A program made the translations under genes and the position numbers. Source: an uncultured bacterium (GTDB lineage: Bacteria > Zixibacteria > MSB-5A5 > CAIYYT01). Taken from it: a DNA stretch of 64,000 nucleotides. The notes under the pieces were generated by a model. The model did no database searches and was not told the DNA's origin. It saw nothing but the letters and a program-made list of their open reading frames with translations. Positions within the stretch are counted from its first letter, which is position 1. Each line of letters begins with the position of its first letter. The stretch is taken from NCBI GenBank assembly GCA_963726455.1, contig CAVSCK010000003.1, positions 288,001 to 352,000 on the forward strand, given 5' to 3'. Shown one piece after another: positions 1 to 64,000 of this stretch.

Positions 1-167
1 AGCCGGGCAAAGTCGCCGACATCACGATCATCGATCCCAAGGCCACCTGGACGGTGCGTGTCGACAAGTTTGCCTCGAAGTCGCGCAATTCACCCTATGA
101 CGGCTGGAAGCTTCACGGCAAAGTGCGCTATACGATTCTCGGAGGTGAAATCAGCTACGCATCGTAA
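1..167 (+). CDS. pyrC: Dihydroorotase, C-terminal part (truncated by window start)
   Basis: Manual translation from base 3: PGKVADITIIDPKATWTVRVDKFASKSRNSPYDGWKLHGKVRYTILGGEISYAS*. This is the typical DHOase C-terminus (G.ADIT.ID...SKS.NSP..G..L.G.V..TI.GG). Confidence 0.85.
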   Translation, partial: PGKVADITIIDPKATWTVRVDKFASKSRNSPYDGWKLHGKVRYTILGGEISYAS

Positions 168-189
168 CTGATAGCGTCGCTAGCCCACG

Positions 190-787
190 GTGTGCGCGGC
201 GTACGTCCTCGCGCGCCGCAAATACGCCTGTGCGTGGCGTACGTCCTCGCCTGCCGCACCAGTAGTCACGCACGGCAGTGCGCCCGTGCGCGGCAGTCGT
301 CTTCGCCTGCCGCACCAGTAGTCACGCACGGCAGTGCACCCGTGCGCGGCAGTCGTCTTCGCCTGCCGCACGAGTAGTCACGCACGGCAGTGCACCCGTG
401 CGCGGCAGTCGTCTTCGCCTGCCGCACGAGTAGTCACGCACGGCAGTGCACCCGTGCGCGGCAGTCGTCCTCGCCTGCCGCACGAGTAGTCACGCACGGC
501 AGTGCACCCCTGCGCGGCGGTCGTCCTCGCCTGCCGCACCAGTAGTCACGCACGGCAGTGCACCCGTGCGCGGCAGTCGTCTTCGCCTGCCGCACCAGTA
601 GTCACGCACGGCAGTGCACCCGTGCGCGGCAGTCGTCTTCGCCTGCCGCACCAGTAGTCACGCACGGCAGTGCACCCGTGCGCGGCAGTCGTCCTCGCCT
701 GCCGCACGAGTAGTCACGCACGGCAGTGCACCCGTGCGCGGCAGTCGTCCTCGCCTGCCGCACGAGTAGTCACGCACGGCAGTGCGC
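190..787. repeat. Tandem array of a 56-bp REP-composite unit (9 full copies plus partials), preceded by variant REP copies
   Basis: Unit gtagtcacgcacggcagtgcacccgtgcgcggcagtcgtc(t/c)tcgcctgccgcac(c/g)a starts at 262, 318, 374, 430, 486, 542, 598, 654, 710, with a partial at 766. There are no unique spacers. Confidence 0.95.
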
Positions 788-793
788 TCTAAT

Positions 794-1376
794 TATAGCG
801 CGAATCATTACAATCCGCGATGTCAAAGACCAAGCGAACCTTTAAACGCGTGTTCCGGTGACGGATTCGCTCCGTTAGTCCGGCATGGATAGCTTAGTCG
901 TTGCCGTGTTGTCATCGGGGATTCCTGATCGGTAGAAGGTTGATTCACAAAACTCCCATTTTGCTCAGCCGCTAATCACCAGACCCACAGAGCCCTCCGG
1001 GGTGACCTTCGGTGCCGCAACCTGTGTTCTACTTATATGGGGTTTTGAGATTTATCCTCAGAAGGAGAGTAAGTGGTTGGGGGAGATGGAAGTGGGAACG
1101 TGGATGCTGGTGAAAGAGGTGGAAAAGAAGGTGATTGGAGGGAGAAAGAAAGTGAAAATATTTTTGAGAAATTCCGGCAGGTCACACACCGCGAGGAGAT
1201 GTAACACTCGAAGACAAGAGGTTAGGCGCGGCGCAGGACCTGCCGGAACGGGGAAAATATTTTGGCGGGTTTGTAGTGCTCTTGTTGGTAATTGCTCAGG
1301 TCAGGGTGAGAAGAATGAGCCGAGGGGAGCAGAAGTCGCCGGAAGTCCCCACTCGCTGAGTGGGGTACCGAGTGGC
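794..1376 (-). repeat. Conserved ~580-bp downstream arm, copy A
   Basis: Reverse-complement match to 51492-52637 (e.g. ttgctcagccgctaatcaccagacccaca.agccctccggggtgaccttcggtgccgcaacctg.gttctacttatatgggg). Confidence 0.9.
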
Positions 1377-1400
1377 AGAAAAAGTCTACGAACTGCTCAA

Positions 1401-2180
1401 CTAAATTGGGTGCTTGAGAATTATGTTGTCCACCAAGTCCTCGATGACACTCACGACTTTGCTTCGGTGAACTTCCACGGTAGAGGGATGAGCGCAAGTA
1501 TTCCGGATACCGAGTTTCTCATCAAGAAGTTTCCGGACGTCGTTAGTTATGACACCGGCCGAGCGAGCGACTTCGATAAACACGGATTCTTTCAAATCCG
1601 CGAAGTCGTCTTTCACGCTGATAGTAGTCTTTGCACAGTGATCCTTGCGCCTCGCAAGTGCTGCGTTGAACTCCGCGAGTTTGTGCTTGAGTATGAAGTC
1701 ATACAGATGATCTACGGTACCTGCCCACGCCATCACAATTGTCGCCCGGGGCGCATCCACCGCTAGGCACGAGGCGGCTTCAGCCATGAATTTCCGTTGA
1801 TTGTCGTCGCCAATTTTTGCGACAGTCTTCTTCAAATAGTTTAGAGCGTCAGCGATCATGGCATCGACCACTGCGGAACTAGGGCCCGTTCCTGACAAAT
1901 AGCTCTCGACCTCATCCAATCCAGGCATGTTAAGCGAGAAGGAGTCTCTTGCGCTTCCTCTCGCCAAAAGTGAGTTCTTCCCTTTGGCTAATAACCGGAG
2001 CTGAACTCTGAGGTCGGACGGCGGCTTGAGTAACCCGCGACAAACGTCTTCCATATCTGCTGCAGTGAATTCCACCATGCCTTTGTATTGGCGAAGATAA
2101 TAGGCGAGCAGGAGAATCTTCGATTTCCGCGAGAAATCCCGAAAATTGGGTATGCCTCTAAGAAATTCAAGCAGTGTCAT
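1401..2180 (-). CDS. wHTH + HEPN (DUF4145-like) putative RNase / defence protein
   Basis: 259 aa. C-terminal helical domain with EAASCL..DAPRATIVMAW and the RxxxxH motif RNTCAH. The N-terminal domain resembles the upstream gene product. Confidence 0.7.
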   Translation of the reverse strand: MTLLEFLRGIPNFRDFSRKSKILLLAYYLRQYKGMVEFTAADMEDVCRGLLKPPSDLRVQLRLLAKGKNSLLARGSARDSFSLNMPGLDEVESYLSGTGPSSAVVDAMIADALNYLKKTVAKIGDDNQRKFMAEAASCLAVDAPRATIVMAWAGTVDHLYDFILKHKLAEFNAALARRKDHCAKTTISVKDDFADLKESVFIEVARSAGVITNDVRKLLDEKLGIRNTCAHPSTVEVHRSKVVSVIEDLVDNIILKHPI

Positions 2181-2187
2181 GAATTCC

Positions 2188-2637
2188 TCACATGCTTGAG
2201 AGCGTTGAATCCGCGGACAGCGTAAGTGAGTACTTGCCGCGACTATGCATGCGAAGTAGTCCCTGCTTCACCGCATTCGAAAAATATTGGCTATGGATGT
2301 CCTTTGGTAGTCTCGCCTCTTTGCCCAACTTATTCACATCTTCACGGCTAAACGCAGACATGCCGCGATACACTTCGAGGTACTTTCCGAGGATCAGAAT
2401 TTGTGAGATTCCATCCTCCTTCCCCTTTTCGCGATAGAACTCAGCAGGAGTGGGTTCCTTTTCACCAGCGGGCGCAGAGGGTGGTTCAAGTATGTCTTGC
2501 TTGATCTTCGACGCGGGCGGGCGGGTGACCGCATCTTTCATACGCGAATAATAATCTGCCAACTGCGCTTTGATGAAATCATCTGAACCATCCAATTCGA
2601 TCTCATGTTCGCCGTGTTTGATCCTAATCTTGCTCAC
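2188..2637 (-). CDS. Hypothetical protein with predicted C-terminal winged-helix-like domain
   Basis: The likely start is GTG at 2637 after GGAGG (149 aa). N-terminal KIRIKHGEHEIELDGS strand module, Pro/Ala linker, then C-terminal EFYRE..QILILGKYLE..F...DV......KYSLTLSA. Confidence 0.7.
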   Translation of the reverse strand: MSKIRIKHGEHEIELDGSDDFIKAQLADYYSRMKDAVTRPPASKIKQDILEPPSAPAGEKEPTPAEFYREKGKEDGISQILILGKYLEVYRGMSAFSREDVNKLGKEARLPKDIHSQYFSNAVKQGLLRMHSRGKYSLTLSADSTLSSM

Positions 2638-2741
2638 CTGCAATCCTCCTCTTTTCCTTGTTGTTTCCAAGGCTGTCTTTGTGACTTCAGGATAGACCTA
2701 TTCACGAATTTCGCGTCTGGACAGCAGTCTAAGTGCATTTG

Positions 2742-2998
2742 CTCCTGACTCGACACTGGTCGATCCCTCCTATGGATTGTTAATGACAATATCGTCTTTA
2801 AGGTTGCGTTTCTGTTGAGGCGTGTCAAGTGCTATTTCAGTGTGGTAAACGATTCTGCAACAGGTCACAGTCGCAAGGCGCGAAGTGAGATCTGCCGTAA
2901 CAGTGAATCAGCCTGGATTCCCGCCTGCGCGGGAATGACATAGCTCCGGGACATACGAGATGATTCCGTCAGGAAAGGGTTCCTGACGGCGCACGAGT
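2742..2998 (-). promoter_or_regulatory. Conserved upstream arm, copy A: REPs, TTGACA -35 (2828-2823), palindrome ATTGT-N5-ACAAT (2776-2790), RBS + GTG
   Basis: Homologous to 48709-48963. The -35 is exact consensus; the -10 (AACCTT at 17-bp spacing) is weak. Confidence 0.6.
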
Positions 2999-3070
2999 CA
3001 TCGCGGCAGGCGAGGACGACTGCCGCGCACAGCGCACGGGGAATTCCCGCCTGGGCGGAAACGACAGGCG
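2912..3070. repeat. REP cluster (attcccgc..gcgggaat; gtcagga..tcctgacgg; cggcaggcgaggacgactgccgcgcac)
   Basis: Three palindrome families, each recurring elsewhere in the window. Confidence 0.8.
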
Positions 3071-3075
3071 CGGGA

Positions 3076-4261
3076 TCAGTACTTATCCAGCCCCAGTGCC
3101 TTCTCGTATTTAGTCGCGATGGCGTCTGGGGAGAAGCGGCGTTCGGCGTCGGATTTGGCGTTGGTGATTAGCTGGTGATAGAGTTGGTCGTCGGTGAGGA
3201 GGCCTTTGAGTTGTGTTGCCAGTTGATTGACGTTGCCCGGTTCGAAGAGCAGGCCGGTTTCGTGATCGCGAATGATATCGGTGATGCCGCCGGAGCGCGC
3301 GCCGATGACGGCCGAGCCGGAAAGTTGCGCTTCGACCAGCGTCATGCCGAATCCCTCATTGATCGACGGCAGTACGGTGATGCGTGCGGATGGATATATT
3401 TTGGCCAACTGCTCCTGCGGCACCGGTGATTTGAGAAATACTTTGTCGGTCAGTGAGAGTTCAGCGAGTTGCGCGCGCAGTGCTCGTTCTCTGTCGCCCT
3501 CACCATAAATTTCGCAGATGAACTCCAGCCGTTCGTTGTCGAGTATCTTCAAGGCCGACAGCAGCACATCCAATTGCTTCTGTTGGGTAAATCGCGCGAC
3601 CACCAATATCAGCGGCGACACGCGTTCGAATACCGGCTGCTTGCCGAACAAATCGGTGCGCGCCGGCATGGGACAGACTTCGATCTTCGCAGGAGTGGTC
3701 AGATCGAGATCGAGCGCAATCTCGCGCAGATAATTCGACACCACAAACGCCTTGGTAGTGCGCTTATAGATCATCCGCGCCAGCGAGCGCATCAAACCGC
3801 TCTTCTTCAGCAGGACGATGTCGGTGCCGTGGCTGGTGACATAAAGTTTCTTGCCGCGAAACACCGAGACCAGCCAGCCGACAATACCGGACGGCAACAG
3901 CCAGTGCGCAAAAATCACATCGGGCTTTTCGCGATTGACCAATTCGATGGCTTTGGTGATAAAGCCGAACATGAACAGCAGAAACTTGAGGAATCCGAGC
4001 GGACTCGCCACCTGCTTGTGCATGTTGCCGGCGTACGCAAGCGTCTCGCTCTTTTCGGGGGCATAGCGAAAGCGATGGACCTTTAAGATAGTCCCCTTTT
4101 TCCTCGGCCGCCGCTCCCGCAAAATGGGGGGCGATTACATCCACGGTGATTTGTCTGGCGCGAAATTGGTCGACCAACTCCTTCAGAAAAACACCGGCGT
4201 AGTCACCCTCCCAACGCGGATAGTTATGCGTGAGAATGAGTACTTTTCTACTCGGCCCCAT
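3076..4261 (-). CDS. Glycosyltransferase family 4 (GT-B), one frameshift
   Basis: N-terminus KVLILTHNYPRWEGDYAGVF in ORF 3764-4261 joins ORF 3076-4122, which has TSHGTD and EGFGMTLVEAQLSG motifs. Confidence 0.9.
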
Positions 4262-4303
4262 TTCTCGTTTCTTCGCTCGGCGACGGAGGCAATTCCCTCA
4301 GCT

Positions 4304-5635
4304 TTATCGACGGTGGCTCAGAACCACCGGTTCGGAGATTTGCGGCGGCGCCGGCGGCTGCGATTGCTGCTCACCTTGCGGCGGCTGCACCCGATCGGGT
4401 GGGCGTTCGCGACGATCACGACGTTGATTCGGCCGACGCGGACGTCGTCCTTCTCTCGGACCGCCACGATCACCGCGGTCTGGGCCGATCACCACGTTCC
4501 GGGCGGTCGCCTCTCGGCCCGCGATCACTGCGTTCCGGACGATCACGCCGATCCGGACGATCGCCTTTCCGGCCGTGTCGCTGCGTTCCACCTGCGGCCG
4601 ATCCTGCGAAAAGGCCGGCTCCGGCTTCCGCGTTCTCTCGTGAACGGGACGGTGGTCCCCCGCGCGATCCCATGTGCTCCATCTGCTGCGTCATCGCTTA
4701 TTCTGTTCCTTCATATCTTGCAGCGAATCGCGCAAGTAAACCAGCGCTTCGGTAATGATGCCCATCACAAACAGAATCAGAGACGATGAATTCCATCAGA
4801 ATCACCGCATACAGCAGAGGTCGATAGCCTGGTGCGGCTCGTGAACGAAGCGTTCATAGAATGCCACACCCGCAACAACTAAGCCGGCAAAGAAGAAGAA
4901 CAGCGACCATTTGCCGAACAAGTGCATCGGATCACCGAACACTGAGACCTGAAACTTGACGGCGATCAGATCGGTGAAGCCCTTGATGATGCGTGACGAT
5001 CCCCGGAATTTGCTCTTGCCGGAATGCCGTTTGGACAGATTGACCGGCATCTCGCGCACCACGAAATCTTTCGCGGCCGCAAATGCCGCCAGATAACGAT
5101 GCCAGCCCTCACGCATCGGTCGGCAGACTATCGTAGACTTCGCGCGTGAACGCCTTGACTGAGTTCATGTCGGTGACTTTGAGTTTCGGGAAGAGCATTC
5201 GGGTCAGCAGATTGTAAAACCAAGCTCACCATTTTCTTGCCGTAAGCGCCGACTTTCTTGCCGCAGACCATATCGGCGCCATTTTCGATGGCATCAACCA
5301 TGCGGGGAATGTCGCGCGGATGGAATTGGAGGTCAGCCGGGTAGAATACCAGGATGTCGCCCCGTGCGGCGGCAAAGCCCGCGTTCAGCGCCGTCGTCAG
5401 CCCCATTCGTACCCGGTTCTTTACCAGTCGCACGTAATGGTAGCGGCGCATCGCGTCGACCATTTTCAGTTCGGTCTTGTCGGTCGAGCCGTCATTTACG
5501 AAAATGACTTCCGCCTGAAAATTGCAGTTGCGGAAGGTGTTGTCGAATTCGGTCATCAACGGCTCGATGATTCCCTTCTTCGTTGAGGGCGGGAACTACG
5601 ATCGAGACCTTCGTTCGTCTATTTCGTCCATTCAT
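4304..5635 (-). CDS. Glycosyltransferase family 2 (ArnC/DPM-like) with Arg/Asp/Gly-rich C-terminal tail, frameshifted
   Basis: KVSIVVPALNE, VIFVNDGSTD, ADLQFHPRDIP, HRYL..REMPVN..R.SGKSKF, then TM segments across split ORFs. The 3' end is approximate. Confidence 0.85.
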
Positions 5636-5657
5636 CGTTTACTTGCGTCTTTCCAAA

Positions 5658-7832
5658 TTAGAAATCGTTTCTGCCAGTTTCTTGTCCTGAAGTGAACAGG
5701 CGTCTGGCAATTTTCAAGTACACGAGCGCCGAGTCGAAATAGGCCGGGTTGCCGACAGTTGCTTCGGCACTGCCAGAAAGGCAGTAGCCCAAGCCGCGGG
5801 CGCTCAGCGGGTCTCCCGGAGAGAACTGCTGTGCCTTGCGGAAATAACCGAGCGCGTCGTCGTACTTGTTTTGGGCATAGAGGGCGTCAGCCACGATACA
5901 GGTTCGCCGAGTAGTTGGGTTTGTCCGCCGACACGAACCGCTTGCAGATACGACATTCGCCGAATCGTCGTTTTGCTGACTCCATAAACTCCTGCGACCG
6001 TTCGTAATCCGACGGCACATACTGACTCGCCTGCTGCATTGCCGGTCACATTGCTGATACGATACAGTCGTACCGGGAATCCGCGAATTATGTAGCGAGT
6101 GATGAAGCCGCGCGGCTCATCATCTCGGCATAATCTTCGCGGGCCCGTTTTTCGTTTCCGTCGTCCATCACCAGGTGCGTGATCGGATACTTCGAAAACA
6201 GCTCCTTGTCGGCCTGCGTCACGCCAAACATGTGAATCACGCTGCCGAAGTGATTGTCCTGCGTCAGCGCCGGACCATAAGGACCGGAAATCACTGCGCC
6301 CTGATTCAGAATCGCGGCCAGATCACGGTCGGCGGTGATCAGCGAGTATGGCGACTTCCCGCCCAGGTCACGAACTTCACCGCGTTCAGGACGATGAGGA
6401 ACAGCACGACCAATCCCGAGGCCGCGACTCCATACACGATGACCTGTCGTGAAACGCGTTTGATCGTCCACCGTATCAGGGCAATCAATGCGGCCACCAC
6501 CAGGAGTACCAGCGCGTATGGCAGAATACCTTGCCGCATCGACATCACCATACTGCCGTTACCGGAGGACGCGATCCAGAGCAGGATCTGCGTCACCAGG
6601 GGCAACAGCCAGATGGCTACGACAGCGACAAATAGTACCGGCTTGCGTTTGTCCGTATGTTCGTGCGATTTACCTTTGGCGGAGCAGCAGCTTGAGCCGG
6701 ATGCCGCAAGTAGTCGAACGCATAGGCCAGCGCCACACCTGCCATTGCCATCGCCGGGAACATCAACGTGGTCTGATACCGTAGCGGTCGATAGTTCCAC
6801 GGGAACAGCGCCAGGTAGCCGATCACAAACCAGGCGAACAGCATAACCCAGCCGAGATTGAATTCGCCGAAGAGCTTCTTCCCGGTCTTCCGGCCGACAA
6901 ACCAGTTGAGCACGCCGACACCGAACAGGAACGCGAGAATCGTCACGACCGGCATCTTGACGAAGAAATCGCGCTCCCAGATCAGCGAGACATACTGCCA
7001 GATGAAGTCGTTGATCGAATCCAGTGCCTTTGGGCGCCCCGTAAAGGCCGACTGCCTGCTCTGACAGATAGCCGGCGAATTGTCCGCGCGACGGCAGATA
7101 GATGATGAACAACCACGCCAACGTTGCGATCGCAAATCCGGCGTAGAAGCGAATCGCCGATTTGATGACTGCCTTGCGGTTTTCGGCGTCATTCAGATAG
7201 AGCACCAGCCAAACCAGCGTAAAGCTTCCCAGCATGAACAACGCGATCATCTTGCCGAAGAAGGCGGCGATGGCACAAGCCAAACCGGCGGCGGCATAGT
7301 AGAGCCCGTTATCTTTGCCGCGCGAAAACAGATAGACGGAGCCGCAGAGCCAGAAGTTCTGCGATGCCTCCAGAAACGGCGTTCGCGCAAACCAGGTCAG
7401 CGTGAAATCAAACGACGCAATGATAGCGAAAAACAACGCCCCCAATCGCGAACCATAATTTTTCAACGCCAGCGCCAGCAGCCAGATCGACGCCAGATTG
7501 AAGATCACGCCGACGACGTTCCCCTGCGCCCGGCCGGTTCCGAACAGGTTGAAGACGATCAGCGCCAGCAGATTCTGGCTCGACTTCTCCCACTGGCTGA
7601 AACGCGGATCGTTATAGGGATTGGCCGTTCCCTGATCGACCGTGTTCTTGGCGAAGTAAACGTACTGAAACGGATCGGTGGAGAAGTCCTGCGACTTGGT
7701 GATGCCCATCGGCGGGTCGGCATCGAGATAGGTAACCCGAAATACGAGCGCGATCAAAAGAATGACGCCGAGTATCAGGTAGAATGACTTCCCCGATACT
7801 GCGGCATCAATCTTCTTGATCAGTTTCTCCAA
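5658..7832 (-). CDS. ArnT/PMT-like (GT-C) membrane glycosyltransferase with C-terminal TPR, frameshifted
   Basis: Polytopic protein with FRVTYLDADPP...DFSTD, WFARTPFLEA and NYRPLRY motifs. TPR-like ADALYAQNKYDDALGYFRKAQQFSPGD at the end. Confidence 0.7.
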
Positions 7833-7841
7833 ATCGGAATC

Positions 7842-8939
7842 CTACTTGAACGCTTTGATCTTCTCGGCAGCGTACTTGATCTGCTCTTCCGTCAACTCCG
7901 GAAACATCGGCAGACTTACGATTTCCGAGGTAACCTTTTCCGTCACCGGATAGGCGCCCTTGCCAAGTCCCAGATGGCGATAAGCGTTCTGCAAATGCAC
8001 CGGAATCGGATAGTGAATCAAGCTGCTGACACCCTCGCCCTGCAGGTAGGCAATCAGGTCGTCACGGCGCTTGTGCCTGATCACGAACAAGTGATAGATG
8101 TGCTTGCAACCTTCACCCTCAATCGGCACAATCACGCCGGTTCCCGCCAGATACTTGCGATACAAATCGGCGTTTTTCCGGCGCGCATCGTTCCAGCTAT
8201 CGAGATGCGGCAGCTTCGTATGCAGCACCGCGCCCTGAATACCTTCCATGCGATAGTTATATCCGACGACATCATGATAGTATTTCTTCGCCGATCCGTG
8301 ATCTCTGAACTTCCGAAGTTTCTCCGCCAGGGCCGGATCAGAGGTCGTTATGGCTCCGCCTTCGCCGTACGCACCCAGATTCTTGCCGGGATAAAACGAG
8401 AAACAGCCCATCACGCCCATGCAACCCGTCGGTTTGCCTTTGTACGTGGCACCATGCGCTTGCGCGGAATCTTCGATCACCGCAATCTTGTGCTTGCGCG
8501 CAATTTCCAGAATCGGATCCATGTCCGCCGGTTGACCATAGAGATGAACCGGCAAGATCGCTTTGGTCTTGCGAGTGATTTTCGCTTCCAATTTGGTCGG
8601 GTCAAGACAGTAAGTCTTTTCGTCGCAATCGACCAGCACCACGGACGCGCCGGTGTAACTGATTGCCTCACAAGTGGCTATGAACGTATTGGCGGCGGTA
8701 ATGACTTCGTCGCCGGGGCCGATTTCCAATGCCAAAAGCGCCATGTGCAGCGCGGTCGTGCCACTATTTACGGCAATACAATCGGTGGTATGGCAGTATT
8801 CAGCGAATGCCTTCTCGAATCCAAACACGTACTTGCCAAGAACGAATGCGGCATCGGCGCAAACGCTCTGCATGGCCGGGTCAATTTCGTGCTTTATCGA
8901 CTGGTACTGAGCCTTCAGGTCTAAGAACGGAACTTGCAT
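7842..8939 (-). CDS. DegT/DnrJ/EryC1/StrS family sugar aminotransferase
   Basis: VPFLDLKAQY, NSGTTALH, PVHLYGQPAD, IEDSAQAHG, FSFYPGKNLGAYGEGG. Confidence 0.97.
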   Translation of the reverse strand: MQVPFLDLKAQYQSIKHEIDPAMQSVCADAAFVLGKYVFGFEKAFAEYCHTTDCIAVNSGTTALHMALLALEIGPGDEVITAANTFIATCEAISYTGASVVLVDCDEKTYCLDPTKLEAKITRKTKAILPVHLYGQPADMDPILEIARKHKIAVIEDSAQAHGATYKGKPTGCMGVMGCFSFYPGKNLGAYGEGGAITTSDPALAEKLRKFRDHGSAKKYYHDVVGYNYRMEGIQGAVLHTKLPHLDSWNDARRKNADLYRKYLAGTGVIVPIEGEGCKHIYHLFVIRHKRRDDLIAYLQGEGVSSLIHYPIPVHLQNAYRHLGLGKGAYPVTEKVTSEIVSLPMFPELTEEQIKYAAEKIKAFK

Positions 8940-9021
8940 ACTATCTCCTCAGTGCAAAATAATCCTCGTAAGTAACCAATTCGGCAGTAGTTGTCAAGGG
9001 TTTCCGGGTGAGGGTAGTGGG

Positions 9022-9471
9022 TCAGTTTGGATTCTGCATGTCTGAAATTGCGCTCAATATCTTTAATTTTAGTTCTTCGCTATCCATTGTATCGTTCATC
9101 ACAGCAGAAATAATTTCACGAAGAAGTTCCTTCCTAATCTTTCCTCCGGCTACATGATAGCTGATATTTTCCATCTCTCGGATGAACCGACCAGCCACAA
9201 AAACATATCCATTATTGACGAGGAACTTTGCTCCGAGAGCTATTGCTATTCTCTTGTTACCGTCCTGAAAGCAATGAAAATTGCACGCTGAGAAGAATAG
9301 ATGTGTAAGCTTGTCTTCAAAGGTTGGATAATAGTCATCATTCTGCATATGGCAAAGCACACCTCCAAGTGTACCAAGGTCGAGATGGCCCAGAAGGCCT
9401 CCCCCGCTAATCTCAACAGTCTTTCTATGAACTTCAATAGCTTGCTCAATCGTTATGTAGATAAGTGCCAC
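9022..9471 (-). CDS. Fic/Doc (death-on-curing) family toxin
   Basis: Fic motif HCFQDGNKRIA; 149 aa. Confidence 0.9.
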   Translation of the reverse strand: MALIYITIEQAIEVHRKTVEISGGGLLGHLDLGTLGGVLCHMQNDDYYPTFEDKLTHLFFSACNFHCFQDGNKRIAIALGAKFLVNNGYVFVAGRFIREMENISYHVAGGKIRKELLREIISAVMNDTMDSEELKLKILSAISDMQNPN

Positions 9472-10502
9472 TACTTGCGTTCCTTGAGGCGCTTGAATAC
9501 TTCCTTGGCATCTTCGAGACGCTCGATGAGTTCTTTGCTCTTTTCACCCAGGAAACGTTCGAACTCAGCGGATTCCAGTGGAGTCAAGTACTCCTTCAAT
9601 TGAAGATGCAAAGCTTCTCTAAATGCGAGATCACGTTTGGCCATCTTAATACGCGCGTCATCTAGAAGGGGTTTCCAGTGAGGCTGAGCTTCAAATTCTG
9701 CAAATAAAGTATCGACTTCCCACGAGGTAAGCTTGCGACCCACTTTATTGTGGGCTTCTTCAAGTATCTTCGCAAATCCGTACTCATACGATGAAATAAG
9801 TCGAAGGATTTCTGAATAGAGTGTATCCCTAACTTCCTCACTCTTCTTCAAGCGGAGAATCTTCCGGTACTCCTGTGCATTTTCTTTGAAAATGCTCACG
9901 TATATTTTGTTCGTGTAGGCGGGGTACTTGAAATTGCCCATCTCGACATAGTCTCTTAGGGCATCAGTAAATTCTTTGCGATAGTTTTCTTCCCTGAAGT
10001 AGGTGACTATAAAGTCTTCGTCGCGCTGGTTGATATATTTGGTTCCGCCGCCAGTTCTCTGATTTATTGTATCAATTACAATGTCAAGAATGGCCTGTCG
10101 AAGAAGTCTGGCGCGTTCGCTTTCTGTGATTAGCATGGCAAGGTTTAGAAAGGCACGAAAGTCAAATATCCCAAGCGTCGTGGTTTTGTGCAAACTTTTG
10201 CCTATGAAACGAGTTTCGTTAGCAAACTGCTTCTTTACAGCTATTTTGTACTCCCGTAAAGACTTACCCCGCAAAACCTCGTAGCCATTTTGCCTCAATT
10301 CTGATTCGAATCTGGACAGATAGTTGTCGATTGTACGGGGATCAACCTCAAAGAACTCCGCAACTTGTTCCTTTACTAGAGTCATTTTCCCTTGAAACTC
10401 AATTCCTCGCCAATTAGTGGCCTTCTTGACTTCCTCGACCGCGTAGGGATTGTTGAGAATATTCTGACGGTCAATATCTGAGCTGGTTAAGTCTTTACCC
10501 AT
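9471..10502 (-). CDS. Putative DNA-binding protein, partner of Fic/Doc
   Basis: 343 aa with HTH-like KEQVAEFFEVDPRTIDNYL. Overlaps the Fic start; AT-richer than the flanks. Confidence 0.65.
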   Translation of the reverse strand: MGKDLTSSDIDRQNILNNPYAVEEVKKATNWRGIEFQGKMTLVKEQVAEFFEVDPRTIDNYLSRFESELRQNGYEVLRGKSLREYKIAVKKQFANETRFIGKSLHKTTTLGIFDFRAFLNLAMLITESERARLLRQAILDIVIDTINQRTGGGTKYINQRDEDFIVTYFREENYRKEFTDALRDYVEMGNFKYPAYTNKIYVSIFKENAQEYRKILRLKKSEEVRDTLYSEILRLISSYEYGFAKILEEAHNKVGRKLTSWEVDTLFAEFEAQPHWKPLLDDARIKMAKRDLAFREALHLQLKEYLTPLESAEFERFLGEKSKELIERLEDAKEVFKRLKERK

Positions 10503-10640
10503 TTGCTGCTGCTAACACTTTCCGATTGTTTTTGGACTTCGTCTTATGGTGGCATTTCCGGCTTCGGCACTCACACATTAAACGCAAACCATTCTAAATA
10601 TATCTTTAGCAGGGAAAACGGGTAGAGCTATTTTGTTTGT

Positions 10641-10748
10641 ATGACTAAGCGGTCACTCAGTAAGCAAAGAAGGCTCACCAAGCAGCAACGTAGTGATGCG
10701 GCGCGGAAAGCCGCAAGAGTAAGGTGGAAATCAAAGAAACCTCGTTAA
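10641..10748 (+). CDS. Small basic protein (35 aa) with LT..QRS..ARKAA..RW motif
   Basis: Manual translation MTKRSLSKQRRLTKQQRSDAARKAARVRWKSKKPR; below the ORF-track cutoff. Confidence 0.45.
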   Translation: MTKRSLSKQRRLTKQQRSDAARKAARVRWKSKKPR

Positions 10749-10820
10749 CTTAACGAGTGCACGGCTTAGTAGCTCTCTCACCAATTGGCTCTATATAGTG
10801 GTTCTTGTAGCGAAAAACGG

Positions 10821-11570
10821 CTACGCTTTCCCGTTTCCCCGTCTTGTCTTTGACGCCGCTTCGCAAAAACTCGCGAACAACTTGCGGCTGTAGACATCGC
10901 AGCCCCAGCTTTCCGGATGCCACTGGACGGCGATTGAATATCCGTCACCTTCGATGGCCTCGATCACGCCGTCGGAGGCAGTGGCGGAGACTTTCAGTCC
11001 GTGGCCCAGTTGCCTGATCCCCTGATGGTGTCCCGTATTGGTCTCGATGTGGTCAACGCCAAGTATTTCACGCAGCCGAGTGCCCGCTCTGATTTCGACC
11101 TCATGCCGCGTCGAAAAATCAAGTTCCCCCACTTGACCGTGATTGCCCGCACCCGGCATCTGGCTCAAATCCTGATACAATGTCCCGCCGGCGGCAACAT
11201 TGAGAATCTGCAGCCCGCGACAGACTCCCAGAATTGGAAGGCGCAACTTGAGGCATTCGCTGATCAATCTCACTTCAAACTGATCGCGCCTCGGCATCAT
11301 CGGCTTGCTGATCGGCTCAAGCTGTTCTCCGTAGAGTTGCGGATGGATATCCTCGCCGCCGACCAGGTACAACCCGTCAATCATCCGGCAATAGTGCTCA
11401 ATTCGGTCCGGCCGTTCGCTGGCCGGAATGCCGATGGGGATGCCGCCCTGATCCTCGACTGCCTCATAGTATTGTTCCTTGAGAAACTCAAACCGATATG
11501 CCGGCTGCGACGCGAAGTTGTGGTCTTCGGCGGCCAGCGCCAGCACAATGCCGATCACCGGATGACTCAA
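10821..11570 (-). CDS. Peptidase C26 / gamma-glutamyl-GABA hydrolase family
   Basis: DGLYLVGGEDI, PILGVCRGLQILNVAAGGTLYQD, VQWHPE. Confidence 0.93.
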   Translation of the reverse strand: MSHPVIGIVLALAAEDHNFASQPAYRFEFLKEQYYEAVEDQGGIPIGIPASERPDRIEHYCRMIDGLYLVGGEDIHPQLYGEQLEPISKPMMPRRDQFEVRLISECLKLRLPILGVCRGLQILNVAAGGTLYQDLSQMPGAGNHGQVGELDFSTRHEVEIRAGTRLREILGVDHIETNTGHHQGIRQLGHGLKVSATASDGVIEAIEGDGYSIAVQWHPESWGCDVYSRKLFASFCEAASKTRRGNGKA

Positions 11571-11588
11571 GCGCCACCTGCTCTCAAA

Positions 11589-13475
11589 TCAGAATGCGTA
11601 AAGGATGCTCCAGTGGAAGACGCCGCCATTTGGGTAATTGTTGATATTGGTGCGCCTGCCATAGTCGAGCCGAATCGGCCCCACCGGCGACATCCATTGG
11701 ACACCGAAGCCAAAGGTGACTGCCGGGCTTCGCCATTTGAGGTCGGTAATTTCGGCGACATTGTATCCGGCGTCGACAAAGGTCGAGCCCCAGATTTGCC
11801 AGAACAGCGGTTTACGCAATTCCAGATTCAACACTCCCATCGCTTCGCCGCCCGTCGGCACGCCGTCAATACCGATCGGCCCCAGAGTGTTCTCCACAAA
11901 GCCACGCACCGTGTAGGCGCCGCCCAGATAGAATTTATCTTTGGTCGGTACGCCGAGAGATTTGCCATACTCGGTCACCCATCCGAGTTTCACTCGGGAA
12001 GCGAACACGCCGTCGCGGTCGAATTTGTTATACTTGGACCAACTCCAGACCATTTTGACGAAGGTATTGTCTCCCCCGAGGATGCCGCCGACATAAGTGA
12101 ACTGATACTGCGTGAGCGCTCCCGATGCGGGATTGAACTTGTTAAGCAGCGGCCGCGTGTCCTGATCGAGTTCGAAGACGACGGAGCGGTCAACGTTCAA
12201 ACCCAGTTCGTTTATGTAAAGCCGCGCGGTGGCGGTGTCGACGTCGAAGATTCTGAACTGCTCGTAAGTTCCCGACACCGACAGCCTCGTCCAGAGCGAA
12301 AACTCGCGAATCAGGGTTGCATCCACGCCCACCGTCTGGATGCGGTACTTCTGTACCAGCGAACGCACCGCCGGCTCATAACGGAAGGTCAACAGCAACG
12401 GCATACGTTGTCCGAACACGTACGGTTCAGTGTACCCGAACTCAAAATGCTGTTTGACAAATCCCCAATTGTTGAACGCCTGGAACGATGTTACCGACTG
12501 AATACTCATATTGCGGCCGGTGCCCTTGATATTTCGATTGCCGGCAATACCGGTCAGCGCCCAGAGAAAATCCTTTTCCTGATCCTGTGTCGCACCGGCG
12601 GCGAGATTTAGGTATCGCGGCAGCCGCTCAATGGCGTTCACGCGGAACGGCGGCATCAGACTGTCGGCATGGCTCATCGAGTCCGGCGTGCGCAACGTCG
12701 CGTAGCTGAACAGTCCGGTGCGGATTAAGCGCTGTTCCGATTCAAACAGCTTGTCGCGGCTATACATGTCTCCGCGCTTAAACGCTACCTCGTGCTCGAA
12801 CACACTCCTTTTGGTCGTGACCGTCGAGTCGACAATCAGGTCGCCGAACGCCACGCGATCACCTTTGTCGATCCTAATGTTCACCGCCACCGTGCTGTCT
12901 TGCGGATCCCTGGTGAGTGAATCTGTCTCCCGCGCGTACGGATATCCGGAATTGGCGAAATAGCCCTTAATATCCTGCTGCACGGCTTCGATGGTTGAGT
13001 AGCGCAGATAGTCTCCCGGCTTGTACTTTCGCGCCGATCCCTGCACGGTTTCCAGGTCCTTTCCCAGCACACCGCTGACGCCAACCGTGGAAATCCGGTA
13101 GCGAATTCCTTCCGTGATCCCGATGTATACCTTGACCTGCGTGTAGTCGGTGGAGCCGGCGAAATCGACGTCGACTTTGGCGTCCGGGAATCCCTGATCT
13201 TTGTAGAAGTATTCCAACAGGATTTGGTCGTAATAGAGATCCATTTTGGTGAACCGATGTTTGCGCTTCAGCCTGACCGATTGCCAGAAGCCGTCCTCTT
13301 TGGAATACAGCTTCTTGCGAATCGTGCCCTCGGAGAAATTCTTGTTTCCCGAGATGATTATCTTTTCGATATGAGGACGTTTGGCCAGTAACTTGCGTTT
13401 TTCGGGAGTAAATACCGCGCCCAGAGCGGTCTCGGCACACAGACAGAGAATTAACAGGAGGGCGGCTGGTTTCAC
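11589..13475 (-). CDS. tamA: Omp85 (TamA/BamA-like) outer-membrane assembly protein
   Basis: Signal peptide, POTRA-like repeats, FYLGGAYTVRGF, SPVGPIRLDYG, terminal F. Adjacent to TamB. Confidence 0.85.
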   Translation of the reverse strand: MKPAALLLILCLCAETALGAVFTPEKRKLLAKRPHIEKIIISGNKNFSEGTIRKKLYSKEDGFWQSVRLKRKHRFTKMDLYYDQILLEYFYKDQGFPDAKVDVDFAGSTDYTQVKVYIGITEGIRYRISTVGVSGVLGKDLETVQGSARKYKPGDYLRYSTIEAVQQDIKGYFANSGYPYARETDSLTRDPQDSTVAVNIRIDKGDRVAFGDLIVDSTVTTKRSVFEHEVAFKRGDMYSRDKLFESEQRLIRTGLFSYATLRTPDSMSHADSLMPPFRVNAIERLPRYLNLAAGATQDQEKDFLWALTGIAGNRNIKGTGRNMSIQSVTSFQAFNNWGFVKQHFEFGYTEPYVFGQRMPLLLTFRYEPAVRSLVQKYRIQTVGVDATLIREFSLWTRLSVSGTYEQFRIFDVDTATARLYINELGLNVDRSVVFELDQDTRPLLNKFNPASGALTQYQFTYVGGILGGDNTFVKMVWSWSKYNKFDRDGVFASRVKLGWVTEYGKSLGVPTKDKFYLGGAYTVRGFVENTLGPIGIDGVPTGGEAMGVLNLELRKPLFWQIWGSTFVDAGYNVAEITDLKWRSPAVTFGFGVQWMSPVGPIRLDYGRRTNINNYPNGGVFHWSILYAF

Positions 13476-16400
13476 TTAAATTCCCATTTCAGATTCAAGT
13501 TTAGATTCCAGAGTTTGTCGCGATTCAGACTTCCCGCCAGGAACAAGTGCCGGCCCAGATGATACTCCGCGCCGTATTCGGCGCTGCCGTCCAGCGACAG
13601 CGAGTTGACATAGGTGTAAACATTGGGCAACGTGTACAAACCGAGCGTGAATTCCGCCCCCGTGACGTTATTCTTGGAGCCGTAAGTTGGATTGATCTCC
13701 ACCTTCTCCACGCCGAAGGTGCGACTCAGTCGTCTGCCAAGCAGATTCCCCAACATGCCGATACCGCCGACCTGAATGCGATTCTGCAGGGCCGTGGTGG
13801 CAAAGGGATCGTTCGCACTGGCGCTGGCCGACTGATTCATCAGGATCAACGTGAGAATATCCTGATCCGAGTAGTTTGATCCCGAAGCCGCGCTAAATTT
13901 CGGGGCCGATAACGTATTGGTGACCACAAGATCAAGTGTATTAGTCGCCGAGCCGCCGACGTTGGCGCCATAGTTGGGCAACTGTGCGCTCGCGGTAATG
14001 GCGAGTGTCGGATCCGGTTGTTTGATATCCTGGTAAATGAGTTGGCTCCCCTCGCCGATCTTGAAGGTTAGGTCTCCCAGGTAGTAACTGCCGCGATTGA
14101 TGTTGATCGTGCCAAGATAGTTGTCCTTTGCATTAAGCCGCTCAACATACAGATCGCCGTCCACGACCATGTTGACGTCGGAGTTCTTTACGATCACCGA
14201 TCCCGGCAGCATGACCAGATGAATTATGTAATCCCACGTCGCTACGGTGTCGGCGGCTTCGATGGCGGTGGATACGGCCTGCGTCGCGAAGTCTTCGTAG
14301 TAAGTTGCCTCTTTGACCGTGACATCACCCGTGATCTTCGGGGGGTTGTCGCCCTTGATTTCCAGATCAGCATCGCAGAGGCCGTAAATGTCGCCCAGGT
14401 CATACTTGATCGGCACGTCGAAACCGACGATATCGATATCGTAGTAGAATGTTTGCAGATTCCGGATCAGGATCGTCCCCGCCGCGCGCAGTGTTCCTTC
14501 CTTGCCTTTGTAGCGTGCCTTGCCCTCAGCCCACTCGATTTTGACCAGCTTGTCCTGCGAGGTCACCTCCGCCTGAAGGTCCTGAATCGGATTTTCCATC
14601 TGATAGATCTTGACCGCGCCATTCTTGAGATTGAAGAAACCCTTGGTCTGCGGCTGATGCGGCGTGCCGTAGACGTCAAGTTGAAGGTCATAGTCTCCCG
14701 AAAGCGACTCGATGTTTTCGTTCAACGAAGACAGGATCGACAGATCGTTACCTGACGATTTGACCGTAAGCTCCATCGGCTGTTGCGGCACGTAAGCAAG
14801 CCCGCTGTCGAGATTCATAATAAAGGGGAACTTACCTGTCGCGGTCGCGCTGCCACCCTTGAAATTCAGAACCAGGTCGTCGAAAGTCACGGTGGAATCC
14901 TCGAAGTGCAGCTTGGCGGCCAGGGTTCCGATTGAATCGCGACCGAACGCCAGATCGGGCACGATCCCTTCCAACTTGACATGTGGAAGCTTCAACTTGC
15001 CGGTCATTTCGCCGTCCATTTTGAGTGTGCCGGTCAGAGCTGAATCAACGCTAAGTTCCTTCAGCCACGGCGCGACCGCAAATGAATCCGTCTCGACCCG
15101 CAGCACGATCGTGCTGTCGTAACCGTAATCGCAATAGATATTCAGAGCGCCCTCATCGCCTCTGATCCGGGCAGTATCAACCACGATGCGATCGACCAGA
15201 AATTCCACGGGAATCGGCGCGGTGTTGTAGTATCGCAACGAATCGAATGTAAACGCGAAATCAGAGACTTGCACCGAGGCCGTCGAGTCAGCCACGATAG
15301 CCACTGCTTTTCCGGCCATTGAATAGCGCGGATCATAAACCACGGCCGTGTCAATCGTAATCACATTCGAGTCGATCTTTACGTCGGCAATAAGACTGTC
15401 GGCAGGCAACGTCCAGACGTCACTACTGAAGGCCTTGAGTTTGACACTCCCTACCCGGCGATACAGGAAACTGCCGATGTCGAAACTTGCCCTGAGACTA
15501 TCGGTCGCCAATCCATAGAAGCTGCACGAGTCGCCGTAGAATTCGCCACGGATGTCGGGATCGCGATTGTTGCCTGTGACGACGAAATTCCCCCGGCCGG
15601 TTCCCGACAATTTCTTGATGAAGAGATCGCCCCAGAAATCCTGCAGTTGCGTGGTGGTAAAGTCACCGGTAAGCCCCATCTCGCCGGTGTAGTCAACTAC
15701 TCCCTCAGTAGTGAAGCGTGAATGCTTGTAGTTGAGACTGAACCCCGGATGGAAATACATATCGGTGGTATTCGCGCTGATGGTACCCTCAAGCGAATCA
15801 TAATTGACGAAATCGAAACTTCCCCTGCCGGCTCGTACGTTAAGATCGATGTTGAAGCTATTCCCGCCCAGTCCCGAACCGCTGATTTGCAGAATGCCGT
15901 TGACCTTCGATTTGAAAGTATTCGGCAGAATCTTATCGAGATTGATGCCCGTCACAGCCAGATCTCCGGAGTAAGTTTCCGGCCGCGCCACCAGATTCAT
16001 CTCGATTGAACCGCTCAGGTCGCCGTCGAACGCCTGCCCTTTCAAGTTGCGAAAATTCAGCACGCCGTTGTCATAGCTGTAGTCGATGTTGACCGGCCCG
16101 ATCAAGCGGTCAAAGAATGATCCGTTGAGATCGGCGTTGCCTCCGAATGTCAGGCCCTTGCCGGCTACTTTGGCGGAGAAGTCGATATCCCCCAGCAGAC
16201 TGAGACCGGTAACATTCGACAGTTCCCACAGGCAGACGCGGCTGTTGGTGAAGGCAAATTTATATGCTCCGGTTGAGTCCAGCGAATAGCCGCCGTCGCC
16301 GAAAATCTTCGACGAATCCGTCACCAGCACCAGTGAATCAACGTTGAGAATCTTGTTGGCCAGGGTCAGATCACAATGCAGAGACCGTATATGAAAATCC

Positions 16401-16990
16401 TGCTCCGGATAATTCAGCAGCACCGTATCAACCGCCGCTTTGATATCTCCCTTGTCGAGCAACAGCGATCCGGCGAGCGAAATGCTGTCCACATAGTATG
16501 CCGACGGAAGCTTGAACCATTGGAACCGCCCGTTGTCGACGCGATAGTGGTCGATAGCGATCCTCAGCGCCGAAGGTTTGCTCTCCTGACCGTTGCCGCC
16601 AAACTCGGGAATCAGGACCGCGCCCGAACTGTCCGACCTTAGCACCAAAGTCGGCTGCTCGATCAAGAGACTGTCGAGGTGCCAGTTGCCGTGCCAGAGG
16701 TTGTTGATATTGTAGTAGGCCTCAATCCGTTTGACGTTGAGCAACCGATACCGATGCGGCGACTTCTCGAAATCCACCCGCACATTGTCGACCGTCAGAT
16801 ATTCGAACAGGGAGCCGCCGATGTTGCCGTATTCGACCTTGACGTTGTATCGCGATTCGATGTACTGCGCCAGCAGCATGTTGATGCCGCGATGCACCAG
16901 CGTCGTCTGCGTGACAACGAATATCGTCACAATCACGGCGCCCAGAACGATCAGGACCAGCGCGATCGGTATATGAAAGATGAACTTCAT
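13472..16990 (-). CDS. tamB: TamB/AsmA-like translocation-assembly module protein
   Basis: 1172 aa with an N-terminal TM anchor, beta-rich repeats and a DUF490-like C-terminus (DPTLAITASA...SDQDILTLIL). Confidence 0.85.
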   Translation of the reverse strand: MKFIFHIPIALVLIVLGAVIVTIFVVTQTTLVHRGINMLLAQYIESRYNVKVEYGNIGGSLFEYLTVDNVRVDFEKSPHRYRLLNVKRIEAYYNINNLWHGNWHLDSLLIEQPTLVLRSDSSGAVLIPEFGGNGQESKPSALRIAIDHYRVDNGRFQWFKLPSAYYVDSISLAGSLLLDKGDIKAAVDTVLLNYPEQDFHIRSLHCDLTLANKILNVDSLVLVTDSSKIFGDGGYSLDSTGAYKFAFTNSRVCLWELSNVTGLSLLGDIDFSAKVAGKGLTFGGNADLNGSFFDRLIGPVNIDYSYDNGVLNFRNLKGQAFDGDLSGSIEMNLVARPETYSGDLAVTGINLDKILPNTFKSKVNGILQISGSGLGGNSFNIDLNVRAGRGSFDFVNYDSLEGTISANTTDMYFHPGFSLNYKHSRFTTEGVVDYTGEMGLTGDFTTTQLQDFWGDLFIKKLSGTGRGNFVVTGNNRDPDIRGEFYGDSCSFYGLATDSLRASFDIGSFLYRRVGSVKLKAFSSDVWTLPADSLIADVKIDSNVITIDTAVVYDPRYSMAGKAVAIVADSTASVQVSDFAFTFDSLRYYNTAPIPVEFLVDRIVVDTARIRGDEGALNIYCDYGYDSTIVLRVETDSFAVAPWLKELSVDSALTGTLKMDGEMTGKLKLPHVKLEGIVPDLAFGRDSIGTLAAKLHFEDSTVTFDDLVLNFKGGSATATGKFPFIMNLDSGLAYVPQQPMELTVKSSGNDLSILSSLNENIESLSGDYDLQLDVYGTPHQPQTKGFFNLKNGAVKIYQMENPIQDLQAEVTSQDKLVKIEWAEGKARYKGKEGTLRAAGTILIRNLQTFYYDIDIVGFDVPIKYDLGDIYGLCDADLEIKGDNPPKITGDVTVKEATYYEDFATQAVSTAIEAADTVATWDYIIHLVMLPGSVIVKNSDVNMVVDGDLYVERLNAKDNYLGTININRGSYYLGDLTFKIGEGSQLIYQDIKQPDPTLAITASAQLPNYGANVGGSATNTLDLVVTNTLSAPKFSAASGSNYSDQDILTLILMNQSASASANDPFATTALQNRIQVGGIGMLGNLLGRRLSRTFGVEKVEINPTYGSKNNVTGAEFTLGLYTLPNVYTYVNSLSLDGSAEYGAEYHLGRHLFLAGSLNRDKLWNLNLNLKWEFK

Positions 16991-17589
16991 TGCCGGTAGA
17001 CCTGCTTCACCGTGTCCTCGACGAGCGCTCGTTGGCCGGCTGTGAGCGGCGTGCTGCTAATCGCCGCTATCACAGTGTCTGCGCTTGCGCCCAAATTCCG
17101 CGCTCCCCGGACATGGCTGTAAAGCTGCACGGGATGGCCCGACAATGCCAGAAACACGATGCTGGCAATTTCCCGCTCAATTCCTGTCGGCCCCGGCCGC
17201 GACAATACTTTACCGTAGCCGTCGCAAATCATCCAATCCGCCAATTCCGGGGACACTTCGCGCATATTCCCTACCAGCCGTTCGAAATTGGGATGGTAGA
17301 CTTTGCGGCAGAGTTGTTCCCCACGGCTGCGGATTTGCTGCATTTCTTCATTAACCCCCGGACGATGCTTCAACTGCAATCCCGATTCCGCCAGCCAGTG
17401 CGAAAACACCTTGGCGGTCTCGATTGCCTGAGCGTACCCAAAGAACAGATGCGACTGCAATAGCACCTCGTAAGCAACTTCGGGCGGCAACGGGTTGGGG
17501 ACAATTTTCGACAACAACACGGGAAGCTTTTCCGGTTTCCCCGGCCCCAGCGCTGCCGCCAATTCGGCTACTGCTTTTATACGTTCCAT
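16987..17589 (-). CDS. Carboxymuconolactone decarboxylase/AhpD-like protein
   Basis: EVLLQSHLFFGY, GYGKVLSRPG....REI, QLYSHVRGARNLGAS. Start placed at MERIKAV. Confidence 0.8.
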   Translation of the reverse strand: MERIKAVAELAAALGPGKPEKLPVLLSKIVPNPLPPEVAYEVLLQSHLFFGYAQAIETAKVFSHWLAESGLQLKHRPGVNEEMQQIRSRGEQLCRKVYHPNFERLVGNMREVSPELADWMICDGYGKVLSRPGPTGIEREIASIVFLALSGHPVQLYSHVRGARNLGASADTVIAAISSTPLTAGQRALVEDTVKQVYRQ

Positions 17590-17855
17590 TATACTAACGT
17601 TTCGCGGGAGGCCTGTCGTTGGCGCCCGGTCGGCGACCAATGTAATCTTTTATCAATTCAGAGGATACAACAAAAATGTCGGCGTTTTGGGCTGGGCTGC
17701 TTCGTAACCTCACGCAGGGGATTTCTGATATGACTCGAATCGGATCATTCAACGGTTCTGGAGGGTACTAACGACCACAAAAATATCGCCCGGCGATCTT
17801 GCAAATTAGCTCTCACAATACCGCAGGGCGATCTGATGGTATCATCTTCAGGTAA

Positions 17856-18590
17856 TCAATAGCTGACAGTTGCCGCGGCGTTCCTCATCAAATTTCTGTT
17901 TGTGCTGTAAACCGGCCGAAAGAACGGCGATCGAATATCGTAATACGAACTGCTCGCATTCACCATGCTTCCTTCGGGAATGATATACTCACGTCCCAGC
18001 CGCTTCAGCGTCTCCACATACAGCGATTCAACTTTGTCTTCCGAAAGCCGCAAGCCCCGAACCTGTGCCAGATTGGTGGCGCGATAATTCGACGCCGAGC
18101 CGGAAACACCGATGATGTTTTCGTAAGTATTCGCCGGCACTCGCTCTCTTACGTGTCGCGCCGCCGGAACAGCATTCGGTTTTGCACTCGCGTTTTGGGA
18201 ATACATCGCGCCGTCTTCCGGAGAATTCGGCAACGTGTTCGACTTCGAAATGAACACAATCGCCAACAGCGCAGCCACCGCTACGGTAGCCACAGTCGAA
18301 ATCCATCCGACGGGGCGCCGCAGCCATGGTATCACCGGACCGGCCAGATAGCTTTCCGTGGGACAACTCTGCTCCGCATAAATGCGATTGAGTAGTTTCA
18401 AATTAAAGTCGTCCGGAACCGCTTTGGTCGGCAATGAGCGCGCGGCTGTCAGTATTTCTTCAAGGATGAATTTTTCGCGTTCGCAGCGTTTGCAATCTCT
18501 TATATGCACCTCCATCTCCCTAAGGGTGTCCGAAGTGAGCGAGCCGTCAGAGTATGTTGAGAGGTAGTATCGTACCTTTCGACAATTCAT
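17856..18590 (-). CDS. Zinc-binding anti-sigma factor (zf-HC2) with TM helix
   Basis: MNC..V...LS.Y.DG and HxxxCxxC (HIRDCKRC), followed by a TM segment. Lies downstream of the ECF sigma. Confidence 0.9.
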   Translation of the reverse strand: MNCRKVRYYLSTYSDGSLTSDTLREMEVHIRDCKRCEREKFILEEILTAARSLPTKAVPDDFNLKLLNRIYAEQSCPTESYLAGPVIPWLRRPVGWISTVATVAVAALLAIVFISKSNTLPNSPEDGAMYSQNASAKPNAVPAARHVRERVPANTYENIIGVSGSASNYRATNLAQVRGLRLSEDKVESLYVETLKRLGREYIIPEGSMVNASSSYYDIRSPFFRPVYSTNRNLMRNAAATVSY

Positions 18591-19146
18591 AGGACTCCTC
18601 CAGCCGCGGTTTGAGACGATTGCGCAATATTGCGCGCGCCCGATTTACCCGCGACTTGACAGTCCCCAGGGGCACTCCCAATACCTGGGCTATCTCTTCA
18701 TAAGAAAGATTGTCGACGTCACGCAGCAAAAAGGCGGTTTTGTATTTCTCGGGTAATCTCTTCATTTCGGTATCCAACAATACCTTGAGATTCGAAGAAG
18801 TATCCTTCTTCTCCTCCTTCGCCGTCAGTTTGTCGGAAAAATCAAATATGTCGAGAAACTTAATCTTCTTCCTGCGACGTAGTTCATTACGGGCCAGATT
18901 GAGGGCGATCGTATAAATCCACGTTGAAAATGCAAACCGGAAATCGTACGACAACTTGTGTTGCCAGACACGCAAAAATGTCTCCTGCAACAGGTCGCTC
19001 GCTTCATCTTCAGACGAAAGCATCCGGTAAAGTACGTTGAACAATCGGTCTTTATATCTATTGACCAATGTGTTGTAGGAGACCATGTCTCCTTCCTGTA
19101 CCCGGCGCATTAGATCCAGATCAGGAAGCGTGTCTCTGTTCAGCAT
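18547..19146 (-). CDS. ECF sigma factor (RpoE/SigW-like)
   Basis: DLLQETFLRVW, FSTWIYTIALN, LSYEEIAQVLGVPLGTVKSRVNRAR. Confidence 0.96.
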   Translation of the reverse strand: MLNRDTLPDLDLMRRVQEGDMVSYNTLVNRYKDRLFNVLYRMLSSEDEASDLLQETFLRVWQHKLSYDFRFAFSTWIYTIALNLARNELRRRKKIKFLDIFDFSDKLTAKEEKKDTSSNLKVLLDTEMKRLPEKYKTAFLLRDVDNLSYEEIAQVLGVPLGTVKSRVNRARAILRNRLKPRLEESYELSKGTILPLNIL

Positions 19147-19482
19147 CGGTATCCTTCCTCAGTCATGTACATTCAGTGTAATTTACAATTAACTACGTAC
19201 AACTGTTCCCTAAATCAAGAAATAAGCTGTCTCCGGAGCACGTCACTCCAACCTCTTGGACGACAAAACCGCTCCAGAACATACGCTTAAAGATATCTAT
19301 ACCGGGACGGTTCCAGTATTCTTTTTTTGGCCCCGACCCATTCAGCCGTTGGCTTTTCGGGCCACTCTGGTTATATTCGTCCGCGATAGTCAAAGTAACC
19401 AGTCCCGGCGTACTAAGACAGGAAGAACAGGGGGACCAGAAGTGTACACCGGCACAATTTCCTATCGGGAGGAATCGGACAA

Positions 19483-20007
19483 GTGAATGTCTCAGAAGCA
19501 ATTGCGAAGCGCAGATCGGTTCGATCATATAAAGACACCCCTATCGAGTCCGACAAGCTCGACCTGATCCTGCAGGCCGCCCGGCTATCCCCGTCGGCGC
19601 GGAACCAGCAAATCTGGAAATTCATCGTGATCCGCAACAAAGATACCCGTGAGAAGCTCGTCCATGCCTGCGATGAGCAAATGAACATTTCTGAGGCGGA
19701 TACCGTTGTTTGCTGCTGCGCCCTGAAATCCGATATGCGTTTGCCTAACGGAGAAACCACTCACACTATGGATTTGGCCGTCGCGGCCTCGTTTATGATG
19801 CTTCAGGCGACCGAATTAGGGCTGGGCAGTTGCTGGGTCGGCAATTTCAACGAGGAAAAGATTAGGAAGCTCCTGCGCATTCCCGAAACCGTCAAGGTCG
19901 TCTGCTTGCTCACTCTCGGCTACCCGCATTTTATGCCACCGGCGTCCGACAGGAAGCCGTTGAGCGAGATTGTCAGTATCGAGAGTTTCGTGCAGCCGCA
20001 CCCGTAA
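19483..20007 (+). CDS. Nitroreductase family protein
   Basis: AIAKRRSVRSY, ARLSPSARNQQIWKF, ATELGLGSCWVG. Confidence 0.95.
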   Translation: MNVSEAIAKRRSVRSYKDTPIESDKLDLILQAARLSPSARNQQIWKFIVIRNKDTREKLVHACDEQMNISEADTVVCCCALKSDMRLPNGETTHTMDLAVAASFMMLQATELGLGSCWVGNFNEEKIRKLLRIPETVKVVCLLTLGYPHFMPPASDRKPLSEIVSIESFVQPHP

Positions 20008-20286
20008 CGATTTCGCACAAGGATTGTGCCTAAATACCCACAGTCCGGCAGCATTTTGTTCATTCAGTGGCGCCGAGTCTGCATCACCCAACCGACGCAA
20101 GTAATTTACTTCTGTGTCTGTCTTATAATTAGCACGGATGTTGCTGCCAGCCGACAGCAACGGCACAAAGCTTGCTTTGCATATCAAGGACCGATGTTCA
20201 CGAACGGCAAGTTATTGTTGACCGGCGCCCGTGCCGGCTTAGATTCAATTCTGGAAACTCTGTGGATTGAATTTGAGGAGGCACGA

Positions 20287-21120
20287 ATGCCGAAAATAGC
20301 ACTGGTATTGATGATTATGACTTTCATGGCCGTCCCGGCTTTTGCACAGACTGACAGCGATCAGCGTCAAGAAGAGGGAGTTAAGAGAATCTACACGTAC
20401 GACGACATGCCACCCCGGCAACTCATCGACTGCCCGACAGCGGCGACTCTGCCCCGGGCGAGTTTCGACATCAGAATCAGAACGCTGTCCAACGGCGGTC
20501 TGGTCGCCCAGACCAATATCGGTTTACATCGCAAATTCATGCTGGGCGTGTCGTACGGTGGTGAGCAGATCCTCGGCGAAGGCAAGGCGCACGGACAAGG
20601 CAACGTCGCATTTCAGGTGAGATATCAGGCCATATCGGAGACGACCGTACTCCCTGCTATTGCCGTTGGTTACGACGGCCAGGGCTACGGGCGGTATTTC
20701 TCCGACTTGAAACGCTTCATGTACAAATCGAAAGGATTCTACCTCGTTGCCTCCAAGGGTTATCAAACCTATCAGTGGTCATCGGGACTGCACGCCGGTG
20801 TCAACTACTCGCTGGAAAACGAAGTCGACAAGGACGATGAGGCCACCTTCTTCTTTGGCGGCGACCTGTCTTTGCAGAACGATCTTTCGATCGTAGCCGA
20901 ATATGACCTGGCACTCAACGACAATAAGTACGACAAGAACAATATCAATCCGGTAACAGAGCACTCGGGCAAGGGTTGGGGATATTTCAACGTCGGTTTG
21001 CGCTGGATATTTTCCGAACGGCTGGAACTCGGAATCGATTTCGAGAACCTGTTCGAAAATCGCGCCGATGTCAACACCTTCACCCGGGGCCTGCGCATAA
21101 CATATCTGGAGTTCTTCTAG
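20287..21120 (+). CDS. YjbH-like outer-membrane beta-barrel protein
   Basis: Signal peptide at MPKIALV after GAGGAG, LIDCPTAATL, alternating beta strands, terminal F. Confidence 0.65.
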   Translation: MPKIALVLMIMTFMAVPAFAQTDSDQRQEEGVKRIYTYDDMPPRQLIDCPTAATLPRASFDIRIRTLSNGGLVAQTNIGLHRKFMLGVSYGGEQILGEGKAHGQGNVAFQVRYQAISETTVLPAIAVGYDGQGYGRYFSDLKRFMYKSKGFYLVASKGYQTYQWSSGLHAGVNYSLENEVDKDDEATFFFGGDLSLQNDLSIVAEYDLALNDNKYDKNNINPVTEHSGKGWGYFNVGLRWIFSERLELGIDFENLFENRADVNTFTRGLRITYLEFF

Positions 21121-21142
21121 ACTCAGACTGTGAGGTAATCCT

Positions 21143-21700
21143 GTGGTTAAGAAATTGATTATGATTGCGGCAATCCTGTTCGGCGTCATCATTACCACGC
21201 ACGGCTGCTACACGATCATCAAGCATCCGTCGGTGATGCAGGCCGACAACAACAGCGGCGCAGACGAGTCCCACGCCGGCGGGAATCGCGATTGCGTCAG
21301 TTGCCACCAGGATTATCATCAATATCCGTATGGCTACTACTACGGTTATTACCCCGATTATTACTGGAGCAATCAACGCTGGGGTGAATACTACGCCTAC
21401 CCCTGGTGGTGGGACTACTACTATTCCAACGGCGGCAGCAGCTCCGGCAACGTCGAACAAGGCGAGAAGCCGCCGATACGTCGCGGGATGGAACCACCGT
21501 ACGCGCTTCCAGGTCCGCCACCGATTCTGACTGACTCCCTTCCGCCTCCGATCATCAGTCCCGGTCCCTCGACGCCACCGGTCATCATCAATCCGGGTGG
21601 TTCTTCTACCGGCGGAACCGTGACGAATCCCCCCGAACCACCGAAAGAGTCGCCCAAAGTCGAAGACAAGAAACCGCCCAAGCGCCGTGGCGGGAATTGA
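21143..21700 (+). CDS. Putative lipoprotein with single CxxCH, Tyr/Trp-rich and Pro-rich segments
   Basis: Lipobox-like THGC; DCVSCHQD; YPYGYYYGYYPDYYW; Pro-rich tail. Confidence 0.7.
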   Translation: MVKKLIMIAAILFGVIITTHGCYTIIKHPSVMQADNNSGADESHAGGNRDCVSCHQDYHQYPYGYYYGYYPDYYWSNQRWGEYYAYPWWWDYYYSNGGSSSGNVEQGEKPPIRRGMEPPYALPGPPPILTDSLPPPIISPGPSTPPVIINPGGSSTGGTVTNPPEPPKESPKVEDKKPPKRRGGN

Positions 21701-21709
21701 GGTAAATTC

Positions 21710-22960
21710 ATGCGACAGTCCCGAATTTTCCTAATCATTCCCCTGCTCATTTTCCTGTGTCCTGTTCTGCTGTTGGCTCAAAGCGATACCGGCGACGTAA
21801 TTAGCGAATCCTCGGCTGACAATACCTTCGGCGTCGGCGCCCACAATGTGGCGATGGGCGAGGCGGTTACCGCTTCGGTGCAGGACGGCACGTCACTGAT
21901 TTACAACCCGGCTGGACTGGCACGCATCACGCGCCCGGAATTCTTCATGTCGTTGTCGAACGAAAAAGTCGACAACAATACCAGCGGAGTCCTGACTGAC
22001 GCGCTCAAACAATTTCGCCAAGACTCGGTTTCAATTCACTTACGCTGTCGGTTCCCGTCCCCACCTATCGCGGATCATTCGTACTCGCCTTTGGCGTTAA
22101 CCGCGTCAAGTCTTTTGATCGGACATTTACTTTCGACCGAGGCGGATTCAATTACGAGGAACACGCGCTGGAGACCGGTATGGGCGGTCTTAATGAGTGG
22201 TCGGCTGGCGGCGCCATCGAGTTGTCGCCCAAAATGGCGGTCGGTCTGGCTCTGATCTATTATCACGGCAACGAAGATTATCTCTGGCAATATTCCGTGC
22301 AAGATCTGGGTCCGGTTACGAGGAACGACGATAATATCCAAAGTCATTACTCCGGCGTCGGTCTCCGGCTGGGCATGTTGGTTGAAGCCAACCGCTTTCT
22401 GACTTTCGGTTTTTCGCTCGATTCACCGACGCGATTCAACATCTCGCAGGAGTACACACAGGTTACCTCTGGTAGCGGCGTACCCGATGAAGTCGTCGGC
22501 TCGTATGAATACAAATTGCAGCAACCGTTCATCCTCAATGCCGGGGCGGCGTTTCGATCTGAACAACCTGAGTGTCGAGGGTGACGTCGGCTATACTGAC
22601 TGGTCGCAGTTGGAATATAAGAACGCGGCCGACAAGGCGAATAACCAGATACTGCAAAAGTATTACACTGACGCGCTGCAATTCCGCTTCGGCGGCGAAT
22701 ATGTGCTCGCAAACTTGGGTGCGGTCCTGCGCGCAGGTTTCAAACATGATCCCCTGCCGACTTCGGGGAATTTTGTAGTGAGCCAGATCGAACGGAACCG
22801 CAATTCGTTTTCGTTCGGCGCCGGTTTCCTGATCGACCGGGTTGTCATGCTCGACGTAGCTTACGCGCGCGCCAGCTATAAGATATATGACGGGAAGAGA
22901 CTGCTGACGGAGGACTTCACTTCCGATCGTGTCTACCTGTCGGTCGGCTACCGCATCTGA
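21710..22960 (+). CDS. FadL/OmpP1-like outer-membrane protein, frameshifted
   Basis: GVGAHNVAMGEA...D..SLIYNPAGLA N-terminal hatch motif; YTDWSQL, LRAGF, C-terminal SVGYRI. Spread over three ORFs. Confidence 0.8.
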
Positions 22961-22984
22961 CGAAGTCTGGCCCCCAAGACAAGA

Positions 22985-23015
22985 GTGCCGTCAGGAAGGA
23001 TTCCTGACGGCGCAC
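22985..23015. repeat. REP palindrome gtgccgtcaggaaggattcctgacggcgcac between convergent genes
   Basis: The same family occurs near 2967, 48713, 52109, 60806 and 60966. Confidence 0.8.
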
Positions 23016-23038
23016 TTATTTCATCGATATTTGAAAAT

Positions 23039-23785
23039 CTACTTGTCGGGGAAGAACCGTCCCCAGCGCGCGAAGATGTCGTCCAGATAATCCCCCATAT
23101 ATTTCATCACCTTCTGCGCATAGACTTTGCCCTTGGCGACATCAAAATCGGGCTCACCTTTGCCGTCTTTATCGTAGATCAGCACCGATCCCGGCACCGG
23201 CACCACATCCGCGCCGCTGCACATCGTGTAGGCCAGTTGCGAATCGTAGCGATCTTTGACGCCGTACTTCGGGTCAATTGCCATCACGAATCCAGTTTCG
23301 TCGCGCCCGGCATGTCCACCCGGACCGCCGTAGACTTCCGCTGTGATGTCAGCACACAATTCCCACCAGTGCAGGATGGCAACCTTCAATCCAAAATTGA
23401 AGAACGCATCATACGCGGCCTCTTTCAGCATCGCGTTGTTGCCGCCGTGGCCGTTGACGATCACCACGCGGCGAAATTGCTTGTCGTGTAGCGATTGCAG
23501 AATATCGTAGATGTAGTTCTTGAAATGTTCCGGCTTGATCGTAATCGAACCCGCGTAGCCATAAAGCGAGCGCGTGATCCCATAGTTCACGCACGGCGCT
23601 ACAATGGCATTGAATCTTTCCGCGAGATAGTCACCGATGGCAGTGGGAATGATATTGTCGGTTCCGATCGCCGCTGAGCCGTGCGCCTCGACCGTTCCGA
23701 CGGGAAGAAAGATCAGATTGCATTTCGCCGGAACAACTTCCTGCACCTGCTGCCAGATCATCTCCTGCAGCCGATACCAGGTCAT
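23039..23785 (-). CDS. Creatininase family protein
   Basis: LPVGTVEAHG...GTD, IVNGHGGN, GHAG..ET. Confidence 0.93.
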   Translation of the reverse strand: MTWYRLQEMIWQQVQEVVPAKCNLIFLPVGTVEAHGSAAIGTDNIIPTAIGDYLAERFNAIVAPCVNYGITRSLYGYAGSITIKPEHFKNYIYDILQSLHDKQFRRVVIVNGHGGNNAMLKEAAYDAFFNFGLKVAILHWWELCADITAEVYGGPGGHAGRDETGFVMAIDPKYGVKDRYDSQLAYTMCSGADVVPVPGSVLIYDKDGKGEPDFDVAKGKVYAQKVMKYMGDYLDDIFARWGRFFPDK

Positions 23786-24555
23786 TCGGTTTCCTCGCGC
23801 TGGAACTTTTCGATCAGAGTGTTTAGTACACCCTCAGTGCGCTTGGCCGAGGATTCGTCACCAATGATGCGAAACGCGTTGATATCGCGCACGAGGTATT
23901 CTAGATCCTCCGGCTGGCACAGGTCGTACCAGAGTTCCAGTTCTTCCCAATTCAGGTCGTCTTCACGGGCGACTTCGACGATGCGCGAATAGATTGATTC
24001 GTCCTCCGACCAGTTGATCCGGGTGAACAACTGCGAGATGAACTTGCGCATTCCGATCAAGTAGAAGCTTCCTTCCAGCGTAGGGCCGAAGGCGATGTCT
24101 TTCTTCTTCAGAATCTTATGCGCCGCTTCAAGCATGCGATGGCTGATCGTCGGCGTCACGCAATCGATCAACAATACGTGGCCATACCCGCCGTCAAAGC
24201 ACTTGCGGAAAGTCTCCTGCAACGACGCCGAGAGTCCGCCTTCCGACTGCTCCCAGACCTGAATCGCATTTTGTTCGATTCGCGTCTTGGCCTTGCCCTT
24301 GAGCGACAGCTTCAATTCCGCGATCGCGCCGGCGACAATCTTTTCCGCCTCACCGGCGGACGCCGATATGATTATATCAAAGGAATCAAGGGTCAGGCAG
24401 GCAGTTATGGTATCCTCGAGAAAAGCGCGGTACAACGCGTCGGCATCGCTACTCTCTAGGGTATCGGAAAACTGCGATTGGACGAGTTGCCGATGCTTCT
24501 CTTCGAGAAATATTACCAGGACATTTCTGGTGCAGTCACAAGATTTCGTTGCCAT
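23782..24555 (-). CDS. DUF2064 / TIGR04282-like glycosyltransferase (CofC-like fold)
   Basis: ALYRAFLEDT, VLLI....P, AFGPTLEGSFYLIGM, FTRINWS, LWYDL..PEDL. Confidence 0.8.
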   Translation of the reverse strand: MATKSCDCTRNVLVIFLEEKHRQLVQSQFSDTLESSDADALYRAFLEDTITACLTLDSFDIIISASAGEAEKIVAGAIAELKLSLKGKAKTRIEQNAIQVWEQSEGGLSASLQETFRKCFDGGYGHVLLIDCVTPTISHRMLEAAHKILKKKDIAFGPTLEGSFYLIGMRKFISQLFTRINWSEDESIYSRIVEVAREDDLNWEELELWYDLCQPEDLEYLVRDINAFRIIGDESSAKRTEGVLNTLIEKFQREETE

Positions 24556-24688
24556 AGCTGGATCAGATTGTGATTAGTCATTGCTGGCGCAAATATAGGA
24601 CTTCCCCCACAAAAGACAAGCGAATTAAATCACGTACCGATGTTTTTTGAAGTAGGTGTTGACAAACTCGAATGCAGTTGTCAGAAGA

Positions 24689-26622
24689 TTAGCTGACTTT
24701 GCGCATCTCGGCGAGCATGTCCTCCGGAGTCACAACACCCTGCATGATCTTCTTCACGTTCCCGGATGAATCCAGCAGCAGAGTCGTCGGCAATGAATAG
24801 AACTTCAGCCCAAAGCGGCTCATGAAGTCTTTCGTGATCGGAGACGCTGATGTTTCCAGTTGCACTTTGATCGGATAAAAGCGTTTCGCTTCCGCGACGA
24901 TGGCGTCATGGCGAAATGTCGTCTTGTCCAGCACGCGACAGTTGACGCACCAGGTCGCCCAAGTATCAATCAACACCGGCTTGCCGGCACTGCGCGCTTC
25001 CTGCAATCCCTTTTCCAGATCGGTCTTCCAACCAATCGGACTCGCTTCAACTTCGGTTGTCTGCCCGCTTCCCGCCGGCAACCATTCCGACACCGGCGGC
25101 AGGATCAGTCCCGATCGCACCAGTGCGCCCAGTATCAAGATAAGTCGCCACAATCACTGCGAGAATGCCGAGAAATTTCTTTAGTCGTGGGAAAAACTTC
25201 GAATCGGGCGTCAGCTTGTCCAGATCCGCCCCAGAAAACAGCAAACGCGACCAGAATCAGACCGGCCGCTATGGCAGTGATCGACGGCGACAAAATCGTC
25301 CGCAGGAAATAGACCGCCATCAACAACAGCACGAATCCGAAAAACTGTTTTACCGATTCCATCCACATGCCCGAACCGGGCAGCGTGTTGATCGCCGACG
25401 AAAACGTTCCGACGATGACATAGAGCGTTCCCAAGTCCGAGTGCGAACACGAACAGCACTAGGAACCCGATCAATTGGCGATCCACTGGTCGCGATATAC
25501 AAGCAGAATTCCTGCGACGAACGGTCCGACGCAGGGCGACACTACCAGCGCCGCCACCAACACCCAGTATGATTGATCCGCCGATTCCTCCGCCGGATGC
25601 CGTCGCGCCCAGACGTCTGACGCAACCACATCGGCACCTGCAGTTCATAGAGTCCGAACATCGACAACGAGAAGATCACGAAGATCACCGCGATACCGAT
25701 GACCACCGGCGTACTTGCCAGCCACGCGCCGAACACGCCGCCGACCAGGTGCCACAATCAGTCCCATGATTCCATACACGACCGCCATCGAGCCGACATA
25801 GAACAACGACAGCACGAATCCCTTGCCGACGCTGCGCTGCTGTCCCGCGAAAATGCTGACGGTAATCGGAATCATCGGATAGGTGCAGGGCGAGAATGAG
25901 AGCAACAGCCCGGTCACAAACGCCAGTCCCAGCGCCATGAAATATCCCCAGAAACCGTACTTGCTGATCAATCGCTGCAGATCGTTTTGTTCGACACTTG
26001 CGGCAGCCGGTTCACCGGCCGGCTTCGCTTCCGGCTTGGCGGCGGCAAAGACTTCGCTGTTGGCAGCAACACCTTCGACGCCCACCGGTACCTTTAGCTG
26101 CATGTCAATCGTCTGAGGAGCGCGGCATTCTTTATTGTTGCACGGCTGATACGTGAACCTCACCGGCATGACGTATACTCGCCATTCGCAACACCGGCGC
26201 CAACGGCAACGTCAAAGAGCATCACTGCGCTGACCGCTATAGACCGACATCATCTCGTTGATCAGCGAGATTTCCTCGCCGCTCGGATAGGTGATCTTTC
26301 CGGGAGTCAGTTGCGCGGTAGTATCGAATTCCAGTTTCGCTGGAATCAGAAAATCCTGTCGTGGACGCGCTGAATTGATGTGCCAGCCCGCAAGTATATC
26401 AACCACGACCGCCGCGCGATAGGTTGCTCCTGCCTTCGCCGATGTCATCGACAACAGTGGCTTGGCCGTCACCAGTTGTTGATCCGGTTGTTGCCCGGCC
26501 ATACCGCTAAAGGCATCAAATTGCGCAGGAGCAGTCGCCGCCAGCACGACGGCTAGCAGAAGAGCGAGGGCAGTATGTGCGCGGAGATTAATGAGAATTG
26601 ACGAATGCAGGCGATTATTCAT
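24689..26622 (-). CDS. dsbD: Protein-disulfide reductase DsbD, frameshifted
   Basis: N-domain GWHINS and YQPCNNKECRAP; TM domain SFSPCTYPMIPIT, VSPCVGP, PGSGMWM; thioredoxin domain WATWCVNC. Confidence 0.9.
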
Positions 26623-26663
26623 ACACTGAGTGATACAATAGCAAATTGTGATGGGATCGCAAG

Positions 26664-27676
26664 TTACTTCTCGGCTGAGACGATCAATTTTGGCGGCCGA
26701 GGGCAGTCACCAGCTTTCTCGAAATCAACGTTCTTGGCAATCTCGCTGGCGAGTGCTTCGGCAAAATGCTTGACGAAAATCTGACGGACGTCGACCTGCC
26801 GGGAATCTTTCAGGCGCGCCGGTTCGTGCCCGGTGTTGTCCGTAAACGGCTCCTGCAGCTTTTCGAGATAGACTTTGGTCTTCTCGGACTTCCGTCGCGG
26901 TTGCATTTTCTTGAGTTTGTCCAGAGTAATCTTGGATGTGCCGATTTCTTCAACCTGCAATTTGCCCGACGTTGACCCCGAGATCACGGGACGCGCCGGC
27001 TTTGCTGCCGCCGGGGGCTCACCCTTCATTTCGCGGATAAACCAGTCATAGTCGTGCGGGGATTCAACTTCAACTTTCTCCTCCGCCTGAACCGACTCCA
27101 GATCATACTGATCTTCGGCAAGATCAAGACTTGTCCAGTCGCGGCGGCTCTTCGGTCAGACTCATTGTCCGTTGCTGTCGACAGCATGCTGAGAAAAATC
27201 TTATCGGTTGCGTCCGAAATCTTCTTCTCGAAACTCTTGGCGTCATCGCTCAAGAATACTTTCGATATCCAGCTCTTCTGCCGGCTGTTGCCGGTTTCGG
27301 ACTCGCCAAGTCTTGCAGTATTCTTGTCGATCCGGTTCAGCAGTTCCTGCGGCGAAAACGGTTTGTTCAGCGTATCGCTTGGCGCCAGATCGAATAGTTC
27401 CTGCGTGTCGACCAGTTCCGAACTGCCCAGTAGCATCAGTACCGGCAACTTCTCTTTGGCGCGGTCCTGCCGCAATTCGCGAATGATGAACTGACCGTTA
27501 ACATTCTGCGTAGTCGTGGCAATGACCGCCAGATCGTATTCGGCGCGCTTCAACTCTTCCAGCGCCTTGAGTTCCATCTTGAAACAGGCGACCTCATACC
27601 CGTGCTCGACCAGCAGTTTGCGGCAGACGGATATGATCGTCTCGGAACCGTCCGCCACCAGTATTCGTTTGCCCAA
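26664..27676 (-). CDS. Response-regulator receiver domain protein with long acidic/low-complexity C-terminus, frameshifted
   Basis: KRILVADGSET, YDLAVI, LPVLML, LNKPFSPQEL. The phosphoacceptor Asp appears absent. Confidence 0.7.
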
Positions 27677-27678
27677 TG

Positions 27679-28531
27679 TCAGTCCTTCTTGTCTGAGAGA
27701 TGCTTGGCTGCGTTCTCCAGCACTTTCTTTTCTTTCTCGGAGAGGTTGTCGTAACCTCCCACTTCATTTATTCGGTCGAGTACGCGATCAACTTCATCCA
27801 TAATTTCGATTCGAGCGGTCGATGCTGTTTTCCTGCACTCTGCACCCGACGCTTGAAATCGCCACCTGTCTTAAACGGTCGCAGCAGGAACGACAAACCG
27901 CCAGTCCTGCTTGAGATAAAGATAGCCGATCGCGGCGCCGCCAAGATGGGTAAAATGCGCAATGCCGGTCTGCGACTGACTCCAGGCCGCAAATACACCC
28001 AGCCCGATCATCACCATCACCAGATATTTGACTTTTACCGGAAACAGGAACCAGATGTATACGATTCGATTCGGATAAAGCACCGCGAATGCCACCAGCA
28101 CCGCGAAAATCGCACCCGAAGCGCCGATCGTCGGAACATGGCTGTTGAGCGTCAGCAGGAACGTGATTATGCCCGGCGCCGATGCCGGTCAGATGAAATA
28201 GAACTTGAGAAATTCCCTCGTTCCCCACTGCCGTTCCAGATCGGTGCCGAACATCCAGAGAGTGAGCATGTTGAAGAAGATGTGGAAGAAGCCGCCATGC
28301 AGGAACATGTAAGTCAGCGGCTGCCAGAGAGTGAGCCTGTGAACAATGTCGTAGGGCACCAACCCGAAAAGTCGCGCGCCAATCCGGCAACTGGCATCGC
28401 CATCTGAAGGATGATAGATCAGGGTGTTCGCCACCAGCAGGATACATGATGCCCGGCGTGATTCCCTGCTGCATCCCGAAGGATGACCAACTGCTATTGT
28501 AAGATTGCTGATTTCGATACATGTGCGCCAT
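27679..28531 (-). CDS. Rhomboid intramembrane protease, frameshifted
   Basis: WQPLTYMFLHGGFFHIFFNM, IGASGA, IAHFTHLGGA; C-terminal LDRINEVGGYDNLSEKEK. Confidence 0.9.
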
Positions 28532-28740
28532 CTATAAGTAATATCGGAAGACCAACGCAAACATTATAAGCATCTATGGCACGCTTTAGCAAGAAAGAAG
28601 CAAGATTATTGTGGAGGAAGAGCTTAACTCGCGCCTCAGAAGCCCGCCGGAATACTCAATTCTCGTCTTTGCGAGGAGTGTGGGGTGTTTGTGGGATGCG
28701 ATGGCAACTGACGAAGCATCTCGATTCGCACTGTCGAAAA

Positions 28741-29160
28741 TCACCGAATCTTCGGCAATTCCTTGTCGATACAACGATCCTGCAGCACCACCAGTCCCGC
28801 CGCGCTGCGCGCGCAGGCTCCGGCGTCATTTACGACGCCTTCCTGCAGCCAGAGCGCCTTGGCGCCGATTTTGATCGCCTCATCAATTATGGGATCGGTC
28901 TGATCGGAACGGCGGAAGACATCGACGATGTCAACGTCTCCGCCGATTTCGCTCAAACGTTCTTGTAGGCCTTTCGCCCCAAAATCTCGCTTTCCTGCGG
29001 ATTCACCGGAATGATCTTCGTAGCCCCGGTCGATCAGATACTGCGGCCACTCGAATGCGACGGCCGATCGGGATTGGACGACAAGCCGACCACGGCAATC
29101 CGCCGCGCCCGCCGCAGCAGGTCACTGATCTCTGACCGGTGAGGGATTTTGAAAGGCCAT
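28741..29160 (-). CDS. CoA-binding protein (YccU-like), frameshifted
   Basis: RIAVVGLSSNPDRPS, IIPVNP, VDIVDVFRRS, ALWLQEGV, LQDRCI. Confidence 0.85.
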
Positions 29161-29165
29161 CGCAA

Positions 29166-29493
29166 CTATCGCCAGAAACTTGTTGACTTTGTCCTGCAGC
29201 ATCTTCTTCGGCACGGCGCCGATCACCTGATCCTGCACCTTGCCGCCCTTGAAGAAAAGCAACGTCGGAATCGACATGACACTGTACTGCGAAGCCGTCT
29301 TGCTGTTGGAGTCAACATCCACCTTGACGACCTTCAATTTCCCGGTGTACTCGGCCGCAATTTGGTCAAGAACCGGAGCAATCATCTTGCACGGTCCGCA
29401 CCATTCCGCCCAAAAGTCTACGATAACGGGAATATCACTTTGAACTACTTCGGACGCAAAAGTGGCGTCAGAAACTGCTGTGGCATTTGACAT
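29166..29493 (-). CDS. trxA: Thioredoxin
   Basis: VDFWAEWCGPCKMIAP, VMSIPTLLFFK. The true stop is probably at 29166-29168 via one indel; as sequenced the ORF runs to 29122. Confidence 0.95.
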
Positions 29494-29537
29494 GAATCTT
29501 CTCCTCACTTTCACAATAACTCAACCTGAATGCATAG

Positions 29538-29563
29538 AACGCTATCTCATTCACTTTTGTTCC
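29538..29563 (-). promoter_or_regulatory. Putative ECF-sigma promoter GGAAC-N18-GTT upstream of trxA
   Basis: Minus strand reads GGAAC aaaagtgaatgagatagc GTT, matching the SigR/SigH-type consensus. Confidence 0.45.
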
Positions 29564-29573
29564 AGCATCAGAC

Positions 29574-31220
29574 TTACGCACGAAATTCAATCGGGATACT
29601 GCCGTACGACAACAGGTGGTCGTGGAATTCCTTTAGATTGATATCGCGCACCCTGCTGTCGGCGATAGTCATCCCGCAGTCGTAAGTATTTCCATTTTTC
29701 CGACTATGTAGCTCATTGGTTGCGTTGGCGACTGCGTGTAGCGTCTGACTTCGGCCATCGGCATTTACCCGTTCCAATCTTGGCCGTATCGACCAGCAGG
29801 CTACTGCATCATCAAAACTCATCGTGCCGGTATGCAAGCCGACATCAATCACCACCCGACAGGCGCGCCACAATTGCAGCGCCAACTGCATCAATCGCGT
29901 CTGCGCGTCGGGATAGTAACCGGTCTCGATACATCATCTCTTCGCAGTAGAGCGCCCAGCCCTCGACAAACACCGAGGTGCCGAACAGCTTGCGCACTTC
30001 GGACGCCAGCCGATTGGCGCGCTGCAATTGCAGATGATGCCCCGGATACGCCTCATGCAAAGACACGACCAACGCCTGATAACTGATTGTGTCCGCGCTT
30101 CTGCTGCTCCTGTAATTCCGCCGGTTTGTCGGAATCGATCGGAGTCACCCAGAAGAATCCTTCGTGCTCTGTATCGAACGGTGCGGCTCCCATGTATCCG
30201 GCGTACGGATAGGTCGGCCTTGCAAACGGCGGCGTATTTATGAATGTCAAATCATGTGCCCGCGGAACTGTCACCAGCTTGTGGTCGCTAAGATGCTTGC
30301 GCGCACTCTGAACGAATCCCTGATAGTAGTCCAGGAGATCATCAGTCGGCGGACTCTCGCTCTTGAGTGATTCAATTATTTCGTCCGCGCTCTTCTGCGA
30401 GTCAATTTCCTTCGCCACGAGCTCCATCTTTTTCAGCGTATCGGTAATCACTTCGCTGCCCGAGTTGGTTCAAATCTGTGCACTTATATGACAAGCCGTG
30501 CTGATGCAGCAGCAGTGCGTCAAATTGCTTCTCACCAAAAGCGTACCCATCTGTGGTACGGCTGACAATTCGCTCTCTTAAGAAATTCAGATAATCATTG
30601 CAGGCGGCCGCCGCTATTCGACATGATTCTTCCAGTTCGCGCTGTAACCGTGGCGAGATCCCGCCAAATTCGTTCCCCAATCCACCGAAGAAACCCACGC
30701 CTGATTGCGCAATTTCCTCCCCCATTTCCGCCCAGATTGCCGGAACTCCCGGCTGGTCATCGAGATTTCTTTTCGCCTCGGCAAACAGTCCCGGCACTCG
30801 GCGCAACCGCCCGGCCAGACTCGCAGCACGCAATTCTTTGGTGCGAAGTCACGTAGCACGAGCAAATAGCAGCCATACATTGCCAGTTCCAGCGGCACGC
30901 AGGGGTCGCGCTGCCACCGACAATAATCCTCCTCAAGAAGCAATTCGGATCTCAGCGCGCCGATCAAGAATGTGATGATCAAGCCACTCCTCCCCCTTCT
31001 TCGCGATTGTCGAACGCATTTCCTCGAGCTCATTTACGAATGCGCGCAGCTTGCTGCGAGCGCTCGGTGCGAAAATCAGGACTCAATGAATCCAGCAGAT
31101 GATCATACTGATGGACACCAACCGATGTAGCTACGACAGGGGATGATTCCAGATAATATCGAATAACTCGGTCAGCAGCTTTACTGAATTCCGACAAGGT
31201 TGCGTCTCCCGGTGCGCCAT
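29574..31220 (-). CDS. DUF885 family protein, heavily frameshifted
   Basis: HEAYPGHHLQ, FVEGWALYCE, LWRACRVVIDVGLH, FHDHLLSYGSIP. Confidence 0.88.
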
Positions 31221-31318
31221 ATTAGCACGTTTTTGTTTCCGCGCAATCAATTTTGCGACCGAATCCAACCCCCGTTAGCGCTTCAACTTTCGACTCTAAC
31301 GCATTTATGTACAATAAG

Positions 31319-33531
31319 TTACGTCTGAGTCAGTTGCAGTCGGCGGCGGCGCACATACGATATGCCCGTTCCGACGCAGATCATCACCACTCCCAGCCAG
31401 ACCAAATTGATCAGCGGCTTCTTGGATACTTCGAGAATCAGCAAATCCATCACCTCCATGCCCGGCACGCCTGAAAACGTCAGCGAACTTTGCCGTCATC
31501 CGCCCTGACTTCCTGAAGCATCACGCTGCCGTCGCCGTTGGGCAGGTCGGCCTTGAGGAACCTCTTACCCTGGTCGGTGAATGTCATCTTCGGTACAACC
31601 TCTTGGTCGTCTCGACTGCCCGGTGACTTCCAGTACTGCGCCAACCTGCATGTCACCCGATTCGCCATGATCTGCCCATGTCGAAGTTGGCGAACTTCAC
31701 GCCATAGTCACCCATCTTGCCGCTCTCGCCTTTGCCGAGAATCAACTGATTTCCTTCACCGACGGTTTGCTGTTCCTGCGGCGACAGATAGAGGTCATAG
31801 AACAGATACTTGCGAATGTACGGTTTGCGCATCAGCCCTTGATTTTCTTTGGCAATGAACAGCTTCGGATCGGCCTCGAAAATCGTCCCCTGGTCATCAA
31901 CTTCCAGCTTGGCCGCATTGTCCTTGGTGTTCATGTCTCCGGCCATGCCCTTGTAGGCAATCTTGTATTGGAAAGCCGGTGTCGGCTTCCTGACCGGCGA
32001 TAGAGATTGACCTTCTCCGATCTGCGAAAACGCCGACGACACAACGATGCCGACCATCATGATTCCAAAACCCATGTGCGTCACGAATCCACCCCAGCGA
32101 AGGCCAACATTGCCCGGCTGTTGATAGACCACCGCGATGTTGCCAAACAACGCAAAGCAGGCGAAGAATATCATCAGCAGATACAGAATCTGGGTCACTC
32201 CAAAAATGATCGCGACAACCGTTCCAACCAGCGACAGAACCAGAGGCAACGCCAGCCGCTTCATAACGGACTGCAACGTCTTTTCCTTGGCCGACAAGAA
32301 CGGCGACACGCCTGCCAGCAGCGCGATGATAATCGCCATCGGCAGCGCGGTCGTGTTATAGAACTGCGTCGATACATTCGACGGCTTGCCAAATATCCGC
32401 GTCATCAACGGCGCCGACGTGCCGACTAAGGTCAGTACCGACAACAGCACCAGGAAAAACACGCCGATCACAATGGCGAAATCGACCGAATACGGATCCT
32501 TGATACTGGCCCCGGTCTTGGCACTTTTCGCCCGCACCACCAACAGCACCACCGACAGCGCCAGGAAGAAAACCATGAAGAAGATCAGATAGCCGGAGAT
32601 GCCAAGATCGGTAAACGAATGAACTGAGAAATCGGCCAGCACGCCTGATCTCGTCAGGAATGTGCCATATATCACCAATAAGAACGAGAACATCGCCAGC
32701 AGCAAATTCGAGCGCCGAAATACGCCTCGGCTTCGTTCAATCAACAGCCCATGCATCAACGCCAGATTGAGCAGCCACGGAATCAGCGACGCATTCTCGA
32801 CCGGGTCCCAGGCCCAGTAGCCACCCCAGCCCAGAGTCTCGTACGCCCAATATCCGCCGATAAATATTCCCGCCCCCAAAAATAGCGAACCTAGCGCCGT
32901 CCAGGGAAACGCATTCTTAACCCAGTCCTGGTAGTTGTTGCGCGCCAGCGCTCCCAGCGCATACGCAAACGGCACCGCCAGAAGCGAAAATCCGATAAAC
33001 ACGATCGGCGGATGAATCACCATCCAGTAATTCTGCAGCAGCGGATTCAAACCCTGCCCATCCGGCGGTACGCCACCGGGGAATTGCGCCAGAATCTCGG
33101 GGCTAATCGTGGCGAAAGGCGAACGTGCAACCAGCAAAGTCAGGAAGAACGAGATCACCAGCATGTAAAAGAACATCACCGCCGAATGATTCTCGGTCTC
33201 GCGCCGCAGCACGAAAATCCCGATGATGGCCATACACAACAACCAGAGCGTGAACGAACCAACCTGTCCCGCCCAGAATGTCGATATCAGAAATCCGAGC
33301 CCCAGATCGCGCGACGAATAATCATGCACGTAAATCAGCGAGAAATTGTGATTGAGAATCTTGATGCAGAAAATAGACGCTCAGCGCCACCACGGCCGCC
33401 GCGAAGACGTAGTACGCCTTGCGCGCCAGCGACACATAATTGCTGTTGTTGAAAAGCGTCATGCCGTAGCCGACGGTGGAGATAACCGCCATCGCGCAGG
33501 CAATCGCGAGAAGCGTATTTCCGATTGGCAT
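31319..33531 (-). CDS. ccmF: Cytochrome c biogenesis heme lyase CcmF, frameshifted
   Basis: FWAGQVGS, DGQGLNPLLQNYWMVIHPP, WAYETLGWGGYWAWDPVENASLIPW, SVHSF, KPLINLVWLG. Confidence 0.95.
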
Positions 33532-33534
33532 GAA

Positions 33535-33903
33535 CTAGGATTCTCCCTGATACTTCGAGGGGCATTTGATCAGCAATTGCTCGGCCTGAAAGACCTGACC
33601 GTCTATACTTGCCCACGCATACCGCATGAGTGGCCTGTCCGAAATTGCCCGGCATGGTGCCGTTGTATCTGACCAGCATCGTGACGCCGGCCGTATCGGT
33701 GATCGGAAACATTAGTTGCTTCTTATCAACATCCCAGCTGACCTTGTCATGGTCGATCGCTCCCATCACCTGCACGCGCTGCGGCTCGTTTTTGCGCTTC
33801 GTTGAAGGTGACATACGAGGTCATCGACTTGGTGAAGGACGAAAACGCCCACACGGCGACGACCGCCACAATCACCGCCGGCGATTATCAGCTTGAACTT
33901 CAT
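33535..33903 (-). CDS. ccmE: Heme chaperone CcmE, CxxxY variant, frameshifted
   Basis: N-terminal TM, VQVMG.I...V.Y.G.MP.NF, C-terminal KCPSKYQGES*. Confidence 0.85.
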
Positions 33904-34010
33904 TTCATCTTCTCCAAGTTGGAGATCTTCTTGTCGAGACGGAACAGAAACAGGAATATCCCTGCCCAGATAACCAGGTTTGCAAACATCACCGTGTAAT
34001 TACTGGTCAT
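33900..34010 (-). CDS. ccmD: CcmD-like small membrane protein (36 aa)
   Basis: Manual translation MTSNYTVMFANLVIWAGIFLFLFRLDKKISNLEKMK. Lies between ccmC and ccmE with an ATGA overlap. Confidence 0.75.
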   Translation of the reverse strand: MTSNYTVMFANLVIWAGIFLFLFRLDKKISNLEKMK

Positions 34011-34019
34011 ACAATCTTC

Positions 34020-34694
34020 CTACGCCTCTTCGGCGCGTGCCAATTGAAGTTTATGAAGCCGGATGCCCAATCCGAACATCCAGAAATAGATCACCGTAAA
34101 GCAGAACAGCGACATGAAGAAAATCGGTAATTCCGTCCTCCCCATCGTGAACTTCAGATTCTTGTCAATCACCGAATCCGCCGGATGCAACGACAGCATC
34201 ATGCGCGGCATCACGAAAATGAAGAACGGCACCGTCGGAAACGCAAAGATCGAATACGCCGAACTCAGCACGCCCTTGCGTTCCGGGTTCGGTATCGCCG
34301 CGCGCAACGACAAATACGCGCCGTATATCAGCAGCAGAATAAAAATCGACAGCATACGCGGCTCACTCCAGGTCCAATAAACACCCCAGGTAACTTGCGC
34401 GAACATCGATCCGGTTATCGTCGCCAGAACGCAGAACATCGTCCCCAGTTCCGCCGACCAGAGCGACCGATAGTCGTCAATCTCCTTTCGTGTCTTGAGG
34501 AAGCGAACCGCATAGATCAGATTTACGGCGTAGGCCAGAACCGTCATCCACGCCATCGGGATGTGATAATAGAAAATTCGCGAGGCGTCGCCGATTTGCC
34601 TCTGCGGCGCTGGCGTGGCAAAGCTGAAGTAGATTACTCCCGCCAGCACGACAAACAGACCTATTTGAAGATATCTTCTAACCATTCCACACAA
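34020..34694 (-). CDS. ccmC: Heme exporter CcmC
   Basis: RIFYYHIPMAW, ITGS.FA..TWGVYWTWSEPR, SLHP. Confidence 0.92.
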   Translation of the reverse strand: MCGMVRRYLQIGLFVVLAGVIYFSFATPAPQRQIGDASRIFYYHIPMAWMTVLAYAVNLIYAVRFLKTRKEIDDYRSLWSAELGTMFCVLATITGSMFAQVTWGVYWTWSEPRMLSIFILLLIYGAYLSLRAAIPNPERKGVLSSAYSIFAFPTVPFFIFVMPRMMLSLHPADSVIDKNLKFTMGRTELPIFFMSLFCFTVIYFWMFGLGIRLHKLQLARAEEA

Positions 34695-35353
34695 AATCGA
34701 ACAAGACCACCGACGCCGTTATCATTATAACAGCGTAGGCGGCCAAAAGTTTAAGGTGATTTTCCGCTCCCGCCCAACCGGCCTCCTCCAATGCCGCATT
34801 GGTGCCGCCCATTGCCGCCACCAATAAAGGCAATAGAACCGGAAACGACAACACCGCAAATAACGCACCGCGTACATTCGCCTTGGCGACGATCGCGCCG
34901 ATAATCGTTGTCGCCCCTGCCAGGCCGATTATCCCCAACACAATCACAACCATAAACAGCGACCAATCGGGCACGGTGACGTTCATAAAGATTACGAACA
35001 AAGGCGTTAGCAGGACGCACAGGAATCGCCAGCAACAGCATGTTGTAAATCAGCTTGCCGGCATAAATCACCGACGGTCTTGCAAAAAGCCGCAATGTCT
35101 GCGCGGTCTTGGTGTCCTCTTCCTTGACAAACACGCCCGCCAATGCCGACATCGCCGAGAAGAATATGATTATCCAATACAGTGCCGACAGTACCTGCGC
35201 CGACAGTCCGAGCTGCCCCAGTGAAAAACTGATCACCACCAGCGTCGTAAACGCAAACATGAACAGCGCATTCAGCGAATAGCGCGTCCGCAATTCGGTG
35301 CGAATATCTTTCGCCAGCACCGCCAGCGCTTTAGTCGCCCAGCCGGATGACAT
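34678..35353 (-). CDS. ccmB: Heme exporter CcmB, frameshifted
   Basis: KDIRTELRTR, F..EED..T...L, LFAVLSFPVLLPLL. Confidence 0.9.
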
Positions 35354-35956
35354 TCTCTACCTGCTTTAAGTCCTCTGATTCATTGGTCGCGATAACAACT
35401 ATTCCATCCGACTTCTGCTTCGCGATAATCTCGGCAACGATCTTCTTGCCGGCATCGTCCAGATTCGACGTCGGCTCATCCAGCAGCAAAATCCCCGGCT
35501 TGGCCAACAACACCACCGCGTATTTCAGCCGCTGCTTCATTCCCGACGAATACCCCGCTACCAGATCATCCCCACGGCCACTCAAGCCGACTCTCTCCAG
35601 CAGACTCATCCTGATCGGTGCGATTCTGCCGCACTCCCGCAAGAGTGGAAAAGAATGCGAGATTCTCATACCCGGTCAGCATCTCGTACATCGCCATCTC
35701 CGGGGAGATCATCTTGATGTGGTTGATATAATCGGCCGGTTGAATCTCGGTCTCGCCGTCAAGCACGGCAACTTTGCCCCGCGTGGCGGGCGCCAACTGG
35801 CACAGGATCTTCATGAGTGTGGTTTTGCCCGAGCCGTTGCGGCCCGTGATGCCGAGTGAACCGGGAGCGTTGACTTCGAAATTCAAGATTCTGGAAGACT
35901 TTGCGGGTGCCGAAGCTTTTGCTGAGCTTGTCGACCGATAGCGTTAACGCCACCAA
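35331..35956 (-). CDS. ccmA: ABC ATPase CcmA, frameshifted
   Basis: GRNGSGKTT, YSSGMKQRL, LLLDEPTSNLD; first gene of the ccm operon. Confidence 0.9.
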
Positions 35957-36062
35957 TTCTCCTTTGGAACCGTCACCTGTCTGTCCTGCCCTTTACGGAA
36001 AAGCAAAATATCGCAAACGCGGAGAAAAGCAACCCATCATTATTACAATTCGCTGGGCGCCG

Positions 36063-36770
36063 CTAGGTCAGTACCTGCCCCAACCGATCCCAACGCACCC
36101 GCTGGTTGAAATGAACCAGGTTATACCACAGATTCGGAAACGGGTTGAGCCAGCTCCAGGCCGGGCAGGCCGGATCGGTCGCCCACGACCAGTGCACTAC
36201 CAGCGCTTTGCCGAGAATGAACCGTTGCGGCACCGGACCCCAAAAACGCGAATCATACGAGTCGTCGCGATTGTCGCCCATCATGAAGTAGGATCCTGCG
36301 GGCACCTTATACGGCCCGAAGTTATCGCGCTGCCGGTCGATGTTCGGATCAACGTGCTTCGAAAATGGATAATCTTTGAATTCGACGCCATCAACCCAGA
36401 CCCTCTTGTCGCGCACTTCGACAACTTGTCCGCCGACGGCGATACAACGCTTGACGAAGTTGGTGGAGGAATCGCGCGGAAACTTGAACACCACGATATC
36501 GCCCGGCCGCGGGTCGCGGAGTCCTTTGAAACTCACGTCAACGAGCGGAATCCTGACATTATATATGAACTTGTTTGCCAGCAGGAAGTCGCCCACCAGG
36601 ATCGTGTCTTCCATCGAGCCGGTCGGGACATTATATGCCTCAATCACTGAGTACTTGATCAACAGCGCGCCGATCAGGGCAATCACCAGTGATTTCAAAG
36701 TGTTGAAGCCCGATACTAGCGCAGCTTTCGAGCCGGAGGCCTTTTTCTTCCTGGTCGGTGTGGTCTTCAT
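36063..36770 (-). CDS. lepB: Signal peptidase I
   Basis: VPTGSMEDT, FVKRCIA, MMGDNRDDSYDSRFWG. Confidence 0.96.
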   Translation of the reverse strand: MKTTPTRKKKASGSKAALVSGFNTLKSLVIALIGALLIKYSVIEAYNVPTGSMEDTILVGDFLLANKFIYNVRIPLVDVSFKGLRDPRPGDIVVFKFPRDSSTNFVKRCIAVGGQVVEVRDKRVWVDGVEFKDYPFSKHVDPNIDRQRDNFGPYKVPAGSYFMMGDNRDDSYDSRFWGPVPQRFILGKALVVHWSWATDPACPAWSWLNPFPNLWYNLVHFNQRVRWDRLGQVLT

Positions 36771-36778
36771 TAACTCTC

Positions 36779-37525
36779 CTAACTCACGACGCTGAACACT
36801 CTGCCCCAGCGCACGCGGCTGGACAGGTGGCGTACATTATAACCCATACTTTTCAACAATGAAAGTGGTTTTGTCATGGTCACGGGCGGCGCTTGTGCGT
36901 CCGGCGCCCACGACCAGTGGATAAACGACGCCTTGGCAATGATCAGATTCTTCGGCACGCAGCCCCAGTAGCGCGAATCCGAGGAATTGTCGCGATTATC
37001 GCCGAGCATGAAGTACTGGTCGGGCGGCACGATAATCGGCCCGAAATTGTCACGCGGCTGATTCGAACTTCTGGGCATCACGATCTGGTCGAAATGCACC
37101 GCGTAGGCCGCATCGTCGATGACGTTATGATTCACGAACAGCGTCTTGTTCACGATTTCCACCGTGTCGCCGCCGGCAGCAATGATCCGCTTGATGAGAT
37201 TCACGCGCCTGTCTTCGGGAAAGCGAAACACCACGACTTCGCCAATCCTCGGTGCATGAACTGCGGGCAGCCGAATGTTGGTGAAGGGAACGTAAGCGCC
37301 ATACACTAATTTGTTCGCCATCAGGAAGTCGCCCACCAGCAGCGTATTCTCCATCGATTCCGACGGAATCCGGTACGCTTCCACCACCGATTCCTTGATC
37401 GCGAACGCCAGGATCAGCGAAAACAACAACAGCCGGAAATAGTGCCAGAGATCCCGGCTCCTGTGTTTTCTATTTGCTGTTCCCCAGGTTGCCTGGTACC
37501 CCGATTGACTATCGTTTATTGCCAT
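36779..37525 (-). CDS. lepB: Signal peptidase I (tandem paralogue)
   Basis: IPSESMENT, LIKRIIA, MLGDNRDNSSDSRYWG. Confidence 0.96.
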   Translation of the reverse strand: MAINDSQSGYQATWGTANRKHRSRDLWHYFRLLLFSLILAFAIKESVVEAYRIPSESMENTLLVGDFLMANKLVYGAYVPFTNIRLPAVHAPRIGEVVVFRFPEDRRVNLIKRIIAAGGDTVEIVNKTLFVNHNVIDDAAYAVHFDQIVMPRSSNQPRDNFGPIIVPPDQYFMLGDNRDNSSDSRYWGCVPKNLIIAKASFIHWSWAPDAQAPPVTMTKPLSLLKSMGYNVRHLSSRVRWGRVFSVVS

Positions 37526-37574
37526 AATCCTGTAATCATTAGTCGTCAGTTCGTCAAAATCAATCAGCTTTTAT

Positions 37575-37600
37575 AACGCCGCGCCGACACTTAAGTTTCA
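37575..37600 (-). promoter_or_regulatory. Putative ECF-sigma promoter TGAAAC-N16-CGTT upstream of lepB-lepB-ccm
   Basis: Minus strand reads TGAAAC ttaagtgtcggcgcgg CGTT, resembling SigW/SigM-type promoters. Confidence 0.4.
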
Positions 37601-37769
37601 CACTAATATATTCGACGGATTTCAGCGCGAATCGGCACAGCCGCAATAAGTTCTCTTGAACATAAGTTTTACTGCTGCGTCTCAATTATGGCAGCTACCA
37701 AACAGAATATTATATTGAGCAGGGGTATCGACCGGTCATAATTTGCAGATGCTTTTGGGGAGGTTGACG

Positions 37770-39332
37770 ATGCTGCATATCGAAATTTCGACTGCACGTT
37801 TTCTTGCGGCGATTCTGATTCTGCTTGTCTGCCTGGGTATTGGCTGCACCACCTTGGAGATCCAGGGACTTGGCTATGATTACCGCCGCGAGACCTACTT
37901 AGCTACGGTGCCGAACGATTCCACGCGCGCTTATCTGCTGAAGGTTTATCGGATCATCGAAATGCTCGACGATTCACTCTCAAGGAAATTGCAATACCTC
38001 GATGCCGAATACGATCGGGCTGCTATCGACAGTCTGGTCGAGGCCTTCATACGGGAGAAGGATTTCGAGACCCGCCCCGACACTCCCAACCGTAACGAAT
38101 GGTGGGACGAAATCTGGAACGTCCGCGCGGCACACTGTGATTCGTTCTACCACACGACCGCGATGAAACAATGGTGGGATATACGCGCACGGCCCGTGAT
38201 CATGATGGGTCTTCCCGAATCCGAGCAACTAGGTGCATGCGAGACCTGCGGCCTTGGGACCTGTCAGTTTTACGCGATGGATTGGATGAGCAAAGGCCTC
38301 TGGCTGGAGTTCATCGATGCCGGCTGCGACGGTGACTACGAGGACACCGTGTCTTCGCGCGAAATCTTCGTGCAAGCGCTCGGGCCGAAACTCACTGCCT
38401 TCGTCGATCACCAGCCGAAGTTCAAGCCATATCCCGAAGTCACCAAACAAATCAAGTCCGCCGTCGATATCGTTTCCTTTCCCGACTCGGGTGGCTTTGC
38501 CCTCTGGGTCAGTTCCGGCGTAGGCCTCAATCAGTACGTCCCTGACTCGGCGCAGATGGTCAGCTTTCATCAACAGATCACGATCAATCGGATGGAGACG
38601 GTGCCAAAACTGGTCTATCTCGACAGTACGCCTTCCATGACAATGCTGCTCCCCGACACGACCGAGAAACTCGACGACTACTGGTACCCCGTCTATCTGG
38701 GCGGCTGCATCCTCGCGGCGGGAACCTATGACATCTTTCTAACATTGTACGACGACCACGCGCCGGAGCATCGCGGCGCCTACCGCGCAACCGTTACGCT
38801 GCCCACGGCACACGCATCCAAAGACATGAGCGACATCCTGGTCGCACTGAAACCCGCCGAATATACCTGGGAGGCCGGCGACAACAGAATTGTCAGGGGC
38901 AAGTATTCGTTGATGGGCAATCCCGCCTACTATCACCGCGGCGACTCAATTCACCCTTATGTCGAGTTTGACATTACCAAGTTTGCGAAACAAAAATCGG
39001 GCGAACGAGAATACTCGATAACGGCCAGTCTCTACCGCGCCAAAGAAACGTTCGGCAAACCGACAACGGAAATCGGCAGCGTTTTCGAGGTCTCCCATGA
39101 CACGCAGGACACGGGGCCATCGGCTGCCCATTTGCGCAAGCCGCGGAAGAATGATGAGGCCATGATCTTCTCCGCGTCGCGAGTGGCTGCTGATCATCAG
39201 GTGACATTCCAGGCGCCAATAGCGTTACCGAGCAATCTCCCGGCGGGGAAATATTATCTCGTGGTTGCCGTTCAGGACTCATACAGCCGCAACTATCTGA
39301 CCGGTTGGAGGGAAATCCGCATCAAGAAGTAG
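37770..39332 (+). CDS. Divergent GWxTD-domain-like lipoprotein
   Basis: Lipobox LGIGC; D..PDTPNRNEWWDEIWNVR..H.D..Y....WWDIRARPVIMMGLPE resembles the GWxTD core; Ig-like beta C-terminus (LPAGKYYLVVAVQD). Confidence 0.55.
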   Translation: MLHIEISTARFLAAILILLVCLGIGCTTLEIQGLGYDYRRETYLATVPNDSTRAYLLKVYRIIEMLDDSLSRKLQYLDAEYDRAAIDSLVEAFIREKDFETRPDTPNRNEWWDEIWNVRAAHCDSFYHTTAMKQWWDIRARPVIMMGLPESEQLGACETCGLGTCQFYAMDWMSKGLWLEFIDAGCDGDYEDTVSSREIFVQALGPKLTAFVDHQPKFKPYPEVTKQIKSAVDIVSFPDSGGFALWVSSGVGLNQYVPDSAQMVSFHQQITINRMETVPKLVYLDSTPSMTMLLPDTTEKLDDYWYPVYLGGCILAAGTYDIFLTLYDDHAPEHRGAYRATVTLPTAHASKDMSDILVALKPAEYTWEAGDNRIVRGKYSLMGNPAYYHRGDSIHPYVEFDITKFAKQKSGEREYSITASLYRAKETFGKPTTEIGSVFEVSHDTQDTGPSAAHLRKPRKNDEAMIFSASRVAADHQVTFQAPIALPSNLPAGKYYLVVAVQDSYSRNYLTGWREIRIKK

Positions 39333-39440
39333 AATGGGCGGGAAGATTGAACGAAATCGCCACTTAATCGTAAGACCATTAGATCAACAATCACGGTGCG
39401 GCACTTTAACGGCTGCTAAAACCTTGCGGAAAACTTCGGG

Positions 39441-40631
39441 ATGACGATGGAGAAGAAACTGGGACCGGTCAGATATGCCGCCTTGTGTCTCACTCACAAC
39501 TGCAACCTGCGCTGTCGCTACTGTTACGCTGGCGCTAAGACCAACAAACGCATGACATCTGTTATCGCGCGACGTGCCATTGACTTCCTTGCCGACCAGA
39601 CACCCGACAAGTGCACTGTTACCTTGTTCGGCGGCGAACCCTTGCTCGAATTCCCGTTGATCAAACAAGTCGTCAGCTATTCGCACGAACAATATCCGGC
39701 AAAGATCGACTTCCGCCTCGCCACCAACGGGACCCTGATCACGCCTGACATGCTCGACTACTTTCGCGACAACGGCATTTACTTTGCGCTGAGTCTCGAT
39801 GGCAGCCGCAGCCAGCACGACGCCGTGCGCTGTACCTCTGACGGTGGCGGCTCATATGATCTGATCAGTGCGCACTTGTCGGAAATCCTCAGCTTCAATC
39901 CGTACACGATCGCCGTCTCCGTCATTGTGCCGGAGACCGTGCCAATGCTGTCTGCCGGCGTGCAGGATCTGTTTGCCAAGGGGTTTCGGTACATTCTGCA
40001 GACGCTCGATTTTCCCGCCGGCTGGCAATCGGAAGACATTGCTGCCCTGAGCAAACAATACAGCGATCTCGCCGATTTCTATTTCACCCAGCTTAGTAAG
40101 GGCGCCAAAATCTATTACAGCCCCTTCGATGAGCGCATCAAAACCTGGGCGCAAAAACCGTACAAACCGGGCGACCTCTGCGACATGGCCAATTCGCAAA
40201 TCGCCATTGCCGCGTCGGGACGGATCTATCCCTGCGTCCAGTTCGTCAATGCCGACGATGACACCTGCCGCTCGAATTCGATCGGCAATATCTTCGACGG
40301 TCTTGATCTCGACCAACGCGAACGCTTCGTCCGCGAGAATCATCAGGAAAAGGAATCCTGCACCGGCTGCGCTCTCGATGGCCGCTGTGCCACCTACTGC
40401 GGCTGTGTCAACTGGCGCGCCACCGGCAGCATCAGCCAGGTGCCGCCGATCGTCTGCGAATATGAGCGCATGCTGATGCCCATCGTCGATCAACTGGCAA
40501 ACAAACTGTGGAAAAAGAATGTCACTCTCTTCAAACGCAAGTTCTACGAGCGCACCTTTCCGGTTTCATCCTATATTGAAGATTGTCTGATTAGCAGGAG
40601 GCAGCCCGATGCTAAGAGTCAAACAGGTTAG
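39441..40631 (+). CDS. Radical SAM/SPASM domain maturase
   Basis: CNLRCRYC, FGGEPLL, TNGTL, SLDG; SPASM C...GRIYPC...CTGC....RC...CGC.....C. Confidence 0.93.
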   Translation: MTMEKKLGPVRYAALCLTHNCNLRCRYCYAGAKTNKRMTSVIARRAIDFLADQTPDKCTVTLFGGEPLLEFPLIKQVVSYSHEQYPAKIDFRLATNGTLITPDMLDYFRDNGIYFALSLDGSRSQHDAVRCTSDGGGSYDLISAHLSEILSFNPYTIAVSVIVPETVPMLSAGVQDLFAKGFRYILQTLDFPAGWQSEDIAALSKQYSDLADFYFTQLSKGAKIYYSPFDERIKTWAQKPYKPGDLCDMANSQIAIAASGRIYPCVQFVNADDDTCRSNSIGNIFDGLDLDQRERFVRENHQEKESCTGCALDGRCATYCGCVNWRATGSISQVPPIVCEYERMLMPIVDQLANKLWKKNVTLFKRKFYERTFPVSSYIEDCLISRRQPDAKSQTG

Positions 40632-41147
40632 AAATTACCGCGTCGCGAAATACCCGCGCGCAACCTACCAACACCCGCCGACATTTGCCGTGCCCGATCT
40701 GCTGAAACACAGCGCAGCAGCTACCGTGATGATGTTCCTGCTCGAATCATGTGATTTTAGCAAGCCAACATCGGGCTTGCCGAGAGTCGACTTCGTGACA
40801 GAAACCGAGGCCCGGCAGGTCCTGAACAACGTATTGCAGCGAAACGGCATTAGCTTCAAGTCCGACGTCGTCATTAATCTCGACCTGGGCATTCACGGAA
40901 GCGGAGTTCTGGTAGTTGATGCCTATAACGATTCGCTGCGAGTGGGCTATGAATACCTGCTCGCGGAAGATGTCGGCTCCTTTGACGGCACGGTTACGAT
41001 GCGCTTGATTCTTTGGCTTGTGCCCAGGGACCATACATCGACGTGATCGCCGCGGTCACGAAGCGAGATCACTTTGAGCACTACCAACTGCTCGACTCGA
41101 CCATGCAGCAGTTTCTCGACACACTGCGCGCCCACGGAGTTATTTAG
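40609..41147 (+). CDS. Radical SAM-associated putative lipoprotein, frameshifted near 41000
   Basis: N-terminal VKQVRNYRVAKYPR leader, lipobox-like LLESC, TETEARQVLNNVL...G, DAYNDSLRVGYEY. Second frame ends QQFLDTLRAHGVI*. Confidence 0.6.
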
Positions 41148-41161
41148 GCGCGACTCCCGAC

Positions 41162-42562
41162 TTACGGGCTGACGTGGTCAAGTATCTGTTTGGCGATGGT
41201 CTGGTAATCGCCGCCGAAATGGTGTCCGCCAGACATCTGTATCGACGTCACGAAACTGGTATCGAGATCAAGGCAAATCGAATGTTTTTCCTCCGATCCA
41301 TAGAAGCACAGGACGCGTTGTCCCTTGAGTTTGTCCACTTCCGGCTGCACGGGCAACGCCGTCTTGGGATTGCCACCGGACAGCCAGTCGGTCAGATGAA
41401 ACTGGAAGTCGACCGACTCTTCGAGACCCAGCAGCGCTACGCCGACGACCTGGTCCAGAGTGGACGCCGGTAGTCGATTCGCCATGAAGGGCAAAACGTC
41501 AGCGCCGCGAGAATAACCAACGAGCAACACTTTGTTTTTCTTCCAGGCGTCTGTGTAGTGGCTGATGATACGCAACAGGTCCATGCTGGCACCTTCGGGT
41601 GTTTTGCGATTCCAGAAATACTTCAGTGAATTGAGCCCGACTACGGAAATTCCCTGTGAGGAAAAGTACTCTCCCAGTTGCTTGTCGATATTTGCCCAGC
41701 CGCCGTCACCGGAAATGATCACCGCCAGTAAATCTTTTGAATCACCCGTTGCGGGCAGTTCCACCAACGGCAAATCGCTTAGATTCGTTGAACCCGGCAC
41801 CGCCAGGGATGTATCCGTAGGAATCGTAAGTCGACCGAAGGCATGGCGCAGTTGCGGCAACCAGTTCTTTTGCACGGCAAAACCATGGCCGACCTTGGGC
41901 AATAGCTCGAGTTGGGCGTTCTTCACCTGCTTGACGAATTCTTCGACATTCTTGGCGTCGCAAACTTGATCGACCACTCCCTGAAATGCAACCCATTGCT
42001 GCTCCAGATGCTTTGCCGGCAGGAAACTATACCCCTTCCCTTTCGGGCCGGCCGTCCATTCCAGTCCGCTTCCTTTACAAAGCGGTTTAGTCAACGGCAG
42101 ATCGGGACAGAATCCCATACTGATGGCGCCTGCGAAGGTGTTTGGCGGCGCCTCCACCAACGCGGCATATACCAGCGTTGCTCCGGAGGAATAACCGATA
42201 AGCACCGGCGGCTGGTAAGTCGGCAACTCCAGTTTCTTCTGCGTGTACTGGCTCAACGCCTCGAAATCGGCGGCAACATACGAGCACTGGTCATTCGCGA
42301 CAGCCAGTTCCTTTAGATAGTGGATGATGTCAAACCCGATGACGAGCGCGTTTTCGCCCGCCAGCGACCGCGCCATTTCGACGACACCCAGATTCCAGCC
42401 GCCGTCGCCCGATACGAAGATTGCCACGCGCTCCGGTTTCGGCGTGGTCTGGTAGAGATATACTTTTCCGAACTTGCCAAACCGCAGTGTGTCCTCTTGC
42501 ACACCCCACGCCGTGGCTGACATCAAGAACAGCACTAACAAGAGACCCGTTAGTTTTCTCAT
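41162..42562 (-). CDS. acvB: AcvB/VirJ family lysyl-phosphatidylglycerol hydrolase
   Basis: Two alpha/beta-hydrolase repeats (SGDGGW; GYSSG / GYSRG; GHGF / GGHHF). Downstream of mprF. Confidence 0.9.
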   Translation of the reverse strand: MRKLTGLLLVLFLMSATAWGVQEDTLRFGKFGKVYLYQTTPKPERVAIFVSGDGGWNLGVVEMARSLAGENALVIGFDIIHYLKELAVANDQCSYVAADFEALSQYTQKKLELPTYQPPVLIGYSSGATLVYAALVEAPPNTFAGAISMGFCPDLPLTKPLCKGSGLEWTAGPKGKGYSFLPAKHLEQQWVAFQGVVDQVCDAKNVEEFVKQVKNAQLELLPKVGHGFAVQKNWLPQLRHAFGRLTIPTDTSLAVPGSTNLSDLPLVELPATGDSKDLLAVIISGDGGWANIDKQLGEYFSSQGISVVGLNSLKYFWNRKTPEGASMDLLRIISHYTDAWKKNKVLLVGYSRGADVLPFMANRLPASTLDQVVGVALLGLEESVDFQFHLTDWLSGGNPKTALPVQPEVDKLKGQRVLCFYGSEEKHSICLDLDTSFVTSIQMSGGHHFGGDYQTIAKQILDHVSP

Positions 42563-45115
42563 TTCTTAACCACTCCTGATATGCCTCCGGAAATCATGGA
42601 GGCAATATTGGTCAAAATCCTGAATACTGCTACGCCGCCCGGCGACGCCAGATAGCGCGGCGCCCAGACCGGCTTGTACTTATCTTTATACTGCCGTAAG
42701 CCCTGGAAATTATAGAAATGCTCGCCATGCCGAAAGATAAACGTCCCCAACTGATTCCAGAATGGCGCTATGGCACGATTCTCCAGCCCGGATAATGGCG
42801 CCATTCCCAGATTGAACCAGCGGTAGCCCTGTTCCTTGCCGTACAGCATCAATTCGATAAACATATAATCCATCACGCCCACCGGCGCGTCGGGCAGATG
42901 CCGCATCAAGTCGATGGAAAGTTCTTCACAGTCACCCGTGGCCCAGATATTGGCAAACGCGATGATCTGTCCTGTCCTTCCACACCAGGGCCATCGGCAT
43001 CCGCGTAAGATACGGCTCGTAGAAATAGCCCAGCGAGAATCGTTTCTCGCGGGTGTTCTTGTATTCCAGCCAGGAGTCGGATATCTCCCGCAATCTTGGC
43101 AGCAACGCCTTCACTTCCTCCGGCGGCACAATCTGGAACGAGCATCCTTCACTCTCCGGCTTGCGATGCCAATGCCGAAACGGCTTGTTGGCATGGCCCT
43201 CAAGCGAAAACCCACTCAGCGGCACGATTGCCTCTTCCCCCAGTTTGAGCAGACTTAATCCCATTTCCAGATAGAGCGGCAAATTCTCCGCATCGACCTG
43301 ATAGAATGCCGTCCAGCCCCCATGGCGATCAGACATCTCATGAAATTGCCAGAGCAACTCTTTCCATTCCTCGCGTGATCCCACCGGATCCCCCATGGCC
43401 GCCCAGGTTCTGCCGGAGATTCCATACATTATAAACGCCCGTCCGTTCCGGCTGAACAGCAGTTCCTTGTCTCCGATCAATGCCAGATGCGAAACTGAAC
43501 TCGAACAGCTTTTGACAATCGGCATTGTGTTGTCAAGAACCTCCAGACTTGGCAAGGTCGGTTCCGGCGGCGCCGGTCGCAGCAATCGCCAGATCGCCAA
43601 CAACAGCGCCGCGCTGACTACTCCCGCGCCGGCGCGCAAAGAACGTGGCGCGTCGCCGAAGAACTCGAATTGCCACCAGAGTTTGCTGCCGTACTCAACG
43701 TGTTTGAACGAGAACATGGTTAACCAGAACGAACACGCCAGCACGACCACGATCGCGCCGATCCAGGCCGGACTTAACGACCTTCCCAGCAGCGAGGACT
43801 TGCGATAGAAATATGATCTGGACGGCAGCAGCAACAGCAGCATGAGCGACAGTATCAGTGCTTCTTCATAGTCGAAACCCTTTAGCAAAGACACCACGAC
43901 ACCGACACCCAGCAGAAACAAACTCAGCACGTAGGCCGCATCAACACGGCGCTGCAATCCGCGCGCGAGCAACAACAATCCCAGCCCGGCGATACTCCCG
44001 ATAAAATGCGACAGTTCGATGACCGGCAGCGGCAGGAAATCGCGCAGCAACTCCATGCGTTCGCTCTCCGCCGGCGTGGCGCTCGAAAACAGCAGCACGA
44101 CACCCGATATGAACACGAGAAACGAAAACAACTGCGGCGCAATCATCGAAATCCAGCGGCCCACATTCGCCGCCAATTTCATCAAACCTTCACGCTTGCG
44201 CGAAATCTCGAACGCCGCCAGCGAACTTGCCGCTACGAAAAGTGGCACCAGATAGTAGACGATGCGGTAGGCCAAGAGCGACCCAACCAACTCCGCCGGT
44301 GTTGCCACCGGACCGATGAGAAGAATAAAGACGGTTTCGAAAACTCCCAATCCCCCAGGTATATTGCTGATCAATCCCGCGATTTGCGACAGCAGAAAAA
44401 TTCCCAGCACATGGAAATAGCTGACCTGCGCCGAGTCGGGCAATACTATGTAGATTGCGCCTGCCGCCATCAGCCAGTCGAATGTGCCCAGCGCCATCTG
44501 CGCGAATGTGGTGGGCAGGGTCGGAATATCGAATTGCCAGCCCTTGACCTTGATCGGGCTGCGGAACAACGTGATCTTGACCAGGTAGGCGAGCAATAGT
44601 CCCACGAAGAACAGTCCCAGGGGAATTGTCGAGACGAACGGCAGCCGGATCTGTTCCGGTATCATGACCGGTGCGGTCGTCAAGACTATCGCAGCGGTCG
44701 TCAAGTAACCCAGCCAGAAGGTAGCGACTCCGAATCCCATCAGTGTCGTAATCTCCAGCGCGGACAAACCCCACGCGCCATAGATTCGATAGCGCAACGA
44801 ACCGCCGGTGAAGACTGAGAAACCGAGATTGTGAGCGATGGCGTATGTTATGAACGAGGTCATGGCGACCTTGGGATATTCCAATGGGTGCTTGATGTGC
44901 CGCAACGCCAGCATGTCGTAGCCCGACAGCGCCAGGTAGCTCAGCAGCGAGAACATCAGCGCCATCAGCACATGCGGAAACGGTATCGACCGAAATTGAG
45001 CGATAATGTCCGCCAGCCGATGATGCCCCAGTTCCCGATGCAGCACCCACAGAGCTGCCAGGAATAACCCGATTGCGATAACCGACCCGATTACTTCGAG
45101 CAGTCTTTTGTTCAT
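42559..45115 (-). CDS. mprF: Bifunctional lysyl-PG flippase/synthetase MprF, frameshifted near 42930
   Basis: GGSLRYRIY, PGGLGVFE, AYRIVYY, KLGEEA, EKRFSLG, FNLGMAPLSGL, FYNFQGLRQYKDKY. Confidence 0.95.
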
Positions 45116-45270
45116 ATAGCTCCCACCAAATCAACAGAGTGGTCGCATGGGTGTCAAGTTTGAGTTAGATAACCGGTGCTTGGCATTTCCTCGCCCACCT
45201 TGCTCCGATACGCTTATGACCGGCCTGCCGTTGGCGTTGTATCGCTATGGCCTATCGTTCGCAGGGTATA

Positions 45271-45352
45271 GTAGGTTGAACATTCCTGTTTGACATTCCC
45301 CAACTGTCATTAGAGTAGCCAAAAACAGGACAAGCAGGCATGCTCATTCTAC
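45271..45352. repeat. Inverted pair of GTAG-type REPs (REPIN-like)
   Basis: gtaggttgaacattcctgtttg ... gacaagcaggcatgctcattctac; same family as in the 56.9-61.2 kb arrays. Confidence 0.65.
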
Positions 45353-45383
45353 TCCGCGGGGAGAGAGAATGTGACGGAGTGCA

Positions 45384-46196
45384 CTACATGAACCACTTCT
45401 TCTTTTGATGGATGATGTCACCGAACTTCTTCATAAATTCCATTTCGTCGGGTGACAGCGGTCCCTTGCTCAGGCCTTTGATATTCTCCAGCAGTTGTTT
45501 TTCGTTCAGCGGCGCATTCAAGCAGACGTCAACATTCGGATTCGACAGTACAAAACGATAGCACTGATCCGCGCTCGGAATCGGTGCATCCGCCGGATAG
45601 CCGCCCGGACGCCGCAACAAATATCCCCAACGCGTGGCGGTATAGCTGACGACTCCCGGATCGTGCGCTGCCAGGTGCGGAAAGATATCCTGTTCCGCGC
45701 CACGGTGGGCCGCATTGTAACGCATCATCGTGACATCAATCGCCCCGGCGGAAATCAAATTCCCGATAAACTTCCGATCATGGCACGACATTCCGATCGA
45801 CCGCACCTTGCCTTCTTCGCGGAACTTGCGCATCTCTTCGAGTTCGCGCTCTCCGATGTGTTTCGGCTTGGTCACCCCGAGAAAGAGGAACACATCGATG
45901 TAATCGGTCTTGAGCTGGCGCAACCGCTTTTCCAGAGTGCGACGCAAATTGGGATGGCCAACCAGCAAATTGTACGCGCCGGTACTGATGACAAGCTTCT
46001 CGCGCTGTGTCGCCGAGAATTCCCGCAGCGCTTTGGTCATCTGCCAGTCAAAACCATAACAGAAGAAGTAGTTGACGCCGGCGTCGAGTGCTTTGTGAAT
46101 GGCGTTCTTACCGGGACGATAGGTACCCGACAGACCGAGGCGAAATACCTTCAGCCCGGTGTTGCCGAGCGTGGCATGCAGAAAGTCATCATTCAT
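45384..46196 (-). CDS. Aldo/keto reductase
   Basis: TLGNTGLKVFRLGL, LRQLKTDYIDVF, GKVRSIGMS.H. Confidence 0.9.
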   Translation of the reverse strand: MNDDFLHATLGNTGLKVFRLGLSGTYRPGKNAIHKALDAGVNYFFCYGFDWQMTKALREFSATQREKLVISTGAYNLLVGHPNLRRTLEKRLRQLKTDYIDVFLFLGVTKPKHIGERELEEMRKFREEGKVRSIGMSCHDRKFIGNLISAGAIDVTMMRYNAAHRGAEQDIFPHLAAHDPGVVSYTATRWGYLLRRPGGYPADAPIPSADQCYRFVLSNPNVDVCLNAPLNEKQLLENIKGLSKGPLSPDEMEFMKKFGDIIHQKKKWFM

Positions 46197-46356
46197 GTTT
46201 CTGGTCTCCGATTGGCAGTGATGTTCCACTACAAGATCGCCGTCGGAGCGCCAAACAGCAACAAAAACGATGACTTTGTAACTTACTTGATATGAACTGA
46301 GATTGTTCGCGCGCGGCGTACGAGGTACGTACACCGCGCCCGATTAGAAATCGAAC

Positions 46357-46860
46357 TTACTCCAGACAGTCCGCGAGTTTGTCGAACATCTGGTTCCACC
46401 CGTCCTTGCATTCGTCATTTATCTTACCGGCTGGTATCCCGACATGCGTCAGCGTCATTCTGGTTTTGCCGTTTTGTTCGTGGAACGTAACGGTGATGCG
46501 CGTTTCCATCGGGAAGTCCCCTTCAAAACCGTAGTGCTTCGCCGAAACGGGATTACCCTTTTCGTCGGCGAATGAGTCGGTTACAGTGATGCGTTCATTC
46601 TTGACAATTTCGCGATAGGTGCCGGTGGTGTAGGTGTCCTTCCCTTCCGGCGACCGCATACAACCGACATACTTGCCGCCCACGCGGAAATCAATTTCAG
46701 CCATCGGCGTAGTATAACCGTTCGGCCCCCACCATTTCTTGAGGTATTCCGGTTCCGTCCAGGCCCGCCATACGTGTTCGCGCGGCGCATCGAACACACG
46801 ATTGATTACGATGTCTGTCCCCTGCTTGGTCTTTTGACTAACACTGTGCTTGGATGACAT
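46357..46860 (-). CDS. SRPBCC/AHSA1 domain protein
   Basis: RVFDAPREHVWRAWTEPE..KKWWGP, DFRVGG, GWNQMFDKL. Confidence 0.93.
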   Translation of the reverse strand: MSSKHSVSQKTKQGTDIVINRVFDAPREHVWRAWTEPEYLKKWWGPNGYTTPMAEIDFRVGGKYVGCMRSPEGKDTYTTGTYREIVKNERITVTDSFADEKGNPVSAKHYGFEGDFPMETRITVTFHEQNGKTRMTLTHVGIPAGKINDECKDGWNQMFDKLADCLE

Positions 46861-47127
46861 ATTTCCTCCAGTCTGTCCTGTTGTGGATCAACTCTCTTAA
46901 CTCGGTCACCTGACGATACGGGACATCATTGATCCGCGTTGGACATGATCGGCACAGCCCCGGACGTAATCAGCGGCAGTGACTTCGTAATTCCGCCTAC
47001 TGTATGGGCTTTCTCATACTGACGACCAGACTCCGTTGCCCCACAGGACATTGGCCGTGCCCGCCGACATATATCTTGCCTGAAACGCTCCTGTTTACTA
47101 TCATCCCTCGGCACATGTTGAGCATGA

Positions 47128-48541
<1,414 letters not shown>

Positions 48542-48554
48542 CTCTATCGTCTGA

Positions 48555-48688
48555 CCCGTAGGAACACCCGTAGGGACACCCGTAGGGACACCCGTAGGGG
48601 CGCACGGCAGTGCGCCCAGTTTTACGTAGGTCGGCGTTCATGTTGTGTCAGGTCCTGCGCACGACGAAGTCGGGCGTGAGACCTGACA
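48555..48688. repeat. REP cluster: 12-bp tandem cccgtagg(g/a)aca, GTAG REP gtaggggcgcacggcagtgcgccc, gtcaggtc..gacctgac hairpin
   Basis: Direct inspection; the gcacggcagtgc core is shared with the 56-bp unit. Confidence 0.75.
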
Positions 48689-48876
48689 CTTTCATATTCG
48701 CGCCGTCAACTCGTGCGCTGTCAGGAACCCCTTCCTGACGGAACCATCTTGCATGTCCCGGAGCTATGTCATTCCCGCGAAGGCGGGAATCCAGGCTGAT
48801 TTCGTTTGCCGAGGGCCCGGCTCGCCCCTTTCGACTGTGACCTATTGCAAGATCGTTCATTACACCGAAATAACAC

Positions 48877-48951
48877 TTGACACGCCTCGACAAGAACGCA
48901 ACCTTAAAGGCGATATTGTCGTTGACAATCCATGGGAGGGATCACAAAGTG
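48877..48951 (+). promoter_or_regulatory. TTGACA -35 (48877-48882), weak -10 AACCTT, operator-like palindrome ATTGTC-gtt-GACAAT (48915-48929), GGAGG + GTG (48949)
   Basis: All elements are conserved in copy A. Confidence 0.6.
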
Positions 48952-49014
48952 TCAGAACCGGAGAGGTTCGACCCATTGGGACGCGTAGTCTTCTGACTTT
49001 AACAAGGGAGAATT

Positions 49015-49272
49015 ATGAACGAGGAGTTGTTATACTCGATTGATCGTAGTCTTAAGGCTCTGCTTGGGCTTATCGTTTCAATTCGCGACGACAAGCCTCT
49101 TTCACTACGCGAACGAATCGCACGACTGCACGATTTGGGATTTAAGCCAAAGGAGATCAGCGAGATCCTAGGGCGGACGGGAAAGTTTGTTAGTAAGGAA
49201 CTGTCAGAACTTCGCAAGATAAAGAGCAAAGGTGGTAAGAAGAATGGCAAAGGTGCAAAACAAAAAGACTAG
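49015..49272 (+). CDS. Small HTH protein
   Basis: RERIARLHDLGFKPKEISEILGRTGKFVSKELSELR; RBS GGGAG. Confidence 0.7.
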   Translation: MNEELLYSIDRSLKALLGLIVSIRDDKPLSLRERIARLHDLGFKPKEISEILGRTGKFVSKELSELRKIKSKGGKKNGKGAKQKD

Positions 49273-49450
49273 CCAAAAGCCGGAAAAACAGATCAAGCCC
49301 AGCACCACGACGGAGGACTTGTTACGTGACCTGATGATGATCCAACTCGGATTAGCTGGTGTATCTCAGGAAAATATCAGAACCATTGTCGGCGTCGACA
49401 ATAACCGTGTAAGTTGGATTGTACGACACGTCAGAAAGGGGGATAAATAG
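49244..49450 (+). CDS. Small HTH protein
   Basis: LLRDLMMIQLGLAGVSQENIRTIVGVDNNRVSWIV. Confidence 0.65.
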   Translation: MAKVQNKKTSQKPEKQIKPSTTTEDLLRDLMMIQLGLAGVSQENIRTIVGVDNNRVSWIVRHVRKGDK

Positions 49451-49451
49451 A

Positions 49452-49646
49452 ATGGCCGCCAAGAAAACGACACCAACAAAGAGAGTGCCCCAGGATGATC
49501 CAGACTACCTGCTGAACTATTTGGTGGCGTTAGAACTCTTTAAGCTTGGGCTGTCGCAGGTGGATATTGGAAAGCGTTTGCGTCTGCAGACGGCTATCGT
49601 CAACCAAATGCTCAAGGGCATTGATAGGAAGAAGCTCAATCAATGA
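49452..49646 (+). CDS. Small HTH protein
   Basis: LLNYLVALELFKLGLSQVDIGKRLRLQTAIVNQML; RBS AAAGGGG. Confidence 0.65.
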   Translation: MAAKKTTPTKRVPQDDPDYLLNYLVALELFKLGLSQVDIGKRLRLQTAIVNQMLKGIDRKKLNQ

Positions 49647-49780
49647 AATCTGAAAACAGAGTCAGAATCCTCATTTGGAGCAGGAAATGGTCTCGTCCAC
49701 GGAGTGACATAACACGGACTTTCGGTACACCGATCAAGACTGTTCGAACGCTATTAACCCCGAAAGGGTGTAAGGCGTAA
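49643..49780 (+). CDS. Unannotated 45-aa ORF, possibly HTH-like
   Basis: ATGA overlap with the previous stop and ends 1 nt before the next ATG; RSDITRTFGTPIKTVRTLL. Confidence 0.4.
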   Translation: MKSENRVRILIWSRKWSRPRSDITRTFGTPIKTVRTLLTPKGCKA

Positions 49781-49781
49781 T

Positions 49782-50498
49782 ATGGCTCGAGCTAGGCTTG
49801 ATCCTAAGTTGATGCAGAAGGTGGCACAGAAACTGAGGCTCGCCAAGAACCGAGTTAATGTCAAGATCAGCAAGAAGGCAAACAGGCTCGGGATATCCTC
49901 TGAAGCAGCTCTTGCCATCTTGGCGAAAGAACTTGGTATCGCTACCGGGGTATATCAGAGAAGACTTGACCCAACGATCCAGTCAGAGATCAGGATGGCG
50001 CTGCCTACCATAATGCCCTCTCCGAACATACCTCCACCTAGAGTAAATCTACGTCACAAATCCGGTGGAACCGCAGTCGGAAATCAGCGTACCGCATTAA
50101 AGGCCGCTGCTGAATATGTCATTCAAGACGAGGAACTTCGGTCCAGATGCACTGATCTACTTCTGGGTAAGAAGCACTTTGATAGAGCTGTGAATCAAGC
50201 GACGTTGGTTCTTGAAGATAGACTGCGACACAAAGCACAGCCAACAGCGCGACTGGTCGGCGAGAATCTAGCTGGGCATGCTATCAACAGCGATCTTGTA
50301 AAGACAGTATTGAAGGTGAGCGATAATCAGGACGAACAGAGAGGCATTTCAGAGATTGTCAGAGGCATCGTTCCAGCATTTCGCAACACCACGCATCACC
50401 ACCTAGTCGATAGTTTTACTCGCGAAGACGCATTGAGGGTGTGTGGGTTCATCGATGTATTGTTACGCATCATCGATAAGTCAACGAAAGTAAGGTAG
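49782..50498 (+). CDS. TIGR02391/Ymh-family HEPN protein with N-terminal helical domain
   Basis: HFDRAVNQATLVLEDRLR...LVG..L...A.....EQRG....RG...AFRNTTHH (RxxxxH). Confidence 0.8.
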   Translation: MARARLDPKLMQKVAQKLRLAKNRVNVKISKKANRLGISSEAALAILAKELGIATGVYQRRLDPTIQSEIRMALPTIMPSPNIPPPRVNLRHKSGGTAVGNQRTALKAAAEYVIQDEELRSRCTDLLLGKKHFDRAVNQATLVLEDRLRHKAQPTARLVGENLAGHAINSDLVKTVLKVSDNQDEQRGISEIVRGIVPAFRNTTHHHLVDSFTREDALRVCGFIDVLLRIIDKSTKVR

Positions 50499-50552
50499 AG
50501 TTTACGATTTTAGGGATCGCGAGCATGTGCTTTAGGTTCCGCAACAACCAGT

Positions 50553-51437
50553 ATGCCACAGAACGTTACTGACATTCGCTCTAATCTCAACGACCAGATT
50601 GCAAATGCTGCCAAGATCATTGGAAGGTCCAAACAAAGACAAATTGTGTTCAAAGAGATTTACAGAGGCAAGCAGAGAACCAAGACGATTGCGGAACTGG
50701 TGGATGCCACTGGATTAACAAATATCCGCGTTTTGCAGGAAGGAAGTCGCCTAGCACAGCATCAACTAGTTGAAAAGGTTAAGAATGGCTATCGTAAGGA
50801 CCCATTCTATTCGCTTCATTATCGAAGGATTCTTAACTTCGCTCAAAATCCCAATCGACTCAAGAGACTGCCGACTAAAGTCTCTCCCAATATTGCGTCG
50901 CAGAATGTCCGTGTCACTTTTCCTGCTACTGCGGCGAAGGCTATTCACATTACAATGGACGATATTGACTCTTTTAGCATGGTACGACAAGTAAAGATCT
51001 CGACTTCTGCAGTTGACGATCAAAAGCTTTATGAAGCTCACATCAAGTCAGCCGTGAAGAGCTTGATTGGCGAGTCGGGCAAATTCAAAGACTGGGGTGG
51101 CGAGAAGAATGACCTTTTCACGACAAAGGTCAAAATTAAGGGGAGGCGCAGACCAGCGGCATTTGCATTCAAGGGTAGAGCAACGAAGGGAACCCTCACT
51201 CTTGACAAAATGGGTAAACGTGCGGATCAGGTAATTAGACTTTTCTCTGATTCGGTAGCAGAAGTGTACTTGATTGTCTACCAAGGGCAGATAGCTCCGG
51301 TGATATTAGATCAGATGAAGGCTCTAGCCGTCGCAAAAGCTATCGGTGGTGAGAATATCTACTATGGAGTGCTCGATGGGGATGATCTAAGGCGACTCAA
51401 AGCTGCTTACCCCAGCTTCTTTAAGGTGCATAAGTGA
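50553..51437 (+). CDS. Putative HTH + PD-(D/E)xK-like nuclease
   Basis: N-terminal KTIAELVDATGLTNIRVLQ; C-terminal E...K....GE...KDWGGEKNDLFT....AFAFKG...MGK.ADQV.RLF. Confidence 0.55.
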   Translation: MPQNVTDIRSNLNDQIANAAKIIGRSKQRQIVFKEIYRGKQRTKTIAELVDATGLTNIRVLQEGSRLAQHQLVEKVKNGYRKDPFYSLHYRRILNFAQNPNRLKRLPTKVSPNIASQNVRVTFPATAAKAIHITMDDIDSFSMVRQVKISTSAVDDQKLYEAHIKSAVKSLIGESGKFKDWGGEKNDLFTTKVKIKGRRRPAAFAFKGRATKGTLTLDKMGKRADQVIRLFSDSVAEVYLIVYQGQIAPVILDQMKALAVAKAIGGENIYYGVLDGDDLRRLKAAYPSFFKVHK

Positions 51438-51491
51438 AGGGAAAATTGCGTTGCCTCATGCGCTAATTCCAGTACCGTAGGTCAGGAGCCC

Positions 51492-52637
51492 GCCACGGTA
51501 CCCCACTCAGCGGGTGGGAACTTCCGGCGACTACTGCTCCCCTCAACTTTTTCATCTCACTCTGACCTGAGCAACTACCAACAAGACCACTACAAGCCCC
51601 CAAAATATTTTTCCCCGTTCCGGCACTTCCTGCGCCGCGCCTAACCTCTTGTCTGCGAGTGTCACATCTCATTGCGGCGGGTGAACTGCCGGAATTTCTC
51701 AAAAATATTTTCACTTTTTTTCTCCCTCCTATCACCCTCATTTCGTCTCCTGTGACTCCATCCACGTTTCTACTATCCTCTCCCCCAACCACTTACCCTC
51801 CTTTCGAGGATAAATCTCAAGACCCCATATAAGTAGAACGCAGGTTGCGGCACCGAAGGTCACCCCGGAGGGCTTTGTGGGTCTGGTGATTAGCGGCTGA
51901 GCAAAATGGGAGTTTTGTGAATCAACCTTCTACCGATCAGGAATCCCCGACGACAACACGGTTACGACTAAGCTATCCATGCCGAACTCTAACCGTGTCG
52001 TCCCGGGCATACTCGTCCTTCGCCGTGGTGAGTGAGTCTGTCGCTGTAAACCTTGTGGTTCGCGCTGTCGGATACCCGCCGTCCCCCCGACACGCTTTGA
52101 TGTACCGCGCCGTCAGGAATCCTTTCCTGACGGAACAGGTACTCCACAGCTTGCTGTGGGTGTACTCGCCACATCATCGCACCGGTGCCCCATCCGCTTG
52201 CGGTGGGTTTCGTATGTCTTCCTTACCGATTGTCTTCGGTTTGGCTCACGCCTGTCAAGACGGTCTCTATCGACGAACAGTTCACACCGTCGGAGGGAAC
52301 CCAGTAATAGAGCGTATCGCGACAACCGTGAATCCGATCAACTTCGCTACCAGGGCGAACAACGGCGAAGTTGGTGGCTCAATGGAGGAGCGTCCCCTTA
52401 TCCCCGCAACACGTTCGGCGTTTCCGGGTCTCGGCAGTGATCAAGTCCCCGATCCAGCTGGAGCATCGACTTCTCGTGGCGGTGCAGGCGCCATATCGGC
52501 CTGCTATGACGGCACAATGCCGCAGCACGAGATATAAGATACCCAGGCCGGACTAACGGAGTTAATCCGTCACCGGAACACGCGTTTAAAGGTTCGCTTG
52601 GTCTTTGACATCGCGAATTGTAATGATTCGCGCCATA
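51492..52637 (+). repeat. Conserved downstream arm, copy B, with an extra 566-bp segment (51985-52550)
   Basis: Homologous to 794-1376; GCCG occurs at 51981-51984 and 52547-52550. Confidence 0.9.
51917..52537 (+). pseudogene. ORF of uncertain status starting in the conserved arm (GGGAG + GTG), 206 aa; 41-aa version in copy A (823-948, minus)
   Basis: Start MNQPSTDQESP is shared by both copies. It contains an internal REP and no recognisable domain. Confidence 0.3.
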
Positions 52638-52699
52638 TACGTTTGACACGTCTGCCATGACGTGACGCCTGGAGCGCCCGTAGTCTAGCCCCTTGTGGG

Positions 52700-52780
52700 C
52701 GTTTGCGGCGCACGAGGACGTACGCCGCGCACGGAACTGGACACGGCAGGCGAGGACGACTGCCGCGCACAAAGCCGCGC
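52700..52780. repeat. REP pair (gcggcgcacgaggacgtacgccgcgcac; cggcaggcgaggacgactgccgcgcac)
   Basis: Reverse complements of the REPs at 190-260 and in the 56-bp array. Confidence 0.8.
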
Positions 52781-52790
52781 ACAGCGAAGG

Positions 52791-54122
52791 TCAGGCGTCG
52801 ATCTTCTTTTTGAAGGTCGGGATGAGGTCGGCGATTTTGACGCGGGATTGTTCCATCGTGTCGCGGTCGCGGATCGTGACGGTCTCATCCTCTTTGGTCT
52901 GGCCGTCGATGGTTATGCAATAAGGCGTGCCGATTTCATCCATGCGGCGGTAACGTCGACCGACCGCACCGGAATCATCATAGAATGCCTTGAAGTGTTC
53001 TTTGAGCTCGTGGAAGACCTTCATCGCGATTTCGGGCATGCCATCCTTGTTAACCAGCGGGAAGACGGCGACCTTGACCGGCGCGATTTTGGGTGAGAAT
53101 TTCAGCACCACGCGCGTTTCGCCTTTGACTTCTTCTTCCTGATAGGCGTCGACCAACAGCACCAACAGCGTGCGGTCACAGCCGGCGGAGGTTTCGATGA
53201 TGTAGGGAATGAATTTCGTCTTGGTCGGTTCGTCGAAATAGCTTAAATCCTTGCCGGTGGCCTCGGCGTGACGGCTGAGGTCGAAATCGGTGCGGTTGTG
53301 GATGCCTTCGAGTTCTTTCCAGCCGAACGGGAATTCGTATTCGATGTCGTAGGCCTTTTTGGCGTAATGCGCGAGTTCGTCCTTGCCATGTTCGTGATAA
53401 CGGAGCTTGTCCTTGTTGATGCCGAGTTCGTAGTACCATTTCAGGCGTTCGGCCTTCCAGTATTCGAACCACTGGTCGTCATCGAACGGATTGATAAAGA
53501 ACTGCATTTCCATCTGTTCGAATTCGCGCGTGCGGAAAATAAAATTGCCGGGCGTGATTTCGTTGCGGAAGGCCTTGCCGATCTGGGCAATGCCAAACGG
53601 CACTTTCTGGCGCGACGGGCCCATGACATTGAGGAAGTTGACATAGATGCCCTGTGCTGTCTCGGGACGCATGTAGACGACGGCGGATGAATCCTCGACT
53701 GGGCCCATGAAGGTTTTGAACATCAGGTTGAACTGGCGCGGTTCGGTGAGTTCGCCGCCGCATTCCAACGGTGATTTCGAGGGTTTCATCGGGCAGCGCG
53801 CGGTTTCCAGTTGATCGGCGCGGAAACGGGCTTTGCATTTTTTGCAGTCGACCATGGGATCGGTGAAGTTGGCGACATGGCCGGAGGTTTCCCAGACTTT
53901 GGGGTGCATGAGAATCGCGGCGTCAATGCCTTCGACATCGTCGCGTTTCTGGGTCATGGCCTTCCACCAGAAATCCTTGAGGTTGCGTTTGAGTTCAACG
54001 CCGTAAGGGCCGTAATCCCAGCAACTGCCGAGGCCGCCGTAAATCTCCGACGACTGAAATACAAAGCCGCGCCGTTTGCACAGGGAAACTATCTGCTCCA
54101 TTCTGTCAACTGTCTTCGCCAC
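52791..54122 (-). CDS. glyQS: Glycine--tRNA ligase, homodimeric type
   Basis: KRRGFVFQSSEIYGG, MRPETAQGI, AFRNEITPGNFIFRTREFEQME, GRRYRRMDEIGTP. GTG start after GGAGG. Confidence 0.97.
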   Translation of the reverse strand: MAKTVDRMEQIVSLCKRRGFVFQSSEIYGGLGSCWDYGPYGVELKRNLKDFWWKAMTQKRDDVEGIDAAILMHPKVWETSGHVANFTDPMVDCKKCKARFRADQLETARCPMKPSKSPLECGGELTEPRQFNLMFKTFMGPVEDSSAVVYMRPETAQGIYVNFLNVMGPSRQKVPFGIAQIGKAFRNEITPGNFIFRTREFEQMEMQFFINPFDDDQWFEYWKAERLKWYYELGINKDKLRYHEHGKDELAHYAKKAYDIEYEFPFGWKELEGIHNRTDFDLSRHAEATGKDLSYFDEPTKTKFIPYIIETSAGCDRTLLVLLVDAYQEEEVKGETRVVLKFSPKIAPVKVAVFPLVNKDGMPEIAMKVFHELKEHFKAFYDDSGAVGRRYRRMDEIGTPYCITIDGQTKEDETVTIRDRDTMEQSRVKIADLIPTFKKKIDA

Positions 54123-54903
54123 GGATTCCTCCATCCTGATGCATAAGATCCAACTTGCGCAGGAAATCGAACGATTTGAGATCAGCCCGTTTCCCGATGT
54201 GATACTCGGTGAGCGCGACCAGCATCTGCCGAATCTGTTCGGCCTGCGCCTTGGCCAGCGTGACTTTCCGATTATCACTGATGTCGGTACCCGCCAGTTT
54301 TTCCAGCGCCTTGACCGTGCCACGGTCGAGGGGAATTGTCAGGCGGTCGCCGACACATTTCTTACAAAGCAGCCCACCGCTCGCCGGGTCAAACATCAGC
54401 CGGTCGCCGACGATCTTGTCGCCGCACTCGACACAGGCGCCCAGCTCGGGGGCGTAGCCGGAGAATATACAGAGCAGATACCAGAAATGCAAAAGCTCCC
54501 TGCGGAAACTCTGCTCGGAGGAGTTGTTCATCAGACGCAGGAATTTCTTGAGTGTGAAGTAGAGCTGGCTGTTGACCTCGTCCTCGGGCAGGAAAAGATT
54601 GGCCAATTCGAGCGCCGCCGAACCGTAGCCGAATTTCTGTTCGTCCTGGGCGATGTTGTCGAAGCTTTCCACGACTTCGGCTTTGGAGATGTAATCGGCC
54701 GATTCGCTTTCGCGCTGGTAGAAGACGACATCGGCAACGACAAAGTATTGCAGCGATTCGGCGCTGGCGGAACCGGGGCGCGTGGCGGAACGCGCCACTA
54801 GCGGCAGTTTGCCGTAGTCACGCGTGAGACAGATCAGGAAGAGCGAGCTTTCCTGAACTTTGGTTCGTTTCAGAACCAGCAATTCGGTTTTCTTAAGTGA
54901 CAT
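54106..54903 (-). CDS. recO: DNA repair protein RecO
   Basis: LTRDYGKL..VAR, GYAPELGACVECG, GGLLCKKC, LKSFDFL. Confidence 0.9.
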   Translation of the reverse strand: MSLKKTELLVLKRTKVQESSLFLICLTRDYGKLPLVARSATRPGSASAESLQYFVVADVVFYQRESESADYISKAEVVESFDNIAQDEQKFGYGSAALELANLFLPEDEVNSQLYFTLKKFLRLMNNSSEQSFRRELLHFWYLLCIFSGYAPELGACVECGDKIVGDRLMFDPASGGLLCKKCVGDRLTIPLDRGTVKALEKLAGTDISDNRKVTLAKAQAEQIRQMLVALTEYHIGKRADLKSFDFLRKLDLMHQDGGIRGEDS

Positions 54904-54917
54904 GGCCGTGAAGCCGG

Positions 54918-55220
54918 CTAAAACTCGATGATGGTTTCGCCGGGGCGTTTAAGCTGGAAATTCTTGCGGGCAACCTTTTCGATGTAGAGCGAGTCGTTCA
55001 GAAGGCGATCGCGCTTGAGTTCGAGATCGGCGACCTGTGCTGAGAGCTTGAGCTCTTCGGCTTTGAGCTCGGTGATCTGTTTCTTGAGTTCCATCATGTT
55101 CAGGAAACCGTATTCGCCGACGAACAGTTTGAAGCCGACTGCGAGGAAAATGGCAAGCAGGATGAAGCGCAGGACTTTGACGCGGTAGCCGGGTTTGGTG
55201 TCTTCGGTGTTCTTGCGCAC
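54918..55220 (-). CDS. ftsB: Septum formation initiator FtsB/DivIC
   Basis: TM + coiled coil + YIEKVARKNFQLKRPGE; lies downstream of eno. Confidence 0.88.
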   Translation of the reverse strand: MRKNTEDTKPGYRVKVLRFILLAIFLAVGFKLFVGEYGFLNMMELKKQITELKAEELKLSAQVADLELKRDRLLNDSLYIEKVARKNFQLKRPGETIIEF

Positions 55221-55239
55221 GTGGTTTCCCTTTCACTAG

Positions 55240-55372
55240 CGTCAGGTCACACCATTCGCCTCGCGGGGCGAGGCGAATGGCAGGACCTGACGCAACTATT
55301 AGGAACTTCTCTCGAGTCGTGTCAGGTTACTTTGACCATTCCGTTCGACGGGACAGTCGGCAAGACCTGACG
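55240..55372. repeat. Two gtcaggt...gacctgacg hairpin REPs
   Basis: Two related palindromes between eno and ftsB; a relative is at 48646-48688. Confidence 0.7.
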
Positions 55373-55385
55373 CAACAATTTTACC

Positions 55386-56705
<1,320 letters not shown>

Positions 56706-56875
56706 TTAGACTGCGAATTTATCGAGCATTACGATACCCAGCAACATAAAATTTAAACCGTTACTTTAAGGGGTTGCGGCGGCGAACGATGGGCGCAAGT
56801 TGTTGTTATGCTGTGAGATAGAGGGACGTTCCGGGGTTGCCCGTCTGCGGTTAAGGCGGATATGGTTGGAGAAAA

Positions 56876-57716
56876 CGGGACAAACAGGAATGCTCATCCT
56901 ACTGGGGCGCCGAAAATGCGGCAGGGATGTTCACTGCGGACTTACGCGCTCCCTCACCCCCGGCCCCTCTCCCAAAGGGCGAGGGGAGAAACGAAATCGA
57001 CAAACAGGAATGTTCATCCTACTGAGGCGCCGAAAGTGCGGCAAGGGTGTTTCCTGCCGACTTGCGCGCTCCCTCACCCCCGGCCCCTCTCCCAAAAGGA
57101 GAGGAGAGGAATTGGGATCTTCGTCTTGCTGGAGCGCCGAAAGTGCAGCAAGGATGTTTCCTGCGGACTTACGCGCTCCCTCACCTCCGGCCCCTCTCCC
57201 AAAGGGCGAGGGGAGGAATGAAATCGACAAACGGGAATGTTCATCCTACTGGGGCGCCGAAAGTGCGGCAAGGGTGTTTCCTGCCGACTTGCGCGCTCCC
57301 TCACCCCCGGCCCCTCTCCCAAAGGGCGAGGGGAGGAATGAAATCGACAAACGGGAATGTTCATCCTACTGAGGCGCCGAAAGTGCGGCAAAGATGTTTC
57401 CTGCGGACTTACGCGCTCCCTCACCCCCGGCCCCTCTCCCAAAGGGCGAGGGGAGAAATGAAATCGACAAACAGGAATGTTTATCCTACTGAGGCGCCGA
57501 AAGTGCAACAAGGATGTTTCCTGCGGACTTACGCGCTCCCTCACCCCCGGCCCCTCTCCCAAAGGGCGAGGGGAGGAATGAAATCGACAAACGGGAATGT
57601 TCGTCCTGCTGGGATTGTGGTGGGACGTCGCGGCAGGCGAGGACGACTGCCGCGCACGAACTGAACGGACAATCGCCGCGCACGAGGGGTTTGGCGCGCT
57701 CCCTCACCCCCCGGCC
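56876..57716. repeat. Tandem array of ~120-bp composite REP units (BIME-like), left of blaI
   Basis: Unit = gacaaac(a/g)ggaatgttcatcctact + gcgccgaaagtgc + cctcacccccggcccctctcccaaagggcgagggga. Starts at 56879, 56999, (one shorter variant), 57226, 57346, 57466, 57586. Confidence 0.93.
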
Positions 57717-57729
57717 GTGATCGCGGAGA

Positions 57730-57789
57730 TGCTAAAAATTTAGCAAATAGCCCTTGACAGATTGAGGGCGAGATGCTAAATTATTAGCA
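57730..57789 (+). promoter_or_regulatory. sigma70 promoter (TTGACA 57754-57759, TAAATT 57777-57782) with two TGCTAA-N4-TTAGCA operators (57730-57745, 57774-57789)
   Basis: Two perfect palindromes; one lies upstream of the -35, the other overlaps the -10. 17-bp spacer; upstream of the BlaI-family repressor. Confidence 0.8.
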
Positions 57790-57850
57790 GATAGGGTTAA
57801 TTGAAAATGATAATGGGATTGGCCAGGAACAGGCAGGTCGTGGTAAGGCA

Positions 57851-58240
57851 ATGAAGAAACAGGCGATCGAGCATTTGAGTCGCAGGGAGAGGCAGATTAT
57901 GTATGTGATATACCGTCAGGGGGAGGCCTCGGTCACCGATGTTCGCGACAACCTGCCTGATCCTCCCGGCTATTCTGCGGTGAGGGCGCTGCTGGTACTG
58001 CTGGAGGGCAAAGGGTACGTGAGGCATCGGAAGGTCGGCCGAGCTTATTTGTATAAGCCGGTCGTCAGCCGAGATAAGACACGATACGCGGCGCTAAGAC
58101 AGATGATACATACGTTCTTTGACGGCTCGGTGGAAAATGTCGTAGCCGCGCTATTGGGGTCATCGCCAAAGCTGTCGGAAGATGAACTGGTGAGAATCGA
58201 AAAGCTTATAAAGGAGAAGCGGGGAGGAGATAAGGAATGA
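57851..58240 (+). CDS. BlaI/MecI/CopY family repressor
   Basis: LSRRERQIM, YSAVRALL..LE.KG.V, FFDGS...VAALL. Confidence 0.95.
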   Translation: MKKQAIEHLSRRERQIMYVIYRQGEASVTDVRDNLPDPPGYSAVRALLVLLEGKGYVRHRKVGRAYLYKPVVSRDKTRYAALRQMIHTFFDGSVENVVAALLGSSPKLSEDELVRIEKLIKEKRGGDKE

Positions 58241-59640
58241 GTCTGTTCGAGTCAATGGTGCGGCCGGCAGGATCGGCTGAGATACCGGTGCTACTGATCG
58301 TAAGCTTTCTGAAGGTCGCGATCTTCGTTGGCCTGGCACTTCTGGTCAGGAATTTCATGTCGGACGCCCACCCGGATCGACGGCACTTGTTGATGCGGCT
58401 GGCGCTGGCGATTTCCGTACTCCTGCCAGTGACGTCGTTCGCGTTTTCGATCTTCAACTCGCGACTGATCAGTGCGATTTCGACCACGATATTCCTATCT
58501 GTCCCGGGATTGATCGCAACGAGTTCAGCCGGCGACCGGCTACCTTCGAGCGCAGTCGCTGATTTTCCATGGATGGGATTGGCGGTAGTGATTTGGCTGG
58601 CGGGCGCCAGCGCGGTTCTGCTCCGGCTTGGGTATGGGCTGATATTGAGATCGAAACTCTTGCGCCAATCACAACCTTTTGACACGGACGACGGTCAGCA
58701 GTTGGCACAGCAGCTTACACAGGAACTTGGAATTAAGAGGCGTATTCGGTTGGCGATCTCATCGGCGATCAGCGGTCCCGTCGCCTGGAGTCTTCCAAGG
58801 GCGACAGTAATATTGCCGTCGGAGTCACTCACCTGGAGTCGGGATGAATTGAGAGTAGCGCTGGTACATGAGTTCAGTCACATAAAACGTCGCGACGATG
58901 TTTGGATGCTGATGGGGGTACTGGCCACGGCGATTCATTGGTTCAATCCACTGGTGTGGTTGACAAAGGGGAAACTGATTCTCGATGCGGACAGCGCCTG
59001 CGACAGCATGGTTGTTAATTCGGGCTCTGACGGAAACATGTATGCCCGCTTCATGCTGGCGATGGCACGTCGATGCAGTATGACCAAGATATCGATAGCG
59101 ATCGGATCAGAGATTTTCGGCAGAAAGCAATTGGAGGAAAGAATCATGGCAATTCAAAATGGAAGCGTTCGCTCGCATCAGGTGAGGCGATCACTCGTCG
59201 GATTAGCATGGATACTGTCATTGTCCATCAGTATTCCGGTGGCTGGGGCGCGAATTGCGGGCAATACCGATGCGGCTGATAATGCACAGAAGACCGAAAC
59301 GGCAAAACCCGCGCAATTTCCAGCGCCGGACTCGTTCGTAGACGTGTCGGAACAGCCCGTGATGCTGCACGCGGAGAATCCGGCGTATCCGGACTCGGCC
59401 AAGAAGGCCGGTATAGAGGGTAGTGTGTGGGTACAGGTGCTTGTTGATACAGCGGGCCATGCGGCTGACGTCAGAATCAAGCAGACGTCCAACTTTGAGC
59501 CGTTTGACAAGTCCGCTCTGGCGGCGGCCAAGAAGACTGCCTGGAAGCCGGCAGAGTTTGAGGGGCGCAAAGTAGCGGTGTGGGTTGTTTACCAGATCAA
59601 ATTCACCTTGGGAGATAAGACCGCTAAGCCGGGGAAATAG
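58237..59640 (+). CDS. BlaR1-like M56 metallopeptidase fused to TonB C-terminal domain
   Basis: HEFSHIKRRD, HWFNPLVW, ACD, LEERI; C-terminal P.YP..A..AGIEG.V.V...VD..G....WKPA...G..V. Confidence 0.92.
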   Translation: MSLFESMVRPAGSAEIPVLLIVSFLKVAIFVGLALLVRNFMSDAHPDRRHLLMRLALAISVLLPVTSFAFSIFNSRLISAISTTIFLSVPGLIATSSAGDRLPSSAVADFPWMGLAVVIWLAGASAVLLRLGYGLILRSKLLRQSQPFDTDDGQQLAQQLTQELGIKRRIRLAISSAISGPVAWSLPRATVILPSESLTWSRDELRVALVHEFSHIKRRDDVWMLMGVLATAIHWFNPLVWLTKGKLILDADSACDSMVVNSGSDGNMYARFMLAMARRCSMTKISIAIGSEIFGRKQLEERIMAIQNGSVRSHQVRRSLVGLAWILSLSISIPVAGARIAGNTDAADNAQKTETAKPAQFPAPDSFVDVSEQPVMLHAENPAYPDSAKKAGIEGSVWVQVLVDTAGHAADVRIKQTSNFEPFDKSALAAAKKTAWKPAEFEGRKVAVWVVYQIKFTLGDKTAKPGK

Positions 59641-59665
59641 TCGGTGGGAAGACAAACGGAAAAAC

Positions 59666-60645
59666 TTACGCGCTCCCTCACCTCCTGCCCCTCTCCCACG
59701 GTGAGAGGGGAGAAATTGGGATCTTCGTCTTGCTGGGGCACCGATAGTGCGGCGAGGTTATTTCTTGAGGCCCGCGCGCTCCCTCACCCCCGGCCCCTCT
59801 CCCAAAGGGCGAGGGGAGAAATGAAATCGACAAACGGGAATGTTCGTCCTACTGGGGCGCGGAAAGTGCGGCAAGGGTGTTTCCTGCGGACTTACGCGCT
59901 CCCTCACCCCCGGCCCCTCTCCCAAAGGGCGAGGGGAGAAATTGGGATCTTCGTCTTGCTGGGGCACCGATAGTGCGGCGAGGTTATTTCTTGAGGCCCG
60001 CGCGCTCCCTCACCCCCGGCCCCTCTCCCAAAGGGCGAGGGGAGGAATTGGGATCTTCGTCTTGCTGGGGCACCGATAGTGCGGCGAGGTTATTTCTTGA
60101 GGCCCGCGCGCTCCCTCACCCCCGGCCCCTCTCCCAAAGGGCGAGGGGAGAAATGAAATCGACAAACAGGAATGTTCATCCTACTGGGGTTGTGGTGGGA
60201 CGTCGCGGCAGGCGAGGACGACTGCCGCGCACGAGGGGATTGGCGCGCTCCCTCACCTCCTGCCCCTCTCCCACGGTGAGAGGGGAGTTAGTAGGATAAA
60301 CATTCTTGTTTGTCCCGTTCGAGCGTGAAGTTCAGTTGAGGAGCAATGGACAAACAGGAATGTTCGTCCTACTGGGGTTGTGGTGGGACGTCGCGGCAGG
60401 CGAGGACGACTGCCGTGCACGGGGGATTGATGCGCACCCTCACCCCCCGCCCCTCTCCCAAAGGGCGAGGGGAGAAATGAAATCGACAAACAGGAATGTT
60501 CATGCTGCTGGGGGTGTGGTGGGACGTCGCGGCAGGCGAGGACGACTGCCGTGCACGGGGGATTGATGCGCACTTTCACCCCCGGCCCCTCTCTCAAAGG
60601 GCGAGGGGAGGAATGAAATCGACAAACGGGAATGTTCATCCTACT
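59666..60645. repeat. Second array of composite REP units, right of the M56 gene
   Basis: About eight cctcacccc..ctctccc..gagggga hairpins mixed with gacaaac..cctact and cggcaggcgaggacgactgccg REPs, in the same orientation as the left array. Confidence 0.92.
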
Positions 60646-60804
60646 TAGCTCAGATGACGGGCAGCAGGTGACTTAGGGTCATGCCTGGAAAAGGGGCACC
60701 CCCGGCCCGTGGGGAACCGGGGGTGGAACTGGTCTCATGGCAGTCATGGGATCAGAGTATTCTTGCGGCCTCCATCTTGCACGCGATGCTCGCACGACGC
60801 AGCA

Positions 60805-61210
60805 GTCCGTCAGGAAGGGGTTCCTGACGGCGCAATCGACTAATCGACTGATGCCGAAGAGAAAGTGAAGCAGACGGGAGCTCTACCGCCGTCGAAATGA
60901 CACCGTAAGGAATGTCAACACCGATGCGGTTTAGACCTACGTGTCTGCACACAGCGTCAGCGAGTCCGTCAGGAAAAGGTTCCTGACGGCGCGGTGGAAG
61001 GGATTCCTGAGGGCGCGATGCGCGGACGGGCATTAAGGCTCGTCGAGATTGACACACATGAAAGTGTGTCCTACGGCGGTGACCAAGATTGTTCATTCTA
61101 CTCGACTCACAAAGGTGCTCCTCGTACATGGACAAACAGGAATGTTCGTCCTACTGGATGGACAAGCAGGAATGCTTATCCTACTGGATTCCCGCCTCGC
61201 GGGAATGACA
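60805..61210. repeat. Scattered REPs (gtcagga..tcctgacgg x2-3, gacaa.caggaatg..cctact x2, attcccgc..gcgggaat)
   Basis: Direct inspection. Confidence 0.75.
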
Positions 61211-61260
61211 ACACTTATGACACGCAGGAATGGGCATCCAACCGCGTGTGCAGTTCCGCA

Positions 61261-62433
61261 TTATCGCGGACGATTTCTCAGGAATGCCGGAACATCGAGA
61301 TCGTTAACGTCGACGGTCTCGTTATTCTCGGATACTAATTGTTCCTGTGGAAGTGAGCGGTCGAGACCGGCAATCCGATTTACAAACGGCATTTCGCCGC
61401 GTTTTTCAAACAGGTCAACCGCTTCGGGCTGCTCCATCTTCTCCATCATCTGGCGTTTCGCCGTACCGAAACCGGTGGCGATAACGGTCACGCGAATTTC
61501 GTCCTCCAGAGCGGGATCGATGACCGCGCCGAAAATGATGTTGGCATCAGAGCCGGCGGCATCATAGATCACCGTGGTCGCTTCGTTGACTTCATACAGC
61601 GTCAAGTCAGGCGAGCCGGTGACATTGACCAGCACACCTTTGGCGCCGGAGATGCAGACATCCTCCAGAAGCGGCGAATTGATAGCCATACGTGCGGCGT
61701 TGGCAGCTTTGTTTTCGCCGGTGCCGACTCCGGAACCCATCATGGCATCGCCCATTTCCATCATGACCGTGCGAACATCGGCAAAGTCGCAGTTGATCAG
61801 GCCGGGAATCGTGATGAGATCGGAGATACCGCGCGTGGCGCGAAGCAGCACGTCGTCGGCCATAATGAATGCGTCGGTCAGGCGCGTGGACGGGTCGACG
61901 ATCGACAGGAGCCGCTGGTTCGGGATAACAATCAAAGTGTCGACACGGGTTTTGAGTTCGTCGATTCCAGTGAGGGCGCGATTCATGCGCTTGCGGCCTT
62001 CGAATTCGAATGGTTTGGTGATGATCGCCACTGTCAGAGCGCCAATCTCGCGCGCGATTTCCGCCGCAATCGGAGCGCCGCCGGTGCCGGTACCGCCACC
62101 CATGCCGGCGGTTACGAATACAAGGTCGGCTCCCTGCAATAACGCCGCGACGCGTTCGCGGTCTTCTTCCATGGACTGTTTGCCGATTTCGGGGCGAGCA
62201 CCGGCTCCGAGACCGCGGGTTATGTTGCCGCCGATCTGGAGTTTGACGTCGGCCTTGGAGAAGTCGAGCGCCTGTGAATCGGTGTTGATCGAGATGAACT
62301 CGACGCCAGTCAGGCCCTGCGCGACCATGCGGTTGACGGCATTGCCGCCCGCGCCGCCCACACCGACTACTTTGATTTTGGCATAGTTTGCGTAGTCGGA
62401 TGCGAATTCCAATTTCATCGGGCTGTCACTCAT
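61261..62433 (-). CDS. ftsZ: Cell division protein FtsZ
   Basis: [27 protein letters not shown]-terminal LDVPAFLR. Confidence 0.99.
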
Positions 62434-62454
62434 CGTTTCGCCTTTCTCTATACT

Positions 62455-63684
62455 TTAGAAATTAAACATCGAGTTAAACACCTTCTCCAACCGGCTGAAG
62501 GCGCGGTTGAACACGCCGGCGTCACGTCTCCCCTTTTCGGGATGATCAATGCCGTAGCGCACGAGGCCGTAAGCCGTCGAATAGATCGGATTGCTGACAA
62601 TCGCTGACATACCGGTGAATCCCTTGGGAATGCCGACACGCACCGGCATATCGAATATTTGCTCGGCGAGTTGGTCGATGCCACGCAGCAACGAGCCGCC
62701 GCCGGTCAGGACGATACCGCCGGCAACGGACTGGTAGAAGTTGGTGCGTTTGAGTTCCATCAAGACCAGCTTGAAGATCTCCTCCACGCGCGGTTCGATG
62801 ATGTTGGCGATGACGCTGCGTGAGACCTCTTTGGGAGGACGGTCACCCACAGTCGGAACGGTGACCATTTCTTCCGCATCGACGAGACTCACCATGGCAG
62901 CGCCGTAGTCGATCTTGATTTGTTCAGCGTGATCGACGGGAGTACGCAGGCCGATGGCCAGGTCGTTGGTGATGTTGCGACCGCCGAGGCCGATGACAGA
63001 GGTGTGCCGGATTGAGGAATCGGTAAACAGCGCCAGGTCAGTGGTGCCGCCGCCGAGGTCGATCAGCACGGTGCCCAATTCCATTTCATCGTTGTTGAGC
63101 ACGCAGAGGGCGGACGCCAACGGCTGCAGGACGAGGTCGTTGACTTCGTAGTCGGCGCGCCTGATTGATTTATAGATGTTCTGCGCCGAGGTAATCGCGC
63201 CGGTGACGATGTGGACTTCGGCTTCCAGGCGCACACCGGACATTCCAACCGGGTCCTTGATACCGCCCTGGTCATCGACGATAAATTCCTGCGGCAGGAT
63301 ATGGATAATTTCACGGTCGGCGGGAATGGCCACGGCCTTGGCGGCGGCAATGACGCGCTCGACATCATATTCGGAAATTTCGTTATCGGATCGGCTGACA
63401 GCAATTACGCCGCGCGAATTGATGCTTTTGATATGGTCACCGGCGATGCCGGCGTAAACGGAATCGATTTCGATTTTGGCCATTTCCTCGGCGGCAGTGA
63501 CGGCGCGCTCGATGGAGCCGATGGTCTTTTCCAGATTGACAACCACACCGCGCTTGAGTCCTTCAGACGGCGCCGTGCCGATACCGATGATCTTTTCCTC
63601 GCCATCGGGGGACACCTGACATATCAAGGCACAGATTTTGGTGGTGCCGATATCCAGTCCGCAAACGATTCTTTCAGATGCCAT
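62455..63684 (-). CDS. ftsA: Cell division protein FtsA
   Basis: GLDIGTTKI, IDLGGGTTD, GIVLTGGGS. Confidence 0.99.
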   Translation of the reverse strand: MASERIVCGLDIGTTKICALICQVSPDGEEKIIGIGTAPSEGLKRGVVVNLEKTIGSIERAVTAAEEMAKIEIDSVYAGIAGDHIKSINSRGVIAVSRSDNEISEYDVERVIAAAKAVAIPADREIIHILPQEFIVDDQGGIKDPVGMSGVRLEAEVHIVTGAITSAQNIYKSIRRADYEVNDLVLQPLASALCVLNNDEMELGTVLIDLGGGTTDLALFTDSSIRHTSVIGLGGRNITNDLAIGLRTPVDHAEQIKIDYGAAMVSLVDAEEMVTVPTVGDRPPKEVSRSVIANIIEPRVEEIFKLVLMELKRTNFYQSVAGGIVLTGGGSLLRGIDQLAEQIFDMPVRVGIPKGFTGMSAIVSNPIYSTAYGLVRYGIDHPEKGRRDAGVFNRAFSRLEKVFNSMFNF

Positions 63685-64000
63685 TGCTTGCCTCTCTATT
63701 TATAGTTCTTGTTCTCAAAACAGCCAGGTCAACAAGCCGGAGATCGAGGTCGAGCCCGGGATTCTTGTTGCCGGTCAGGATATTTTGCAAACGATCAATC
63801 TTCTTGTCATTGTCCCCCCACCCGTAGTTGACGACGATCGAGCCGGGCTCGAAGATGAGGCCCAAGCCGGATGCGTTGACGCGCACCTCGGAAAGGTTGG
63901 CGAAGACGTCGGGGCGCTTGCTACGTAGATCGACGACCAGCCGCAGCGCCGAGCGCAGTTCGGGCTTGTCGATGATCTGGTACATCTGGACGGTGTCGAC
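63674..64000 (-). CDS. ftsQ: Cell division protein FtsQ/DivIB, C-terminal part (truncated by window end)
   Basis: LSEV, KIDRL, LDLR motifs; directly upstream of ftsA. Confidence 0.7.
   Translation of the reverse strand, partial: VDTVQMYQIIDKPELRSALRLVVDLRSKRPDVFANLSEVRVNASGLGLIFEPGSIVVNYGWGDNDKKIDRLQNILTGNKNPGLDLDLRLVDLAVLRTRTINREASNGI

Follow-up and report, generated by a model that had tools for sequence, protein, structure and literature searches.

Two gene cassettes in the genome of an uncultured, Zixibacteria-type bacterium are interpreted here as variable-gene hot spots, in which cargo genes would be swapped between repeat modules specific to the lineage, with homologous recombination as the probable route. 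This interpretation, which was reached by sequence comparison, has in our estimation about an even chance of being correct. Both cassettes lie in a 64,000-nucleotide window (the whole stretch of DNA analysed) on contig C3 of genome G000, which was compared with the genomes of three congeners (G001–G003). This genome has at least three sites, including the two cassettes (copies A and B), and the genus many more, where horizontally acquired and mostly anti-phage genes lie between core genes, and the repeat modules bracketing the cargo belong to the host lineage and not to the cargo.

Anatomy and cargo of the cassettes

Copy A occupies positions 794–2998, with its cargo on the minus strand, and copy B occupies positions 48709–52637 on the plus strand. 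Their arms are 84–94% identical and form five reverse-complement pairs, i.e. 2906–2998/48709–48801 (93 nt, 94%), 2752–2883/48822–48953 (132 nt, 84%), 1122–1370/51496–51744 (249 nt, 88%), 877–1106/51759–51988 (230 nt, 93%), and 794–896/52535–52637 (103 nt, 93%), with which the alignments of both arms agree. No BLAST match was found between cargo regions A and B, and the original prediction of two copies with the same arms around unrelated DNA is thus confirmed. The match proposed between 794–1376 and 51492–52637 holds as a repeat match, and the 546 nt that copy B has in excess (51989–52534) could be assigned to R, a ~0.8-kb non-coding repeat, from which this part is deleted in copy A. Because the arms of the two copies are just 84–93% identical, exchange between A and B is not recent.

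The arms had been predicted to constitute one fixed platform, but are instead mosaics of independent modules (REPs, hairpin modules, LEFT, and R). Genome-wide REP hairpins make up their outer parts; further in, the left arm has a ~80-nt promoter-like/palindrome module (LEFT), and the right arm comprises a terminator-like hairpin, a C-rich spacer, and R. The outer left arm of copy A (2890–2998, minus strand) contains two REP hairpin units, with left-arm positions 6–46 and 58–97 matching many sites on contigs C1, C3, C4, and C5, and the same two units are present in copy B (48709–48815, plus strand). BLAST returned dozens of copies, across the genome, of the REP hairpins that make up the first ~110 nt of the left arm; ~130 nt of this arm are, within this genome, specific to copies A and B. 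LEFT is located at 2760–2836 in copy A (minus strand; nhmmer E 5.7e-21; aligned with six other copies) and at 48869–48944 in copy B (plus strand; nhmmer E 3.3e-22). On the other side of the cargo, segment X, i.e. the terminator-like hairpin and then the spacer, which is rich in C on the cargo strand, is found at 1034–1376 in copy A (minus strand; GC skew +0.44 on the plus strand of the window) and at 51492–51831 in copy B (plus strand; GC skew −0.34). In the R of copy A (794–1033, minus strand), alignment and nhmmer revealed an internal deletion that joins the 5' 157 nt to the 3' ~103 nt, and copy B contains a full-length R (51832–52637, plus strand), one of whose predicted hairpin loops is interrupted by a REP. 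A 56-nt REP-containing unit is repeated in tandem at 119–897 (family D1, period 56, 10 overlapping registers), and this array borders directly on the R end of copy A.

The genome contains more than these two copies. A third right arm (X plus R) is present at 1513696–1514980 on contig C4, 3' of HamA and HamB, and segment X is common only to this copy and copies A and B of this genome. LEFT-cargo-R sites number nine in all, two in this genome and seven in the three congeners. Misassembly across repeats, or remnants of a prophage, IS, or plasmid, could in principle generate such a pattern, and decay of a known prophage or IS had been named with the prediction as a possible origin. Repeats do break the congener assemblies, and the lyase gene beside copy B is split into two overlapping ORFs. 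We nevertheless consider an artefact or a decayed known element highly improbable: G000 is assembled in five contigs and each copy has unique sequence on either side, the same architecture recurs in independent assemblies, no match was found among 50,697 phage records, 72,556 plasmid records, and viral contigs, and neither copy contains a transposase or phage gene. No tRNA or tmRNA gene was identified in the window.

The cargo of copy A consists of two ORFs on the minus strand. ORF 1 (2188–2670; 160 aa) possibly encodes a winged-helix protein and has a weak AbiEi_4 match below the cut-off (E 0.0089), and ORF 2 (1401–2180; 259 aa) encodes a protein that appears HEPN-like from an R-x4-H motif read by eye. 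The 259-aa protein had no match in Pfam, NCBIfam, or PADLOC; it has 347 homologues, among which all those listed carry precomputed PF27235, and it shares 26% identity over 117 aa, with alignment of the R-x4-H motifs, with the cargo protein of locus L039. In copy B, three small overlapping ORFs (49015–49646, plus strand; 85, 72, and 75 aa), possibly HTH according to family matches that are all sub-threshold, are followed on the same strand by genes for a 238-aa protein (49782–50498) and a 294-aa protein (50553–51437). The former is a TIGR02391/Hypoth_Ymh (HEPN-type) protein that scores above both curated cut-offs (Pfam PF09509, E 1.8e-16, 60.5 bits vs. 25; NCBIfam TIGR02391, 45.5 bits vs. 39.45) and also matches PADLOC PD-Lambda-3_B (E 5.7e-6). 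The latter has an N-terminal HTH-like part and weak family matches, with no PDB relative found, and may be restriction-endonuclease-like on the strength of a language-model lead, the nearest Atlas cluster being 'Restriction endonuclease family protein' (score 0.98). Among the cargo families originally proposed, therefore, the TIGR02391 HEPN protein of copy B stands and the remaining assignments are weak. The cargo of the C4 copy, which lies outside the window, is a Hachiman system, with HamA (DUF1837) beside the HamB helicase (PADLOC HamA E 1.3e-112 and HamB E 0; Pfam HamA E 6.5e-61).

Sequence comparisons indicate that the cargo is foreign and that the arms belong to the host lineage. Proteins 87–90% identical to the 259-aa protein are encoded in MAGs labelled as other phyla, and the two-gene cargo of copy A exhibits 77% DNA identity to a metagenome contig (L134) over a segment that spans exactly both ORFs. 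ORF 1 and ORF 2 are conserved together in this contig and in L135, both of which lack the arms. As predicted, the cargo is co-oriented with the arms in both copies, and it is moderately AT-richer than the backbone, with a GC content of 0.44–0.53 compared with 0.55–0.62 in the flanking genes and 0.535 in the genome.

The LEFT module and the R repeat

LEFT contains a perfect TTGACA, an A/T-rich hexamer 21 nt downstream, the palindrome ATTGTC-N3-GACAAT, and a GGGAGG motif. BLAST identified 2, 4, 3, and 7 copies in G000, G001, G002, and G003, respectively, and nhmmer gave 18 matches in the DNA examined. Since LEFT ends 20–133 nt before the first cargo start codon, GGGAGG is not the ribosome-binding site of that gene. 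From these motifs, we infer that LEFT supplies a promoter plus either a palindromic operator or a 5' hairpin. The promoter predicted in the upstream arm is thereby reduced to a putative one: the 21-nt spacing of the hexamers is non-canonical, and LEFT was not called in a scan for sigma-70 promoters and intrinsic terminators, in which site counts equalled the shuffle expectation.

LEFT and R are paired. At nine of the 13 LEFT sites with enough downstream DNA, a co-oriented R follows at 1.7–3.5 kb, where ~1% would be expected from the density of R; the other four have LEFT without R. Viewed from R, a co-oriented ORF lies upstream at 27 of 36 evaluable sites (one artefactual row dropped). R is multi-copy in all three congeners, and an exact 28-mer from its core gave 46 matches in 44 stretches (13, 16, and 14 in the three congeners and one in a contig of another bin). 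A covariance model of the 3' domain of R had 2, 16, 14, and 11 matches in G000–G003, respectively, and none in 17 genomes from four other genera of the family, the model being nearly sequence-level (effective sequence number 1.1), such that remote relatives of R could be missed. By BLAST, R was not found in 281 other genomes of the phylum; in the search over 285 phylum genomes, the matches listed outside the genus comprised only the ~25–35-nt REP hairpin.

According to a structure model built on 14 copies, R has a long-range secondary structure on the cargo strand that is conserved and shows compensatory changes. In this model, 96.4% of cells pair, and 20 pairs have changed on both sides, compared with 7.9 ± 2.0 in shuffles (0 of 500 reach it) and 4–9 in slid controls; the structure was predicted and counted on one alignment of related copies, so the shuffle statistic overstates the support. 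There are 167 G.U cells vs. 22 A.C cells, an excess partly built in by the prediction of the structure on the plus strand. The MFE fold of the 5' 200 nt of R was no better than shuffles (z = 0.29); single-sequence energy is thus uninformative, and support for the structure comes from the alignment. Searches against Rfam yielded no useful match at the gathering score for the window, none at E up to 1 for copy B, and, for the full-length R of a relative at E up to 10, a chance-level sRNA match only (15.8 bits vs. a gathering score of 52). None of the R copies examined contains an ORF, and no reverse transcriptase (RVT_1) was found in any of the four genomes. An ORF-less group II intron was considered as the identity of R and was rejected on this result together with the absence of an Rfam match. 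A MITE or IS origin of R or of the whole cassette does not fit either, as terminal inverted repeats, duplications beyond those of REP units, and ORF-bearing copies were not found. TTGTAG, which occurs at both ends of R, was examined as a target duplication and dismissed because it follows only some copies.

R could serve as a 3' RNA domain, an insulator, portable homology, or a selfish element. The last of these roles belongs to a broader alternative, possible in our view but rather unlikely, in which LEFT, the hairpin modules, REPs, and R are independent selfish repeats, like REP/BIME or Correia elements, that pile up in permissive hot spots where foreign genes land, their pairing being a by-product. 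R also occurs without LEFT, beside core genes (L026 and L031), in inverted orientation (including one hot spot in different species, L039 vs. L029), and as truncated and tandem pieces, which agrees no less with a self-propagating repeat than with a cassette flank. The cargo stop codon and R are 90–1207 nt apart, and the region before R is a mosaic in which the order and number of short modules vary; R is present in three copies in G000 vs. at least 11–16 in its congeners, whose contigs often end inside R; and the 5' parts of the G000 copies are 96–98% identical to one another vs. ~80% to the congeners' copies, which is suggestive of gene conversion or of spread within the genome. REP/RAYT systems also occur. 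However, wherever R follows LEFT it is co-oriented with the cargo, and it does so far more often (nine of 13 sites) than the ~1% expected, although clustering in a few hot spots would raise that expectation. The position of R 3' of co-oriented ORFs likewise argues against independent accumulation, a 0.8-kb structure kept by compensatory changes would imply selection on R itself, and searches for a transposase, a terminal inverted repeat, or a target duplication belonging to R were negative.

A more far-reaching proposal, which we find quite doubtful, assigns R to a new class of large structured RNA (~0.6–0.9 kb, absent from Rfam). LEFT and R would then form a lineage-specific, recombinase-independent or RNA-dependent 'expression and capture' platform, in which the 5' core of R would be the site of cargo capture or exchange through an RNA-guided, ribozyme-like, or unrecognized enzyme activity, and the body of R would regulate or sense through the 3' end of the cargo.

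Hot spots and the proposed route of cargo exchange

Copies A and B are both situated between convergent genes, as predicted, i.e. the end of a 54-aa ORF and a GT4-type glycosyltransferase gene for copy A, and genes for a beta-eliminating lyase and a class II tRNA synthetase for copy B. The name pyrC given to the first of these housekeeping neighbours was not confirmed, since the 54-aa fragment has no Pfam match. At the copy A site, the intergenic gap is 2905 bp in G000, ~113 bp in G003, and ~245 bp in G001; the site is therefore empty in two congeners, with intergenic DNA that is not alignable with that of G000, which leaves exact junctions and any small duplication unreadable. Conversely, G000 has gaps of 220 and 330 bp where G001 carries inserts of 5.1 and 2.5 kb. 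The Hachiman locus is not a clean third empty site: G002 retains a 119-nt remnant of the upstream cytochrome gene, followed by a methylase–endonuclease gene and R. Other hot spots are shared between genomes and contain different cargo followed by the same R (L025 vs. L035 and L027 vs. L033), and R is also present at the tRNA-synthetase site of copy B in G003.

The defence-type cargo in relatives includes putAbiC/AbiP, AbiEii/AbiEi, type IIG restriction-modification systems (two cases), methylase–endonuclease fusions, a KAP NTPase, a PD-T4-6 kinase, TIR and SIR2_2 proteins, a PbeA-like helicase, and a dGTPase-like protein with a DarG-like protein. Cargo of other types is represented by an S26 peptidase, a beta-propeller protein, and a beta-lactamase-family protein. 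The prediction that the same flanks hold exchangeable, mostly defence-related cargo is thus borne out at the two sites of this genome and the seven in its congeners.

In the hot-spot reading that we prefer, REP hairpins and LEFT, with its putative promoter and palindromic operator or 5' hairpin, lie upstream of the cargo, and the terminator-like hairpin, the C-rich spacer, and then R, which may be transcribed, lie downstream. Cargo would be replaced when incoming or paralogous DNA undergoes RecA-type homologous recombination at two homology arms, one being a core gene or LEFT/REP and the other the multi-copy R, so that a dedicated recombinase would be unneeded. The dedicated mobilization put forward in the original prediction would then be superfluous, as recombination between repeated or core flanks would explain the data without a new enzyme.

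A dedicated, integron-like mobility of the cassettes, which we judge unlikely, would involve an enzyme acting in trans that recognizes the REP/LEFT boundary and the 5' core of R and site-specifically inserts or excises the cargo, e.g. a tyrosine recombinase, a RAYT-type HUH enzyme, or an RNA-guided activity using R. The ~115-nt 5' core is the most conserved part of R, nearly invariant and also a frequent breakpoint, a combination that could point to a site-specific process; interspecies homology at shared hot spots resumes ~40 nt before it, and solo or truncated cores exist. Methylase–endonuclease cargo followed by R is located at different sites in G002 and G003, the foreign cargo is delimited close to the ORF ends, and REP hairpins lie directly at the left boundaries. 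G000 encodes four RAYT-like proteins (Y1_Tnp matches) and four tyrosine recombinases (Phage_integrase; C2:120464, C4:226244, C4:735336, and C4:1043204), none of the latter on C3. Against such an enzyme, no integrase or transposase was identified in copy A or B, and no recombinase domain was found in or beside any of the cassette ORFs examined, including those of relatives. The RAYT-like genes are flanked by other REP types, and neither LEFT nor R was found beside any RAYT gene of G000. A RAYT-like gene located 3.4 kb from R in G001 (L141) is separated from it by oppositely oriented genes and was judged incidental. The negative search for reverse transcriptase in all four genomes also counts against this alternative, as do the absence of a conserved junction motif at the cassettes, of terminal inverted repeats in LEFT and R, and, REP units aside, of terminal inverted repeats or target duplications in copies A and B. 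No empty LEFT–R platform was seen, and the right-hand junctions vary. The sequences 3' of the R end vary as well. The predicted lack of linked mobility functions therefore applies (REP units excepted), and the proposed search for a copy encoding a recombinase or RAYT transposase returned none linked to the cassettes.

Comparison with known systems

The minimal mobile elements (MMEs) of Neisseria are described, in the available part of one account, as being incorporated by homologous recombination without mobility genes, with different whole-gene cassettes between the same conserved flanks (PMC3082526, which cites Snyder 2007 and Saunders and Snyder 2002). The same two flanks likewise hold different cassettes or none across the genomes compared here (the copy A site, L025/L035, L027/L033, and the sites of the 220- and 330-bp gaps in G000). 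Unlike MMEs, many of the present cassettes are also bracketed by the non-coding, lineage-specific LEFT and R. Because these modules recur at different loci, homology is portable between sites and is not only allelic. Core defence hotspots of Pseudomonas aeruginosa are, in the available text, fixed positions between core genes with diverse anti-phage systems (PMC10250203), and the cargo found here (Hachiman, an Abi protein, AbiE, restriction-modification, KAP NTPase, TIR, and SIR2) is of the same kind, whereas a shared promoter-like module and a 0.8-kb structured repeat are absent from the part of that description available.

The putative promoter role of LEFT resembles that of the Correia elements of Neisseria, which, as far as the available text goes, can create promoters and control adjacent genes (PMC2649163). 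Multi-copy intergenic hairpin mosaics, and RAYT-like genes with their own REPs in G000, recall REP/BIME and RAYT systems. A REPtron relationship was recognized for the outer arm parts only, where the REP is present in dozens of copies and that of the 56-nt array flanks a Y1_Tnp gene at ~814 kb on C3. In contrast to REP and Correia elements, R is far larger (~0.8 kb) with long-range pairing, and LEFT and R have neither terminal inverted repeats nor a flanked RAYT gene.

The original description of the cassettes as integron-like in logic but not in sequence survives as far as the logic is concerned, in that exchangeable co-oriented cassettes, a recurrent 3' element, and an upstream promoter, here a putative one, are common to both; its fixed-platform and mobilization parts are not supported. 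No integron integrase gene (intI) is adjacent to the present cassettes, the recombinases of the genome all being on C2 and C4, and the cassettes are single and scattered, many with their own LEFT, rather than forming an array behind a single Pc. The attC sites of integrons are 60–140 nt long and conserved in structure, whereas the 3' element here is about ten times as long and conserved in sequence. R also resembles large non-coding RNAs and ORF-less group II introns in being large, multi-helix, multi-copy, and, on the present alignment, supported by covariation; it differs in that it matches none of the 4227 families of Rfam 15, is intergenic and confined to one genus, and that no reverse transcriptase was found in the four genomes. 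Literature on Zixibacteria, repeats, defence, hot spots, REP, and RAYT was searched, and nothing on this architecture was found.

Turnover of defence genes in hot spots is known, but the entry and exit of cargo without mobility genes, and the signals for its expression, are mostly unexplained. The hot spots reported here, in a little-studied uncultured lineage, contain cargo framed by the lineage's own portable non-coding modules, and the shared promoter/operator-like element could hint at common control of unrelated defence genes. If the modules provide portable homology together with expression signals, they would represent a simple, enzyme-free alternative to integrons for the shuffling of defence genes, and R, should it prove active as an RNA, would represent a new kind of large bacterial RNA. 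In both cases, variable, defence-rich loci of this genus can be located cheaply by using the R core and LEFT as sequence markers.

Composite arms of the two cassettes

The genome that carries the window at C3:288001-352000 (G000) has a size of 3.64 Mb in five contigs and a GC content of 53-54%. A repeat search of the window identified five reverse-complement pairs (84-94% identity) that connect positions 794-1370 with 51496-52637 and positions 2752-2998 with 48709-48953. Pairwise alignments of the arms agree with this search, and the arm coordinates in the original prediction were correct (copy A, 794-2998; copy B, 48709-52637). Since the arms are in reverse complement, the two copies occupy opposite strands (A, minus; B, plus), and the relative order of left arm, cargo, and right arm is common to both. 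The cargos of the two copies showed no BLAST match to each other, bearing out the claim that the DNA between the arms is unrelated.

BLAST analysis against the whole G000 genome, a check proposed with that prediction, revealed a composite make-up of the arms. The left arm opens with two hairpins of the REP type (~110 nt), a short repeat present in dozens of genomic copies, followed by ~130 nt that copies A and B share with no other site in G000. For the right arm, a third occurrence was detected on another contig (C4:1513696-1514980), directly 3' of a Hachiman gene pair. A segment of 546 nt in copy B is missing from copy A and is partly present in the C4 right arm; copy A therefore carries a deletion. 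As had been noted, neither terminal inverted repeats nor target duplications were found at the cassettes, with the sole exception of the REP units. Copy A is adjoined by a tandem array with a 56-nt period (window 119-897) built of a REP hairpin that also flanks a RAYT-like gene at ~814 kb of the window contig (C3) in a REPtron-like arrangement.

The part of the left arm that is specific to copies A and B in G000 has relatives in the three congeneric genomes (G001, G002, and G003). Alignment of these sequences defined a conserved core of ~80 nt, designated LEFT, which contains a perfect TTGACA, an A/T-rich hexamer 21 nt downstream, a palindrome (ATTGTC-N3-GACAAT), and a GGGAGG motif. BLAST detected 2, 4, 3, and 7 copies in G000, G001, G002, and G003, respectively, and a profile search gave 18 matches in the DNA examined, including one weak and one partial match. 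We regard LEFT only as a putative promoter/operator, because the spacing between TTGACA and the hexamer is non-canonical, a simple promoter scan did not call it, and the first cargo ORF begins 20-133 nt beyond it. At the opposite end, segment X (~340 nt in G000, between the cargo and the terminal repeat R) begins with a terminator-like hairpin and is strongly C-rich on the cargo strand, a composition typical of Rho-dependent termination regions.

The beta-eliminating lyase adjacent to copy B (window 47152-48541) is split into two overlapping ORFs of 430 and 79 aa, both matching PF01212, a pattern suggestive of a frameshift, a sequencing error, or a pseudogene. At the equivalent position in G001, no DNA match to this lyase was detected, and it may thus itself be variable cargo. 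For the 510-aa tRNA-synthetase ORF (window 52791-54323), the congener matches (L101-L103) read through four TGA codons, plus one TAG in two of them; in the window this long ORF is probably extended too far in the 5' direction, with its true start possibly preceded by a conserved non-coding leader. The repeat search also reported several families of direct repeats, long and either tandem or dispersed, with units of ~120, 136, 189, and 240 nt, in window 56767-60616.

Distribution and structure of the R element

The first 509 nt of the copy B right arm, used as a query against 41 genomes, matched G000 and all three congeners but none of the 37 genomes outside the genus. Only its distal part was matched in the congeners, in multiple copies and often at contig ends. 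This part corresponds to R, a non-coding repeat of about 770-890 nt at full length. In the collection of species-representative genomes, an exact 28-mer from the R 5' core has 46 matches distributed over 44 stretches, of which 13, 16, and 14 belong to the respective congeners, MAGs labelled as Zixiibacteriota or uncultured bacterium. One further stretch (L089), with its upstream ORF, is found in a bin labelled as another phylum and is likeliest a mis-binned contig of the genus. When a full-length R copy was compared by BLAST with 285 genomes of the phylum, R proper was matched, among the matches listed, only within the genus, and the remaining matches listed fall on a ~25-35-nt REP hairpin inserted in the query copy. 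A covariance model built from 151 nt of the R 3' domain detected 2, 16, 14, and 11 copies in G000, G001, G002, and G003, respectively, and none in 17 genomes from four other genera of the family. R matched no Rfam family and had no match among phage records, plasmid records, or viral contigs; that the cassettes represent an artefact or a decayed known element is very improbable.

The ~115 nt at the R 5' end are nearly invariant between copies. 5' of R, a few hairpin modules are combined as a mosaic whose order varies, and the sequence beyond the R 3' end also varies. R resembles a structured RNA in modelling: the RNAalifold consensus of a 14-copy alignment contains 128 pairs, including long-range helices, one of which encloses a loop where different copies bear different REP insertions. 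In the 122-pair version used for counting covariation, 96.4% of cells pair across the 14 copies. Twenty pairs are changed on both sides, compared with 7.9 +/- 2.0 in shuffles (0/500 reach 20) and 4-9 in slid controls, the structure having been predicted on the same alignment of related copies as was counted. Wobble pairs strongly favour the cargo strand (167 G.U vs 22 A.C cells), which is the strand used for the prediction. The single-sequence fold of the 5' 200 nt was no better than those of shuffles.

Pairing was evaluated for 13 LEFT copies with at least ~3.6 kb of downstream DNA, leaving out four copies cut by contig ends and the weak, divergent match in L028. Nine of them (copies A and B, L030, L034, L035, L036, L038, L039, and L045) are followed by a co-oriented R after 1.7-3.5 kb, and four (L043, L044, L046, and L047) are not. 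The chance expectation is ~1%, assuming random positions and at most ~18 R cores per 3.5 Mb. Because R outnumbers LEFT, many R copies lack a LEFT. The 46 core matches were sorted into 28 with a co-oriented nearest upstream ORF (at least 120 aa), 9 with an opposite one, 4 without an ORF, and 5 too short; after removal of L082, a slicing artefact, 27 of the 36 evaluable matches are co-oriented. R also lies immediately beside core genes and at a synteny breakpoint (L026 and L031).

Defence-enriched cargo

The copy B cargo comprises three small ORFs, a TIGR02391/Hypoth_Ymh protein, and a 294-aa protein placed by a language model nearest to clusters named restriction endonuclease, which is a lead only. 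Copy A encodes a 160-aa protein matching AbiEi_4 below threshold and a 259-aa protein with an R-x4-H motif. HEPN cargo had been proposed for both copies; it was recovered by the library in copy B, and in copy A this motif makes the 259-aa protein, which had no library match, a HEPN candidate. This protein has 347 homologues, some of which are 87-90% identical in MAGs labelled as Phycisphaerae and others in further phyla. The metagenome contig L134 shares 77% DNA identity with copy A from ~10 nt inside ORF 1 to the stop of ORF 2; the match is confined to the two ORFs, and the arms are absent. On these comparisons, the cargo of copy A is foreign and the arms are local.

The third right arm of G000 follows genes for HamA (334 aa, E 1.3e-112) and HamB (845 aa, E 0) at C4:1509988-1513591 (L001:4988-8591), outside the window. 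This complete Hachiman system is flanked by a multihaem cytochrome cluster on one side and a RidA-family gene on the other, with X and R 3' of the pair. In the congeners, genes between LEFT and R, or adjoining either one, include those for putAbiC/AbiP, AbiEii/AbiEi, two type IIG restriction-modification enzymes, methylase-endonuclease fusions with a RAMA-domain protein, a KAP NTPase, a PD-T4-6-type kinase, an HD/dGTPase-like protein with a DarG-like protein, a TIR protein, a SIR2_2 protein, a PbeA-like helicase with TPR repeats, and STAND/TPR-like proteins. Others encode a signal peptidase, a beta-propeller protein, a beta-lactamase-family protein, and several unknowns. Thus, the cargo is defence-enriched, yet not exclusively defensive. 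The methylase-endonuclease cargos of G002 (L153:4094-5829) and G003 (L032:2249-3996) are 84-85% identical at their ends and unalignable over a ~430-nt middle, which looks like a swapped target-recognition region.

Variable sites and possible mechanisms

At the copy A site, predicted as pyrC/GT4, the gap measures 2905 bp in G000 compared with ~113 bp (G003) and ~245 bp (G001), and thus relatives with the expected empty site were found. The copy B site (tpl/glyQS) also proved variable, and was occupied in both relatives: G001 carries AbiE and an inverted R, and G003 a methylase-endonuclease, a RAMA protein, and then R. An R facing the tRNA synthetase gene is present in G003 as well as in G000, so R is probably ancestral at this site. 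Elsewhere, a 220-bp gap in G000 corresponds to a 5.1-kb insert ending in R in G001 and to other cargo with R in G003, and a 330-bp gap corresponds to LEFT and a beta-lactamase-family gene without R in G001. One shared site holds a kinase gene and then R in G001, and LEFT, a beta-propeller gene, and R in G003; from ~40 nt 5' of the R core, the two are again homologous. Different sites in G002 and G003 are occupied by methylase-endonuclease cargo with R after it. The region from the typA/bipA-like gene to lepA (C3:440001-452000, L002) is another variable site, with a PD40-repeat protein, a RuvB-like AAA protein, and a REP doublet as in the outer left arm in G000, LEFT with a HEPN-like pair and R in G001, and an inverted R in G003.

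Of the alternative readings, an account of these modules as purely selfish repeats appears rather doubtful. A dedicated site-specific system with its own enzyme is unlikely, and the main reason to keep it in consideration is that the R 5' core is invariant and prone to breakpoints. The suggested search for a recombinase or RAYT transposase identified four RAYT-like Y1 genes in G000 and three to eight in the congeners. In G000, every RAYT-like gene has a REP type of its own on its flanks; one of these types builds the 56-nt array, and none of the four genes has LEFT or R beside it. All four tyrosine recombinases of G000 are on C2 and C4, none being on C3, and no reverse transcriptase was found in the four genomes.

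The simplest account, in which we place middling confidence, is that these loci are variable-gene hot spots of the kind outlined for Neisseria minimal mobile elements, where the same flanks hold different whole-gene cassettes through homologous recombination (PMC3082526). A further resemblance is to the core defence hot spots of Pseudomonas, as summarized in PMC10250203. The unusual addition here is a set of lineage-specific non-coding modules recurring at many loci. Such modules could provide homology that is portable between loci, with LEFT as a potential source of expression signals.

What the first reader, a model, noticed from the sequence alone, without database searches (positions are those of the whole stretch)
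51492..51984. Conserved ~580-bp non-coding downstream arm: candidate structured RNA or recombination/replication site
Seen: homology starts at a hairpin right after the cargo (CCCCACTC-agc-GAGTGGGG in A; a G-U variant in B). It includes two AAAATATTTT palindromes about 99 bp apart, a pyrimidine-rich tract and CCCCATATAAGTAGA. A nearly identical ~190-bp GC-rich block (51790-51984 vs 881-1075) follows, and the arm ends at a hairpin CGCGAAT-N7-ATTCGCG (about 52612-52632). Conservation is uneven, which suggests selection on sub-elements. Inference: either an ncRNA/leader, or DNA sites for a trans-acting enzyme. Subterminal hairpins are what HUH (IS200/IS605, RAYT) transposases recognise.
Basis: partly seen in the sequence, partly recalled or inferred. 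Interest (0 to 1): 0.75.

Follow-up and report, generated by a model that had tools for sequence, protein, structure and literature searches.

The report
Multicopy large structured RNA-like element
The conserved "arm" is mostly one copy of a roughly 0.83-kb non-coding element that occurs many times in one genus of uncultured Zixibacteria, keeps an RNA-type fold through compensating base changes and matches no described RNA family, so it looks like a new large structured RNA carried on a repeated, probably mobile, piece of DNA.

Summary
51496-51808 is a terminator-type hairpin plus a CT-rich spacer found only in this genome. 51823-52637 is a ~0.83-kb core element. The copy at 794-1106 (minus strand) is the same core with a 546-bp internal deletion, and a third copy follows a Hachiman defence operon on another contig.

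The core is multicopy only in this genus. A covariance model found 2, 16, 14 and 11 matches in the four genus genomes and none in 17 other family genomes. A phylum sample of 101 genomes gave matches in 2, both of this genus. Ninety-three more copies or relics came from public genomes and metagenomes.

The sequence is non-coding and matches nothing in Rfam. Pairing is kept in 95.8% of cells over 71 pairs, with 87 double-sided changes against 30 in shuffles. Many invariant G-U pairs place the fold on the + strand. A promoter-like box precedes it. GTAG-tagged hairpins flank it, and HUH (RAYT-like) genes are present in trans.

Best reading: a new large structured RNA gene on a non-autonomous repeat. 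It is not a part of the cargo. Transcription and the way it moves are untested.

The parts
51496..51520 (+). Terminator-type hairpin (GGTACCCCAC...GTGGG class) that closes the upstream cargo operon. Homology between the copies starts here.
   Evidence: The same hairpin type lies inside variable loops of other copies and after a gene at G000 C3:~387.3 kb. The typed 23-nt motif occurs 18 times in the genome at up to 4 mismatches.
51521..51808 (+). CT-rich spacer with two AAAATATTTT palindromes (51602-51611, 51702-51711). It is specific to this genome and is not part of the core element.
   Evidence: Shared only with the copy at 1107-1345 and, from 51611 on, with the third copy. It is not found in relatives. 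It recurs without the core at G000 C3:387387-387485. No frame is open in all three copies.
51800..51822 (+). Promoter-like box (..TTTCGAGGATAAATCTC..). In relatives it reads TTTTTGTAG-N-GATAAATC, or as a GTAG-containing hairpin TTTTTGTAGCGCCTCACTGCAAAAG.
   Evidence: Conservation among copies with unrelated flanks begins at this box. A 27-nt match with 2 mismatches lies about 55 nt upstream of a protein gene's start at G000 C4:1003609. The sigma-70 scan finds nothing here, so the promoter function is inferred.
51823..52103 (+). Core element, 5' domain. It is highly conserved, with covarying helices and an expandable first hairpin.
   Evidence: Alignments A2 and A4. Pair counts are: 71 pairs, 95.8% paired, 87 double-sided cells against 30.1 in shuffles.
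52104..52265 (+). Variable region closed by the stem GCTTTGATGT / ACATCATCGC. It holds REP-like hairpins (for example 52113-52135 GCCGTCAGGAA..TTCCTGACGG). It is followed by a conserved hairpin with a short U-rich tail (52189-52207).
   Evidence: length and content differ between copies while the closing stem is kept.
52266..52423 (+). Core element, 3' domain, with invariant blocks GGAACCCAGTAATAGAGCGTA and ATGGAGGAGCGTCCCCTT and an 11-bp covarying helix.
   Evidence: Alignment A5 and pair counts. Model R1 was built on it and scored this copy at 168.8 bits.
52424..52637 (+). Variable stretch, then the conserved 3' terminal block (52561-52637) with TTGACAT and the hairpin CGCGAAT-N7-ATTCGCG (52612-52632). 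The element ends at ..GCGCCATA.
   Evidence: The three own copies diverge right after ..ATTCGCGC(C/T)ATA.
794..1106 (-). Second copy of the core with a 546-bp internal deletion (equivalent to 51989-52534). Probably a decayed copy.
   Evidence: Model R1 finds only two own-genome matches, and this copy is not among them.
1107..1370 (-). Second copy of the CT-rich spacer and the terminator-type hairpin.
   Evidence: (88% to 51496-51744).
48709..48990 (+). Shared 5' arm ahead of the cargo: two REP-like hairpins, then a conserved leader module (TTGACAC.., GGATATTGTCGTTGACAATCC, GGGAGGGA, a covarying hairpin).
   Evidence: The 20-nt leader motif occurs in the own genome only here and at 2774-2793 (minus strand). 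It also occurs near element copies in L037, L084, L104, L126 (twice) and L137.
2752..2998 (-). Second copy of the 5' arm and leader.
49015..51437 (+). Cargo between the arms (context only): small ORFs, a Hypoth_Ymh protein (49782-50498) and a 294-aa protein (50553-51437).
   Evidence: PADLOC gives only weak hits: PD-Lambda-3_B at 5.7e-6 and Csa3 at 4e-4.
1401..2670 (-). Different cargo between the arms of the second copy (context only): proteins of 160 aa and 259 aa.
   Evidence: No family was found at E<=0.001. At the looser E<=0.01 the only hit was a sub-threshold AbiEi_4 (E 0.009).

Best explanation
The arm is a composite of two modules.

The first 315 bp (51496-51808) are the cargo operon's terminator hairpin plus a genome-specific CT-rich intergenic spacer.

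The rest (about 51800-52637) is one copy of a ~0.83-kb non-coding element that is repeated in this Zixibacteria genus and was found nowhere else among the genomes searched. I read this element as a gene for a large structured RNA on the + strand. It would be transcribed from its own promoter-like box just downstream of the neighbouring gene's terminator. The conserved core folds into long-range and local helices. Peripheral loops tolerate insertions of REP hairpins.

The DNA that carries it behaves as a non-autonomous repeat. It has no gene of its own, sharp ends, many decayed copies, unrelated flanks around near-identical bodies, and positions at synteny breaks and in variable, defence-rich intergenic regions. 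It is bounded by GTAG-tagged hairpins, so the most likely mover is a RAYT-type HUH (Y1) enzyme acting in trans.

The cargo is not part of the element. Leader-cargo cassettes and element copies share the same hot spots, and the repeated element gives a long homology arm for swapping neighbouring genes.

Shown: repetition, restriction to the genus, absence of coding, conserved pairing on the + strand, and the boundaries.

Inferred: transcription, promoter function, mobility by a RAYT-type enzyme, and a role in cassette exchange.

What the RNA does is unknown. My guess is that it serves the element's own propagation or maintenance.
For: **Repetition and distribution**
- BLAST found the element in 4 of 61 related genomes, all of genus g1 (3 of 3 besides the own genome) and 0 of 57 others.
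- Model R1 gave 2, 16, 14 and 11 matches in G000-G003, and 0 in 17 other genomes of the family. In a phylum sample it hit 2 of 101 genomes, in 1 of 67 genera.
- An exact 21-mer found 49 loci in genome contigs, of which 2 are chance matches, and 46 loci in metagenome contigs.
- In all there are 101 occurrences of the 21-mer, 2 of them chance. Sixty-seven share the main body and about 15 are truncated.

**Non-coding**
- No Pfam family was found for the 206-aa and 301-aa frames.
- Frames differ between copies.
- Indels of 5, 16-60 and more nucleotides lie inside the sequence.

**Structure**
- 5' domain: 59 sequences, 71 pairs, 95.8% paired. Twelve pairs show double-sided changes. There are 87 such cells against 30.1 +/- 4.1 in shuffles (0 of 500 reach it) and 9-38 when partners are slid. 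The covariation score is 0.133 against 0.101 shuffled and at most 0.058 slid.
- 3' domain: 31 sequences, 16 pairs, 94.6% paired. There are 8 double-sided cells against 2.0 in shuffles (0 of 500).
- Invariant G-U pairs (for example 15-377, 30-347, 22-355, 53-62, 359-374) and C-G/U-G alternation fit the + strand only.
- Insertions sit in hairpin loops.

**Constraint**
- Paralogues within a genome are 82-98% identical (mean 0.898).
- Own copies against all others average 0.795. Neighbouring coding genes against relatives are 79-85% identical at the DNA level.

**Own promoter**
- Homology between copies with unrelated flanks starts at the box.
- The same box stands before a protein gene.

**Mobility-like behaviour**
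- L065 and L070 bodies are 97.5% identical but have unrelated upstream flanks.
- Seven loci have both flanks in G000. In 6 of them the two flanks map to distant places.
- A syntenic site in two genomes has different genes before the element.

**Possible mover**
- Y1_Tnp hits number 4, 8, 6 and 3 in G000-G003.
- GTAG lies in the 5' box of nearly all copies, and GTAG plus a palindrome follows the 3' hairpin in 11 of the 37 rows printed.
- GTAG-tagged REPs as RAYT substrates: abstract of PMC3733652.
Against: - There is no expression evidence of any kind.
- The sigma-70 scan finds no promoter at the box.
- The 3' hairpin has no U-tract, so neither the start nor the end of a transcript is defined.
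- Thermodynamic z-scores are modest and do not favour the + strand: -2.2 for + and -3.1 for -.
- Three consensus folds disagree on the long-range helices. Those helices hardly vary, so they are untested.
- The counted structure was partly derived from the same sequences. The copies are also related, so the shuffle control overstates significance.
- All copies come from one genus, so diversity is limited.
- No clean empty site or target-site duplication was found. The one collinear case (L137) is not clean.
- There are no identical copies within a genome, and nearest neighbours lie in the same genome in only 13 of 30 cases. Recent transposition is therefore not shown.
- HUH enzymes act on single-stranded DNA, in which G-T pairs are also tolerated. 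The strand argument does not by itself separate RNA from top-strand DNA.
Confidence: 0.5

Rival explanations
1. It is a DNA-level element only. The conserved hairpins are single-stranded-DNA recognition and cleavage sites for a trans-acting HUH (RAYT / IS200-IS605-type) enzyme, or a recombination site. No functional RNA is made.
For: Y1_Tnp genes are present in all four genus genomes. GTAG-tagged hairpins lie at or near both ends, and there is a subterminal 3' hairpin. The surroundings are rich in REPs. No expression data could be obtained.
Against: Known HUH substrates need only short terminal hairpins (recalled knowledge). Here pairing is conserved in at least 87 pairs spread over about 450 nt of interior, including helices that span 60-370 alignment columns. 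About 600 nt of interior sequence is held at coding-like identity. A promoter-like box sits at the 5' end.
Confidence: 0.18
2. It is a resident (not mobile) family of ncRNA genes, or 3' elements, that work together with the variable, often defensive, genes upstream. It might act as a regulator, sensor or stabiliser shared by many cassettes.
For: The element is on the same strand as the upstream gene in 51 of 75 cases. Thirteen of the 75 upstream genes are clear restriction or defence types (Hachiman, type I/IIG R-M, MTase-REase fusions, KAP, AAA_13, AbiEi, TIR, HEPN), and 29 of 75 have no Pfam family. The leader-cargo-element arrangement recurs. Paralogues are old and conserved rather than a recent burst. 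The copy next to proS is kept in G003.
Against: Many upstream genes are housekeeping genes, such as PEPCK, GMP synthase, RlmL, signal peptidase and peptidases. Twenty-four of 75 are on the opposite strand. A terminator or REP hairpin and a separate promoter-like box lie between the gene and the element. Copies decay freely. Defence genes and repeats tend to gather in the same variable regions in any case.
Confidence: 0.15
3. It is a non-autonomous relative of IS110-family elements. The structured RNA would be an oversized bridge-like guide, and the element would be moved by IS110 recombinases encoded elsewhere.
For: IS110 DEDD domains are found in G001 (4), G002 (1) and G003 (1), which carry 11-16 element matches. 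None is found in G000, which has 2 intact copies. An IS110 copy is inserted exactly at TTGTAG|GTCAAAACC in a REP inside an element copy, and the element's own junctions also read ..TTGTAG|. IS110 elements use a structured RNA from their non-coding end (abstracts of PMC11208160 and PMC11208158).
Against: The element shows no sequence similarity to the non-coding ends of 7 IS110 loci beyond adjacent fragments. No recombinase gene sits next to intact copies. The element is about 4 times the roughly 180 nt I recall for a bridge RNA. The copy-number correlation rests on four related genomes. The IS110 insertion is explained by targeting of REPs.
Confidence: 0.1
4. It is a known ribozyme or retroelement RNA in disguise (an ORF-less group II intron, especially the class that inserts after terminators), or a decayed protein gene.
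For: It is about 0.8 kb, has no ORF, is multicopy, and lies after terminator-type hairpins, mostly in the sense orientation.
Against: Rfam gave no match for the whole window at gathering score, none for 48600-52800 at E<=5, and none for 9 further copies at E<=1. No RVT_1 was found in any of the four genomes. No Pfam family fits the longest frames.
Confidence: 0.03

Closest known systems
HEARO / IscB omega-RNA and other large 'ornate' bacterial ncRNAs (OLE, GOLLD, ROOL, raiA)
   Same: A large (over 500 nt), intricately paired non-coding sequence with invariant blocks. Like HEARO it is present in many copies per genome, often without any adjacent gene, and it looks mobile. The class properties are recalled.
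   Different: No Rfam model matches it. No TnpB-type Zn-ribbon was found in the genomes. It is confined to one genus. It has its own box and GTAG-tagged ends. Expression is unknown.
GTAG-tagged REPs / REPINs mobilised by RAYT (HUH Y1) transposases; IS200/IS605 non-autonomous derivatives
   Same: It is intergenic, lies mostly downstream of genes, and is bounded by GTAG-bearing palindromes. Y1 genes are present in trans (abstract of PMC3733652).
   Different: REPs are 20-40 bp (that abstract), and I recall REPINs as about 100 bp. This element is about 830 bp with a conserved, covarying interior that such elements do not need. The REPs here also invade its loops as separate units.
IS110-family elements with bridge RNA
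   Same: A structured RNA encoded in mobile DNA. The family targets REPs, and the TTGTAG junction motif is shared with an IS110 insertion seen here.
   Different: There is no adjacent recombinase, no similarity to IS110 ends and no IS110 gene in the own genome. The element is much longer.
ORF-less bacterial group II introns (class C type insertion after terminators)
   Same: Similar size, no ORF, many copies, and a position just after terminator hairpins in the sense orientation.
   Different: There is no domain V/VI or D1-D4 match and no reverse transcriptase in four genomes.
Integron gene cassettes with attC
   Same: Variable, often defensive, promoter-dependent cargo is followed by a conserved structured site whose single strand folds.
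   Different: The element is about 830 nt, while I recall attC as 57-141 nt. Copies are dispersed singly rather than in arrays next to an integrase. The element also follows housekeeping genes. An integron integrase was not searched for.

Membership tests
Any Rfam 15 family (4227 models) | A covariance-model score at or above the family's gathering score | tested here: not met
   There were 0 matches in the whole window at gathering score. There were 0 at E<=5 in 48600-52800 on both strands. In 10 loci holding 9 further copies, only two noise hits appeared, far below gathering score.
Group II intron (ORF-less / class C) | Catalytic domain V/VI and D1-D4 architecture | tested here: not met
   No Intron_gpII or group-II-D1D4 match.
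Group II intron (ORF-less / class C) | An intron-encoded or trans reverse transcriptase in the genome | tested here: not met
   RVT_1 was found in 0 of 4 genus genomes. The control genomes gave hits.
Group II intron (ORF-less / class C) | Insertion just downstream of a terminator hairpin, in the sense orientation | tested here: inconclusive
   Hairpins precede most copies. The element is on the same strand as the upstream gene in 51 of 75 cases.
REP / REPIN / IS200-IS605-type element moved by an HUH Y1 enzyme | A Y1 (RAYT/TnpA) gene available in the genome | tested here: met
   Y1_Tnp hits above the cut-off: 4, 8, 6 and 3 in G000-G003.
REP / REPIN / IS200-IS605-type element moved by an HUH Y1 enzyme | Terminal or subterminal palindromes with a GTAG tag at the ends | tested here: inconclusive
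   The 5' box holds GTAG, and in one variant it lies within an 8-bp hairpin. The 3' hairpin is followed by GTAG in 11 of the 37 rows printed, while other rows read TTGCAG or ATCATA or lack the 3' half of the hairpin. The own copies have no GTAG at the 3' end.
REP / REPIN / IS200-IS605-type element moved by an HUH Y1 enzyme | Small size (REP 20-40 bp) with no conserved interior | tested here: not met
   The element is about 830 bp with a conserved, covarying interior. The REP size is from the abstract of PMC3733652.
IS110-family element / bridge RNA | A DEDD/serine recombinase gene next to the RNA-coding end | tested here: not met
   Only L142 has one beside a copy. There the IS is inserted into a REP inside the element, and that copy is truncated. 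None is present in the own genome.
IS110-family element / bridge RNA | Similarity to IS110 non-coding ends | tested here: not met
   BLAST with word size 7 against 7 IS110 loci found only adjacent element fragments.
IS110-family element / bridge RNA | Loops complementary to the target and to the donor ends | not tested
   The true ends and targets are not defined well enough.
TnpB / IscB omega-RNA (HEARO) | An associated RuvC nuclease gene, and the HEARO fold | tested here: not met
   The Cas12f1-like_TNB domain was found in 0 of 4 genomes. There is no HEARO match. IscB-specific domains were not searched.
Integron attC | An adjacent IntI integrase and arrays of short attC sites | not tested
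   No IntI search was run. The dispersed single copies and the size argue against it.

The most novel reading that the evidence does not exclude
The element is a new class of large (~0.8 kb) structured RNA that is the working core of its own mobile element. In this reading the RNA fold is required for propagation, for example by guiding or scaffolding a trans-encoded HUH (RAYT) or IS110-type enzyme to GTAG-tagged REP targets. That would explain why dozens of gene-less copies stay under structural selection. It would also make the element a driver of gene-cassette turnover in Zixibacteria defence islands.
Probability: 0.15. Interest if true: 0.85.

Novelty: new variant of a known kind. Interest (0 to 1): 0.66.

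Why it matters
Bacterial non-coding RNAs above about 500 nt with conserved folds are few, and several of them later proved to be parts of new machinery. HEARO, which I recall became the IscB guide RNA, is one example.

Here a candidate phylum known only from metagenomes carries 11-16 copies per genome of an ~0.83-kb element. The element has no gene of its own and is conserved about as well as coding DNA. It keeps its pairing and fits no described family.

If it is transcribed, it adds a new large RNA class with many natural variants for structure work. If its fold serves mobility, it would link REP/RAYT or IS110 biology to a large RNA.

It also matters for annotation. The copies mark synteny breaks and variable, defence-rich spots, and they break short-read assemblies: many contigs end inside the element.

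Tried and rejected
- **Rfam.** Searched at gathering score and at permissive E-values on the window and on 10 loci. Nothing was found.
- **Expression.** No RNA holder, and no run of any kind, was listed for 50900-52800.
- **Thermodynamic stability.** z is -2.2 for the + strand and -3.1 for the - strand. This does not discriminate, so I did not use it.
- **Global consensus folding.** Three runs gave three different long-range architectures. I kept only the helices seen plus hand-checked local ones, and I rely on the helices that actually vary.
- **Listing all possible helices.** A brute-force list of helices at 93% or more pairing was useless, because most columns never vary. Mutual information was dominated by subfamily structure.
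- **Coding tests.** No Pfam hit for the 206-aa frame (51917-52537) or the 301-aa frame in the third copy. No frame is open in all three copies of the CT-rich spacer.
- **Retroelement and TnpB readings.** No RVT_1 and no TnpB Zn-ribbon in four genomes.
- **Empty-site search.** L139's lyase is a paralogue, not the orthologue, so it gives no junction. Six of 7 two-flank loci are not collinear with G000. The seventh (L137) has other DNA at the site.
- **Downstream of truncated copies.** Of the 13 ORFs scanned downstream of truncated copies, only L142 gave a mobility enzyme, an IS110. L137's ORF of equal length is unrelated.
- **CM search over the phylum.** The first attempt got no answer. It was repeated on the family and on 100 phylum genomes.
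- **Earlier notes of this scan.** They held nothing on this feature.
- **Literature.** The term pair 'Zixibacteria' + 'noncoding RNA' gave one unrelated paper. A search on large ncRNA terms listed only known classes. I found no description of this element. Supplements were not consulted.
Full report
**What is at the coordinates**

The window holds two inverted copies of a non-coding block:
- 1122-1370 with 51496-51744 (249 nt, 88%)
- 877-1106 with 51759-51988 (230 nt, 93%)
- 794-896 with 52535-52637 (103 nt, 93%)

A second, shorter pair lies on the far side of two different gene sets: 2752-2998 with 48709-48953.

The 1142-bp copy at 51496-52637 is the full form. The copy at 794-1370 lacks the equivalent of 51989-52534. 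A third copy in the same genome (G000 C4:1513703-1514980) keeps that stretch. That third copy lies directly downstream of HamA and HamB, with PADLOC E-values of 1e-112 and 0.

**The arm is composite**

Only about 51810-52637 recurs in other genomes. The CT-rich stretch 51496-51808 carries the hairpin and the two AAAATATTTT. It is shared only among this genome's copies. It also appears, without any core, after another gene at G000 C3:387.3-387.5 kb, and homology there stops about 10-25 nt before the point where the core begins in the three copies. No reading frame is open in all three copies of this spacer.

**Distribution**

- BLAST of 51492-51988 matched 4 of 61 related genomes: the own genome and all 3 others of the genus. 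It matched none of the 57 others.
- Covariance model R1 was built on the 158-nt 3' domain. It gave 2, 16, 14 and 11 matches in G000-G003 and none in the 17 other genomes of the family.
- In a sample of 101 genomes from 67 genera of the phylum, R1 matched 2 genomes, both of this genus.
- An exact 21-mer from the 5' domain found 49 loci in the species-representative genome collection. Two of these (L063, L064) match only the word itself, and L086 is a contig end labelled as another phylum from the same sediment. It also found 46 loci in metagenome contigs.
- Record titles shown and earlier notes of this scan place the organism among uncultured Zixibacteria.
- Of 101 occurrences of the word (2 of them chance), 67 share the main body. 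About 15 are relics that diverge after 40-90 nt, at different points.
- Many contigs of the fragmented assemblies end inside the element.

**Not coding, not a known RNA**

The longest frames are 206 aa at 51917-52537 and 301 aa in the third copy. Neither has a Pfam family, and frames are not conserved between copies. Copies differ by indels of 5 nt and by inserted hairpins of 16-125 nt.

Rfam 15 gave nothing for the window at gathering score. It gave nothing at E<=5 for 48600-52800, and only two noise hits for 10 further loci.

**Conserved pairing**

*5' domain.* I took the 67 main-body copies plus two variant copies. Nine lacked the 3' anchor motif. I dropped one more (L082), which has a large internal deletion. 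That left 59 distinct sequences. The structure has 71 pairs. It combines the RNAalifold consensus of a 28-sequence subset with hand-checked local helices. The counts are:

| Measure | Observed | Shuffled | Partners slid 1-3 columns |
|---|---|---|---|
| Cells forming a standard pair | 95.8% | 93.8% | 32-50% |
| Pairs with double-sided change | 12 | 9.3 | 5-9 |
| Cells with double-sided change | 87 | 30.1 +/- 4.1 (0 of 500 reach it) | 9-38 |
| Covariation score | 0.133 | 0.101 | at most 0.058 |

The varying helices are:
- the expandable first hairpin;
- the three-part stem at alignment columns 254-268/305-319 (for example pair 264-309: AU 37, GC 13, CG 2, UA 2, GU 2);
- a small optional hairpin;
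- the stem at 383-388/404-409.

The long-range helices 1-3 are almost invariant. They are therefore untested, and three folding runs disagree on them.

*3' domain.* Thirty-six windows were found. I dropped five that were truncated or carried an insertion, which left 31. Sixteen pairs are 94.6% paired. There are 8 double-sided cells against 2.0 in shuffles, and 0 of 500 shuffles reach that. The own-genome subfamily carries ATCAACTTCGC/GCGAAGTTGGT where the others have ATCGACCTCGC/GCGATGTCGAT.

*Strand.* Several pairs are invariant G-U, and many alternate C-G with U-G. On the complementary strand these would be A-C mismatches, so the fold belongs to the + strand.

*Caveats.* The sequences are related, and part of the structure came from them. 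The shuffle numbers are therefore not probabilities.

**Constraint**

In the 276 well-occupied columns of the 5' domain:
- Paralogues within a genome are 82-98% identical (mean 0.898).
- Copies from different genomes average 0.876.
- The nearest neighbour lies in the same genome in 13 of 30 cases.
- The own copies are 97.8% alike and average 0.795 to all others.

Flanking coding genes are 79-85% identical to the relatives at the DNA level. A gene-less sequence kept at that level in many old paralogues is under selection.

**Ends and surroundings**

*5' end.* Homology between copies with unrelated flanks begins at a box about 45 nt before the core. The box has two forms: TTTTTGTAG..GATAAATC, and a hairpin form TTTTTGTAGCGCCTCACTGCAAAAG. 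In this genome only ..GAGGATAAATC.. remains. A 27-nt match to the first form lies about 55 nt upstream of a protein gene's start in a divergent intergenic region, which also holds an AAAATATTTT. I therefore read the box as a promoter. The sigma-70 scan does not see one.

*Upstream.* Terminator or REP hairpins of at least five classes lie upstream. These are independent repeats with tens of copies in the own genome.

*3' end.* The element ends in ..TTGACATCGCGAAT-N7-ATTCGCGCCATA. In 11 of the 37 rows printed, TTGTAG or a close variant plus another palindrome follows. About ten copies keep only the 5' half of that hairpin.

*GTAG tag.* GTAG-tagged palindromes are the REP superfamily thought to be moved by RAYT enzymes (abstract of PMC3733652). 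Y1_Tnp-type genes number 4, 8, 6 and 3 in G000-G003.

*Other enzymes.* No reverse transcriptase and no TnpB domain was found. IS110 recombinase domains occur in G001-G003 (4, 1, 1) but not in G000. In L142 an IS110 copy sits exactly at TTGTAG|GTCAAAACC of a REP that had entered the element's first hairpin. IS110 ends share nothing with the element.

**Relation to the cargo**

Of the 101 pattern hits I dropped those with under 900 nt upstream, the two chance hits and duplicates. Seventy-eight remained, and 75 of them had an upstream ORF of at least 140 aa. Of these 75:
- 51 lie on the element's strand.
- 13 are clear restriction or defence types.
- 29 have no Pfam family.
- The rest include PEPCK, GMP synthase, RlmL, proteases and transporters.

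So the element is not tied to one cargo, but it is enriched in variable regions.

The shared 5' arm of the two window copies contains an ~85-nt leader. In order it holds TTGACAC, a spacer, GGATATTGTCGTTGACAATCC, GGGAGGGA and a hairpin that covaries. This leader recurs ahead of different small defence-type genes near element copies: HEPN/PDC-M34B in L137, TIR in L126 and a TPR protein in L037. In the own genome it occurs only at the two window copies.

Evidence that neighbourhoods change:
- At a site syntenic between two relatives, the gene just before the element differs (a kinase against a beta-propeller protein). Homology resumes 42 nt before the core.
- Seven relatives' loci have both flanks in G000. 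In 6 of them the two flanks map far apart.
- L065 and L070 have 97.5% identical bodies but unrelated sequence upstream of the box.

Together this fits a repeat that moves, or is recombined, independently of its neighbours, and that offers long homology for exchanging what lies beside it. It does not prove transposition. I found no clean empty site and no target duplication.

**Conclusion**

The finding is real and more interesting than a local arm. Its core is a member of an undescribed, genus-restricted, multicopy ~0.83-kb element whose + strand fold is under selection.

I put about 0.5 on the full reading: a large structured RNA gene with its own promoter, on a non-autonomous repeat probably moved by RAYT-type enzymes. 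The rest is divided among a DNA-only site, a resident cargo-linked RNA, an IS110-dependent element, and known ribozymes or decayed genes.

Expression could not be examined because no run was listed. Searches of the held literature listed no description of this element.

Noticed in passing
window 48865-48990 (+) and 2715-2850 (-); also L037:7264-7390, L104, L126 (two), L137:526-617, L084: A conserved ~85-nt leader precedes different small defence-type genes: TTGACAC.., the imperfect palindrome GGATATTGTCGTTGACAATCC, GGGAGGGA, then a hairpin with compensatory changes. In L126 two such leaders stand in tandem around a TIR gene. It looks like a shared regulatory 5' UTR or operator for swappable cassettes.
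   Followed up: partly
window 175-841; related units at 52660-52790 and 60205-60248: There is a tandem array of about ten 56-bp units (GTGCGCGGCAGTCGTCCTCGCCTGCCGC...) right after the 3' end of the deleted copy. The same unit follows the third copy and enters element loops in relatives. The typed 28-nt part occurs 48 times in the genome at up to 4 mismatches.
   Followed up: partly
window 56767-57713, 59669-60189 and 60157-60616: Three further direct-repeat families with periods of about 120 and 136 bp. They were not examined.
   Followed up: no
window 794-2998 and 48709-52637: The two leader-cargo-element units are inverted repeats about 46-50 kb apart, with up to 93% identity over several hundred bp. 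Recombination between them could invert the intervening segment. In another genus member a cargo-plus-element block next to proS has the opposite orientation.
   Followed up: partly
L142:1103-2563 (metagenome contig): An IS110-family element (353-aa DEDD + Transposase_20 protein) is inserted at TTGTAG|GTCAAAACC of a GTAG-tagged REP. This fits the REP targeting of this IS family, which I recall rather than tested.
   Followed up: yes
G000 C4:1509989-1513592 (L043:9989-13592): A complete Hachiman system (HamA 334 aa, HamB 845 aa) lies directly upstream of the third element copy.
   Followed up: yes
G000 C3:387300-387560 (L005:1310-1560): The terminator hairpin, AAAATATTTT and CT-rich spacer of the arm recur here between two co-directional genes, without the core element. 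This may be the spacer's ancestral state, or the remnant of a lost copy.
   Followed up: partly
L093-L095 (proS orthologues in G001-G003): the genome search reported 4 TGA stops (in two genomes also 1 TAG) 'inside' the proS matches of the three genus relatives, yet gave an open frame of 514 aa. The own gene has no such stops. I did not work out whether this is an artefact of how stops are counted.
   Followed up: no
window 49782-50498 and 50553-51437: The cargo includes a Hypoth_Ymh-domain protein (Pfam 1.8e-16; weak PADLOC PD-Lambda-3_B) and a 294-aa protein with only sub-threshold winged-helix/Csa3-like hits. This may be an undescribed two-gene defence or toxin-antitoxin pair.
   Followed up: partly
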